Source: Vicugna vicugna (taxonomy: Eukaryota). Taken from it: a DNA stretch of 64,000 nucleotides. The stretch spans positions 1 to 64,000 of the forward strand of contig MU057640.1 of NCBI GenBank assembly GCA_013265495.1, in the 5' to 3' direction. Positions 1 through 64,000 of this stretch are shown in pieces; within the stretch, counting starts at the first letter, position 1, and each line of letters begins with the position of its first letter. The position numbers and the translations under genes were made by a program. The notes beneath the pieces were generated by a model. That model searched no databases. It saw only the letters and a list, made by a program, of their open reading frames with translations, and was not told the DNA's origin.

Positions 1-50
1 AAGGAGAGGCAAGCTCGTGGTCCTACCACTCTGCCATCTTGACCGAAACC
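1..50 (-). mobile_element. 5' terminus of a LINE-1 extending left of the window
   Basis: Reverse complement reads ggtttcggtCAAGATGGCagagtggtaggaccacgagcttgcctctcc, with the YY1-type motif typical of L1 5' ends (compare 43372). Confidence 0.6.
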
Positions 51-89
51 TTCTGATATATATTTTTTTAATCTAAGCCCTATTGCTTA

Positions 90-270
90 GTAGTTTTGTG
101 ATATTGAAAGTAACTTAACTGCTCTGTGCATCAGTTTTTCTAGTTATAAAATGATAGTATTAACAGTCCTTTTCATAAGAGTTGTTAGGATTAAGTGAGA
201 AAATTAAAGTGGAAATGCTTACAAGAGTATTTGACAAATAGTAAGTGCTCAATAAATGTTAGCTGCTACT
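90..270 (+). mobile_element. MIR SINE
   Basis: acttaactgctctgtgcatcagttttt...gttgttaggattaagtgaga...tagtaagtgctcaataaatgttagct. Confidence 0.8.
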
Positions 271-1739
271 AGTCTTTTTATTCAGGAAAACTACTATTGC
301 ATTGTCTGTGGTGAATTTATTTTGCTTTTTAAAACAGGCATGCATATCCAGATTCCAATATGACAGGTTTGGACACTTAAAATGTACACTTAAAATTAGT
401 TTTGAGTGAAAATCTTAAGAATTTTTACTTTCAGCTACTATAACTTTAATTCGTATAAAAGAAAAAAAGCCATTCATTGTCGTTTTTTTCTAACAAGCTA
501 TTTATTGATACTTATTATTTATAAGACATTGTACTAGGTGCTAGAAATATAAAATGGAGCAGCCTTGGTAGTGCCCTTCAGTTGTTTAGAGGTCAGTAGA
601 GAAAGGTACCACTGAGTGTAAATTAGTGTTGTAAATAACCCCTTTTGTGCCAGATCATTAATAGATGATACATTTTAATTTTACCTTCTGGAAGGTGTAT
701 AAGCCGAACTTTTGAATGGATTGGCCCTTTATTTTTAGCATCTTATCTATTTACGATTCAGCGGTATCTGTAATCATTACTGTTTTGCATTACAGAAATT
801 GAGGTTCAAAGAGTTAATTTTTCGTACACTATAAAACTCGCTCCAAAATCCTACTTAAGTTAAAAACTCAATTCGTTCTACCTCCTCTATGTCGTAGGTG
901 CAAAACCTCTGTTGGAAGACTTAAACCATTGTATTTTATTTGAGGTTTATGTGTCTGTTTCCCTGTTAGTTTGGGACTTTTTTTTTGGGTAGAGTCTAGT
1001 CTTAAATATTCCTGGGGCCCCTCAAAAACTAGTAGAGGACTTGTTATGTATTAGGTACCTAATAAAAGTTGAGAAGTGAAAAATATGTAGAATATTGGAA
1101 GTAAAAGGAATTTTAGACAGTAGAATTTCTAAAAAGAAAATTGAGATTGTTTACGAAGGGCTACAGCTTTTGATTTTGACTCTTTAGGTATTTAAAACAC
1201 AACCACTACTATCGTATCATCTCATAAAGGAAGCCATTGTAACATCCAAAGAAGTGGGAAGGACAATTTATTGTAAGTATAGGTAGTAACTTTACACCCA
1301 TTTTTTGGTGGTGGCTGGCATCTGTTCAAGAATTAGATTTCAGGAACTATTATCTAATACAGTCCTCTCCTTTTAGAGATAATGTATCTGAACCAGGGAA
1401 GTATCAGAGTTCTTACAGCAAGGCAGAATGATCACTGAGTTTAGAGCCTAGGTCTCCTGACTCTCAGCCCCAAATTTTGATCCTGTCACCTCAGTCTTTA
1501 TCCCATGATGAGATTCAGGCACAGAGAATTTGTACCTTCCCTAAGATCATATAGCTATTAAGAAGTAGAGCTGGGACTTGAATCCATATTACCTGACTCC
1601 ATTTTTAGTGAAACCTGTACATTCACTTCCATGTAATCTTACCCTACTCTATCAGCTCGCATTCAGTTGTAGAGATGGAAGTTAAAATGATTAAAAAGAG
1701 ATGTCTATATTTAGCATTTTCTTTCCTTGAAAATTTCAG

Positions 1740-1870
1740 ATTTGGGGCTTAAGCAACTTCTTCCAGGGAAGAGGCCCAGTGCAGCTGCTGTTGAACCCAA
1801 GATCTTGATTCACATCCATAGATTGGAATATTGCTGGACCAGCCATCCTCAGACTCCTCACTTAGGACAG
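1740..1870 (+). other. NUMB: NUMB non-coding 5'UTR exon (131 nt)
   Basis: Acceptor ttttctttccttgaaaatttcag| and strong donor CAG|gtaagt. Sequence (gcttaagcaacttcttcc...ccatagattggaatattg...cctcacttaggaca) resembles the human NUMB 5'UTR from memory. Confidence 0.75.
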
Positions 1871-2139
1871 GTAAGTGAAGGAGATAGTGAGGATAAGAAA
1901 AGTAGGATGAATGCTAACTTTCTTCCTTCCTGTTTCTTGTTGGATGCAAACAGTTGACTGCCTTTAAAAATTTAACCATTTATTCTGGTAAAAACAAAGC
2001 ATGTGAAATCTTAGGTGATTGGGCAAAATATTTTCTTGATTGTAAAAGATATGTCAAAATGTTAACAGTGGTGAAACTTAGGGTAATTAATTTTTTTTTT
2101 CTTTCTCTCTTTGTATATTTTTCAGATTGTGTTTCTAAG

Positions 2140-2704
2140 ATTATGTAGTGTTGTATAAGAAACTACCCAGACTTAGTGGTTTGAAACATAATCAGTCATT
2201 TAGTTTGCTCATGTATCTGCAATTTGGGCAAGGCACTCTTGATGGGGACAGCTTGTCTCTGTTAACATGTGGTGAGAGGTGGGGTTGCTGGAGGGGTGAG
2301 GGTGGCTCAATGGCTGGGAGCTAGTATCATTTGAAGGCTTGCTCACTCATGTTTCTGGTGGTTAATGATGGCTGTTGGCAGGGACCTTGGCCAGGACTGT
2401 AGGCCAGAACCTCTACACATGACCTCTCTTTTTGTTTGCATGGCTTCCTCACAACACGTGGCTGGGTTACGAGGGAGAGCATCCTAAGAGAGCAAGGTCT
2501 ACATGTTAGACTTTCGGAAGTCACATAGTGTTACTCTACTCTCTTCTGTTGCTTGAGGTAGTGATAAATACATACACTGAGGTTCAGAGGAGGGTAGACA
2601 TAGGCCTCACCACTTGAAAGGACGAGTATCAACATCAGATTGTAAGATGCACACGGGATAGAATCTGCCATTGTAGCTATTTTTGGACTGTGTAATCTGC
2701 CACA
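2140..2704 (-). mobile_element. MLT1 (ERVL-MaLR) solo LTR
   Basis: aactacccagacttagtggtttgaaaca...tctgcaatttgggcaaggc...aatctgccaca terminus. Confidence 0.8.
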
Positions 2705-2851
2705 ATTTATATTACGTGTAAGACAAAGAATATAATCATGGATGTAATAAATGAAAAAGAAGAATATTTTCAGGAAATTATGGTGTATGAGTAAGAATTT
2801 TTTTGTGCTCTTCTTGTCTACTACAGTCTGATATTGAAAATAAGATGTCTA

Positions 2852-2857
2852 GTGCTC

Positions 2858-2908
<51 letters not shown>

Positions 2909-2958
2909 GGCCCCTGCGCAAGGATGACACGCAAATTCGTGAAGCGTTCCATATTTTT
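2852..2958 (+). ncRNA. U6: Full-length U6 snRNA copy (retroposed, probably non-functional)
   Basis: Identical by eye to canonical U6 (GTGCTCGCTTCGGCAGCAC...ACAGAGA...GAAGCGTTCCATATTTTT). Followed by an A tail and flanked by a 16-bp TSD gaaaataagatgtcta (2836-2851; 2979-2994). Confidence 0.97.
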
Positions 2959-3876
2959 TTATTAAAAAAAAAAAAACAGAAAATAAGATGTCTAAACAGA
3001 AATAAAATAAATTTTGAATTTTCTTTTGTATCAACAAAGCAGCATACTGCTATAATCAAAAGAGACAAAAATTTATAAACAAGATGCAGAATAAGATTTG
3101 TAGTTTGGATTTTTTGTTTTTGAGAAAATGCTAGTTATTTTTGTTGCAAGTCTACTGGGTTTTTCCATTTTTTTTTGTTTATTTTAATAATTAAGAATTA
3201 TTTGGGAAACTTTCCAACATAGTAGATTTGAGAAACTGGTGCCAGTATTATTATCATATGTGTCAAGTTTGTTTTGTCTGCTGATTCTTTTAAGGAAAAC
3301 TATGTAATCTTTTTCAGGATTGTACAATTTTACCTACTTAATTTCTGGTAAATATTTAAAGTTTTTTTCAGTGGGACAAGGAAACTTGCCAAGTTATAGA
3401 ATATTTAGTTGTCTTACTGATCACACTTACTCATTAATTATATAAATTGTTGCATTTATATAATTATATAAATTATGTATGTCTGTGGCAGGTTTGAATA
3501 TAGCAGATATTTAATTTCTGGATATAACAGGATAATCCTCTAAGCATTACGTGGGGGTGTTGGTTCATTCACTATAGCTGGGAAATAAGTTCTAGGGAGC
3601 AAGCATCTTATTAATCTCTTAGACCCAGAAAATTTTCTTGCTGTCTAGATGCTTTCCCATTCCTAGGTGATATGTGTCATAATGAGCCTAATTCAGCTGA
3701 GTTGGTTCACTACTATTTCCCCACTACTCACAGGTAGATAGATATTCTACAATGGAAAATGAACCAGCTATTGTGACAGTAGAGGTAATTTCAGAAGTTT
3801 GCTCTTAACTGTGAATAATCAAAATTGACTGAATTTGTGAAACAATATATTTTAATCCAAAAGATACAATAATTGA

Positions 3877-3923
<47 letters not shown>

Positions 3924-3961
3924 AAACAGGATGAGATGTTTTCCAGTAGAAATAGATTGGG

Positions 3962-4093
3962 TTCAATATCTTTTAATAACTTTTAATGGAAAAAATATGA
4001 AAATGAATATAGGTATGTATATGCATGACTGGGATATTGTGCTGTACACCAGAGATAGACACATTGTAATTGACTGTACTTCAATTAAAAAAA
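3962..4093 (+). mobile_element. LINE-1 3' end fragment (artiodactyl/camelid type)
   Basis: tatgcatgactggga...gctgtacaccaga...ttgtaattgactgtacttcaattaaaaaaa. Confidence 0.75.
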
Positions 4094-4794
4094 TTAGTAG
4101 ATTGAGAATAATGATTGTAGGTAGCATGAAATATTATATCTTAAATTACAAGAACAAAATACATGCATGTGTTCAGTACAAACATATATAAAATCTTCTA
4201 AGCAGTTAACTTGCCACGTATTTTATTTTAAGCATTTTTTTTTTGCCCACTTTTGCCTTTAAGTAGTCTGAGTAGGTAAATTGCTGGTAACATCTTTTCC
4301 AGGTTTACTGAATGCCTTGTCTTGTGTTCTTTCCACAAGGCCAGTGCCTAAGAGGATTTAAAAAAAAGTGAGATACTGGTTTCTGACTGAAGCTAAAACA
4401 AAAATAGAAACTCCTAAGACACCCTATAGAAATTGCAAATATGGTAGTGTTTAGTCTGTGTCACTTTGTTCAATCCATGAAGGAGGTGAATGATGACGTT
4501 CTCTTGTAAATATGTATGACTATGTAAATAGTCTTTTAAAATGCAAAAATAATTTTGAATAATTATGGAAGGCAGAAATATTCCTTTGGGGTTGGTGGTT
4601 CTCTTACTTTCCATTATTTTCTGTTGAAATTCTTTTTTCTAAAATTATAATGATTTTCAGTTGAAAATGGCATTCCATTCATGCTTATACATGTTTTTGG
4701 CAAAGCAGAAGTTGTGTGACCTTCCTATGACCCTCCCTCCCCCAATTATTAAAACATATTGTACTTTTTATGTATGAAATGTTTAACAAAAGTT

Positions 4795-7165
4795 TTTAAA
4801 ATTTGTGGTAAGGAAGTGATTGGCAGAGCATAAAATTGACCATATTAACCATTTGTGTATAGTTAGTAGTATTAAGTCAGTAGTATTAAGTACATTCACA
4901 TTGTTGTGTAACCAATCTCCCAAACTCTAAGTCTTATAAAATGGAAACTCTTTACCCATTGAACAACTCCCTATTCTCCACTTTGTCTAGCTCCTGGCTA
5001 CCAGCATTCTACTTTCTGTATATGAATTTGACTATTCTAGTTACCTCATATAAGTGGAATCATATACTGTCTTTGTGACTGGCCTATTTGACTTAGCATC
5101 ATGTCCTCTAGGATCATCCTTGTAGCATGTGTCAGAATTTCCTTCATTTTTAAGGCTGAATAATATTACATTGTCCTGTTTGTACCACATTTTGTGTATC
5201 CATTCATCCTTTAATGGACTCTTGGGTTGCTTCCAGCTTTTGGCTATTGTGAATAATGCTGCTGTGAACATTGGTGTACAAATATCTCTTTGAGCCTCTG
5301 CTTTTGATTCTTTTGGGTATATGGGAAGTGGAATTATGGTAATTTTGTTTAAATTTTGAGGAACTGCCATACTGTTTCTATAGTGGCTGCACCATTTTAC
5401 ATTCTCAGCAACAGTGCACAAGAGTTCCAGTTTCTTCACAACTTCACCAGCACTTGGTATTTTGTTTGTTTTTCAATAATAACCTTTCTAATGGGTGTGA
5501 GAGGTATCTTATTGTGGTTTTGATTTGTATTTCTCTAGAGATTAGTGATGTTGAGCCATTTGAGCATTTTTTCATGTGATTGTTGGCCATTGTACAAATA
5601 TAAATATTGTTGGCCATTGTACAAATATAAGTATAGTTTCTATGGAGAATGTCTGTTCAAGACCTTAGCCTACTTTCTAATCAAGTTCTTTGTTTTTTTA
5701 TTGTTGTATTATGAGAGCTCTGGGTACTAACTCAGTATCAGATATAAGATTGGGAAACATTTTCTCATCTTCTATAAGTTGCCATTTCACTCTGTTGATT
5801 GTTTCCTTTAATGAGTAGACGTTTTTAGTTTTGATATAGTCTAATTTATCTATTTTTACTTTTGATGCCTTTGTTTTTCGTATCATATACAAGGAATTAT
5901 TCCCAAATAAAATGTCATGAAGCTTTCCCCAGTGTTTTCTTCTAAGAGTTTTATAGTTTTAAGCCTTTCATTTAAGTTTTTGATCTGTTTCCAGTTGTAT
6001 ATGGTGTAAGGTTGACTTGATTTTAATTTTTTTAATGTAGTGTGAGTTAAGGGCTCAGCATCATTCTTTGCATGTGAATATCCAGTTGACTCAGTACCAT
6101 TTATTGAAGAGACTGTGCTTTCCCTCATTGAACAGTCTTGGCATCCTTGTTGAAAATCAACTGACCATAGGTATATGGGTTTATTTCTGGACTCTCAATT
6201 CTATTCCATTAGTCTATCTGTCTTTCCTTATGTACTATCACACTATTTTGATTACGGTAGCTTTGTAGTTAAGTTTTGAAATGAGGAAGTGTGAGTCTTC
6301 TAACTTTGTTATTCTTTTTCAAGATAGCTTGGCTGTTTGGGGCCTCTTGAGATACCGTATGAATTTTAAGATTGGCTTTTCTTTTCCTGCAGAAAAAGAC
6401 TATTGGAATTTTGGTAGGGATTGCATTGAATTTGCTTTGCGTAGTATTGCTTTCAGTAGGCTTGCTGTGGGTAGTATTGCCATTTTAACAATATTAAGTT
6501 TTCAATCCATGAACATGAAATGTCTTACAATTATTTAGGTCTTTAATGTCTTTCAGTAATGCTTTGGAGTTTTCAGTGTGGAAGTCTTGGTTAAATTTAT
6601 TGCTAAGAATTTTATTCTTATGGGTGCTGTTGCAAGTGGCATTGTTTTCTTAGTTGCCTTTTTGGATATTTTATTGCTAGTACAGTTGACCCTTGAAAAA
6701 CATGGGTTTGAACTGTGAGGGTCTATTTATACATGGATTTTTTTTTCAATAAACATGTATTATAATATGAGATCTAAGGTTGGTTGAATCTGTGGATGCA
6801 GAACCTTGAGCAGAGAAGAATCTTGAATGTGGAGGGCCGACTAAAGCTTTACATGGATTTTCAACTGCATGGAGGATCAGTACCCCTAACCTCCATGTTG
6901 TTCTGGGGTCAACTGTATACAGAAACACAACTTACTTTGTATATTGACCTTGTACCCTGAAAACTTTAATGATTTTGTTTATCAGCTCTTGTATTTTTGT
7001 GTGTGTTTCTCTGGGTGTGTATTCTTTGGGGTTTTCTATATATGGGATCATGACATTTGAGAATATAGATAGTTTTACTTCTTCCTTTCCAACTTGGATT
7101 CCTTCTATTTCTTTTTCTTGCTTAATTCTCTAACTAGAATGTCTAGTACAGTATTGAATAGGACA
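4795..7165 (-). mobile_element. Old LINE-1 (L1MB-like) 3'UTR plus degraded ORF2 C-terminus
   Basis: Minus-strand ORF 5041-5439 contains L1 ORF2 motifs (CTPMFTAALFTIAKSWKQPKSP); many stops and frameshifts. Confidence 0.9.
6683..6915. mobile_element. Tigger2-family MITE (TcMar) nested in L1
   Basis: TIRs cagttgacccttgaaaaacatggg ... ccatgttgttctggggtcaactg; TA duplication at 6681-6682 and 6916-6917. Confidence 0.88.
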
Positions 7166-8690
7166 TTCTTTTTTAATGCTTAACGGTTCACAGTGTTTAA
7201 TAGAGCTAGGCTGTTTTCTTCATTTTGCCAAGGAGGTCTTGCCTTTTGACACATATGATGATGTTTCACATTATGTAGAATACCAACCTTTCTTTTTTAT
7301 CAGTTCAGTAAATTTTAAAAAAAAAATCAGTAAATTAGAAATTCTGCATATTACAATAACTTAATCATTCATGACAGGGCCATTTTTGTAAGATAGCAGT
7401 AGAGATATAAATTTGTATTGATGTTAACCTAATTATAATATTTTTTTAAATGTTAGCTTCTGAGTTTGGAATTTGTATTAATTCCAAGTTACTATTACAA
7501 ATTGAGCAGTCTGTGTCAGAGGACTGACAGTAAAAACTTTGTGATATGGGTCTCTGTTTATAAGGGCACAGATTTTATGTTAATCAGTAAACATTAACAT
7601 TAGATAGTGACCTAAGGATAATAGAAATGAACAGGTGAGGAAAATTATTGAGGTCTAATTGGAAGGAAGTCCATTAATGAATGGAGATATTTTGCTGGAT
7701 GTTTCTCTTTTCTCTTCTGGTTATGGAGGAGAAAACTTATCCATTAACTCTGAATCTCATGTAACGGTAAACTTAAATTTACAAGAGCAGAAGGAAGTCA
7801 GAGGAATCTCTTCCATTGGGATATTTTAATCTTTAGAAGAGGGAGGCTTGAGAATTTTGACATCTTTAAATCTCTTGAGAATCTTAAAACTGGATAAACA
7901 TCAGGAAAGTCCAGTTCTATTAGAAGACTCAGTTCTTAATAAAACCAGGTTAGAATGAGCAGTGAGGGATGAGTTAAGGATTAAGAGTATTTTGATATTG
8001 GTATTTCTTTAAATCGTATCTCATCCTTTTGAAGATGTTAATACTAGTTAATATTTATTAAAAGTTTGTTTCACAGAAAAACATGATCAAATGAAAAATG
8101 TGTTATTTTCTGAGTACATTAACCATATAAGAAAAACCTGGTTATTCGTATCATAAAACTGCACCATTTTCCAACAAGTTGCAGTTTACCTGATTTGTGA
8201 CACATTGATTAAGAAAAAAATAAAGGAGAATAGAGGCTTGAACACCTTGCGAAGTTGTCTATAGAGTGATGACGAGGCTGTAAGAAAGAATTCCCCAGAG
8301 TATAAGGTACTGTATTGAAATTAACTCTTTTGTCAGAGCAAAACTGAGGTGGTATTGATTGAGTCTGGTCTTTGGAATTTTAAAATTAATAAGAATATTG
8401 TCGTTATATTTTATTAGTATAATATGTACCTGCTAAACATGAAATCTCAGAATGATTTTTGTGGTGGATAATTTAATAATCTTACTTCAAGAAGTCCTTT
8501 TCTTAGCATTCTTACTGTCACAGTCTTACATTTAGGTCTCCATACTGTCTTTCAACTGTCAAATAGGCTCCCTTACCAGCCTTTTTACTTCCAGCTTTGT
8601 TTTCTAGACTATTAGGAACTTACTTTGCATAGATATGTGCATTAAGCTTTTCACGTTATTTTTTGTTTTTAGGCAAATTATTGACAAATA

Positions 8691-9902
8691 CAGGCATAAT
8701 CTCATTTAATTGTACTTCACAGATGCTATTTTTTGTTGCTGCAAATCGAAGGTTTGTGGCAACTGTGCATGGAGCAACAGTATTGGCCCTATTTTTCCAA
8801 CAGCATTCGCTCACTTTATGTCTCTGTCATATTTTGGTAGTTCTCACAATATTTTAAACACTTTTATTTTTATTTTTATTATATTACGGTATTTTGTGAT
8901 CATTGACCTTTGGTGTTACTGTTTGAAAAAGATTATGACTCACTGAAGGCTCAGATGATAGCATTTTTTAGCAGTATAGTATTTTTAAATTAAATTACAT
9001 TTACAATTAAATATATTGTTTTCATAGACATAATGCTATTATTTTACACTTTAAATATTTACACTAAAGTATAGTGTAAACATAACTTTTTTCTAGTCTA
9101 ACTGAGATATAATTGACATACAGCACTGTGTAAGTTAAAGGTGTACAGCATAATGATTTGACTCATGTACATCATGAAATGATTATCATAAGTTTAGTGG
9201 ACATCCATTATCTCATACAGATACAAAACTAAAGAAATAGAAAAATGTTTTCTTCTTTTGATGAGAGCTCAGGATTTACTCTTAACAACTTTCATTTATA
9301 ACATACAGTAATGTTCATTACACTTACCTTGTACTTTACATCTCTAGTACTTATTTATCTTATGCTGCAAGTTTGTACCTTTTGGCTGCCTTCATCCAGT
9401 TCCCTCCCTCCACTCACTCCCCCACCCCACCTCTGGTAACTGCAGTTCTCATCTTTTCTGAGTTTGTTTATTTTTGAAGTATAATTGACCTTCAACACTA
9501 TGTTGGTTCCTGTTATACAACATGGTGATTTGATATTACTGTGCATTTCAAAATGACCACCACAGTAAGTCTATGATACGTAACCATACAAAGTTATGGA
9601 CTGTATTCCCTACACTGTATATTTCATACCCATGACTCATTTATTTTACGACTGGAAGTTTGTACCTCAGTCTCCCTCACCTGTTTCTTTCCTCCCTTCC
9701 CCTCTCCCCTCTGGCAACCACCTGTTTTTTCTATCTGTAGCTCTGTTTCTGTTCTGTTATGTTTGTTCATTTGTTCCACACATAATAAACATAACTTTTA
9801 TATGCACTGGAAAACCAAAAAATTTGACTTGCTTTATTGCAATATTTGTTTTATTGCAGTGGAGTCTAGAACCAAACCTGCATTATCTGCAAGGTATGCC
9901 TA
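8691..9902 (+). mobile_element. Tigger1 internally deleted DNA transposon, split by an L1
   Basis: TA|caggcataatctc...gaaggtttgtggcaac at the left end and ...tatctgcaaggtatgccta|TA at the right end. Confidence 0.85.
9091..9785 (-). mobile_element. LINE-1 3'UTR (L1MA-like) inserted in Tigger1
   Basis: 14-bp TSD taaacataactttt at 9077-9090 and 9786-9799. Confidence 0.85.
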
Positions 9903-10489
9903 TAATTTATGTACCACAAAATTCAGTTGTTGTATGTATACAGATCAGTGATTTTTAGTAAATTTACAAAGTTGTATGACCATCACCACAATTCAGTTTT
10001 AGAATACTATCATTACCCACCTCCAAATTTCTTGTGTGCTTGTTCCTATCCCCAGCCTCAGGTAATCACTAATCTACTTTCTGTCTCTCAAAATTTGCTT
10101 TTTCTGGGGATTTCATATAAATGGAATCATACAATATGTGATCTTGTGTCTGGCCTCTTTCACTTAGCTTAATGTTTTTGAGGCTCATCCACATTGTAGG
10201 ATGTATCAATTAGCATTATTCCTTTTTATTGTTGAATAGTATTCCATTGTATGGATATACCCACATTTAAAAAATTTATTTATCAGTTGATGGACATTTG
10301 AATTGTTTCTACTTTTTGACTATTATATTTGTATTGCTGTATTTATCATCTCATCCTTTAAATGTCTTCTACTTACGTGTTTAATGTAATATGTGACTAT
10401 AGTAATGTCTAGATGTAGTATAAATAGACATACATTGAGGGATATGCTCAAAATTTTTTAGTTTGGGGTACAGGATCAAAAAAGTTTGG

Positions 10490-10746
10490 GGGGACAGTAT
10501 AGCTCAGTGGTATAGAGTGCATGCTTAGCATACAGGAGGTCCTGGGGTTCAATCCTCAGTACCTCCATTAAACAAACAAGCAAATGAACCTAATTACCCA
10601 CCCCCAAAAATAAAAATGATAACAAAAAGTAATAACTATCAAAGCCACAATGAGATGCCTCTTCACTCCCACCAGGATGGCTGTAATAAAAAAGGACGGA
10701 AAATAGCAAGTGTTAGAAATTGGAACCCCTGTATATTAAAAAAAAA
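10490..10746 (+). mobile_element. Vic-1-type tRNA-derived SINE with 3' extension
   Basis: A box (tagctcagtgg), B box (ggttcaatcc), aacctaattacc tail motif; TSD aaaaaagtttgg at 10478-10489 and 10747-10758. Confidence 0.88.
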
Positions 10747-11324
10747 AAAAAAGTTTGGAGGTTACTATTCTAGCCCAGAAGAGTCAGAAAACCGAAAGTA
10801 TCCTAGGTCACAGGTCTCCTTGTACCACTCATAATCATATTCTACTGCTTGTGAAATAGATTTCTAAGTGTGGTGTTTAAGGAACTCTAACTTACGAACC
10901 TAAACTTACCAGTTTTCTAGGTACCACTTTAGCTTTACAGCTCAGTGCTTCCTTTTAGATTATTCTCACCAAATTCCTTGTAATTCCTTCAAAATGTTCT
11001 GCCTTTGAGCTTTTGCCAGCTATTCCCTTTGCCTGAAATACTGTTTCCTGCCCACCGCCCTCCTCGGGGTACTATGATACATTTTTCAAGATGCAGCTAA
11101 ATCACTTCTCTGAATTACTCCCTGGCTTATCCAAGTCAATTTAACCACTTCATCCTCTGTGATACCTTTGTATCTAGTATGTACCTTTATTATAGCAACT
11201 CTAAAATTAAATTGCAGTTATTCATTGGTGTATCTGCATCCTTCACTGGATTGCTACCTCCTTGAGGACAAGAAATAGGCCTGTTTGAATAAATGAATGG
11301 GTTGTAGTCTTGTGGGTGAGATGC

Positions 11325-11403
11325 TTGCATGACCCTGAGAGTGAGTGCCTTCTTAAATTTTATACTCTAGGCACCTCACTTGCCTCATCCTATTTAGACC
11401 CTG
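11325..11403 (-). mobile_element. MER91-like hAT MITE fragment
   Basis: cctgagagtgagtgccttcttaaatttt...ctaggcacctcacttgcctca. Confidence 0.6.
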
Positions 11404-11659
11404 CTTGCACCTCATAAAGGTAGACTAGATTTCCCCATACTTGTAATGAGACCTGATGAGCTTTAGATTGTCTTTCGATTGGCCATGCTGCCTTCTATTT
11501 TTAATACCTGGTGTTATAGGAAAAAAACCTTCATTGAGAGATGTATAATATAATTTAGACTGAAAATTAAAGATCAGTTTCCTTGATTTTTCTTATATGA
11601 CACACTGCATACTGTATTCGGTACATAATAGGAGTTTAATTAAAGTTTGGTAAATGTAA

Positions 11660-11890
11660 TAGCAATAATAATAGCAAACAGTGATTGAGCTTTTACTGTG
11701 TGCCAAGTACTGCTCTACATCCTTTCCATGTATTAACTCACTTAATCCTCATAGCAAGTTTATAAGTTTATAATTGTTATCCTCACATGGCAGCTGAGGA
11801 ATCTGAAGCTCAAATATCCCCATATGTAAAGGAGATACAATTTGAACCCAAACAAAATCTGGCTCTGGAGACATCCCACTTGACCACTCT
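11660..11890 (-). mobile_element. MIR SINE
   Basis: ttgagcttttactgtgtgccaagtactgctc...ttaatcctcatagcaa...tttgaaccca. Confidence 0.8.
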
Positions 11891-11944
11891 TATGCAGTAG
11901 AACATAGGAGGAGGCTTAATTTTTCATATAGGGCTATTTTTAAA

Positions 11945-12110
11945 TTTATTTATTTAAAAAAATTTTTGAAGTATAGTTGATTTACAATGTTAGTTTCAGG
12001 TGTACAGCAAAGCGATTTAGTTATATATATATATTTTTTCAGATTATTTTTCATTATATGTTACTATAAGATATTGACTATAGTTCCCTATGCTATAAAG
12101 TAAATCTGTT
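11945..12110 (-). mobile_element. LINE-1 3' end fragment
   Basis: gaagtatagttgatttacaatgttagtttcaggtgtacagcaaag. Confidence 0.8.
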
Positions 12111-14679
12111 TCACTTTTTGTGAAAAATAATGATTTATCATTATATAGATTATGTAGATTTTGATTCATAAACAAAACTAATAAACACAGAAACTGAAAG
12201 TTCTGAAGTATCTCAAAGTTCTTTAATTCATTACATTTTGTTTCAAAGATCTTTTCATAGTTGAAGTTCCATTCAACAGATTTATTAATTCAGTGAAGAC
12301 GTTGAATTATATAGGTAAGAGATGACAGTCGAAGTTTATGGTCCTAAAGAATTTTAAATTGATTAGAGGAGATGAGACTTGTAATAACTATAAAAAAGAA
12401 ATTCCGTTTCTTACTGTAGATGCCAGATTTCAGTGCTACTTACACAACTTTTTGAGCTCATAGGTGAAAAGTGTTCTTTCTGACTTGCTTCATGGATAAA
12501 TATGGCATTTGAGCTGTGTCTTGAAGGTTAGGTAGGGTTTTAGGTAAATTGAACTCTGAAAAGAGTCAGTCTATATAGAAGGGTTGGTTAAAGATGAAGA
12601 AGAATGCTAGGTACCTCCTTGTTCATTAAATGAGATGAATGGTTGGTTTTTGAGTTCTTTTCATTCTTTTTTTCCTTTTTTTATACTGGACATATTTCAG
12701 TAGTTTGATTTTTTTTAAAAACACTAAAATAGGAGCGAGAGAAAAAGAATATTTAAAAGCCACTGAGATCTTATCCATAACTTTTGGTTATTTTGTTTTT
12801 CAGTTTTAAAATTTCTATTTGTTCTTCTTTATGCCTTCTGTGTTTTTTTTTCGTTTTTTGTTTTTTTGCTGATGATTTCTAATTTAATATTTAAGAGTAT
12901 TTGATGTTAATTTGAGCATTTTTAAAGTCCTTGTGAGATAATTCCAATATCTAAGACCATATCTTCATTGGTCTTGTCTTCCCATGTGAGCTAAGATTTT
13001 TGTGATTTTCTTACGCTGAGCAATTTTGATTTATATTCTGGGCATTCTGAATATTGTGTTAAGATTCTAGGTTTTATTTAAATTCTTTGGAAAATGTTGG
13101 TATTTTTTTACTTTAGCATTTGTAGGTTATAGTTCCAATGTCTGTTCAGTTTTCAGGGCTTTGTCAGTGCTTTTTAGATCTGTCCCATGTGTGTTCCACT
13201 CAGTGGCCAGTCTGTGATCTGGGTGGATGTCTGCTCATTTTCTCAGTTTTCAAAGTTTCATTATGTTAATTAGCATCAAATGCATACCGACACAGGTTGA
13301 AGGTGAGCTCAGGAGTTCGTAAACAACTTTATAGAGTTACTTTCCTGAGAACAAAAAAGAAGGGAAAAAAAAACAATACAGAGTTTGGCCTGCCAGGTTG
13401 GAGAGAGGGGCTTCATTTAATGGAGAGGTGTATCCCTCAGAATTTTTGCTTCTAGGGGTTTTCCATTCCCAGATGCTCTTAATATTTTTGCTGTTGCATC
13501 CACCACGGAAGATGTAGGGCCTGGGACATGAGAATATGGAGAGAAAGGAGAATGGAAAAATACCCAGGTGATTTCTCACACGTCCTTTGAGCTTTAAGAG
13601 TTATCTTTTCTGGCCTTGAAGGAGTTTCTCATGTATCTCTCTACTTGCACCACAGTGCTCACTTCTGGGTTTTGGGTTGTGTTGAATTCAGGCTGGGGGA
13701 TACCAGAGGGGAAAAATGGTAAACTTACAACAAGTTTGGTGATGCTTTGAATTCTGGTACTCTTCCCAGATCTACCTGTAATATTTAGATTTCAGAGTTT
13801 TAAAATAGCTGTTCATGCATTCTGTCCAGGTTTTAGTTTAGTTCAGTGGAAGATAAAGGAAGGTGTGTGTTTATGCCAAACTGGAAGACTTCCCAACATT
13901 TTTTTTTAATTTTATTTCAGTACAAATTTACATTCATGGGAAGTTGTAAAAAGAGGGAGGTCCTAGTTTCTCCCAGTAGTTACGTCTTACATAGCTGTAG
14001 CACAATATCTAAACCGGGAAATTAACATTAACACCAACTTTTTATTATAAAACATTCAAATGTGTAAGAATGGTGAACATCTGTATGTCTCCCACTGATA
14101 ATTCAATAACTTAAATATGTTGCCCTGCTTGTTTTATATATATTCTAATATGTAGGCATTCTCTTTTCTGTGAACCACTTGAAAGTTGGGGGCATTAAAT
14201 AGTTCACCCTTAAATACTCAAGTGTAAATCTTCTAAGAAAAAGGATATTATACTTTAAGAAACATTTAATAAAAGGAAATTATTTTTCTATATAACTCCA
14301 ATACCATTATCATACCTAAGAATATTAACAGTGTGAGTTTTTTAGATTATAGTCTTAGTGTTCCAAGGCTTTTGTTTTGACTCTTGAAGGCTTAAGTTAT
14401 TGTTCAAGGGGATGATACACCCTTGGTGATTATTTTAAGAGTCTGGGCTCTTAAAGTGTGTACAATTCAGAGCTATAGAGTTTCCTGATTCTGTATTCTT
14501 GTTCTGTGTCAGTCTTCCCTCAGCTCAGACTCCCTACAGTTCTCTGAGAAGATATTCATAAAAATAGTCTTTATCAGGAGTTTATAAGTTTGTTAGGCTA
14601 ATTTAGGACTAGCACGTAACCTTATTTTTAATCATTAGCCAGGACATTATAGTTAAAGTCATAGAGTTTCTGATATGGT

Positions 14680-15092
14680 GATATGTAAGGATTATATACG
14701 CTGTAATTGAAGATCTGACTGCAAGGCTTAAAGAGAAGTTTGTTTTTCTTATGTAAGTCTAGAAGTAGGCTTTTGCTCATGTTTCAGTGATTCAACAATG
14801 TTGGGGCCAATATCTTTGTGATTTGTTTGGCCTTCATGGTGCTAAGATAATTGCTTGCAGCTCCGGCCTTCCACCCATAGTTAAGGAGGAAAGCTAAAGA
14901 TCCAGGCCAAGTGAAAGCTTTCCTAGAAGTGACTTCCTTAGAAGCACTTCTGATGTCTCATGGGCCAAAATTAGGACCCCAAATGGACATCTCTAACTGT
15001 AGTTAGCCTTTTGGCCTCTACAGTGAGAGGCAAGGAAGGAGGAAGGATTTGAGAATGGCCTTTTGTGTAGCCAGTTAACAGCATCTGTCACA
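14680..15092. mobile_element. MLT1-like LTR (old)
   Basis: ggcttaaagagaagtttgtttttcttatgtaagtctagaagtaggc...cagcatctgtcaca. Confidence 0.55.
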
Positions 15093-17645
15093 ATTATATG
15101 ATCACATTCATTTTGCTTTAGAAATATATTAGTTTTATTTCAGTATGATGTTCAACACATAGGTGCTTTGTAATTATACAGTAACATCTTACTGGTTACT
15201 GTGGGAAACAAAAAGAAACAAAATGGATTTAACTTTAGGTGTGAAGGTGAACTATTGGTTATGCAAGGTGAAGCTTGGCTTGAATTTTGGGACTTTCAGC
15301 ATTATTGAATTTATGAGTGTCTGTTTTCTCATCTGAAATATCTGGCTTCTAGGGTAATTGTGAAGTGTGAAGGAGATAGTTTATGTAAATTACCTAATAC
15401 AGGGCCTGCTACATTGGAGGCGCTCTGGTAGGAGATATTATAATAGTTTTTGGTGGGTGGGCAGTATGGTAGAGTGGAAGAGCATGGACTTTATAGTGGA
15501 CAGACTTGATTTGATTCCTATTTTCACTGCACACTAGATGTATGTTCTCAGGCAAATCAGTTAATCTCTCTGAGATAGTTTATCAATGTGCAGTGTTTAT
15601 CAGAATTGTTAGAAGGATTGTTGATTTTATACACACATACATTCACACACAGTGTAGCTCCATGTAGATTCTCAGTAAAAAGCATCTGTTCCTGTTGTTT
15701 TTAGTTATTATTTCTGTACTTTGGGATCCACATAATGGGGGAATCAGTCATTGACTTTACTTTAGAAATTTGTGAAGTCTGTTTTATAAGATTCACTTCT
15801 GTTCAGAAAAATTGGTCGGCTACAAAAACTGGACACTGTTACTGTGGTAAACAAAAAAAAGCTTTTAAATTTAGTTCTGAAGGTGAGCTTTTTGATTATG
15901 CAAAATAAAACTGGCTTGAGTTTGGGGACCTTGGTATAATGGTGGTTTGCTAGGAATCTCATTTATTGTTTTTTGCTCAACATGGTTTTAAGACTTAAAC
16001 ATATATGTAAATCTAGTTTATACCAGATGGCTGTGTATAATATTACATTTTATATGCATTTTTTCATTTTACTTATGCATTTCTTTAATAATGGATTTCT
16101 AGGTGTGGCTTGAAAATTGCTAACACAAATAGTACTGCTATGAACTTCCATATACATATCCCTTATTGACTTGTGCAAAGGTTTCTCTGTGGTATATACT
16201 GAAGAAAGGAATTCTGACTTGTGGTCCATACATATATTTAATTTCATTAAATACTGCCGGAATAGTTGCCCAGTTTATGCTCCCAACATCAGTGTTAGGA
16301 TTCCCATTTCCTTAAATCCTCACCGGTATTTGGTCTTATCCATCTGTTTAGTCTTGTCAATCTGATGGGAATAAAGTGGTATTTCATTTTAATTTACATT
16401 TCAGTGATTGAGAGTGAGATTGGGCATCTCTTTATTTACTTGGATACCATTTTTGTCTCCCCTACATACTGACTAAAAAGTTACCCAAGTAATACTTATT
16501 AGTTGTAGATATTTTTTTAAAATACAAGTAGAAAAATATAAAAAGGTCATCTCTAGTACCCTAATCCAGAGGTAACTGCTAATAACATTGGCTATATCTT
16601 TCTGGTCTTTAAATATTCATACACATACAAATTCATATACACATACACAGATAGGTATTTTTGTTTATTAGTAGGATCATATACACAGTTTCATAACTTA
16701 CATTTTTCACTTCACAATAATTTATGACCATTTTTCCATGTTGTTGGAAATTTTTGTACATCATCATGTAATAGGTGCATATCATTCCATTTTATGGCTT
16801 AAAGTTATTTAATCTTATAGGACATTTATGTTATTTTTGGTTTTTCTCTCATTAACAGTACTATGGTGAACTGTTTTGATAATGCAGGGCTAGAGGCGTT
16901 ATGCTTTTGCTCCCTATGTGAAACTGGGTTTATAGCAAATTGCAGGCTGTTTTAGTCTATTTTCCACTTAGATTCTAGGGCAGCTGTTAACACTTCACTG
17001 TATAAAGACAACATTTAGCCCTTGATGTTCCAGGGCTAGATAGAGTTCAAAGATTTCTCAGTTTTGCCCTATCCCTCTCTCTTATTTTTCACTCTGGGAA
17101 GGCCAGGTTAGCATAGAAGGATGGTGCAAGAGTAGACTTAGACCTGCATTTCAATATCACTGTCCCCTCTGATAGAGAGGCTCAGTTTCAACTATGACAG
17201 AGCTCTAAATCAATAACTTCATTTTATTTTCCAAAAATGTTAATAGCTTTTTATTTTAAAAGTAAGAATGTTCAAGTGAAACAATTAAGAAAATATAGAA
17301 AACCATGAAGAAAATAAAATTCCTATAATCCTACTCAAAGATAATCTGCTTATTACCATTTTACCTTATATCTTTTTTTATGTTTTTCTTAATTATTTAC
17401 TTACCAAAGCCAATAATTAAGGAATTATGTAAGCTCAAATCATTGGTAACTTGATATTAGCTAAGGGGTGGGGTTGGGTGGATAATTACACCAAGGAAGT
17501 TGGCAAATGCTACAAATCAGGGCTTCCTCCTCCCTGCCCAATTCCATCCAGAGCCAGTTTATCAGCATACTACAATGTATATACATTATATCAATAAATA
17601 TAGATCTTCATTTTTAATGGCTTCATATAAGTCCATTGTATAGAT

Positions 17646-17825
17646 CAGTGGTTCTCAATGTGGTCCTTGGAGCAGCAGTAACAGTGTTACCTGGGGATTT
17701 GTTAGAAATTCGAATTTTTGACCCAGACCTACAGAATCAGAAACTCTTCTACTGGGGCCCAGCAGTCTGTGGTCTTTCACACTCTTTAGGTGATTGTGAT
17801 GCATGCTAAAGCTTGAGAACCACTG
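17646..17825. mobile_element. MER5A hAT-Charlie MITE
   Basis: TIRs cagtggttctcaa ... ttgagaaccactg; internal cccagacctacagaatcagaaactc. Confidence 0.88.
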
Positions 17826-19289
17826 GTATGTATAGACATACTATAAATTATCTGATTGGTATGATGATTTCTGTATGATAAATTCCTAGGTGTATGCTCA
17901 TTTAAAGTCTTCGGATGCATATTGCCAAATTATATTCTAAAAATGATATACTAGTTTCTATTCCCACCTGAACTCTACATCAAACACTACTTTAAAATGT
18001 ATGAAGATTTGCTTGCTGCAAAAGTTGCTACTAATGGTGCCAAACTGTTAAAAGGGGAGAAAAGATCTCAGCAAGAACTTGTGACTCTTCTTGGCTCACA
18101 TAGACAGTAAGCTGGAAGTACTTCATTTTAAAGACTTTTATTAGATTAGGAGCCAGAACTTACAAGTATTGGTGAAAATAATTCAGGCAGATTTGCCATA
18201 TTTCATTGGCCTGATTACTGGCACTTATGTTTTTCATTTTGAACTTTTATTAAAGAGCAATTGCAAACACTAAAACTGGCCCTTGCTCCAGCCTTCATCC
18301 TTTGTTGACTTTTTTCCCCTAGAATGATAGCTTTGGACTCAAACTGTTAATTTTATGATGGCATTAATAGAGTGCACCAAATTGCTAAGCTTCCAGATTT
18401 ATATAGCCTCAGAAATAATTTGATTATTTAATAATTTAATACCTTAAGTAAATATTCAGTAATTTGTTCTTACTGATACCGCCACAGTTTACGTTCTTGA
18501 CCTGAACAGTTAGTTCTCATACATTCCTTAACAAGTGCAGCTGGAAATGATTTTTTTTATTTAAATTTTTACAAGATTATTGTCTGTACAGTTCATTTTA
18601 AGCATTTCAGTTCTCTTTAAGGAGATGAGTTTCTTTAATTTTTTTTATGGTGCACTGCCATCTGGAAAAAAGGAAAGCAAAGTAACATTTTTTGCATGCT
18701 ATCTATCAGTCAGGTCAAATATGTTTATACATGGTGCTTTAATCCCTCACACGATGCTGTAAAGTAGGTCATGGTTTTGTATCCCCATTGTTGCCGAAAA
18801 GAAGACAGACAGAGAGGTTTAAAAAGTTGACTAAAGTATCTAATAAACAGAAAAGTAGACTTTGAATGTAGACATTCAACAAGCATTTTATAGAGGACCT
18901 ACTGTGTATGGGGACCTTTTATAAGTATCAAGAATACAAAAATGCTTAAGATTTAGCTTTTGTCCTCAAGGAACTCAGTCTTATTAAAGAAGACAGACAG
19001 TACAGGGTGATGACTCCTATAACAAAGATATCAAAAGAGTGATTTGGGAAACAGTGAAGGGAGCACCTGACTTTGCTTTGGAGGATTGGGGATGGCTTTG
19101 AAGAAGAATGTGACCTTTCATGTTTTGATAAGCACAAAAATCTTATTGTACCCTCATGTTTAATGAAATTTCAAAATAAATTAATTACTATTTCTAAAAG
19201 CAAATCAAACTGATAACTTCAGAATTTTTTTGAACTACATTTGCCATCTATCCCAGTATTCTAATGTGTTCTCAGTGGAGGGTTTTTAA

Positions 19290-20012
19290 AAAATTAATTT
19301 ATATTTTTTTATTGAACTATAGTTGGTTTACAGTGTTTCAGGTGTACAGCAAAGTGATTTCAGTTATACATATATGTATATATCCCTTTTCAGATACTTT
19401 TCTATTATATGTAATTACAAGATACTGAATATAATTCCCTGTGCTATAAGTAGGTCCTTGTTGTTTATCTGTTTTATATATAGTTGTATATATCTGTTAA
19501 TCCCAATTCCAAATTTATCGCTCCTCTGCCCTTTCCCCTTTGATAACCGTAAGTTTGTTTTCTACGTCTGTGAGTCTTTCTGTTTTATAAATAAGTTCAT
19601 TTGTATCATTTTTTTAGATTCCACATGTAACCGATATGATGTTTGTCTTTCTCTGACTTCATTTAATGTGATAATCTCCAGGTCCATCCATGTTGCTGCA
19701 AATGGCATTATTTTGTTCTTTTTTATGGCTGAGTAATATTCCATTATAGGTATACCACATTTTCTTTATCCATTCATCTGCTGATGGACATTTAGGTTGC
19801 TTTCATGTCTTGGCTGTTGTAAATAGTGCTGCTATGAACATAGAGATGTATGTATCTTTTTGAATTAAAGTTTTCTCCAGATACATGCCCAGGAGTGGGA
19901 TTGCTGGATCACACAGTAACTATTTTTAGTTTTTTTAAGGAATCTCTGTGCTGTTTTCCATAGTGGCTGCACCAGTTTACTTTCCCACCAGCAGTATAGG
20001 AGAGTCCCCCTT
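19290..20012 (-). mobile_element. LINE-1 3' end (ORF2 C-terminus plus 3'UTR)
   Basis: Minus-strand ORF MEYYSAIKKNKIMPFAATWMDLEIITL; typical L1 3'UTR. Confidence 0.92.
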
Positions 20013-20104
20013 TTAAGGAGGGGTTTGTTTTAGCACTTAATACTTTTAAAAGCTGCATTGTATGCCATGGTTTAGATATATCATAATTTATTCAATCAGT
20101 CACC

Positions 20105-20180
20105 TTTTTTTTTTTTTTAGGTGGAGGTACAGGGGATTGAACCCAGGCATGCACTCTACCACTGAGCTGTACCCTCCCCC
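20105..20180 (-). mobile_element. Vic-1-type SINE (internally deleted)
   Basis: ggggattgaacccagg...ctctaccactgagct; flanking repeat aa(t/c)cagtcacc. Confidence 0.8.
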
Positions 20181-22095
20181 TAACCAGTCACCATTTAAAA
20201 AAAAATTTAAGCTTACATTTTTTACTATTACAAATAGTGCTAGTGTGAACTTTTTTAAGCATTCATCTTTGTCTGCTTTTATTATGCCCTTAGTATAGTT
20301 CCTGGAAATAGAATTGCTAGATCAAATATTTTTATTATGGATATATATTACTTCTTTTGTTATCTGTCATTGTCTTTTGCCCTTTTCTGTTTTACATGCT
20401 GTCTTCGTAACATGGGTTTTGTTACAGGGGTTTTTGGTACATTTGTTTTTCATTTTGTTGAAAAGTAGGTAAGCATAGGTTGATTTCTGGTGGTCTTTTG
20501 GCATGTAGAGTAAGGTGATACACATAACCAGAGTGTCTCTGATAATGCAGGTTAAAGTAGTATATTGGAGAGGAAAGAATGCCAGTGGAAACCAGGAGAT
20601 ATACATTATGGTCCCATCATAAACAGTGACTATTTAATCATATGATTTTAAAATTGTTTTCATCATGTATATATTTCCCTATCCATAACATGTGAATAAT
20701 ATTAGCTTTAAGTTTTTGCCCATAATATGAAATAAAAAGAGAAGATGTATATAAAATGGAAGCCAGAGATATTATGTGACATATTTAAAATCATACAGTT
20801 TGAAAGTGGTAGTCAGGTCTTTAGCCACAGTTCATCAGACTTCAAGTCTAATATTCTGTCACTATATTACAGCCCTATTGGAGATACGGTGTATAGAGCA
20901 AAAGATCTATAGAACAGAAAGTGTATTACAACATCAAACTATCTTTAGTCTTTGCTGTGATACCAACCATAGTCTTTTTTTTTTTTTCTTTTGAAACAAG
21001 CCTTTGACTTTCACTCCCTGTCCCCAAACAAGTTAATGGGGGAGATTATGGTAGAATTTTAAATGAACACAAGAATAGATTCTGAGATGGATAATACTGA
21101 TAATAAAGAGAAAATTACAGAAATGGTACTATAGGGCTAGAAGGTATCTTTCTTGTTACTGGGGTGTAAGAAGACACAGCAGAAATGCAAATGAATTATT
21201 GTTATTTCAGTGTCTTTTGATCTCTCCGCAAGTCTTTTTTCATTCTTAAAGGGAGTTCTCTTAAGGTGATTATTGATCTCAAGGATAGAGCTGATTTTGG
21301 ACACACACACATATACCCCACTTCTGTAGTTTTGAGTCTTTTTAGAGGATTGTTATTAGCTTGTTAGCTCCAGAATGATTCCAAGGTTCACAATTTATCC
21401 TGGTCATCCTGGGGAATTTCAGACTATAAAACTAAATTCTGGAAATTGAGGTAGAATTGAACTAATGGATAGAAGTTAGATGAGCCATGTAGCTAACTAC
21501 CTTGTTAACTTCAGCAGCTTTATGTAAAAGTGGAAATGAGACAAAACAAAACCTGTCATTTTTCTTGATGGTTTTGTTGGTCTTGAAAAAATGCTCTTTT
21601 TTTTATCTTAGTTCCTTCAACAAGCTAACTTTATGATATTTTGTCAAGGAGTTAAGTATTTTTAAAAACATAATAGAATAAAAGATGAGAACTTGTTAAT
21701 TGGTCATAATGATGGGAGTTTTTTCCTGTATAGCCATTGTATATTTTGACATTCAGATTTAAAAATTTTACTTATTTGATTTTATCTACTCTTAATATGG
21801 GACAATGGAGAAGAGAATGGCTAGCTTCTCAGATGAAACTTCTTTAAGAAAATAAAAAGTCTATCAGTGCATTTATTTCAGTTCTCAAATAATGATGAAT
21901 GTGAATGAATTTCTGGATTTTTCCTGAAATTTATATTACATCTGGAATGTTCTATATTTCTAAATATTTTGTTTCTAACATTGAGTGCAATATGGTAAAG
22001 TAAATATCAATGTATTTTATAGCAGTATGAATATTGACCACAATGCATTGTTTCTTTTATTCCCATGTGATTTCAGTTTATTTCTAGTGAAGCCC

Positions 22096-22132
22096 GCCCG
22101 GCTAGCTCAGTCGGTAGAGCATGAGACTCTTA
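22096..22132 (+). pseudogene. tRNA-Lys(CTT) 5'-half tailless retropseudogene
   Basis: 37 nt identical to tRNA-Lys-CTT positions 1-37 (GCCCGGCTAGCTCAGTCGGTAGAGCATGAGACTCTTA). No 3' half and no A tail; TSD ttattt(c/t)tagtga. Confidence 0.88.
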
Positions 22133-22577
22133 TTTTTAGTGAGCTTAAGTGTGTTTTATAGTCACATCAATAAGTGATCTAGACTTACAGGATTTCCATT
22201 TTCTTCTTCTAGAATTTGTCAAAATTCTTGGAATTTTCTGGAAAATAAATCCAGTCGACATAGTTGTTTTGACCATTTTCATTTGAACCACTTTTCTTAA
22301 TAGAGGATATTAATCTTGCCCCTGCAGGAATTTTTGGTCTGATATGAAATAAGTTAACTGATCAAATGTGTTCTTGTCAATTTTCCTCTTTAATATTTGA
22401 TTTACAAATGATTAAAAATGAGTTCTCAAACTCACAATAGGGAGACAATACTGATTTTTAAAAGAAATAACAAAATTATGTATAAATTATTTATTCTAGT
22501 AAACTTCTGCCAAATTTGCTTTCTGCTATAATACTGTCATTAAAAGTTTTAAGTCATTTCTACATTGAAAAAAAAAA

Positions 22578-22868
22578 CTATGATTACCAAAGGGGAAAGG
22601 ACAGAGGAGGGATAAATTATGAGTTTGAGATTAACAGATACACATTAATATATATAAAATAGATAAACAACAAGGACCTACTGTGTAACACAGGGAACTA
22701 TATTCAGTTTCTTATAATAACTTATGGAAAACGATCTGAAAAAAAAAAAGCATGTATATATATAACTAAATTGTTTTGCTGTACACCTGAAACTAACATT
22801 GTAAATCAACTACACTTCAATAAAAAACAAAATTAAAAAAAATTTTTAATTTAAAAAAGAAAAAAAAG
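22578..22868 (+). mobile_element. LINE-1 3' end fragment
   Basis: ttaccaaaggggaaagg...gataaacaacaaggacc...tacacttcaataaaaaa plus A-rich tail. Confidence 0.88.
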
Positions 22869-23744
22869 AGTTTCAGTCATACTCTCTTAAAAAAATTTCT
22901 AACAAGGAACTTACATCTTACAGGGGAGAGGTTTTCCAGAAGTTTAGTTTTAGTAATGAAGTTTCTTCTGTTAGTGTCAACAAAACATCTGATAGATCAG
23001 ACATTCTTTATTACCTTTTCTTTGGTTTACAGTCTCAGTGATTAGAATTGGGCTGAGCACATATCAGAGTCTCAACAAAGTTTTTGTGGGTTGCTAGATG
23101 CTGAGGGCCTTTAAAATCCTTAGACTTCACTTATATAGAACACATTTTGAATTGGAATTTTCTTTACTTCTGTTTTGTTTTGTTGTCAGAATTTCCTGGT
23201 AGTATTCAGTTAAGACTCAGGGATTTTCTTCTAGAGATTAGGCAGCGTTTTCTTCCCTTAGGAGAGTTTATTCGGTCTTTTTCTTTGTAGCATGTGCTTA
23301 CCAGGCAGAGTAGCCACTGTGTTCTAGTGAGAAAACCTATTGCCAAAACACCTATTAGAGCAGAAAACTGACCTACTTAATGCTGACAAGTTTTCAAAAA
23401 ATCTATGGAATTGTACCAGCTTTGGATCAACTTCTTTCTTCTCTTGTGGTAGAAAGGGAACGGTAGAGAAGAGGATAAGAAAAGATGTGAACTGCTGTAG
23501 GGGAGTAAGTGAATATTTAATTACCCGTAATGATTTGATTAAAAGCTATTCATTTGGTCCAATTTGAAGGCCTCTCTCTAAAGCACAGTAGTTCTTCTTA
23601 AATCACTTTAAACGTAAACAAAAGAAAAAGAAAAAGCCATAGGAAGTCCCTCAGGCTTTCATGATAATAATTTAGAGAAGCTCTCTAGTTGAGGTTGTCA
23701 GCCAGCATTTCATGAATAATTGTTTTTTTGCAATTTACTTAAAA

Positions 23745-23857
23745 TTTTTTTTTTTTGGCAGGGAAAGTAATTAGACTTATTTATTTATGTTTAGAGGAGG
23801 TACTGAGGATTGAATCCAGGACCTCGTGCATGCTACCACTTGAGCTGTACCTTCCTA
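23745..23857 (-). mobile_element. Vic-1-type SINE
   Basis: gtaattagacttatttattt...gaggaggtactgaggattgaatccaggacctcgtgcatgc...gagctgtac. Confidence 0.82.
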
Positions 23858-24069
23858 CTAGGATATGGTAAATTTATTTAAAAATTTTCAGTTTATAGTT
23901 TTACCAGTGTAGTATATTTCAGAATTTATAGATATTAAAATAAAAAAGAATGTCTGGAATTTTTTTATAGCCAGTAACTGTAAGGCCTTAGCTTTATGAA
24001 ACTCATTATTTCCGCTGTTATCCAAACTAATTTTCACTTCTCTCAGTATCACTAGCTTCTAAAGTTTTA

Positions 24070-24282
24070 GAGCCATACTATTCAATACAGAAGCCACTAG
24101 CCATATGTGGCTATTTAAATTTAAATTAATTAAAACTGAGTAAAATAAAAATTAGTACCCCCATCAAACTAGCCACATTTCAGGTGCTCACTAGCCAAAT
24201 GTGGCTAGTGGCTACCATGTTGGGTAGCACAGATATAACACGTCTTCATCACTGTAGAAAGTTCTGTTGGATAGGATTGTTC
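24070..24282. mobile_element. MER3 hAT MITE
   Basis: agccactagccatatgtggctatttaaatttaaattaatt...ctagccacatttc...gtagaaagttctgttgga. Confidence 0.85.
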
Positions 24283-24314
24283 TGAAGTCTGCCTCGTTCT
24301 GTCATTCTTTACTT

Positions 24315-24510
24315 CAGGGTTTCCCAGCCTGGGCACTGTTGACATTTTGGGGAGGATAATTTTTGTTGTGGCAGCCTTGTATGATGTTTAGCAGCACCCC
24401 TGGCCTCTACTTTACTAGATGCACTCACCCAGTTGTGACAGTAAAAAAATATCTCCAGACATTGCCACATGTGCCCTGGGAGAAAAATCAATCTTGTTTG
24501 AGAACTCCTG
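24315..24510 (+). mobile_element. MER20 hAT MITE
   Basis: ggcactgttgacattttgggg...gatgtttagcagcacccctggcctctac...tctccagacattgcca. Confidence 0.85.
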
Positions 24511-24534
24511 ATCTACTTACATTTATTAGTTCTG

Positions 24535-25020
24535 TATCAGCTAGTTTTTGCTTCATAAAAAGTTTAGTAGCTTAAAATAAATCATTTAATAGCTCATGAT
24601 TCTGTGGATTGGCAGTTTGGCTTGGAGTGTATTGGTCTCTGAGGTCTGGTGGTGGTTTGGCTGGAGCTGAATGGTATAGAATAGCCTAACTTATATGTGT
24701 GCTCATTGGCAAGCTTTTGGCCAGGGTAGGGTTGGGGAGTTTGTTCTCCATGTTGCCTTTCCAGCAGGCATATTCATTCACCTGATGTCTCCAAGTTCTA
24801 AGAGTAGCAAGAGAGGACAGATCCCAGTGTGCAAGCACTTTTCAAGTGCTTTTCATTTTTTAATGTCCCATTGGCCAAAGCAAGTTATATGTCCAAGCCC
24901 AAGTTCAGGAGGTAGAGGAAATGGATTCCACCTCTTGATAGGAAGAGTAGGAAAGTCACATTGTAAAGGAGTATGCATAAGGAATGGGAGGAATTATTGT
25001 GGCCATTTTTGTACACAGTT
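24535..25020. mobile_element. MLT1 (ERVL-MaLR) LTR
   Basis: ttagtagcttaaaataaatcatttaatagctcatgattctgtgg...cccattggccaaagcaag...ccacctcttgat. Confidence 0.75.
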
Positions 25021-25254
25021 TACTGCTATTATTTTCTGGACAGGTACCTTACAACTCTTTTATTCCATTTATCATTCCCGTTTTGGTTTTTGTTTGTTTT
25101 TGTCTTGGGGGTATTTTTGCTTTCTTTTTGTTTTATTGTTTTAAATAATTCATAGTTACTTTATTGTACTCACATGTTTTCTCTTTCTAGTATTCCTGAT
25201 TCTTTCCTGTGTTACTGTGCGTTCAACTGAGATTATTTTATTTCTTCATAAATA

Positions 25255-25628
25255 ATTTTTTATTTAGTTGAAGTATAGTTGATTTACAATACTGGGTTAG
25301 TTTCAGCTGTGTAGCAGAGTGATTCAGTTATATATATATTTTTTTCAGGTTATTTTCCATTGTAGGTTATTATAAGGTATTGAATAAAGTTCCCTGTATT
25401 ATGCACTAAACCTTGTTGCTTATTTTGTGTGTAGTAGTTTGTATCTGTTAATCCCATACTCCTAATTTATACCTGCCCCCCCTTCTTCTTTGGTAGCCAT
25501 AAGTTTGTTTACTGTGTCTATAGTCTGTTTCTGTTTTGTATACAGATTCATTTGTATTATTCTTTAGATTCCTCTTGTAAGTGGTATCATATATTTGTCT
25601 TTCTCTGACATACTTCACATGATAATTT
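25255..25628 (-). mobile_element. LINE-1 3' end inserted in an older L1-like element
   Basis: gaagtatagttgatttacaat...ctttggtagccataagtttgtt...ttagattcc. Confidence 0.85.
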
Positions 25629-27167
25629 CTTTCTTTTAGTGTGAGTCTGCTGGTGGTGAATATTCTGTTTTGGTCTGAAAGCACTTTTTATTTTGTCTTC
25701 ACTTTTGAAGGATATTTTCACTGGACATAGAATTCCAGGTTGGCTGTTATTTTCTTTCAGCATTTGAAGTATATCATCTCATCATCTTTTGACTCCATTG
25801 TTTTTGTTAGAGAGGTAATGTCCTTGGTTTTCAGTAAGGCTTCTAGGTTTTTTTCTTTGTGTTTAAGATGCTTGAGTTGCATAGGTAACTTGAATCTGTA
25901 GCTTGACAGGTTTTGTCAGGTGTAGAATATCTCTTATGATATTGCTTCTGCCCCACTGTTTTGCTCACTCCCTTCTGGGATTCTAGATACCTGTATGTTA
26001 GAGCTTTCTCTGCATCCCATATATCTCTCATATGCTTTTCAGTATTTTCCATCTTTTTTTTTTTCTTTTCTGTCCTTCATCTGGGTATTTTCTGTTGACC
26101 TCTTTTCTAGTTCATTTAGTGTCCTGTCTGCTGTTACAAGCATCTGTTTTATTATTAAGTTTACATTAGGTATTTTTTAGTTCTAGAATTTCAGTGTTAT
26201 TATTTTTCATTTGTTTTTATAGATTCCAGTTCTTTGGTGAAATTCTCATCTTGTCATCTGAACATATTAATCACAGTTATTTTACAGTCTGTGATAATGA
26301 TAGCATCTGGATCCCCCTTTTGTCTTTTTCTATTATCTGCTTTTTCTCTGGCTTTCAGTTATTTGGTCCTGTCTCCTAGCATTCCTGGTAATTTTAGAAA
26401 TTAATGTCAGACATTTTTAATATAGGTTCACTTGTGTTATTCTTTAGATTCCTCTTATAAGTGATATCATATATTTGTCTTTCTCTGTCTGATATACTTC
26501 ACTTGGTAATTTCTTTCAGTGTGTGAGAAATTGTAGAGGCTCTTGATGATGATATTTTTCTCTAGAGAGTATTTAATTTTCTTCTGGTGATAGTTAAAAG
26601 TAGGAGCAGAAGCAGATAACTTTGATTCAGTACAGGCTTGAGATGACTTGAGACTTTGTTTTATGCTTTTGGGGGGCTGATTTAAATCCAGTTTCCCCTT
26701 ACTCTATAAGAGTTCTGTGTTCAAAGATATCAGATAGAATCCTAGAGTGTTTGCCAGGGCCTCTCCTTTTTGGCAGGCCCTGGACTGTAATTTTTCTTTT
26801 CCTAGCATTGTGAGATTACCAAAAGTTCTACTTGCCTTTTTTTTGCTTTAAAGTAGGCACTTTGCTTGGTTTTTGGCCTTTTGCCCCTACACAGGTTAGG
26901 ATTCAGTAAATACCCTGAGGGCCAAAACAGTACACAATGTCCAGACTCACTTTAAACTGTGGTTGCCTTTTCTCTGGAAATTTAGTCCATCAAATCCTGC
27001 CAGTCTCGATAAGCCCTGAACTCCATCTCTGCAGCCCTGTGAGACCACCAAAAGCTCTAGTCTGCAGCTAGTTGCCTTAGAAGGAAAAAGTAGTGAAGAA
27101 TGTCAGGCTTAACTCAGCATTTCTTTTTTCGCTGGTATTTTGGCTTCTCATATCCTGGCAGCCTTCT

Positions 27168-27310
27168 TTATTTTATTTTATTTTATTTTTGTTTTTAATG
27201 GGGGGAGGTAATTAGGTTTATTTATTTATTTTTAGAGGAGGTGCTGGGGATTCAACCCAGGACCTTGTGCATGCTAAGCATGCACTCTACCACTTGAGCT
27301 ATACTTCCCT
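27168..27310 (-). mobile_element. Vic-1-type SINE
   Basis: gggggaggtaattaggtttatt...ggggattcaacccaggaccttgtgcatgctaagcatgcactctaccacttgagctatac. Confidence 0.88.
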
Positions 27311-28145
27311 TCTCTATTTTTTTGTTTGTTTGTTTTTAAATGCAATTTTTATAGTTTTTCTTGCCAGGAGAATTGGTCTGATACAGTCTACTCAATAATA
27401 ATTTTTAATGGATGTCACTATGTATTATTAAATCATTTATTAAATATTATTAGTAATTTATAATAATAAAGCAATATTATAACCAATTTTAGGCATATAT
27501 TTAATCATTGCAGTGAACTTGACATATGGGGATCCTGCCTTCATGCAGTTTGTACTCTGTGGGGAGGAGAGATACCAAGAACACATTTATTTATATTGTG
27601 ATAAACAGTAGAGGAGACATACAGGGTGTTACGAGAGCTTATTATAGAGATTTAGTTCAGATAAGGGATGTGGTCAAGGACAGCTACTTTGAGACACTGA
27701 TATTTGAGCAGAGCTCTGAAGGATGAATGGAATTAATTTAGGGAAAAGTAAGAGGTTGTTAGAACCATGAATTAGGGAACTTCAGGTGAAAAGAAGCTTG
27801 GAGGTTTAAGGCATCAAAGAAGGCCAATATGGTTGGCCTCATAGGTAAGGGCTGAATTATGCCAAGTTTTGCAGGTCTTATTAAGGATTTTCTTATCCCT
27901 TTTTTCTCATTTCTTCCAAGTTTTTTTCTAACTAGAGATTTATACCTCTTAATCGCCTTCACCTATTTCTACCCCCTCCAGCCAAAAGGTGGATTATCTT
28001 GATCGTTCAGGTAGGCGAGTTAATAACTGAGTAAAATGCTATACACAAAGGGTAAACATATATGGTTCCATTGCCGACTTGATCCTGGAGAGACGTCTTT
28101 TTGACCCATTATAAGTATCCTTTTTGGGTCTGATCCCTTTTTTCT

Positions 28146-30565
28146 TTTTAACAAACTTTATTTTTAAGAGGAGTTTTAGGTTCACAGCAAGACTGAGCAG
28201 AAAGTACAGAGTTTACATGTTCCCTCTGCCCACATATACACAACCTCCCTATTAACATTTGGCACTGGAGTAGTACATTTGTTACAATCAATGAACCTAC
28301 ATTGACATATCATTATCATTCCAAGTCTGTGATTTACATTAGGGATCACTCTTGGTCTTGTACATTCTATGGGTTTTGACAAATACATAACATATATCTA
28401 ACGTACAGAATATCATATAGAATAGTTTCACTGTCCTGAAGTCTTTCTTCTGTGTTCTACCTATTTATCCCTCAAAACCCTCTCTCTAGTCCTGGCAACC
28501 ACTGGCAATCTTTTTAGTGTCTCCCTATTTTTACCTTCTCCAGAATATTGTAGAGTTGGAATCACATTGTATGTTCAGATTGGCTTCTTTCACTTAGGTA
28601 TATGCACTTAAGGTTTCCTCATGTCTTTTCATGGCTTGATAGATCAATTCTTTTAGTGCTGAATATTATCCCATTCTTTGCGTGTATCACAGCTTATTTA
28701 TCCATTCATCTACTAAAGGACATCTTGGTTGCTTCCAAGTTTTGGCAGTTATGAAGTAAGCTGTTATAATCAACCATGTGCAGACTTTTGTGTGGAGTTT
28801 TCAACTCCTTTGGGTAAATACCTAGGAGGGGGATTGCTGGATTGTATGTTTCGTTCTATAAGAAACTGCCAAACTGTCTTCCAACGTGGCTGTTCCATTT
28901 TGCATTCCCAGTAACAATGAATGACAGTTACTGTTGTTCCACATCCTTGTCAAAATTTGGTGTTGTCGGTTCTGGATTTTAGTCATCCCAATTGGTGTGT
29001 AGTTGTATCTCATTGTTATTTTAATTTGTAGTTCCCTTATGTATGATTTTGAATATCTTTTCATGAGCTTATTTGCTATCTGTATATCTTCTTTGGTGAG
29101 GTATCTGTTCAAGTCTTTTGCCCATTTTAAAATTGAGTTGTTAGTTTTCTTATTAAGTTTTAAGAGTTCTTTGTATATTTTGGATAATAGTCCTTTATCA
29201 GATATGTCTTTTGGAAATATTTTCTCCCACTGTGTAGCTATATTCTCATTCTCTTGACAGTTCATAAGCAGAGCAGAAGTTTTTAATTTTAATGAAGTCT
29301 AGCTTATCAATTATTTATTTCACAGATCATGCCTTTGGTCTATTTTAAAAGTCATTATCATATCCACAGTTATCTAGATTTTTTTTCCCTATGTTATCTT
29401 CTGTAAGTTTTATAGTTCAGCATTTTACATTTAGGTCAGTGATTCATTTTGAATGAATTTTTGTGAAGGGTACAAAGTGTATGTCTAATTTAATTTTTTG
29501 CATGTTGCTGTCCAGTTGTTCCAATATCATTTGTTTAAAAGACTGTATTTTCTCCAGTATGGTACCATTGCTCTTTTGTCGAAGATCAGTTAACTAGATT
29601 TATGTGGGCCTGTTTTGGAGCTTTAAATTTTAGAATGAGTTTGTCAATATCCACAAAATAACTTGCTGGGATTTTGACTGGAATTGTATTGAATCTGTAG
29701 ATCAATAGGGAGTCTTTCTATCTATGAACATGAAATATCTCTCCATTTATTTAGTTATTCTTTGATTTTGTTCATCAGAGATTTTTAGTTTTCAAGATCT
29801 TGTACATATCTTGTTAGATTTGCCCTAAGTTATACCGAAGTATAATTTTTTAAGTGCTAATGTAAATGTATTTTTTTTAATTTTAAATTCTACTTGTTCA
29901 TTGCTGGTATATAGAAAAGTGATTCATTTTTGTATCAATCCTGCAACCTTTTATCCTGCAACCTTACTATATAGTTAATTGCTTGTTAGTTCCAGAAACT
30001 TTTTGGTTGATTCTTTTGGGTTTTCTGGTGGATAATCATATCATCTGTGAACAAAGAGTTTTTAGGCAGTTGTATTTTGTTCTTTCCAATCCGTGTACAT
30101 TTAATTTCCTTTTGTTATCTTATTCCATTAACTAGGATTTCTTAGTTAATAATGTTAACTCGGAGTGGGGATTTGATGTTAAAAAGGAGGTGAGAGGAGA
30201 CATCTTTGCCATGTTCTTGATCTTATCATGAAGCCTTCTAGTCTTTCATGACTAAGTAAGATGTTAGCTGCAGGTTTTTATAGATGTTCTTTATAAGTTT
30301 TTATAGATGTTCTATATAAAATTGAGGAAATTCCTCTCTATTCCTAGCTGAGAGTTTTTATCATGAATGAGTATTGGATTTTATCAAATACCTTTTCTGG
30401 TATCTCTTGCTATTATCATGTGATTTTTCTTTTTAACCTGTTAATGTGATGGACTGCATTAAATGATTTATGAGTGTTGAATCAGCCTTGCTTACCTGAG
30501 ATAAATCCCACTCGGTTGTGGTGTATAATTCTTTTTATACATTGTTGGATTTGATTTTCTAATAT
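28146..30565 (-). mobile_element. Old LINE-1 (L1MC-like) 3'UTR plus degraded ORF2
   Basis: ttttaggttcacagcaa... 3' end; minus ORF 28822-29265 with ORF2 motifs (WEKIF...[16 protein letters not shown]...KWAKDLNR). Confidence 0.88.
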
Positions 30566-30789
30566 TCCTGCTCACATTTTTATTTATAGCTTCGTTGGAC
30601 CCCTTCATGGCATGCTGATCAAATATTCAGTTAAAGCTTTGAAGAGTGACATTGTATATTGGATGACAGCATTGAAGTCAGATTTTTTTTTCCTCTATAG
30701 GCTAAATTGGTTAAATCTAGCAAGATAGGATTTAAAATACATTAATTATGTAAATAAATATTTTTTTGAGAATCAGTTTAATATGCACA

Positions 30790-31020
30790 GTTAATGGCAC
30801 AAACTACCTTTTTTAATCCCAGCTCTCTCACTTAGAAGCTTTGTAACCTTGAGTAGGTTATTTAACTGCTCCATGTCTTCGTTTCTTCATCTGTTAAAGG
30901 GAGGTACTGATAGTACTGATCACACAGGGTTGTTATGAAGTATAAAAGAAGTGATATACATAAGTCGCTTAAAATAATAGTTGGCACATAGTAAGGGCTG
31001 ATTGACTACTACCTGTGATT
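30790..31020 (+). mobile_element. MIR SINE
   Basis: aatcccagctct...accttgagtaggttatttaac...gtttcttcatctgttaaa. Confidence 0.8.
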
Positions 31021-31869
31021 ATTATAAAATTCTGCACTTAGGTTCAAACAAACTCAGCTGTTCAGGATTTGAGTGATACAATTTAGCACAACTGAGAAAG
31101 ATTAGATGTCTTAGTCTTTTACTGATTGCAAACTTAGGGGAATGATAGTGTGATTTGGATAGGATAAAAATTAATGTAGTTTAACGGTCTAAAAGAGTGA
31201 TTAATAGCCTGATATTGCCGCTACCAATTTCTTATTAAAGTAGTTTGAAGAAAAATAAAAATTTAATATTTCTGAGTTTGAGGTTGATGGAAAGCCCTTT
31301 GCCAGAATCTGAGAGAAATATTTAATACTTACAAAGTAGAGGATCTGGATTGAGAAAAACCAACCTAAATATTTGTAGATTTTGGCTAAGATTCAGTGAA
31401 AGAAGGAAGGAAAACATCTCATGACTTTTTTCTGATGGTCTGTCCTTGGATCTGTAGACATAGGGTTAGCACCAGCTATGGAAACTTGGGCTGCTCTTCT
31501 TCTTGCCTAGTGACTTTCAAACTTAAAAAAAAAAATTTATGTAAAAGGAAGCTTGCCTTTCTCAGTGAGATCTAAACCGAACACACTAATACTGCAAACT
31601 ATGTTCCTTCTCCCTTATACTTTTGAATCCCTTTATCTTGTTGAATTTTTTCCTTCAAGTTTTGACTGACTATACAATTTACTTGGGTTTAAAGTTTGTC
31701 TCTCCCACAACTAGAACTGTAAGTCCCATGAAGACTTTTTTCACTAAAGTGCCTAGAACAGTGTCTGGAACAAAATAAGCACTCAGTAAATATTTGCTGA
31801 ATGAGTTGGATGAACAAAATCTCAAGCTGAAGTCCAATATATTATACCAATAAGAGCCTTGTGACTTTT

Positions 31870-32385
31870 TTTTAATTCTATTTTTAATTTTTTAATAGAC
31901 TTTTTTTTAAAGAGCAATTTCAGGTTCACAGCAGAATTGAGCAGAAAATACAGAGTTCACCCATAGCCCTCCCCACCTACACATATATACGCCCCTACCC
32001 TCAACATACCTCATCAATGTGGTATATTTGGTACAATTTATGAACCAACATGGACACATTATTGTCAACCAAAGTCCATTTCACTCTTGATGTTGTACAT
32101 TCTATGGGTTTTGACAAATGCATAATTCACATGTAGCCACCACTATAGTATTATACAGAGTAAGTTCATTGCTCTAAGAATCCCTTGTGCTCCATCTATT
32201 CATTCCTCCCTCCCTCCCTCTCTCCAAACCCCTGGAAATCATGGTTTTGGTTTTTTTTTTAATTCTTTCTGTAGCTGTGCCTTTTCCAGAATGTCATTTG
32301 GTTGGAATCGTGCAGTTTGTAGCCTTTTCTGACTGACTTCTTTTATTTAGTAATGTCTTTTAAGTTTCTTCCATGTCTTTCATGG
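31870..32385 (-). mobile_element. Old LINE-1 (L1MC-like) 3' end
   Basis: gagcaattttcaggttcacagcagaattgagcagaaa; degenerate TSD agagc(c/a)ttgtg(a/g)cttt. Confidence 0.8.
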
Positions 32386-32769
32386 AGAGCATTGTGGCTT
32401 TAATTGAAGTCAGGGCAGGGACCTGAAGTTCTCCCCACTGAATCCTGCCCTCTTCCACCTTGGGACGTCTAAGTAGCACAGTTTGAAAACTTATCTTACA
32501 AATAATGATCTATGAGGTTGCTGGAGTAGGGTTTACCCATTTCATTTTATCCTTCTTTCTATAACTAGAAACAGTAATTCCCAGAAAACAACTGGGCTTC
32601 AGTGGGGTGATGGTAGATACATGTTGAGGGCTACAGAAAGGCTCATTTCTTATGGGACGTATTCTTCCTAAACTGTGAAGCTCTTTTACAACCACTGGTA
32701 GACAGAGAACTGCTGGTAGCATTGCATATGCCATCAACTCAGAATGTCAGGGAACATTGTCCTGCCAAT

Positions 32770-34530
32770 GTTTTAGATGCTAAACAGAACAAAACAAAAT
32801 CAGCAAACAAAATCAATAAAGATGAGATAAAACCTTAAAATACAAAAAGAAACAAATGAACCTAACTAGTGTTTCAAATAAATAACAAACACACTTAAGG
32901 GGGAAAGATAAGTAACCCCAGTAACTTTTGAGCATAGTATACTTTCAAATTCAAGATGAAAAGAACTATAAACAAATAACAAATCTTAGTTTGTGGGCTG
33001 TCTTTTGTAATGGTATGAATTGGCAATTTTGAAACTATTTTCTGTCTATTTTAGGATTGAACAAATGAATAAGTATATTGGGGATAATGGGAGCTGTATT
33101 TTTCATTGTTGGAGAAGGGAGTTTCGTATATATGGAAGAAAAGACTCAAATGAACCCTGTGACATTGGATTTGAATTAGAGGTTATGAACTCATTTTTTT
33201 TAGCATTTATTTATATAAAGATAGGAAAAAAATACTTGTATGCATGTATACACTATTCTCTTAGAGACGTGTATATCTATATGTATACATATGTTATGTG
33301 CATGCCTGTGCATATATGTGTGTATGTATGTATATTCCATCTTTGCTGAGATTTCTGTTTGGTTTCTAAACATTCCTCACTTAAAGGAAATCAGAACTCC
33401 TTGAGAAATGGCTGATCCTAGGAAGAACTGGATTAGGGAAAGTACAAGGGGAGCTAGGAAAATATTATTGTTTCAGAAAGTAAGAATGTTTTTGAAGAAT
33501 GATGGGAACATGTCAAAAGGAACAAGAACCAGTTCAAAGAAGCATCCACTGACCAGATGAATAATGATAGTTATAGATTATAATCCATTGGGAAAATAAG
33601 AACCATACAAATATAAGTGAATGAATAAATTACTGAGTTGGGGAGAAGGGAAAGTTCTTCATTAAAATGACAAATAAAATGTTGAACTGTTGGAGTTGAA
33701 AAATGACCATTTTGGAACAATTAAAATAGTCCTTTCACACAAGAATCATCTGCAGGTACCAAAACTACTGGGGGAAAAGTTTGATGAGGAATATGATATT
33801 TACATAGTCTCAAGATAGTTTCTAGCAGAATATTTACTTATTACAAAGAGGAAAAGAGTAACGTTACAGTTAAGAGACTTGGCAGATACTCCTCAGTCAA
33901 GTGATCAAAGTTAGCATCGCTGGTATAGAACATACTAGCCTCTTGGAGCTTCTGATATGATGCAGTGAGAAAGACCCAGCATTACTTTGTGATACTCCTA
34001 CCAAAAATGGATAGCCTGAATTTAAACATGAGAGACCATCAGATAAACATCAGTTGAGGAACATTCTACAAAGTAACTGGTTTGTATTCTTTTAAATATC
34101 AATCTTAGAAATGAACTCAATCTTAAAAGACTTAAGACTGAGGAACTGTTCCAGATGATAGGATTCTAAAGAGACATTACCTCTAAATGCAGTGCGTGAT
34201 CCTGAACTTGGGAAATCAATAGCTTTAAAGGACATTTTTAAGGCAGTTAAAGACATCTAAACTGTAATTATATACTAGACATATGGACTGTAATTATATA
34301 ATAGAAATTTTAACATTGACACAGTGCTGATTGATTTGGTTAGCTATATTATAGCTTAAGCACATGTCCATGTTCTTAGGAAAATATATGGAAATTTTGA
34401 GGTCTGAAATGCTACAGTGTTTGCAACTCTCACGTGGTTCAGAAAAATGTGAAAGAGAGAATGACAAAGCAAATGGGATAAAATGTAAAATAATTAGTGG
34501 TAAACAGCAAATTTTCTCCATATTACATTA
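32770..34530 (+). mobile_element. Old LINE-1 (L1MC/L1MD-like) 3'UTR
   Basis: Recalled L1MC/D 3'UTR motifs (agaaatggctgatcctagg; aagtgatcaaagttagcatc; gaggaacattctacaaa). Confidence 0.65.
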
Positions 34531-35859
34531 AAAAATTATCTTAAAATTCCTTAATTAACATCTTTTCATATATTTGAATTGTGATTGAACCAACTTATCC
34601 TTATTAATTATTTACAGAATTTATTTAAAAGGACAAAAAATTATTCTCATCATTTAAAGCAAGTAAAGTAGTGCAAGAAATACTGATCAAGTAGAAAGAT
34701 TCCAAATTGTTAAGATACAGAGCAGAAAGACCTGATTTTTTTGTTTGGATTTCTGTCATGGCCTAGTAACCTCAAGCACCTCATGTCCTATGTTCATTTC
34801 TTTAAACATTTATAAAATAGGTAGTTTAAGGATTTCTTGAACATTTCCTATGTAACTTAATAAGTTTTCTTTTAAAAGATGCTTTGTAAAAATTAGATTG
34901 CCTTTGTTCTAGACAGATAGTTTTACAAATTTATGAAGAAAATTTGAAGGCCATTTTTGCAATTATTTGTTGAAAGGGGATATTTGGGGGATGGGGGTGG
35001 AAGTTCTTTATTAAATTTTTGAGCTACAGTGAACATAGTCATTTTAATAATTATTTTTATGTAATATGTCATTTTAATAATTAATATTTGTTAGACTGGT
35101 AAAATTCGTAAAAACTTAATGGTAGTATTGAGCTGTTTGAGAAAAATTATCCTATAGAATTTTTCCTTTTTTAAAAAGATTATTATATTGTATTGCTTCC
35201 TTCAAAGAAACACCTAACCTTATCTCAGATACATTCTTGGTAAATGCAGGCATTGATAGAAATCTGATTATTTATTTTAAAATTGTTCTATTGAGATTCT
35301 AAAGAGAGCAGTAGTGACAGTTTAACTTGTTTTAACTAGTAAAATGCCAGATGTAAATGGACACAATCATTCTTTTTAGTTGTAATGATAGCTCTACTCT
35401 TCTTTGATGACGTCTATTTCTGTTTTTCTCGTATAAAAATTCCTTCCTACCAGTACCAGGAATCACTCCTTCTTGACACAGCTCTTCCTGTCTTGGGCCC
35501 CTTGAATACCGCTCATTTTAGAAAGGATATGTGTGAAACGGAATTCATGGGAGAAGTTGTCAACAAACATGTCTTACTGTTTGTCTCTTTCTCTGTGTAT
35601 ATATATTTCGTATTTCAAAGATCCAATAATTTACCTCTAGGCATTTGACTTTTATCCAGGGAAATTTTATATTATGAATTAGAGGAGATTGTGATTCTGC
35701 ATTAATGTGTGGATCTTATAGTTGCTATGAATACCTGGAGTGGTCATCTTTGTTATATCATTACAATGGAGTCCTGTTTTCTGGGGGAAGTTGTGAACCT
35801 TCTCTTTTCTTTTGTGTACCTGTATTTTATTTGGATTTACCATATCAATATAATGTAGC

Positions 35860-36030
35860 AATAATTATGTTATTGACAACAATTTTGTGAGATGTTTATT
35901 ATTCTCATTTTACAGATGAGGAAACTGAGGCTTGGTGAAGTTACGAAACTTGTCCAAAGTCACACAGCTTGTAAAGTGCACAGCCAAGATTCAGAGCCAG
36001 GTCTGTCCAACTTCAGAACTCTTAATCATG
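35860..36030 (-). mobile_element. MIR SINE (exonized)
   Basis: MIR core in antisense: attttacagatgaggaaactgaggc...acttgtccaaagtcacacagct...gagccaggtctgtc. Confidence 0.9.
35916..36000 (+). other. NUMB: NUMB non-coding 5'UTR exon (85 nt) derived from antisense MIR
   Basis: Acceptor ttattctcattttacag|ATGAGGAAACTGAGG and donor CAG|gtctgt. Resembles the segment directly upstream of the first coding exon in the human NUMB mRNA as recalled. Confidence 0.78.
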
Positions 36031-36184
36031 GCCATGGAACTTTGAAATAGCTGTGAAGTATCAACCTATGATAAGTTGTATTGATACTAATATTGCTTAG
36101 CTGTTGTTTAATTCTAACTGATAATTTTTTTAATGGTGAGTTTTTTCATCCATAGTAATTTTATTGCATCTTTTAAATATTGTG

Positions 36185-36450
36185 AGAAGAAGTATAACAT
36201 AGTAATTGAGGGTCTGGGCTCTGGAGACAGCTACCTGGGTATAAATCCGTAAGCTTTTCCACTTACTTGTGTGACATTGGGAAAGTTACTTAATTTTTCT
36301 GTACCTCAGTTTTCCTATCTGTAAAATGGTGATAGTAATATTATCCATTCACCTGTTTGGTTGTTGTGAAGATTAAATGATTTAACATGTACAAAGCACT
36401 TGTAACACTGCGTAGCACACAGTAAGAATTCAATAAATGTTAACTGTTGG
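36185..36450 (+). mobile_element. MIR SINE
   Basis: tgggctctggagacag...tgtgacattgggaaagttacttaa...cctcagttttcctatctgtaaaatgg...caataaatgtt. Confidence 0.88.
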
Positions 36451-37249
36451 TATTATCATCTCCTAGCAACCAGTAAAACAGATGATCATTATTTCTAATT
36501 CTCTATTAGGAAATTTGGATAAAGCAAAGTTTAAGCAGCAATACATCACAAAACTCACATAAGCCAAAATTAAATTTAAATAAGTTTGACCCAGAGAAAA
36601 TCATACATTTGATCAAGTCCAGATCTATTGTAAAGCAGACTAGGCAGTGTTTATAGGTCTTATATGTACAAGGATATTGTATGTATGAGAACCGCACATA
36701 GGCCCACCAGAGATACCCTTTGAGCCCAGTATGGTCTTTGTATTATGAATGTGTTTTGTCTGTTTTCCACTTATAAGTGGAATTTGTATTGAGTAAATGT
36801 TCACGTTTTTAGATGGCTTTTAAGGAGATGGTGTTTTGGCAGTGTTTACAGATAATTATTAAGAAAGAAAGACTTGATGTTTTATGTAAAATATTGGCAA
36901 CATTTCATCATTTGAAGGAGTGGCTATTACTAGAATTTACATTTTGGAGAATGTGCACACTAATTGACTTTTGAACCAGTGGGACCACAGCACATTCTTT
37001 TATGTGCTCTTCACTCATACTTGTCTATTACAGCTGTCAGAGTTCTGAAGTACCATATCAACTTTTGCTGTAATTTAGTTAAATACCTGTAATTAGTGCC
37101 TGATAAGTTTATGCCAGTTGCAAAAATATTCATAAAAGGGAGTAATTTGAGTCAAGTGACGTAAAAATTCAAGAGCTGTTGTTAAAAAGAGGGGCTTGCT
37201 TTGTATATGAGCCCAGAATCTCAGTAGCTTTTAATCTACACTTGAATTT

Positions 37250-38590
37250 AATTTATTCTTTTTATTTTATGATATTGAGCCTTTCTATCCTTGGACATGG
37301 TATCTCTTTCTGGTTATTTAGATATATTAAAACGTCTTTTTCTCTATAAAGTCTCTCAAATCTTCTTTTAAATTTAATTATTAGATACCATATTTCTTGT
37401 TACTATTGTAAATAGTAAGTTTTTCCTCTCTTTTTCCATTTTCTGTTTGCTGATATAAGCTTTTTTGGTATAGAGATCTATGTTCAGCCACCTTACTAAA
37501 CTATTTTATTGAAGTATGATGATTGCAATTGTGTCTTCCTTTCCAGTGCTTACACTCTTTCTTTCTGTTGCTTCATGCTAGTTAGGACTTGAGTATAAGT
37601 ACAAGTGTTAATAGTGGGTGTTCTTGTATTGCATTTAATTTTTAAAAGGAAGTGCTCCTTATGTTTTGCCATTAAGAATAATGTTTGCTATAGATTTTTC
37701 ATAGATATTCTATAGGTTAAAGACATTCCTGTTGCTGTTTGGCTAAGATTTTGTATGTGTGTGAAGAATGAATATTGAATTTTATCAGATGATTTTCCTA
37801 CATTGGTGAGATGATCATGTTTGTCCCTCTTATTCTGTTAATGTGGTGAATGGCGTTTATAGATTTTCTAATGTTGAATTACTGTTGTGTTGCTGAGATG
37901 AACCTAACTTAATCATAATGGTCTTTTTTTTTTAAATATATAGTTGGATTTAATTTATTAGTATTTCATTTAGGATTTTTGCATCTGTGTTCACAGATGA
38001 AAGGCCCATAATTTTTATTTCTTATAGTATTGTCTTTATTTGATTTTGGTATCCAGATTATGCCAACCTCAAAGAATGAGTTGGGAGCTAACACCACCAC
38101 TCTGCCTCCCCACTACCCCAGAAGTATTTATATAAGACTGGAATGCTCTATTTTTTGAAAGTTTGGTTGAACTTCTGTTTGACTACCTGGCCTTAGTTTT
38201 TTGGGGAGAGAGGTGTGAGCTTAGTATTTTGTAAGGGAGATATATATTCCATTTTCTAAATGGTTTTATCTAGGATTTCTGTTTTTAGTTAAGTCAGTTT
38301 TTAGAAAGTTTTTTCTTTTTTTAGGAATCCATCCATTTTGTCTGAGTTTTAAAAAAAATATTTGGCATTAAGTTGTTTAATTTTTTATCTTTGAAATTTC
38401 TGTTGTCTGAGTATTTATCTCTCTTTTTTATTCCTAATTTTTTTGTGCCATCCTTTTTTCCCTTCATCGGTCTTGCTAGAGGTTTTATGTATTTTCTTAG
38501 TCTTATCAAAAAAGCAGTGCTTGATTTTGATTTTCTCTCTTGTATGTTTTCTGTTTCATTAATTTCTGGCCTTTCTCCTTTCTTCATTTG
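37250..38590 (-). mobile_element. Old LINE-1 ORF2 remnant
   Basis: Degenerate antisense ORF2 motifs (minus ORF 38321-38587: EINETEN...IKPLAR). Confidence 0.7.
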
Positions 38591-39664
38591 TTAAAGGAAA
38601 TGCAGAATCTAAAATAAGGACAGTGGGTTATCTCCCAGTTTCCAAGGACAGGATTTCATTAGGTCTTAAGAACAGCTGGAACCAAGGCTTATAATGCTAC
38701 TAGGACCTTACTTCTTTTTTCCTTTGTGGGTCTATTTCTTTCTCTCTTCCTATCAACTGACTTTTCTACACTTTAGTCTGTGAGGCAGAAAATGGTGAAA
38801 ATGAACCTCTAAAATTTGACATCCTTCCCAACTTGATGTGCTTTTGATTCCTCTAAGGATTTCAGATTTTCCCATCTGGATTACATTCTTTATTTCTGAA
38901 AATTTTTTTCCTTCAGAATTCTCTTTAATGAGGTTTTCTGTAGTAAACTCTCATTTTTTGGTGTTTTTGTCTGAAAGTATCTTTATCAACCTCCTTCTTG
39001 ATAGGTATATTATTAGGTATAAAGTGATGGGGTGGCAGTTATTTTTGTAGCCATTGGGAGAATTAATTCCATTCTCTTCTGGTTTTCCATTGTTGCTATT
39101 GATAAATCAGCTGCCAAATAGTTGTTCATTTAAGTGAATCTGTCTTTTTTTTTTTTTTCTTTTTTTAACCTCTGGCTGCTTTTGACCTCTGTTTTTGATT
39201 TTCTGAAGTTTTGTATGTTGTGCCTAGGTATAGATGTCTTTTTATTTATCCTGTGTGAGATTTTGACTGTGAACTGCTTATTTTCCCTGGGAAAAAGATG
39301 TGAGTATTCTTTGAGGCCTAAGAAGGAAATGCATTGCTTCAAGAGGATTTACCTTTTTTCCCCCAGATGCCTCAAGATAGTACAGTTTAGTGACTAAATT
39401 CATCCCTTGAGGTTTTGGACCACCAGAATGAAGTGAATTTGGGTTGCAGTTATGTGCATGGGCTTGCTTGTCTTTATAGTCTCTTAGGAATCCTTGTTCT
39501 CTTCTGTAATAGGAAGCCAAATTTCTGTGGGAATGGTTGGACTGGGTTTACTTCCCGTTCATTTGTTTTCTGTGGATGAAACTTTCAGGGGGTCCCAGCT
39601 TTATGAAGAAAGGGTCTTCTATTAGATTTTCCATGTTGAGTGGGTCTTGAACTTTGACTTCTGT

Positions 39665-39830
39665 ATTTTTGTTGTTGTTGTTTAATTTGGGGGGATGGAG
39701 GGGAGGTAATTAGGTCTACTTGCTTATTTATTTATTTATTTTTAGAGGAGGTACTGGGGACTGAACCCAGGACTTCATGCATGTTAATCATGCTCTCTAC
39801 CACTTGAGCTATACCCTTCCCCCCACCCCC
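39665..39830 (-). mobile_element. Vic-1-type SINE
   Basis: gaggtaattagg...gaggaggtactggggactgaacccagg...cacttgagctataccc; flanking repeat acttctgt. Confidence 0.85.
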
Positions 39831-42811
39831 AACTTCTGTTCTTTGCCAGAAGATCATCAGAACTGAAGCTCAACATTGTGAGTTAGATATCTACAGGACA
39901 AAAGCAGTTCTGTTATGCCACTTATCTCTTTGAGTCTGCTTTCTTAGATTTTGGTCTGGTTATTCCTTTACCATCTTGTAAGCATTTCAGTGCTTTAGTA
40001 TTTTTTTTTTAAATAAAATTTTATCCATCACTTTTAGTTGTTTTCAGTGAGAAAATTGGATGAATAATTTAGTGGTATTTTATTCCAATTTCTTTGTTTT
40101 TTTTTTTTTCTTTTTCTGATTCCTTCAGATGGGTGCTTAAATCACCAATATTTAACCTTATTTTCTAATATAAATATTTAAAGCTGTACATTTATAAGTG
40201 GCTCATGAGGTTTGAAATTGAATATTTTCATTATTATTAACTATAGTAGGTTAATATTTTTAATTTGCTATTAGGATTTTAAAATATACTTGCCTCTTTT
40301 AAGCGATGACCCCAGATCTACAAGTCAGTTAAGACTTTTGGAATGTGTGGGTTTTAAGAGATTTATTTTGCTGTTATATTTAACTCACCTTAAAAAAAAA
40401 AACCAAGATTTTCAATTTGTATTACAAAGCAAAACTCAACTGTATACTATATACAAGAGATACTCAAGGTGATACAGAGAAGCTAAAAATAAGGCAAATG
40501 GAAACAGAAAGAAAAGGTTGCTCTAGGACCACTCTTCAGTGGCTTTTTCTCCCCTTTCTGATAACAGACTTTAGTTAAATACCCAGTATTCCATATCATT
40601 GAGATGTTGAGGAAGTCTCAAATGGCTGATTTTGTATTCATTTAATGGTAATTTTTTTGTTTTTCTCCTCCTCCCCCTTCTTTTTCTGCTCTTTTTCTTT
40701 CTTCTTTTCCTTTTTCTTCACTCTTTAACGTACCTGAAACTGGGATGTATCTCTCATATTGGGGTGCATCTTAACATTGATGACATTTCACAATTAATGG
40801 ATAATTATTAATTAACAATTAATTTTGACAGCATTTTTACTATGACTCTACATCTTACCCCATCCTCTACTTGAAATGCCCTCTTGTCTCTCTTATCCTA
40901 TGCTTGTATCATTCAGGACCTTAAGGGAGAAAATAACCCTTATTTTCTTATCCTGCGTCCTCTTCTTCCAGCACCCAGCACAATACTTTGTTGGACACAG
41001 GTTTGTATTTAATTAACAATTAAGGGAAGTGTGTAGATATAATGAATCATAGCACAGGCTGTGACACATTTATATTAGTAACCAGGTTTTTAGCTTCTTA
41101 GTGAGAGGAGATTAATACTTATATTAGTTAGATTATTTTGGATTTATGAAGAACAGATCCCATTGCTTCCTACATTAAGCAAGTTAGAGAATTTATTAGA
41201 TGGATGTTTAGTCATCTGATGATGTTCAAGAAAGAGTTTAACCAGTGAAACAAAAAAAGTAATAAATATAAAGCACTGTGAAGGAAATGAAAAGAGTAGT
41301 AACAGTGAAGAATTATAGAGGGTGGTATTTAGAAAGAGAGGAAAAGAAGGCCTCATCAGTAAGGTGGCATTTAGATTGAGACTTGAAGAATGAGTGGGAG
41401 ACAGAAGTTCTTGAAGGGTCTGGAAGAAAAACATTTCAGACAGAGGGAAATAGAAGGCCCAAAGTGGGAAATAGCTTGCAGTTAACTGAAAGTTTAATAG
41501 TTGAGGAGAGCACCACCTCAAGGTAAGAGAGGGAGACGGGGCTTGCTTCAATATGCTAACATCGGCTGTGCTTCTGTGAAGTGCTGGGCACTGTTCCAGG
41601 CACTTCTTGAGCAGTGTGAATTGTTATGCCGTACTGATTCTCTGAATGCTGAGAGTTTGGATTTAATTTGAAGATGCATTGGGAAGCCATGGAACTATTA
41701 CTCAGTGCCGTGGTGCGTTTTTAAAGATTTTTCTGGCTACTTTGTACACAGTTGATCAGAGGGAGACAGTAGAGGATATAGAAATAAACATTAGTTGATG
41801 GCTTATACTAGTCCAGGAAAGAGACAAAACTGTCTTGGACCATGGTCCTCATGGTAGAGATGAAGAGCAGTGGACGGATTTAAGATATATTTACAAGACT
41901 TTTGATGATGGCTTGAATAAAGGGAGAGGATTATGAAGGAAAAGGAGTCAGATCACAGAGGGTTAAAGAATTGAAGAGATGATGTGGATAGATAATTTGT
42001 GAAGTTATTTGTCAGTAAAAGGGAGAGCTGTTTTTAACCTTCTTATTTCTATAATTTTTCCAGTGGTATTTCTGTCTCTTTCTCTTTTAAATTCTGGGAA
42101 CCAAATATATTTTAATTCTAGTCTGCCTCTCTAGATTCCAGCACCTTTTTCTCATCCCACACTTGACAGATGCTTAGAGGAGGAAAGTCAGTTAAAAAGT
42201 AGGCTAGCGTTCTCAGTGATTCTAGCCTTTTTCATCAAGATGTTCCTTGCTAAATCAGTCCTTGCTATATTAGAGCAAAACCATTTTGTTCTATAAGTAA
42301 AGGTTTAATCTTGAAAGAAGATCATCTTAGTGAAGTCAGTCTCTGTATATGTGTGTTGTGGGATTAGGGGTAATGGTCATATGTATTTTTATCTGTTAAG
42401 TCTTAACATGCCTTTTAAAAGATAAAGGTAAGTATAGCTGAATTGCAAATTCAGTTAACCAGTTGTTTTCTCAGTGAAAAGCAGTAATAAACTAAAAGAT
42501 AAAATTATTTGTGTAACTGAAAGAAAAACTCTCAGAAGCGATAGCTTTTTTTTTTTTAATGTTTCTTAAATACATAGAGGTTCAGCTTTTGAAACCACCT
42601 TTGCCTACAATTTTAAGTAGATAGGGTCTTTCCTCATTTTATGAAGCTTTGGTTTTCTGTTATTATCTTTAAGGAGTGAATAAAGAAGCCATGTATTCAA
42701 ACGAAAGAAGGAATTTTGTGGGCAAAATGAGTGGGAAGATGAAAATTAGTACAGCAGAAACCTAAAATCAAAGCCAGTTAATAGATAAGGATCGTGGAAT
42801 ACTGTTTAAGT

Positions 42812-42990
42812 CAGTGGTTCTTCACTTTTTGGTAGTTACAGAATCCTTTGAGATTTCAATGAAAGTTGAAGAATCTGACCTCAGAAAGTGTACAGACACA
42901 TGTGTATTCAGATTTGTACATAATCTTAGGGCATTGCTAGACCTGAAGACCAGGGTACATGATGCCCTGGTCAAGAATATGTGGTCTAAA
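42812..42990 (-). mobile_element. MER103C-like hAT MITE
   Basis: cagtggttcttcactttttgg...cctttgaga...atgaaag...tttgtacataat. Confidence 0.6.
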
Positions 42991-43364
42991 TGGTGATCAG
43001 GGCTGAGGAGTATGTGGCTAGAGAGAGCTTTCACATTCAAACTGTGACAGTGTTCTCTTCTCAAATACTAATCTTCAGGGCAGTCCAGACTCAGTTTGTT
43101 GTTATTGTTTAAATCTTTGGTCTGACAGCTGATAAAATAATTTTTAGCTTTAGCTATTAAAATTTTTTCTTTGAAAGTGCCATAGATGGCAGGGTTTTCT
43201 GAAATAAGGCAATACGATATTCAGGATACCCTAACATGAAGCCTAGTAATAAAGAAAGTTGAAGTGAAATATAAACAAATTTCAAATTTACTGACACCTA
43301 GGATTATACAGGAGCTGAATGAATATTTCCTTTGAGAAAGTAGGTTTGAAAAAACAAGCAAACC

Positions 43365-44488
43365 AGAGAAGCAAGATGGCGGAGTAGAAGGACGCTCATA
43401 GCTCACCCTCTCCCACAAATACACCAAAACTCACATCTATGGACCCACTCAGCCAACCAGAGCACCTGCAGAAATCTGACAGAACACCACCCCCTTTGAA
43501 AGACAAAGATGCCAAAAATCTGGTAGGAGAAAAGGAAAAAAGAAAGAAGAAAAAGCAAAACAGTGTGGGATTGGTCCCGCGGGGAGGGAGAAGCAAACGA
43601 GGACTGGCGCTCATTCACTGGGTTTCCCCCCTCCAACGGAGAGGCCAGCGGGACAGAGGGCGAGCCTCCAAGGCTCAGATCTGCCCCGAGCACCCCTTGA
43701 CCGACAGAACTAAATTAAACGGGCACAAAGGGACCCCACAACACCCAGCCCGAGACACGAGCCGGCATCTGGGGGCTGGGACAGGCTGCCCAAGCCGGGC
43801 GGAGGACTGAGGCAGCTGCACTGAGGCAGCCCCGGGGGACTGCAGGGTGCTGCGCACCGTGGCTGGGAGGGGATATGGAGCAGAACAACCTCAGTCCCCC
43901 ATAAATTGTGAAAAAAGCAAAGCAACATGGCTGGTGTGCCCTGGGGGGAGGGGCACCATAGCCTTTGTCTCCTTAGACCCCGTGCCGCCATTACTGGTGC
44001 TTCTTGCGAGAAGAGAGGCAGGCCCCAGCCACAGCTGCCATCTCCTGCTATGCTCAGCGCCCAGGCGAGGGCAGGACCAAGACCTGAATCTGCACCCAGA
44101 GGCTCTGCAACCTCGTAGGCAGGACTGAGACTTGTTTACAGCCCAAGGCAGATAGGAGCTTTCTGCCCTGGCACCTCAGAGAACTCACGCAGCCAAGACA
44201 AACAAGGAGCTGAGATTTGGCACGGAGCAGGGGTGGAGCTGTTACGCGGTCTTCCCCGAGCCCGCCTACAGCGTGCCAACCCAAGGTGGAGTGGGCAGCT
44301 GCGCAGAGCAGCGGAGCAACCCGCGCTGGGAGAGGGCGGGTGGCCACCTGCCTTCCTGGCAGGAACACAGTACCTGACTGCCATGCTGGGAGGGGGCAAG
44401 ATCCACCCACCTGCCTCGCCCGAGTGTAGAATCTGACTGCGACATCGGGAGGGGGAGTGACCCTCCCGCCCACCAGTGCCAGAGAGAT
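43365..44488 (+). promoter_or_regulatory. L1 5'UTR internal promoter (CpG-rich)
   Basis: The main GC/CpG-rich stretch in the window; YY1-type site CAAGATGGCGG at about 43372. Activity not shown. Confidence 0.7.
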
Positions 44489-45391
44489 ATGAGCAATATG
44501 AAGAAGCAGAGGAACCACTCCCAATTAGAAGAGCAAGAGAAATCCCCTGAAAGAATGATCAAGGAAATAGATGTCAATAGCCTACTAGATCAAGATTTCA
44601 AAACAGGAGTGACCAAAGTACTGAAGAAACTAAAAGAAATAGTGTTTAGAGATATAAAATATGTCAAAAATGAAATAGAAGCTATAAAGAAGAACCAAGT
44701 AGAATTAGTAATCTCATTTGCTGAGATGAGAGCTGACCTAAAGGCTGTACAAAGCAGGCTAGACAATGTAGAGGAACAAATAAGTGACTTAGAAGATAGG
44801 ACAACAGAAAGCACCCAAGCAGAACAGCTGAGAGAAAAACAAATAAAAAACAAGAAAAACAATATAAGGGACCTATGGGATAATATAAAGCGTGCCAATC
44901 TTCTCATAATAGGGGTTCCAGAAGGGGAAGAAAGAACAATGGGGATTGAAAAGGTATTTGAAGAAATCATGACTGAAAACTTCCCAAACTTAAAGAAGGA
45001 AGCAGATATTGAAGTACAAGAGACTCAGAGGGTCCCAAAGAGGAAGAACCCAAACGGACCCACACCAAGACATATCATAATCAAGATGGCCAGAGTCAAG
45101 GATAAAGAAATGATCCTAAAGGCAGCAAGAGAAAAACAGAAAGTGAGTTACAAGGGAACCCCCATAAGGCTCTCAGCTGATTTCTCTACACAAACACTAC
45201 AGGCCAGGAGGGAGTGGCGAGATACATTCAAAGTCCTGAATGAAAAAAAGCTGCAGCCTAGGATACTCTATCCAGCAAGGCTGTCCTTTAGAATAGAAGG
45301 AGAGATAAAGAACTTCACAGACAAGCAAAAACTATAAGAGTTTAGCAACACTAAACCCATGCTAAAAGAAATATTGACAGGTCTGCTCTAA
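44489..45391 (+). pseudogene. LINE-1 ORF1p (coiled coil, RRM, CTD) with a late premature stop
   Basis: 282-aa ORF with L1 ORF1 motifs (NLLIIGVPEGEE, ENFPNL, TPRHIIIK, IRLSADFS, ARREW, YPARLSF). TAA at 45335-45337; the frame continues EFSNTKPMLKEILTGLL to a TAA at 45389-45391. Confidence 0.93.
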
Positions 45392-46234
45392 ATAGAAAAG
45401 AAGCAGTATGCTACAGAAATGAGAAACTCATAACTGGAAAGGTGATAACTACCATGAATTACAAATAGAATAAACACAAAATTGTAAAATAAGACATCTA
45501 AATCATTAAGCGTGGGAGAGGGGAGCAAGGAAATCCACTGTGAAAAACAGTATGGAGATTCCTCAAAAGACTAGGAATAGACTTACCATAAGACCCAGGA
45601 ATCCTGCTCCTGGGCATATATCCAGAAGGAACCCTACTTCAAAATGACACCTGCACCTTAGTGTTCATGGCAGCACTATTTACAATAGCCAAGACATGGA
45701 AACAGCCTAAATGTCCATCAACAGATGACTGGATAAAGAAGATGTGGTATATTTATACAATGGAATGCTATTCAGCCACAAACACTGACAACATAACGCC
45801 ATTTGCAGCAACATGGATGTTCCTGGAGAATGTCATTCTAAGTGAAGTAAGCCAGAAAGAGAAAGAAAAATACCTTATGAGATCACTCATATGTGAAATC
45901 TAAAATAAATAAATAAATAAAAGAACGTAAATACAAGACAGAAACAGTTTCATAGACAAAGAATACAAATTTGTGGTTGCCAAAGGGGCAGGGGGTGGGA
46001 AGGGACAGACTGGGATTTTAAAATGTAGAATAGATAAACAAGATTATACTGTATAGCACAGGGAAATATATACAAGATCTTGTGGTAGCTCACAGCAAAA
46101 AAAAAAAATGTGACAATGAATATATGTATGTTCATGTATAACTGAAAAATTGTGCTCTACACTGGAATTTGACACAACATTGTAAAATGACTATTACTCA
46201 ATAAAAAATGTTAAAAAAAACCCACAAGCAAACC

Positions 46235-46411
46235 TTTATACTGTATAGCACAGTGAAATAAATACAAGATCTTGTAGTGGCTCATGGTGAAAAAGGATAT
46301 GAAAATTAACATATGTATATTCATGTATGACTGAAAAATTGTGCTGTATACCAGAAATTGACACAACATTGTGAACTGATTATAACTCAATAAAAATAAA
46401 CTGAAGGGAAA
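46235..46411 (+). mobile_element. Second, more diverged short LINE-1 3' end
   Basis: tttatactgtatagcacag...actcaataaaaataaa, followed by a third copy of aagcaaacc. Confidence 0.85.
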
Positions 46412-48549
46412 AAAAAAGCAAACCAACCCATTGTTCTCTCTACTTTTCCATGAATCTGTTTGTTAAATAACTTTCTCACAAAACCAACCATGAACTTTTA
46501 AAATGAATTTTACTAGTCCTGTAAATTAAGTACCGGACATATTTATTTCACTGTGGGTGATAAAGCTGTACTTTGTTACCGTTCATTTGGCTCAGTGCCT
46601 AAGTGGAACACTGAGCTCGTGATACAACTTAATAAGTTATAAATTGTTTCCTTTTAGGCAAATTATGCCAGTTAGACCAATATTTAATGAAATCCAGAAT
46701 TCTTAGGATTCATTGGTTGAGTAAGGGATTGACTAGAAGACCTACCCCTAAGTCCTTTGGCCATGCTGAAGTCTGGGATTCCTTACATTTTTCACTTACT
46801 TAACTTATTGATCAAATGAAAAGTTTTTTTCTTCACTCTAAATCTTGAAAGCAAGTTCCACATTTTAAGAAAAGTAGAAATCAAAGAAAAATTAAAAAAT
46901 GAAATACTTTGTGGTGTAATATTCTATTGTAATGATGATTTAATATATGGCATTTTTAGCTTCGGTTTTTAGTGACTGAACAAATCATTATCATCAACAT
47001 CATCATCATCATTATTGTTTTGGCAGATGGACAGTCAGTGCACTTTTTTTTTTTTTTCTTTTGAGTTTCCCTGTAGAATACTGGAATAGAAGTGTGGTGA
47101 AGACTACAGTGAAATTGTATATGCTCACATTTAACCATGTTTGTTCAGAGAATACTAAAACAGAAGTGAGAGTTAAAGAACAATTACATTGAAATTTAGA
47201 TTCTCTCTGCTGTTCTAGTCCATGAGTTTCTGCTGTACAGTGATTTCATGCCTCCCATAGTGTGAGGATGCTATGTGGTGCTAGTGCTAGGTAGATGTTT
47301 TCCTCACAGCATAGCTCCTAAACATAAGCAAGCTACTTCAAATGTGTTCATTTGAAAACACCAGACTGTTCCATATTAGAAACAAAATCCTTGGCTGTGT
47401 TGGATTTATTGCAAGATAGCGTAGTACTGTACTTTGTGGATGATTTGAAGTATTCCCAATATTATTTTGAATTTATGTGATTTTTTGCTTTTAGTCTTGC
47501 TATCTTTGGAACTTAGCCCTGTGAGACTAGAGCCTACTGAAAAAATTATTAAGTTTAGCTAATCTAGGGGAATTTGTGAGTTTACTATTTTTTTTCAGAT
47601 ATTCAGAATGGTACCCATGGTTTTATATTTTAGTTTATGTATTCTTACATTTGAAATGAACTAATACTGTTGTAACAGAGTAATTTTACCATTTTCCCTA
47701 GCTTTGATTTTTTTTTTTTCTCCTTTAGTAAAGGGAAACAATCTTAAGTATCAGGGTCAAGTTTTCCTGAGTGTGTCTTATCTATTTCTTATGTATAGCA
47801 AGTATGTGCTATAGTGTTTGGGGTGTTTTTTTTTCCTCATAGTGAGTTTCTGAAGCTCCTGTCTTGTCCAGTCTTCCTTAAAACTTATATACAAGAGGAG
47901 CCTGAAGTTAGAGGTGTAATTGTGACAAAAGAACAAAGAAAAGCAAATAAACATGATTTAGAACCAAAAACTCTAGAAAGAAAAGTCCCCTTTTCTCTAA
48001 GAGTTGTAGCTCTCTAGTGGCCCTACAAAAGCCCTTAGTTCATTTTAGATTTGGCTGGACAAACTATATTTCAGTAACTTTATTTTTTTATTTTTTTTGG
48101 TAAAAGTGAGACTTATAGCTAAATGTGACTTGTTTCCCTTATGCTTTGTTAGGGGTCTCATAATTATATGTGTGTATATGTTTATATTTCTATACTCCTC
48201 ATCTTTGTCCTCAGTTACAGAAAGAATTTTAGGTGTCTTGCTTTCCACCTAATTAAAATTATAAAATACTTGATGTATACAAAAGAATATATATAATATA
48301 TAGGTTATAGAGCATAAGGAAATGAAAACTTACATATCTTCTACTTAGCTTAAGAATTAGAGCATTACCAAAACTTTTGAAGTCCTCATGTGAACCATTC
48401 CTGATTATGTCCTCCTTTCTTTTCCCTCAGAAGTAATACTGCCCTCAATTATGTTTATCATTCTCTTGTTTTTCTTTTCAGTTTTGCTAATTACATGCAT
48501 ATTTCTAAATGTTATGTTTAGTTTTGCATATTTTTAGGGGTAATATTGG

Positions 48550-49320
48550 GGGACTAAGAGCACAGACTCTAGGGTCAGGCAAATCTGCCACTTTCTAACC
48601 ATGTAATTTGGGCAAATTACTTAACTTCTCAGTACCTGTTTCCTTATCCATGAAATAGAGATTAAAGATAGAATCTACCTTGACATTTCAAATCAGTGAC
48701 CAATGGATGTGTTACTGATTAAATGATATTCAGACATTTGGTTATTAATTTTGTTGTTTTACTTTTTAAAAGCTCTTTATTTATTTACTGGTGTTATTTC
48801 TGCACATGGCATTTCTTTTTTTATCAAAGTATAGTCAGTTACAATGTGTCAATTACTGATGTACAGCATAATGTTTCAGTCATACATACACAGACATGTA
48901 TTCATTTTCATATTCTTTTTCATGGTTCTTAATTTTGAAACATAAACTTTAGAGCCCTGTGTCACAATATATTCACAGTAAAGATAGATTAAATTTTTAA
49001 TGTGAAAGTTAAAACCTAAAGCTTCAAGGTAAAAAATGTATGATATTATTGGTGTAACATCAACATTATTAAAAAGAATAGATGTATATGGAACTTGGAA
49101 AGAAGTTCATGGTATACAAAGTAAAAGAAACCAAGTTGCCAAATAATATTTACAATATATTTATTGTATTTTTAAAATTATGAAATAAGTATCTACATGC
49201 AACAAAAAGGTATAAAAGAAAAAAAAAATAGAATCTACCTGATAGAGCTGTTGTAGAATGAAGTGAGTCATTATATGCAAACTGCACAGTGTTCAGTGCC
49301 TGCTTCACAGGCAATATTCC
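48550..49320 (+). mobile_element. MIR split by a 547-bp poly(A)-tailed insertion
   Basis: MIR halves rejoin across the TSD atagaatctacct (48668-48680; 49228-49240). Confidence 0.8.
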
Positions 49321-49515
49321 CTGGGTGCTATTTGTTGTTAGTATTTGTATAAAGGAATTATCATGGAAACAATTTGCTTCTCTCCTACCTTGATATTATG
49401 ATTGTGAGATTTAACCATGTTGATTATTATAGTTGTAAATAATTTATTTTTAAATTTTCTCTTGATTATTTTTGAGGGTTTTTAAGTTAATTTTTAATTT
49501 CTGCATGGTATTCTA

Positions 49516-49621
49516 CCCATGGTTGTTTTTTTGGAGGGGGGAGGAGGTAATTAGGTTTATTTATTTTTTAGAGGAAGTACTGGGAGTTGAACCCAGGACA
49601 GCACTTTGAGCTATACCCTCC
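49516..49621 (-). mobile_element. Vic-1-type SINE (internally deleted)
   Basis: 16-bp TSD tctgcat(g/a)gtattcta at 49500-49515 and 49622-49637. Confidence 0.82.
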
Positions 49622-50454
49622 TCTGCATAGTATTCTAATATGTGAATACTCTATTTCTCTTTTCTGTTGATGGATAATTAGATTCTAGTATTTGTTATTT
49701 TACTGTTAAAACAAACAACAAACAACGCTATACAGACATTATCTTGCACACCTTCTGGTGCACATGTATAAGAGTTTCTCTATGATATACACCTAGAAAT
49801 GGAATTGTTGTTGATATGTGCGTCTTCAGCTTGCCTAGAAAAATGTTATATTTCAAAGTTACTTTTGAAAATGGTTGCACCAGTTTATGCTCCTATGAGA
49901 GTGCCTGGTGCTCCATATCTTATTGTCTGATACCTATTGTCTGATTTGCTAAACTGATAGATGTAAAATGGTATATTACTGGTGACTTTTAGGGACAGTT
50001 ATTTCTTAAGAACCTGTAAACTTGCATGTGAAACTCTTGTTATAGTACCATTCACAGTGGATACCTAATATTTACTATTTCTTCTTGTTCTTTTTTTGTT
50101 CTTTGCTGGGTAGAGCAAATTACCGTGTGTGTTTATAATTTTTCATACAGTCATATACTTAGGCAATGTTCAAGAAATCTGTTTATCTTGTCAAGCATGA
50201 GGTTAATTACCATGAAAGGTATGATAATCTAGCTGATCTTGTGATTGATATTATAGAAAAGACTTTGTTTGCAACAGTTAAGCAAATACTTTGTTTTAGA
50301 AAACTGTCTTTAATTCCAGCAGTGGAATTTAATATGCCTTTCTCTCGTTTAAATAGTCTAATAAATCTGATTTCAATAGATACTATTATCAGTGAACAGT
50401 GTATTTTCTAGAACTGGTACAGAAACAAGATTCAGGAGCACTTGTACCATTAAC

Positions 50455-51755
50455 TGTTTAGATCCAGTTCCCTATCATCTGCGGGATTCTTTCAGTAGCC
50501 TCCTAGTTGTCTCTTTGCTTCCATTCTTGTTCCGTTCAATCCATTTTTAACCCGGCAGCCAAATGTAAAATATAAATGCATTTTAGAACCCTTTGGTGGC
50601 TCCCCATTTCTCTCAGAGGAAAAATCAAAGCGTTTGACTTAAAGGTCCTATATTACTTGGCCCTGTGTAATCCATCTGGTGTCATCTCTCCTACTCTCTT
50701 ATTTTCATTTTGCACTGGACACACTGACCTCCTTTGTGTTTGTCAGACACTCCAGGCAGGCTCTCCCCTCAGGAGCTTTGCATTGGTAATTTTCTTTTTC
50801 TAACTTCATCTTAGTGCATGGCTCACTTTTTTACCGTCTTCAGTTCTTTGCTCAAGTGTTAATTTCTTAACTTAAATTTTATCCCTAACTCCAGCACTTC
50901 TAATCCCCCTCTTAACCCTATTTATCTTTTTCTGCATAGCATTTACCACCTTCTAACATAATGCAGAGTTGGTAATGTGTGGGTAATGTTTCACAACTAG
51001 TTCTTCAATTGTGGTTCCAACATGAATGATGGTTGATATCTTTGCTTGTTTAATGAATAAGATGAAAGTGAAACAATGAAGATGTGTGTCAAAATTTCAC
51101 TCATTTGTCAATGATGTGAGAGGCTTATTTGCTGAACTGGATAGTAGTTTTTAAGTATGAGAAGAACATTTTCTCGACTTTTTGTGCAATTCATAATGTA
51201 ATGATTATATATACCACACACTTTTAAGTTCAGTGTGCATTGTAACATTTTTTCCATCACTTTCTTAGATCTAGACAATCACAAAACAGCAAATCAAGCA
51301 ATGATTGGTAGTTTTGCCAAATTCCGTAACGTAAATATAAATACTTCTACCGTGGTCGATTTCAAGCCACTGACATGAAGTCACTGAACATGACATTGGG
51401 AAGAGATATACAATAGCCTAGCATTAGATAGTATTTCTACCAAACATACAAAATCATAAATGACCCCAAAAGCATAATAGTGAAATGTAGCAAAAAAAAA
51501 AAAGTAAGTGATGAGTTTTTAGTATTTATTACCTTTGTTTAAAAATAATAATTATAAGTTTATATAATTGAATTTTTAATAAAAGCTATGTTTAACACCT
51601 AGTTTACAAACTTGCTGAAAATTTAACAGTTGGATCTTGTCAACAAGCACACCACTGTGAATAATCTGGCTATTTATTTTCTATCTCCTTCGTAGGGCTT
51701 CCTTCTATATTTGTTTACTAGCATGGTAGACAGTCAATAAATACTTGTTGAATAA
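50455..51755 (+). mobile_element. LINE-2 3' end interrupted by an hAT-Tip100 (Arthur1-like) element at about 50965-51657
   Basis: L2 motifs (agcctcctagttgtctc...ggctccccatttctctcagagga...caataaatacttgttgaataaa); the insert ends agcacaccactg. Confidence 0.7.
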
Positions 51756-52854
51756 ACTTTAATTAAAATATTTGAGGTCTTTTATATGTAATTTAAAATT
51801 CATTTAAACAAATGTACTAGGTGTTAAGACATAAACTTTGTTGAAATGTCAACTTTTTCCTTCATTTTAAAATAGGAAGTATTGTTCATAACAATAGCAT
51901 AAACTTATTTCTCTGAGTTATTGGACCTCAATTATAAATAAAAGCATGTTGCTCTGAAAGGGGTAGAAAGATTTTCAAATTTTTTCCTGTTCTTTACAGT
52001 CAGATCTATTACATGATAAAATTATTATAAAATCAGCTTCTTTATCATACCATGGCATAGTATTTTAGTTCAGAGAGTAGGAAAGTAAAATATTACAAAT
52101 AGAAAATATAGGGTGAAGACAGAGAAAAGTGAGAAAGCTGCAGCATATTTGAAAGGCCTTATCATCATAGAATTATGCAAAGATGTGTTAGGAGACGAGG
52201 CTGGGAAAAGGTTGGGTTCCAGTTCTAGAGGCTCCTGAATGCCAGTCTCAGAAATTAAATTTTGGGAACTTCAACAGTTTTTGAACACATTCAAGGATGA
52301 ATTTTAGGAATATTAATCTGACATCACTATGTTGGAAGGTCAGAGGAAAGAGGGCTTGGAGTCTAAGGGTTGTTGCAGACACTCATGGACGAAGTGGTTT
52401 TCCTATCAGGGCAGTTAGGAATAGGAGAGAATGGCAAAGTGTCAGAGATATTGGTGCCTATTCGCATCAATAGCACCAGTGGATGGACTTGGTATGGAAG
52501 AATTGTGAAAAAATGTCAGAGATGAGCCTTAAACTTTGGTATTGTCACTTTAAAGCATTGATGGATGTAAAGATGTTATGTAGAAATAGGAAAATCAGGA
52601 AGAAGAACTTATTTTAAGATAAATTTGAATTAGAGTTCAAAGTACAAGACTAGACTTGACAAAGAAGTCAGGACTAGATATGAACTCTCTCTGGGAGATA
52701 GAAAAGAATTTATGCTTATAATTAATTGAGTTTTAACCTGTTTTTCTTTTTTAAATCTCTGTTCAGTATATAATGTGAGAATTCAAAGAAGGAAAGATAC
52801 AGTTTGCTGTGAACTTCAAATTTACATATTGATGGGGCATTTTTAGTTTGCTAG

Positions 52855-54835
52855 TAAGGTGACTTAACGTTGATTGATTTTCAAATGTTAACTAAACGCT
52901 ATGTTTATTAGAAAAACTCCATGTGGTCATGATACATTTTTTATGTATCATTTGGTTTGATTTACTGAAATGTTGTTGAGAATTTCTGAATGTATGTTCA
53001 TGAGAGATACTGGTCTGTCTATTTAAAAAGCTGACTTTTAAAATAATGTCTTTGTCTGGTTTTGGTCTCAGGATAATCTTAACCTGATAGAATGATTTGA
53101 GAAATACTCCTTTGTCAATTGTTTTGGAAGAGTTTGTGTAGAATTGGTATAATTTCTTCCTTAAATATTTGGTAGAATTCACCAGTGAATCCATTTAGCC
53201 CAGGAGTTGTATTTGTGAAAAGATTTTAAAATATAAATTCAATTTCTATTGAGGTTATCTATTTCTTTTTCTTTTTCTTTGTTTCTGGGGAAGCTGTTTG
53301 TGCAGTTTATTATTGAGGTTATCTGTTACTTTGTCTTTTTCTTTTTTTTTCTGGGGAAGCTGTTTGTGCAGTTTATTTTATTTTTATTGAAGTCAGTTTA
53401 CAATGTTATGTCAATTTCTGGCGTACAGTACAATACTTGAGTCACACAGGAACATACATATATTCATTTTCATACTCTTTTTAACCATAAGCTACTACAA
53501 GCTATTGAACATAGTTCCCTGTGCTATACAGTATAAACTTATTGTTTATTTATTTTATATATGGTATTTAGTATCTGCAGATCTTGAACTCCCAATTTAT
53601 CCCTTTATTTCTTTTTGAGTAAGCTGTGAAAGTTTGAAACTTGCAAGGAATTTTTCCATTTTATTTGAGTTGTTGAATTTATTGCTTAAACTTGTTCATA
53701 ATATTCCCTTATTATTCTTCTTAATATCTGTAAAATCTATAGTGTTGACACCTCTCTCATTCTTGATACTGGTAATTTGTATTTTTTTTTCCCCCTGAAT
53801 AATCCGGCTACAAGTTTATCAGTTTTTTAAAAATCTTCTGAAAAAACTAGCATTTGGCTTCCTTTTCTCTATTTTTCTATTTTCTTACTTCATTGCTTTC
53901 TGCTCTAATCCCTACTGTTTCCTTTTTTTTCTGCTTAATTTGCATGTCTTTGTCCCTTTAGTTTATATAGGTAGAAGCTAAAGTCACTGTTTTAAGTAAG
54001 ATCTTTCTTTTTTCTAATATAGACGTATAGTGTAGGGTTTCTCAATAGTGGCACTATTGATATTTTAAGCTGGATAATTCTTTGTTGTCAGGGGCTGTCC
54101 TGGGCATTATAGAATGTTTAGCAGTATTCCTAGCCACTATTTATAAGATGCCAGTAGCATCTCACTAGTGACAAGATTGTTGTCCCCTAATGCAAGACTG
54201 TTACCTGGTTGAGAACCCCTGATTTAGTGCTATGAATTTCTGAGTACTCCTTTTGTGGCATCCCACAAATTTTGATATATTATGTTTTCATTCAGTTCAA
54301 AATACTGTCTATATTCCTTTTTGATTTTACTTTGACCCATGGGCTAATCTGAAATGTATTTTTTAGTTTCCAAATATTTGGCAATTTAATTCCATTGTGA
54401 TCAGAGATCATAGAATGAGCATACTTTGTATGGCTTGAAGCTTTTTAAATTTGAGACTTGTTTTATGGCCCAGAGTATGGTCTATATTGGTAAATGTTCC
54501 ACATGCATTTAAAGAAGGTGTATTCTGTTGTCATGGGGTAGAGTGCTCTATAAATGTCAATCAGGTCATGTTGGCCAATAATGTTTTTCATTCAGGTCTT
54601 GCTGTTTATACTCTTGATGATTTTATTCCTACTTATTCCATTAACTATTGAAAAGTTAACTATTGAAAACTATTGAAAAGGAATATATAGCCACTCCAGC
54701 TTTCTTTTGAATTATATTAATATGGTATATTTTTTTTCTATCCTTTTGCTCTGAATCTATTTGTGTCTTTATGTTTTAAGTGGGTTTATTGTAGGCAGCA
54801 TATAGTTGGGTCTTGCTTTTTTATCCAGTTCGATG
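52855..54835 (-). mobile_element. Old LINE-1 ORF2 remnant with nested younger L1 3' end (about 53377-53605) and MER20 (about 54033-54221)
   Basis: Minus ORF 52892-53194 with RT-region motif (SFYQVKIILRPKPDKDI); nested elements recognised by their end motifs. Confidence 0.8.
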
Positions 54836-56409
54836 AAGAGCTAATTAGCGTTTACTGGGGAACTAGTGTCACTGCTAAAGGTGCTGTCTCCCCTATTCCT
54901 GATTCCACTGAGGGAACATGTGGCGATGGGGGCCAGCGTTCAGGACCATGGTGGACGGTTGGAGAGCTTGTGAATACTGTTGAATCCTCCTTGCTGTGCC
55001 CACCTGGAACTGGGCAGAGGCACATGAAGGCAGGCCAACCCTCTGGGGACCCTGCGGGAAGCCAACAACTGTGCCTGAGAGAGATGAGACTTTTGAAATC
55101 TTGACTTGCACTGTTATTGACCAGTGGAAATGTTCACTGGCCTTAGTACTCTGTTTAACCAGTTGTTGGATTGTGGAAGATTAAACACTGCAAAATTTTA
55201 ATCACTGGTATGGATATATTAATTCATGCTGGCCAGTTAAATGATGTTTGCACCTCTATCATGTTTGAGTGTGCTGGGTTTAATTCTATTTGCTGTATCT
55301 TAACTCTAACCCTAAAAAATAAAGTAATGATGAGATCATCACAAGAAAAGTTTCGCCTATAATGAGTTTATAGTTCTCCTGACCTCTCCCCTGAACTTCA
55401 GGTTTATACACATAGTAAATTTTCTAACAGTTTTTACTGACCCAGATGAACTGGTTCAGAGGGTGGTCCCTTAAGGAATGCAAGGTAAGAGTTGATGATT
55501 TAACTTTAAATTAATGTGATTGAGGCAACACTGGTGTACCCAAATACAGAAATTTGAGTAAAGGAGCAAGACTTAAAAATATAATTGGGAAATGATCATA
55601 GCTGGGGTAGTAGTTTGTGTTGATTATTTCTCCAAGAATGATAGTATAAATAGGAGAACACCAATCGAGGACTAATACTTGGGGAATACCCTCAATGGGT
55701 GGGAGAAAGTAGAGGAAGCCCTGAAAGCATCAGTAGGAACAGAGGTGAAGAAGATAAACCAGAGGAGTAGAATATTGAGTTGGGGGCGGGGAGGCAGAAA
55801 GGAAAGAAGTGTACAAAGGAGAGCTGGAATTGTGGTGTCAAGTTTTGCAGAGCATTTAAGGAATGAGAACATGTAAGTCAGAGAAAGCAGAGCTTGTCTG
55901 TCTGAAGCTGTGACAGGGAACTGAAGACCCACCTGAGTTGTGGCCAGCCTCCTAACCTCCTTCTCTTTCTTTCCAAAACAACCAGTGGTCCCTAGGTCTC
56001 CTCTGTAGAAATCCGTGGGCTATGTAAAGCATAGTTCAAGAATTACTAACATCTAATACTCTTTGTAGAAATGCTGATAGCAAACCATTTTAGTACTGTG
56101 AAAGTGGCAAGATATTTAGATCCCCAAATTGGTTGACAACTTCCAGTCTATTCTCTTACTGGTCAATAGAATAATACCACAGTAAATAGCTGCCCAAATA
56201 GCAAATAAACTTGTACTAGAGCTATTTAGACAAAGGTTGGATGTTTTCCTTTAAGGGGAGTTGTCAAAGTGGTTCCTTTGTCAATGGGAGGTTAGCCTAC
56301 TATTAAATGCAGTCTCTTCCAACACTGATGATTCTCTAGTCTTATATGTCTACATTTATCCTACCTAGTAAATATCATCAAATATGATGGAATCTACTTT
56401 ATCTTTCAT

Positions 56410-57230
56410 TTCTTCAAATTAATAGTATGGCATATATATGACAGGCACTGTATTAGGATACAAGGGTACTATTTAAACAAATAAGTTTAAACAAATAAGA
56501 CACATAGTCTACCATTAGGGAAATAGAAAATTGCTGTAAGATTTGATGACTACAGTAACAGAGGTTAGCAGAGGGTGTTAATGGAATCACATGAAATGGA
56601 AGGACTCAGACAAGATAGGGGCTTGTGAGAAAAAAAAAAAAATGCTAGCTTCTTTGAAGGCTCTGAGCTGACTCTTTAAAGGTGAGTAGACTTTAACCGG
56701 AAGCAAATAGGGAAAAGTTACCTAGGCAGAGGAAGGAAAATGTACAGAGGCTCTGGAAGAGGGCATACATGATTTGGAGAACTGTAAGTAGTTTAGAATG
56801 GCTGGAGCTTAGCAAGTGAATCGGAACTGGTGAGTGAAACCAGATGAAAAAGGACTATGTTTGCCGCAGTTAGGAGTTTGGACTTTATCTTAAAAGTGAT
56901 GTGAAGCAATTCAAGGATTTTAAGCAGAGTAATTGCATGGTCAGATCTATATTTTAGAAAGCACTCTGGCGGTAGTCAGGAGAACAGATTGGAATGGACC
57001 TCTCTTGGAAGCAAAGAGGGCATTAAGTTACTAGACTTTGCAATGATGTAAACAAAAATGAGGAGAATAGAACTGATGTGGTGGGTGGAGAAATTAATTC
57101 AAGATACACTAAGGAGGTAAAATCAGTAGTTATTGGTCAGAGAAAGAGTAAAAGCAGGAATGGCTTTCAGGTGTCTGGCTTGGCCAGCCAGGTAGATATG
57201 TAGTCTTTTTTGCTAAGAGAAATAAAAAGA
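56410..57230 (-). mobile_element. LINE-2 remnant
   Basis: caggcactgtattagg...taggagtttggactttatct...ggattttaagcag...ttttagaaagcactctggc. Confidence 0.75.
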
Positions 57231-58339
57231 AAGGAGTCATATAAGCTTTTTGACTCAAGATCCTTAGAATGCCAACTTGAGCAAAGCTGTAGGTACTTTT
57301 TATTTTCTTTTATTTGCATTTATGTGTATTTTTAAAATGTGATATAAAGGACTATAGCAGGATGTATTATCAGGGAGGGCCGTGGAATTGTTTCTGAAAG
57401 TCTATTAGATTAAAGTAGACTCATTTAAGGTAGTTTGGGAATGAGTGATCTACTTAAAGGCAAAGGAATGGATTACCTTTTGTCCAGTCTTTTGATTATT
57501 TAATATCTACGTCATCTACATATAAATCACCTTTGAATTTAGAAATAAATTCATTTTTAGAAAATCCAGGCATTTTTACATTACCATTCATCTGTCAGAA
57601 TTTTTACCTTTTAAGAAGATATGTGGTAAGATTGGCTTGACTATGTAAATTAGCTAATTTGATAATAGTTCTGCTGTGGTATTATGCACTTCAAAATACA
57701 AAGTGATTTCCTTCAGAATGCAAACTTTGATTTTCAAGTCTTTCATTGGTGTCATGTGGGAATTAATGTTCAATACTTTGCTATTTAACACTCTTGACAG
57801 AGAGGATATTCCCTTTATATAGCTTTGGCACATCATTTTCTCGAGTTAAGATCTCTTTTTAGGCTGGTTGAGGTGCTTAAACCCGCAATGCTCCTTAACA
57901 GAAAACTAAAGATACTGGTTTCAGATTTTGAGATTTACTGTATAAAAGGACACTTATTCATTATGTTTACTTGGCTCTTGAATGCTTCTTTGTTTCTTAT
58001 CAGATAGATCTTCCTTCCCTGTAGTTTTGTGATTTCTACTGTGCCTTTGAAAGCATTAGAGAAGTGCCTCTTCCAGTAACAAAACAAAAGCACTTACTGT
58101 AGCTTAATACTTTTTAATTTACGGAGTCAACAATGAGACTTGGACCTTTGTCCCTAAAAACTACTAGATCACTTTGTGTCTGTAACGAGTATAGATATGA
58201 AATTATATTCTGATACTATACTGCTTGCAAGAAATTTCTTCTTTAGAAGAATTTAATCCTGGTAGAACTTTTTCTTCTTTAAATATTTTTAAACTTTTTG
58301 TTTACCTCTTTTTAGCATGTATTTTATTTAAATGTGTAA

Positions 58340-58455
58340 TTTTTATGTTTTTTGGGGGGTGGTATTAGGTTTGTTTGTTTATTTATTTTAATGGAGTTAC
58401 TGAGGATTGAAACCGCAACCTCATGCATGCTAAGCACACACTCCACTACTGAGGT
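58340..58455 (-). mobile_element. Vic-1-type SINE
   Basis: ggtattaggtttgttt...atggagttactgaggattgaa...catgcatgctaagcacacactccactactgag. Confidence 0.78.
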
Positions 58456-59035
58456 AAATATGTTTAAAGGAAACTTTATTTTATTTCTTTTTATAAAATA
58501 TATTCTATCAAAAGGCTTTTCTAGTCCCTGCTTTGCTTAGTGCCTTCTAATAGTAAGCAAACAAGAGTCCCAAATTTCAGTATTTCAGAATGATTTTATC
58601 CTAATAAAGATGAAAGTTTTCAGAATATTTTCAGAAATTGCTAGCAGTCTATAATTTTGGCATGCATGTACAGATTTCCTTATTCAGGAGTTAGAATGAA
58701 TTTGAGAGTGGGGATACTCATTGGATTATTACTATAAAAATGTTTGAAAATTCTTAGAATAACATTTCTTCAAATCCTAATAGAGATTGTTATCGTTTTA
58801 TAAGAACTAGTATTCTAATTGTCTTCTCAGAAAGCGAAATGATTTGTTTGTGTGAAGTTAGAGTTACCCTAAGAGAAAGTATACTAATTGCTCATTTCCC
58901 CCCAAAATAAACTCTTTAATTTGGGATTCTAGTTTTTTTTAATTAGCGTAGTAATCTAAACTTTAACTTATGTGAGAAGATAATAACTTTGTTTTCACAT
59001 TTCTTTTACTCTATCTGCAGGTTTTAAAAATTAAA

Positions 59036-59161
59036 ATGAATAAACTACGGCAAAGTTTTAGGAGAAAGAAAGATGTTTATGTTCCAGAGGCCAGTCGTCC
59101 ACATCAGTGGCAGACAGATGAAGAAGGAGTTCGTACTGGGAAATGTAGCTTTCCAGTTAAG
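59036..59161 (+). CDS. NUMB: NUMB endocytic adaptor protein, first coding exon (42 codons, phase-0 donor)
   Basis: Encodes [42 protein letters not shown], the NUMB N-terminus and start of the PTB domain. Exon 59021-59161 has a pyrimidine tract plus ctgcag acceptor and an AAG|gtaaga donor; 15 nt of UTR precede the ATG. Confidence 0.97.
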
Positions 59162-60689
59162 GTAAGAGCTCATGTTTCTGTAACTCTAGATGTGGAAGTT
59201 TTGACAGTTTACTGTATGTGAAATTCCATTAATTGGGGCAGTTAAAAAAGAACACTCTAAAAGTTAATCCCTTTATATTCTGCTTCAGTGGTAGAATTAG
59301 TAAGAAGAAAAATAGATTATAATGAATGAGTTTTCTCTTTATATTTAAACAGGAATTTCTGATATATAATACGGAATCACTACAAATAAGATCGCTTTTG
59401 ATGAGAATACTAATCCTGAAATATCTGTAAATCCTGAATTATCAAGAATCAAAGTATTTTCAGTGGGATATGCTTACTAAGTGGTGGGGCAGAGGGAGCA
59501 GGAGTCTGCTTAAATACAGGCCTGGTGTGTTCTAGAAAATCTTAAATCAGAAGAGTTAAATCAAAAGAGATTTTCTCTTTAATCTTGTGACTTTTAATCA
59601 TACAGAGGTCGTTTAAACTAATGCCTTCATTTGTCAGAGCAGAAAATGGAAGCTTAAAGAGGCTAAGAACATAGTGAAGCTCTAGAGAAGGAAGTTCCAT
59701 GCAGGTGCTTTTTGTTACTGCTACTTGAAACTGGAGAAGAAGGGTTTATAATTAAGGTCATGGAAGGAATAAATGTCCATACTCTACTGTTTAGTGAAAA
59801 AAAGCAATTACAGTAATTATATAAATATGCTGTGAGATGTATTAAGTATAGGTAAAAAAAAAAAAAGGAACTAAACCAAAATGTTAATATCTTGAAGAAA
59901 AAAATTTAATATAAAGTGTTAGTATTTTTCTCTATTTTTTATAATATTCTTATGTGTCAGTATTCTTATTGTGATATTCTCTTCCATTTTACTGCCTCAG
60001 TATTATTTATTGAAATGTGGACTAAAGCTTCAGAAAGAAAAAAAAATCTATGTGACAGGAAAAGTGATTTTTAGAATCTACAGGTTAAAATGATACATGG
60101 TTTTTAAAATACACAAATTTTCCACCATATGTCAATAACTAAACATTTTCCTGATTACTTAGCTTTTTTGTCTATGCAACTTGTTTGCTGAAACTTCTTT
60201 TGTAGGAATAATAAACTTGAATATTTAATTTTATATGCTTAGTATTATATTAAAATATGAAAGTAAAAAACACCTCTCTTACATAAAAATTAACACTCTT
60301 CTCTACTACCCTCCCCCCTAGCAAAATAGTAGGTTCATTTTGATTACACAAGTTGAGTATTAAGTATATGAAAGTGGGTACTTTTAGACATTCTTGATTG
60401 CTTGAAGTATACAGTGCAACCTCATAGGGGGGCAATTTGGAAATATCAGTTAAAATTTTAAATGCAGTTTTCATTGACCAGCAGTTTTACTCTTAAGAAT
60501 AACATTTAAATACATTCATAGATAAATACTGACATGAGTGATCATTCTAACATTGTTTGTAATAGCAAAAATCAGGACATAAGTTAAATGCCATAATTCT
60601 GGGATTGGATAAAGAAATCATGACATCCATTAAGTGGAGTTCTTTGCCACTATTAAAAAAAAGAATAAGGTAGATCTATATTCACATAT

Positions 60690-61500
60690 TTGGTAAATTA
60701 TTTTGAACACCTACCACGTGCCAGACAAATGCTAAATGGTAAGCAGATAAGCATCTTGCTCTTGGGGAGTTTAGAGTCTCCTTGTGGGAGAGACAGACTT
60801 TAATTAGATATTTGCATTAATAGTACATGATTACAAACCCAGATAAGTGCTTTTAAAAAGAGGAACCTGGTTCTGTAAGAGCATGTAGCAAAAAAAATTT
60901 AACCTAAACTAGGGTACAGGGAAGGCTTCCCTGAGAGAGTGACCTGATATCTAAAGACTGAGTAGGAATGAATTAGGTGCAAAGATAGGCAGAGTGTTTC
61001 AAAATTATAAAAAGTGTATGTGCATGGACCCTAGTGGTGAGAGGAAGGAATGATATTGAAGAGCTAAAGGAAGTCTGTAGTTTAGGAAGTTATATGAGAA
61101 GAATGTGGGAAGTAGTAGGGCAGAGCTTTGTAGGCCATGTTAAGGATTTTGGACTTTTAGAATAAGGGGTAACCCTTAAATGGTGTGTATTTCATTATTT
61201 GTTTATTTGTTTGTTTTATTGTGGTAAAATATACGTAATGTAAAATTTACCGTTTTAACCATTTGTAAGTGTACAGTACAGTGATATTAACAGCATTCAT
61301 ACTGTTGTGCAGTCATCAGCTCTACCTCTAGAACCTTTTCATCTTCCCAAACTGGGACTCTGGCTGCAGTTATTTGGAGGTAGCCGATAGTGGATGCAAG
61401 GAGTCTAGTGAAGGATCCCTAATCCAAGGAGAGATAATGGTAGGCTGGACTAGGGTGTAAGGTTGATACCTCATTTATTGTCCCAGACCAATAGAAGTGA
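60690..61500 (-). mobile_element. LINE-2 remnant with nested L1MB-like 3' end (about 61195-61360)
   Basis: ttgaacacctaccacgtgccagac...cagggaaggcttccctgag...gtaggccatgttaaggattttggac. Confidence 0.72.
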
Positions 61501-62674
61501 TGATCATTGATATAGGAAACACTGAAAGAATATTCTTATTCTCTGCATGTGGTTACAGAAGAATGATTTTGGTGCATTATTAAGTGATAACGACAAGGTA
61601 CAGAACAAACAGTTTATATAGAAAGATTCTGTTTGTAGTTAAAAAGAAAAATCATATATATTCGTATACATGTAAGAGATAATCTGTAAGAAGATGACAC
61701 AGGTAACTCAACTACAGAATGGGAATGAAAGATTAGGAATCTTTTACTTTTCTATGTATATCTTTTGGAACTAGTGACATTTCTTCTCATGAGCATATAT
61801 CATATTTGTAATAAGCATATATATTTTTAAAATTTTTCATTCACAGGATTCTAAGAGGCTGGTATACAGTGTTGAAATAATTGTAGTAGAGTTAATTGAA
61901 GCACTCTATTGGCTATGAAATACATAGCTGTAAAGTATTTTGTATGAGATAAGTAAGGTTCAAAATCTTTCAGTGTAGTTCTTGTTTGTCATAAGAAACA
62001 GCTGATTGGGTTGTGCTTTAAAGATAAACACATAAGATACAAGGTTATACCTTACGTGGGTAGGGAAGCTTATTTAGGGCATTTTTGTTTGGTCTTTTCC
62101 AAATGGCCTTTGAAATCCTTTCTATAAGACATTCATCCTGTCTGCTATGTTGTGCCCTCCCCTTACCTGCCTTCCTTCCCTGACCCATCCTATCCCACCC
62201 GATCCCATAAATTTATGTACAGGTGACCCAGGGTAGAAAAGGAGAATCAGAACCTGAAAATTTCCATAGCTTAGAAATAGATGCATTTCCTTAGTCAAAG
62301 TTAGCTGGCAAATGATGTCTTATCTGGCCTTGTCTTAGAGACCACTAAATTCTGAACTAGTCATAAATTGGTATAAAAAGTTTCCCATGTAGGCAACTAG
62401 TAGGGTAGCAGGCATGCTCATGGAAGGAGAACATGTTTGGGGGTAGAGAAGATGAGTTTCTTTTGAGGTACATACCAGACATGCACATGCAGATCCTCAC
62501 TGACTGCAAAACCATCCTGAACTTTGATTTTGAAGTTACAAATAAATTTTAGTGAGTAGGTGAGTTTGCAAATATGGAATCCTCGAATAATGAGGGTTGG
62601 CTATATATAAATGATTGTTGAAGTCACGAGTAAGTGACATTGCCTAGGGGAAGTGAGAATAGAAGAAGGCCTGG

Positions 62675-63544
62675 CCATCATTCAAAAATCCACAAATGAC
62701 AAATGCTGTAGAGGCTGTGGAGAAAAGGGAACCCTCCTACACTGTTGGTGGGAATGCAGTTTGGTCCAGCCACTGTGGAAAACAGTATGGAGATTCCTCA
62801 AAAGACTAGGAATAGACTTACCATATAGCCCAGGAATCCCACTCCTGGGCTTGTATCCAAAAGGAATCCTACTTCAGGATGACACCTGCACCCCAATGTT
62901 CATAGCAATGTTCATAGCAGCATTATTTACAATAGCCAAGACATGGAAACAGCCTAAGTGTCCATCAACAGATGATTGGATAAAGAAAAAGTGGTATATT
63001 TATACAATGGAATACTACTGAGCCATAAAAACCGACAGTATAATGCCATTTGCAGCAACATGGATGCTCCTGGAGAATTTCATTCTAAGTGAAGTAAGCC
63101 AGAAAGAGAAAGAAAAATACCATATGAGGTGCCTCATATGTGGAATCTAAAAAAAAAAAACAAACAAACAAAGCATAAATACAAAACAGAAATAGACTCA
63201 CAGACATAGAATACAAACTTGTGGTTGTCAAGGGGGCGGGGGGTGGGAAGGGACAGACTGGGATTTCAAAATGTAGAATAGATAAACAAGATTATACTGT
63301 ACAGCACAGGGAAATATATACAAGATCTTATGGTAGCCCACAGAGAGAAAAAAATGTGACAATGAATATATATATGTTCATGTACAAATGAAAAATTGTG
63401 CTCGACACTGGAATTTGACACAACATTGTAAAATGATTATAAATCAGTAAAAAATGTTAAAAAAAAAAAACTTTCCATAGGTCAGACAAATGGCCTCCAT
63501 CAGGCTGAAAAATAAAATCAAGACTTGTACAGTAAAAAAAAAAA
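62675..63544 (+). mobile_element. Young 5'-truncated LINE-1 with 3' transduction, inserted in an L2
   Basis: ORF2 C-terminal Cys-rich motif ([18 protein letters not shown]); two A tails; perfect 17-bp TSD aatagaagaaggcctgg (62658-62674; 63545-63561). Confidence 0.95.
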
Positions 63545-64000
63545 AATAGAAGAAGGCCTGGGACAAACCTAGAAGCAACAGGCAGTAAAATAGATATCTT
63601 CAAAGGAAAATAAGAATGAAGCCAGAGAGAAGGGAAGCCAGGAGAATGTGGTCTCAGAAGCCAAGGTTTCAAGAAAGGAGAAAGTGGTCAGATGCTATAA
63701 AGAGATCAAGTAAGAAATCCAACTTCATTAGATTAAATATTTGAAAATCTTGGTGACTTACAGTGGAGTCATGAGGATGTAGTCTAGATTTAGGAGTGAA
63801 TGGATACAAAATAAGGAGAGAGCAAGTCTAGAGATTACCAATTCAAGAAGTTTGTCAGACAAGTTTGTGTGAGGTTGGGGAGGGGTGGGAGGGGGAAGCG
63901 TTTCAAGAGGTACAAGGAAACTTCTGGTGGTAATGGCTGTCTGTTACACTGATGGTGATGATGGTTTCTCTGGTTAGGGTACTTAGCAAATTGTATACTT

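Follow-up and report, generated by a model that had tools for sequence, protein, structure and literature searches.

An antisense MIR-derived leader exon of NUMB carries a 32-codon upstream open reading frame that ends one nucleotide before the main start codon

Transposable elements residing in 5'UTRs give rise to about 10% of human upstream open reading frames (uORFs), according to Kitano et al. (2018, as cited in PMC10439571). The uORF in the NUMB leader considered here resembles these cases in that a repeat in the leader likewise supplies the upstream AUG of a cis-acting uORF; it differs from them in that the donor is an ancient MIR and not a young Alu or L1 element, that the exon is near-unchanged across orders, and that the ORF is completed only by splicing. 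A related situation is described for FGB (PMC4615370), where an antisense MIR in intron 1 constitutes a disease-activated pseudo-exon within a single hairpin; there, as in NUMB, the antisense MIR gives the splice sites, and the FGB case illustrates that a hairpin around a MIR exon can control its recognition. In contrast to FGB, NUMB has its MIR exon as a normal, conserved part of the leader, and the predicted hairpin involves a second, inverted intronic MIR. With respect to translation, uORF2 of ATF4 and the C/EBP uORF end at or beyond the main AUG and block reinitiation. By analogy, a ribosome finishing the NUMB uORF would stop too near the main AUG to use it; unlike these two systems, NUMB lacks a permissive partner uORF further upstream and shows no sign of eIF2-dependent switching, and ribosomes would escape through leaky scanning at the weak upstream AUG.

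Besides being a dosage-sensitive Notch antagonist, NUMB regulates p53 and endocytosis. If its leader does hold a translational brake, whether standing or tunable, this would represent an extra control point and a site where 5'UTR variants could act. The locus is also a clean case of an ancient SINE from which one gene obtained its splice acceptor together with an upstream start codon. In the literature, judged by titles and the beginnings of abstracts, we found no study of a NUMB uORF or of its effect on NUMB output, and where a paper on exonized MIRs names NUMB, it does so for exon 9 only.

A uORF of human NUMB has nevertheless already been catalogued as GENCODE Ribo-seq ORF c14riboseqorf81, biotype uORF, with the peptide MRKLRLGEVTKLVQNHTTCKGHSQDSEPGCKN followed by the stop (Sandmann et al. 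2023, PMC10032668, supplement file 2, row 2087). It consists of two blocks on the minus strand of chromosome 14, 73366897-73366981 (85 nt) and 73355753-73355766 (14 nt). As far as the supplement goes, the entry names one mass-spectrometry study, gives PhyloCSF scores of -36.36 (primates) and -280.68 (mammals), and assigns the ORF to the age class 'primatomorpha - young', de novo, primatomorpha being the deepest class scored among ORFs without protein-level conservation (PMC10032668). The window analysed here, a stretch of 64,000 nucleotides from Vicugna vicugna (contig MU057640.1, positions 1 to 64,000, forward strand), contains the camelid orthologue of this catalogued uORF, and the feature is ordinary in kind. 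Gene and architecture are the same, namely NUMB and 85 plus 14 nt including the stop (99 nt, 32 codons). The first 14 residues of the two peptides are identical and 28/32 agree overall, the four differences being, from window to human, S15N, A18T, V21G and F30C; the near-identity with human given in the sequence-only reading holds. The intron between the two blocks measures 23.0 kb in the window versus 11.1 kb in human. Ribosome occupancy is catalogued for the human ORF. What the present analysis adds to the human entry is a greater age than its label, an ORF length that stems from a lost MIR stop, predominant inclusion of the exon in assemblies, and an inverted MIR partner.

The features of the locus are collected in Table 1. 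The 85 nt of the MIR-derived exon lie between AG and GT, open with ATG and are free of stops in the ATG frame; the borders read ttttacag/ATGAGG...AGCCAG/gtctgtcc, or in longer form ttattattctcattttacag/ATGAGGAAACTGAGG...GATTCAGAGCCAG/gtctgtcc. The acceptor of the following exon reads tctgcag/GTTTTAAAAATTAAAATG (in the longer reading, tctatctgcag/GTTTTAAAAATTAAAATGAATAAACTACGG), and the 3' end of that exon at 59163 is followed by gtaaga. Joining 36000 to 59021 in silico yields MRKLRLGEVTKLVQSHTACKVHSQDSEPGFKN in the ATG frame, that is 32 codons, and then the TAA, with a single A at 59035 as the spacer before the NUMB ATG. The scripted join reproduced all of the arithmetic of the sequence-only reading, from the stop-free 85-nt exon opening with ATG and the 32-codon ORF to the TAA-A-ATG spacing. 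Its further statement that this is the sole ATG in the visible leader exons is likewise correct, as neither 1740-1870, the one other leader exon that could be placed in the window, nor 59021-59035 contains one, and the weak start context (cagATGa, identical in the genomic and the spliced form) and the suboptimal donor (CAG/gtctgt) it had described are both read in the window.

Table 1. Coordinates of the NUMB leader features in the 64-kb window (a slash marks an exon border)
Feature	Position	Strand	Remarks
Upstream NUMB 5'UTR exon	1740..1870	+	131 nt, tttcag/ATTTGG...GGACAG/gtaagt; found by tblastn with N-terminal read-throughs of alpaca, camel, bat and rabbit NUMB models
MIR SINE copy	35876..36020	- (sense strand)	29 pairwise-aligned genomic copies; supplies pyrimidine tract, acceptor AG, upstream ATG and most of the exon
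85-nt MIR-derived 5'UTR exon	35916..36000	+	Sequence, transcript-like records, human 85-nt block
uORF start codon	35916..35918	+	Weak context cagATGa, C at -3, A at +4; MIR consensus triplet
Donor gtctgt (CAG/gtctgt)	36001..36006	+	Suboptimal, C at +3, T at +4
Second MIR copy, opposite orientation	36268..36338	+	Inverted-repeat partner of 35896-35966
NUMB exon with main start codon	59021..59163	+	Last 4 uORF codons, stop, 1-nt spacer, first 42 NUMB codons
uORF stop codon TAA	59032..59034	+	Scripted join; human second block also 14 nt including the stop
NUMB main ATG	59036..59038	+	A at -3, A at +4

The identity of the gene was seen from the 47 residues encoded by 59021-59161, which match 2676 proteins; the named ones among the best 120 are NUMB. 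All 47 residues are identical to those of Vicugna pacos NUMB models, including the five leader-derived residues VLKIK, and Camelus ferus NUMB differs in one residue over the 47-residue query. The first exon of NUMB lies outside the 64-kb window. The upstream exon 1740-1870 has one wholly open frame (LGLKQLLPGKRPSAAAVEPKILIHIHRLEYCWTSHPQTPHLGQ), whose phase matches that of the MIR ATG upon inclusion of the MIR exon and that of the NUMB ATG upon skipping. As a side observation, the alpaca and camel NCBI models place an ATG in a still earlier exon, outside the window, and thereby predict a 59-residue N-terminal extension through 1740-1870; with the MIR exon included, this frame would end at the uORF TAA.

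Use of the exon in transcripts was assessed indirectly, by way of the fact that, when genes are called on assembled transcripts, the NUMB frame is often prolonged into the leader, so that N-terminal overhangs reveal the preceding exon. Among the best 120 of the 2676 NUMB relatives, 49 read the MIR exon straight into the ATG exon; all 49 are transcript-like Logan, ENA or JGI entries from species other than that of the window. Their reading, (V)KLRNLSK[IV]TQLVKGT.., corresponds to that of the window exon in the NUMB frame (GLVKLRNLSKVTQLVKCTAKIQSQ, then VLKIK-M; junction form VKLRNLSKVTQLVKCTAKIQSQ/VLKIK), and they therefore carry exactly the 35916-36000 exon joined to the 59021 acceptor. The direct splicing onto the ATG exon that had been proposed from the window is hence borne out in many species. 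The 49 records comprise 11 sequence variants, which differ from the window in 1-4 of 21-22 residues of this non-coding frame; the window's own variant (..VKCTAKIQSQ/VLKIK) was not among them. The most frequent variant within the best 120 matches, ..SKITQLVKGTAKIQSQ-AVKIK-M, is the NUMB-frame reading of the nucleotides that encode the human peptide, and from these two frames it follows by frame arithmetic that the human spacer should also be 1 nt. Record P0113 is probably human, judging by the agreement between the two reading frames. Another variant ends VVKVN-M (..QSQVVKVN-M), like the named mouse record P0064, so that a murid most likely has the exon as well.

The other 71 of the best 120 relatives have different leaders. 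Within these 120, the MIR exon is skipped and 1740-1870 is joined to the ATG exon in P0105, a Logan record, and in the NCBI models for alpaca, camel, rabbit, hare, Rousettus and Rhinolophus sinicus (the alpaca and camel NCBI models in this set being skipped forms); felids splice exon 1 directly to the ATG exon, and further leader arrangements of various kinds are present. With inclusion and skipping both represented, the MIR exon is a real, alternative leader exon. For one downstream isoform, the included form is represented on 366 contigs (P0113) and 51 contigs (P0112), versus 1 contig for the skipped form (P0105). As assemblers follow the major path, these numbers convey that inclusion predominates and nothing finer, and regulation is still compatible with them. 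Since the included form dominates the assembled records, the uORF seems to be a permanent part of the main mRNA rather than a switch.

The exon is derived from a MIR. A 201-nt query around it gave 413 first-look candidates in the same genome, of which 40 were scored (76-87% identity, on many contigs). From 29 aligned copies we built a consensus; these copies were chosen by their similarity to the window stretch, and counts obtained from them are accordingly biased toward the window. On the exon strand, the consensus reads ..ATTATTATCCCCATTTTACAG/ATGAGGAAACTGAGGCTTAGAGAGGTTAAGTAACTTGTCCAAAGTCACACAGCTAGTAAGTGGCAGAGCCAGGATTCAAACCCAGG-C-GTCTGAC... In MIRs, the tRNA-type Pol III boxes, with their B-box consensus, mark the 5' side of the sense strand. 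The B-box-like GGGTTTGAATCC of the 29-copy consensus is a minus-strand element that follows the exon in window coordinates. A second marker is the motif GCTGTGTG-N20-CCTCTCTG of the MIR core, which is bound by ZNF768 according to PMC6344866; it is present in the consensus, on the strand opposite to the exon, and the window copy preserves the first of its two anchors but has a diverged second one. The B-box-like element and the ZNF768 motif, both on the strand opposite the exon, place the MIR antisense to NUMB. A sense orientation was rejected on the same two grounds. In conjunction with the genomic copies, this agrees with the sequence-only reading, which had regarded the exon as an exonized antisense MIR.

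Pyrimidine tract, acceptor AG and ATG are all MIR consensus letters. In the consensus CAGG-C-GTCTG, the GT does not stand directly behind CAG, and the NUMB donor would thus have arisen by the loss of one or two bases. The exon agrees with the consensus at 72/85 positions; for the flanking parts of the MIR the figures are 36/66 upstream and 19/45 downstream, with flank alignments that are poor. Of the 29 similarity-chosen copies, 23 have the AG, 18 the ATG, 5 an ATG with at least 28 open codons, and 6 a GT at the position of the exon end. With AG, ATG, open frame and GT so frequent among these copies, the sequence alone is no more than chance for a MIR; the above-chance status of the exon rests on transcript evidence and cross-species conservation, not on its letters alone. 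The ATG frame of the consensus reads MRKLRLREVK and then encounters TAA at codon 11, where 15/29 copies stop. At 35943-35951 (uORF codons 10-12) the NUMB copy has ACG AAA CTT, and orthologues read TKL (local peptide ..GEVTKLVQ..). Owing to this loss of the MIR codon-11 stop, the frame runs for 32 codons across the junction into the ATG exon.

We consider it likely that this conserved antisense-MIR leader exon carries a uORF that moderately and constantly lowers NUMB output, the main doubt concerning the size of the effect and whether it is the uORF that selection preserves. Part of the scanning 40S subunits would start at the upstream AUG, whose context (C at -3, A at +4) is weak by the Kozak rule, while the rest would leak through to the NUMB AUG with its A at -3. 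The presence of the human uORF in a ribosome-profiling catalogue means that at least some ribosomes start there. Those translating the 32 codons would end at UAA-A-AUG and would be largely lost for NUMB, length and 1-nt spacer both being unfavourable for reinitiation. Reinitiation efficiency is reported to drop with uORF length (PMC5389480), to depend on intercistronic distance (PMC3131280) and to reach its optimum about 78 nt upstream of the restart site (PMC6614817); with its 32 codons and a distance of 1 nt to the main AUG, the NUMB uORF would fall on the non-permissive side. Ribosomes that terminate in the leader may in addition make the mRNA a target of nonsense-mediated decay; uORF termination has been described as resembling premature termination (PMC10187673). 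The net effect would be a constant, moderate reduction of NUMB made from the main mRNA form, and the 32-residue peptide itself is probably devoid of function.

Conservation bears on what selection may act upon. The start methionine of the uORF is kept in the human uORF and in dolphin, hippopotamus, Iriomote cat and sheep models. The Tursiops and Hippopotamus NCBI models begin MRKLRLGEVTKLVQ[SG]HTACKGHSQDSEPG, and sheep and Iriomote cat show partial forms. With the uORF intact in the window and in the dolphin (Tursiops) and hippopotamus models, and with the partial forms of sheep and Iriomote cat, the ORF is older than its 'primatomorpha - young' label, i.e., the catalogue entry understates its age (PMC10032668, supplement). 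At the nucleotide level, the window differs from the human-consistent records at no fewer than 3 of the 85 positions, and as most of the exon is known in two overlapping frames, there should be room for few further differences. Record P0123 is human-identical over the exon and continues into the intron, matching the window at 35/40 and then, after one indel, at 14/18 residues; P0122 matches at 46/52 residues, including 8/8 upstream of the ATG, and the read-through EPG/LSN across the donor is common to both records. Judging from these comparisons of translations, which for the intron are in non-coding frames, conservation of the exon and of some 100 nt of adjacent intron is far stronger than that of a neutral MIR.

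ATG and frame are kept in the human uORF and in the dolphin, hippopotamus, cat and sheep models, but the frame is not universal: P0124 shifts the frame inside the exon, and P0030 (Iriomote cat) fuses the upstream ATG in frame to NUMB. Compared with window 35916-36094, P0124 has the same start (MRKLRLGEVTKLVQSHTA) and then takes the NUMB frame within the exon; in at least one species, provided that it uses the exon, the upstream ATG would thus share the NUMB frame. All 4 residue differences between human and window are non-synonymous, and no codon-level coding signature of a microprotein was seen in them. As all observed exon changes alter the uORF peptide and PhyloCSF is negative, selection acts on the nucleotides and not on the peptide. 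The near-identity of the exon and the neighbouring intron suggests a further sequence-specific constraint beyond the bare uORF, such as splicing control or RNA-protein contacts.

It is possible, if doubtful, that the exon is conserved for other reasons, for instance because factors of splicing or translation bind to it, because it serves to localise the mRNA, or because the MIR acts as an enhancer at the DNA level, and that the uORF is a passenger of low effect owing to its weak start context. Whole-exon nucleotide conservation exceeds what a simple uORF needs, which may make the uORF a passenger; relative to the human-consistent records, the 85 nt show no fewer than 3 and probably not many further differences, and the adjoining intron is kept too (35/40 and 14/18 residues). 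The strongly negative PhyloCSF scores and the fact that all three exon differences from human change the peptide are in line with this explanation, as is the report that MIR cores can bind ZNF768 near promoters (PMC6344866). Against it, the human uORF passed a ribosome-profiling catalogue, the second ZNF768 anchor of the exon has diverged, the fold of the exon is unremarkable (z = 0.30), and Rfam returned no match.

Outside mammals, a metagenome search with the N-terminal 70 residues of P0115 as query yielded no more than two loci, one with a non-mammalian NUMB ATG exon (L011) and a NUMBL-like one from fish (L012), neither with the MIR exon. At 4990-5020 of L011, the ATG exon is preceded by a different leader (..gacgtgaaaatctgagaaATG) without the TAA-A-ATG arrangement, which indicates that the 5' part of the ATG exon is not conserved outside mammals. 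The scan of genome contigs with a 25-nt word from the exon gave 0 matches, and so did Rfam on 35500-36500.

The intron downstream of the exon harbours the second, oppositely oriented MIR copy. The arms 35896-35966 and 36268-36338 (71 nt, 73% complementary, 301 nt apart) form an inverted repeat whose first arm holds the acceptor, the upstream ATG and the first 51 nt of the exon. The predicted fold of 35880-36350 (471 nt) has -136.8 kcal/mol versus -105.1 +/- 5.2 kcal/mol for shuffles (z = -6.1); the exon alone folds no better than shuffles at the z given above. In the pre-mRNA, the predicted MIR-MIR hairpin would bury the acceptor, the upstream ATG and the first 51 nt, and it could influence exon inclusion.

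This prediction touches on the interpretation advanced in the sequence-only reading, according to which the exon is a regulated cassette whose inclusion or skipping switches NUMB translation down or up, i.e., a dimmer coupled to splicing. Skipped forms do exist (P0105 and the NCBI models from the six taxa named above), the donor is suboptimal, the conserved flanking intron is typical of regulated exons, and the inverted MIR 270 nt downstream is predicted to be able to base-pair with a segment that comprises the acceptor and 51 nt at the start of the exon. The contig numbers for the same downstream isoform (366 in P0113 and 51 in P0112 included versus 1 in P0105 skipped) speak against a dimmer, with the reservation that they are biased toward the major path and still compatible with regulation; on the whole, we regard such a switch as unlikely. 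Rather improbable in its entirety is a joint reading, in which the exon and about 100 nt of intron would have been held since before the boreoeutherian radiation because a non-reinitiating uORF sets NUMB dosage, the MIR-MIR hairpin that hides acceptor and upstream AUG would tune its use per tissue, and the lost MIR stop would have turned a harmless 10-codon uORF into a repressive one.

Two further explanations carry little weight. That in the species of the window the stretch is an intronic MIR with splice-site-like borders and not an exon is very improbable: AG, ATG and GT are common in MIR copies, yet here both splice sites, ATG, frame and stop are intact, a mere 1-4 of 21-22 residues differ from orthologues in use, and relatives of the same order (dolphin, hippopotamus and sheep models) use the exon. 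Hardly credible is a function of the 32-residue peptide as a microprotein, for which there are one mass-spectrometry study of the human ORF and the 28/32 residues common to human and window, and against which stand PhyloCSF scores of -36.4 and -280.7, the classification as young and de novo (PMC10032668, supplement), a residue identity that follows from nucleotide identity, observed changes that are all non-synonymous, and the frame-shifted P0124 and P0030. A uORF that moderately and constantly lowers NUMB output thus remains the reading we favour.

Some observations on NUMB gene models and on other repeats of the window may be added. In four NCBI models of dolphin, hippopotamus and Iriomote cat (P0082, P0125, P0126 and P0030), the MIR ATG serves as the NUMB start. 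In the dolphin and hippopotamus models, the frame is regained through extra exons of repeat-like appearance that follow the MIR exon and precede the ATG exon, whereas in the Iriomote cat model P0030 the junction of MIR exon and ATG exon is itself in frame; this use of the MIR ATG may reflect lineage-specific biology or an artefact of model or assembly. Elsewhere in the window, 45817-45900 and 63064-63168 have similar translations (MFLENVILSEVSQKEKEKY.. and MLLENFILSEVSQKEKEKY..) and are probably copies of an interspersed repeat. Both resemble the N-terminus of P0097, a NUMB model from a lemur, a hint that some species have yet another leader exon of repeat origin.

Follow-up and report, generated by a model that had tools for sequence, protein, structure and literature searches.

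ORF1-only derivatives of LINE-1 (L1) are known from mammals as HAL1 (half-L1) elements (Smit 1999; Bao and Jurka 2010). In the available text of the sources on them, they were made by internal deletion and had several mammalian origins (PMC5753468, PMC5786205, PMC4161310, PMC13756887, PMC4859970). Spliced L1 copies, designated SpIREs (Larson et al. 2018, PMC5860796), arise in the available portion of that report by splicing within the 5'UTR or from the 5'UTR into ORF1, and they are called dead ends there; an excerpt from another source describes one SpIRE that was revived by a host promoter (PMC13174262). The accessible part of PMC2912911 names, as a category, L1 insertions with internal deletions and products of template switching. 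As for camelids, the main text of a survey of transposable elements in Camelus (PMC8605555) contains 0 occurrences of HAL1 or ORF1, camelids are unnamed in the main text of PMC5203782, and Repbase contains L1-2_Vpa (PMC6726744). No published description of the camelid element reported here was found in the literature, and a named family may exist in Repbase, Dfam or the supplements of PMC8605555, which were outside the search.

The element lies in a 64-kb window, i.e., the whole stretch of Vicugna vicugna DNA that was analyzed. It is one camelid L1 of 2.86 kb on the plus strand, which spans 43365-46220 between exact 11-bp target site duplications (TSDs) at 43354-43364 and 46224-46234, and the 5' TSD belongs to a 17-bp target at 43348-43364. 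In a chance check with 2000 40-mers drawn at random from the window, 4 matched the upstream 30 nt equally well. The 5'UTR (43365-44488, 1,124 nt) is partly decayed, with a GC content of 59.7% and a CpG observed/expected ratio of 0.43, and its first 145 nt showed a 65% match to the L1 of locus L004, in the 5' part of the latter. The following ORF1 (44489-45391) has 300 codons without a frameshift, its natural stop at 45389-45391, and a single premature stop at 45335-45337 (codon 283 of 300). The Transposase_22 and Tnp_22_dsRBD domains were detected in ORF1 above the Pfam cut-off (PF02994, 7.8e-26; PF17490, 2.2e-18), and the comparison with the human ORF1p structures in the PDB gave 2.7e-57. ORF1 is followed by the initial 143 nt of the inter-ORF spacer (45392-45534), bounded by the ORF1 stop and the junction, and then directly by an ORF2 remnant (45535-45903), which consists of the last 122 codons, in frame, with two premature stops. 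The 3'UTR (45904-46220) carries AATAAA at 46200 and a tail of eight A residues at 46213-46220.

The first retained ORF2 codon corresponds to residue 1152 of human ORF2p, just beyond the Cys/His motif, the zinc knuckle. The absent segment contains the endonuclease, the reverse transcriptase (RT) and the zinc knuckle, and its length was estimated at approximately 3.7 kb (about 3,735 nt) of a parent of about 6.6 kb, using a pig-like spacer and the human numbering as yardsticks. No match was obtained inside the element by tblastn and blastn with ORF2 of the pig-like L1 locus L001. The element is a mammalian L1 by its ORF1 domains and by the hallmarks of target-primed reverse transcription (TPRT), namely the TSD, the polyadenylation signal and the A tail, and it lacks the endonuclease and RT of an autonomous L1. 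The copy would yield a truncated ORF1p at best, and it is without the capacity for self-mobilization. An earlier note on this DNA had described a TSD-flanked, ORF1-only L1 with an intact 3' end, in which about 140 nt of spacer ending at 45534 is followed by the ORF2 C-terminus; the 11-bp TSD, the AATAAA, the A tail and the measured spacer length bear out this description, to which the premature ORF1 stop is an addition.

The target of the insertion is present three times (43348-43364, 46224-46234 and 46408-46424), and all of the copies stop at the same base of the target. Downstream of the 3' TSD, in tandem to the element and on the same strand, there is a 5'-truncated L1 3' fragment of 173 nt (46235-46407), which is closed by the third target copy, a 17-mer with one mismatch, so that the two together occupy 46235-46424. 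The tail identity to the element is 78% for this fragment, as compared with 92% for an L1 copy at 62.7 kb in the window, and the tandem fragment is therefore probably older. We infer that the 2.86-kb element entered the 5' target copy of the older fragment. The boundaries of the element are independent of the history of the tandem fragment.

When the element was compared with the window by BLAST, both informative paralogue alignments began exactly at 45535. The paralogue at 62770 was 88.4% identical over 699 columns, and that at 19966, on the minus strand, was 69.9% identical. The former is part of a 5'-truncated copy of the same subfamily (62658-63561, plus strand, including its 17-bp TSD), which was used as the reference, and the identity with this copy was 90.5% for the ORF2 remnant and 89.8% for the 3'UTR. 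The closest named ORF2 matches of the 62.7-kb paralogue were those of Camelus dromedarius (88%) and C. bactrianus (87%), which supports the camelid origin.

Several other features were observed in the window and among related proteins. The 62.7-kb copy proper (62675-63470, between TSDs at 62658-62674 and 63545-63561) has a 12-nt in-frame tandem duplication in its ORF2 (62904-62915), and the non-L1 sequence that follows it (about 65 nt, 63471-63535), with an AATAAA and an A tail of its own, looks like a short 3' transduction. At 25255-26240 on the minus strand, a truncated L1 3' end abuts a very decayed ancient ORF1, and the arrangement mimics an element in which ORF1 is joined to an L1 tail; the older element there seems to resume below 25255, and a second short piece with the same type of tail is located at 26415-26517. 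Another truncated L1 3' end (53329-53603, minus strand) lies within an old ORF2 (52841-54827), and a ~45-nt repeated stretch comes after it. The head of a tRNA-like SINE, with an A-rich tail, was called by eye at 39730-39830 on the minus strand. Among the proteins, P0127 is a C. bactrianus GTF2F2 gene model, in which the last ~280 residues are L1 ORF2 of the subfamily of the element, possibly because of an exonized L1 or a gene-model error. In P0345, an RT-like segment precedes the ORF2 C-terminus, the two meet about two codons upstream of the rejoin point of the element, and this protein may represent another internally deleted L1 that ends near the rejoin point.

We tentatively prefer the explanation that the element is one dead L1 insertion whose middle was lost in a large deletion, without action of the spliceosome. 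Large deletions occur in cell-culture L1 insertions. The TSD, the AATAAA, the A tail and the full 5' end show that TPRT inserted a camelid L1 RNA, the length of which was about 6.6 kb, and the copy lacks approximately 3.7 kb between the spacer and a point just beyond the zinc knuckle of ORF2. Most likely, RT supplied in cis by the full-length RNA would have made a template jump into the spacer after the first ~690 nt and then continued as far as the 5' end, although a later DNA deletion at the locus would give the same picture. Since then, neutral decay has proceeded at a similar rate in both halves, according to the low-power comparisons given below. L1 proteins act mainly in cis, according to the available text of PMC5860796, and therefore, the template-jump route proceeds without a rare trans step. 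A single TSD pair encloses the 5' and 3' halves, which is a point for the reading of one insertion. On the other hand, the rejoin follows a CAG in both paralogues, which is expected at about 3% by chance, and the lack of microhomology on the 5' side (0 shared bases) counts against a template jump or a deletion. A single deleted copy is an ordinary-looking ORF1-only L1 fossil, and ORF2-less half elements are already known.

A rather unlikely alternative is that an L1 RNA was spliced from a donor in the spacer to a CAG in the ORF2 C-terminus, and that the resulting 2.9-kb RNA was inserted by the ORF2p of another L1, once or repeatedly. The earlier note had placed the rejoin directly after a CAG, and we indeed found CAG directly upstream of the rejoin point in two of the two window paralogues. 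In 2,903 nt of related ORF2, AG precedes 7.5% of the positions and YAG precedes 3.0%. The AG at the junction is more than chance in itself, although the finding was picked because of the AG, and the CAG before the rejoin is the one real point for splicing. The junction is clean, with a full 5' end and a TSD, which is consistent with a spliced RNA, and its left edge is unambiguous because the spacer end and the upstream ORF2 share 0 bases. However, the surroundings of the junction speak against this route. Consensus patterns of splice sites and branch points were used for the scoring. The pyrimidine fraction from -20 to -5 of the AG was 0.375 and 0.25 in the two paralogues, 66 of the 86 YAG sites in the related ORF2 had an equal or better acceptor context, and no branch-point motif was seen upstream of the candidate acceptor. 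In addition, the same-subfamily 62.7-kb copy has a competing CAG (62757-62759) located 10 nt upstream of the candidate acceptor CAG (62767-62769). The context of the candidate acceptor thus appears weak.

On the donor side, the best donor-like site in the kept spacer (45439-45447, plus strand) matches 7 of 9 consensus positions, and it remained unused, 93 nt upstream of the break. The last kept base of the spacer differs from the G that is usual at donor position -1. For comparison, 17 non-camelid L1 loci were obtained from an ORF1 scan of metagenomes, and the spacers of four of them were tested by shuffling. The last ~68 nt of the spacer aligned with those of two pig-like L1s, L001 and L002 (0 of 500 shuffles as good), and the spacers of L006 (169 of 500 shuffles as good) and L015 (409 of 500) gave no alignment beyond chance. 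GT was present at the break in 0 of the 2 alignable pig-like spacers in either alignment register, but this is weak evidence because the spacers are only ~70% alike. Both pig-like spacers have a 7/9 donor, which precedes the break by 2-5 nt according to the register chosen. Its proximity to the break, within 5 nt, is consistent with splicing, but it is off the break position, and its use would cut earlier than the observed break. No usable spacer homologue was found among the old L1s of the window, the ORF1 scans of genome contigs, viral contigs and metagenomes yielded no camelid L1 loci, and the plasmid collection gave no match. A 6-mer is shared between the spacer (45512-45517) and ORF2 (62748-62753), 17 and 16 nt before the break, respectively. 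It was found post hoc, and 337 of 20,000 shuffles shared as much; it counts in favor of the single deleted insertion, and it may hint at pairing between the spacer and ORF2 or have arisen by chance. From the available text of PMC5860796, human spliced L1 RNAs can retrotranspose, but the SpIRE classes described there keep ORF2, and the present element would need ORF2p in trans. Overall, the structural part of the spliced or family reading proposed earlier (TSD, ORF1 only, CAG) was retained, whereas the context of the splice signals leans against splicing.

We also consider it unlikely that the element belongs to a camelid ORF1-only, HAL1-like family, in which a deleted master kept the promoter, ORF1 and the tail, and produced many copies via the ORF2p of full L1s. 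The element has every part that such a family needs, but the reading frame of its ORF2 remnant is preserved, and decay has gone no further there than in ORF1 or in a dead copy. Bao and Jurka reportedly found in 2010 that the ORF1 of HAL1 is under selection while the remainder drifts. Here, private amino-acid changes were counted at 24 of 240 residues in ORF1 and 14 of 119 in the ORF2 remnant (Fisher p 0.59), and an ordinary truncated copy had 14 of 120. The ORF1 comparison set consisted of three proteins, which were taken as camelid by their identity of 72-84%, and P0024 was excluded as a near copy of P0121. Premature stops numbered 1 in 300 codons of ORF1 and 2 in 122 of the remnant (p 0.20). 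Between the remnant and the 62.7-kb copy, 23 non-synonymous and 8 synonymous codon differences were found, and there were 0 frameshifts in ORF1 and the remnant. The comparison of private changes and stops, the power of which is low, gave no signal of selection on ORF1. If a HAL1-like lineage had persisted for long, the remnant would be expected to show more decay than ORF1 and the dead copy. No such excess was seen, so a prolonged HAL1-like past is not indicated, and any family would have been short-lived. The pattern is compatible with a single insertion that differs by about 5% from its source and has decayed evenly, and a short burst of copies would escape this test. The available text of PMC5753468 and PMC5786205, in which HAL1s arose several times in mammals by internal deletion, is in favor of a family. 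Thus, the ORF1-only structure behind the HAL1-like proposal of the earlier note stood, while the decay rates were without the sign of a long-lived lineage of this type.

The number of copies bears on both of these alternatives. A second copy of the junction element was absent from the 64-kb window, which is a point against a family. ORF1 and the ORF2 end were found together in one protein in 0 of 121 and 0 of 268 cases, and no camelid model with a longer ORF1 protein was present among the 120 matches listed. From the 268 ORF2 C-terminal proteins, 262 were anchored; 192 of these run on into the upstream ORF2, 28 were too short, and the remaining 42 continue into other sequence with scattered joins. 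This survey is mute on the splicing of the junction, because the gene models look like unspliced gene calls. In a word search of sequencing runs with 42900-46600, 20 of 24 rows contained a part of the region, and the best share was 0.62; these shares carry no weight in any of the readings. Across all of the readings, it is possible, but in our judgment doubtful, that the junction exists in multiple copies.

The two alternatives could also be combined. Recurrent splicing that joined the spacer to the ORF2 C-terminus would have given an ORF1-only L1 RNA that kept the promoter, ORF1 and the tail, and its copies could have been transcribed and re-copied in trans, as the early birth of a HAL1-type family in camelids. 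We regard this as improbable. If the junction recurs at many loci on GT..AG, this could explain the start of ORF1-only families. The known spliced L1 copies are dead ends that have lost the promoter or ORF1. The present form, if true, keeps both, and splicing would then lead directly to a new HAL1-type family.

A nested origin, in which a 5'-truncated L1 inserted in the same direction into the spacer of a full-length L1 and recombination between the matching 3' ends then removed the middle, is very unlikely. Truncated L1 3' ends lie inside older L1s twice in the window (25255-25634 and 53329-53603), and the kept 3' part of 686 nt has a typical truncated length, like the 62.7-kb copy. However, no endonuclease-type target is present within 20 nt upstream of the break, the nearest TT/AA is ~27 nt away, and this origin requires two events, while the two halves are equally decayed. 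An assembly mis-join of two L1 pieces is hardly credible, since the window is free of N, the junction offers no shared sequence to an assembler and one TSD pair surrounds the whole, and the finding that the best-matching public DNA records contain only about 0.6 of the words sampled from 42900-46600, which such a mis-join would fit, is by itself no evidence.

The preferred single deleted insertion resembles the internally deleted L1s as known from the accessible text of PMC2912911, in that one TSD-flanked copy has kept its two ends and lost its middle. In the available part of a tumor study (10.1101/2024.08.27.596794), the deletions are short and tied to 5' inversions, whereas 3.7 kb are missing here and there is no inversion. 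With the SpIREs of the available text of PMC5860796, the element shares a TSD-flanked L1 structure with an internal gap ending at an AG. However, SpIREs lose the 5'UTR or the 5'UTR/ORF1 and keep ORF2, while the present element keeps the promoter region and ORF1 and loses ORF2. Membership in either SpIRE class set out there was rejected, because the gap extends from the spacer to the ORF2 C-terminus and not within the 5'UTR/ORF1. With HAL1, as presented in the accessible text of its sources, the element has in common ORF1 without a working ORF2, a kept L1 5' end and tail, and an internally shortened body. HAL1s in those sources are multi-copy families, whereas one copy was seen here. The present element also differs from HAL1 in that its remnant is in frame and 90.5% identical to a young autonomous subfamily, with no sign of selection on ORF1. 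The element works like HAL1 in its layout, and it is described here as structurally HAL1-like and not filed as HAL1.
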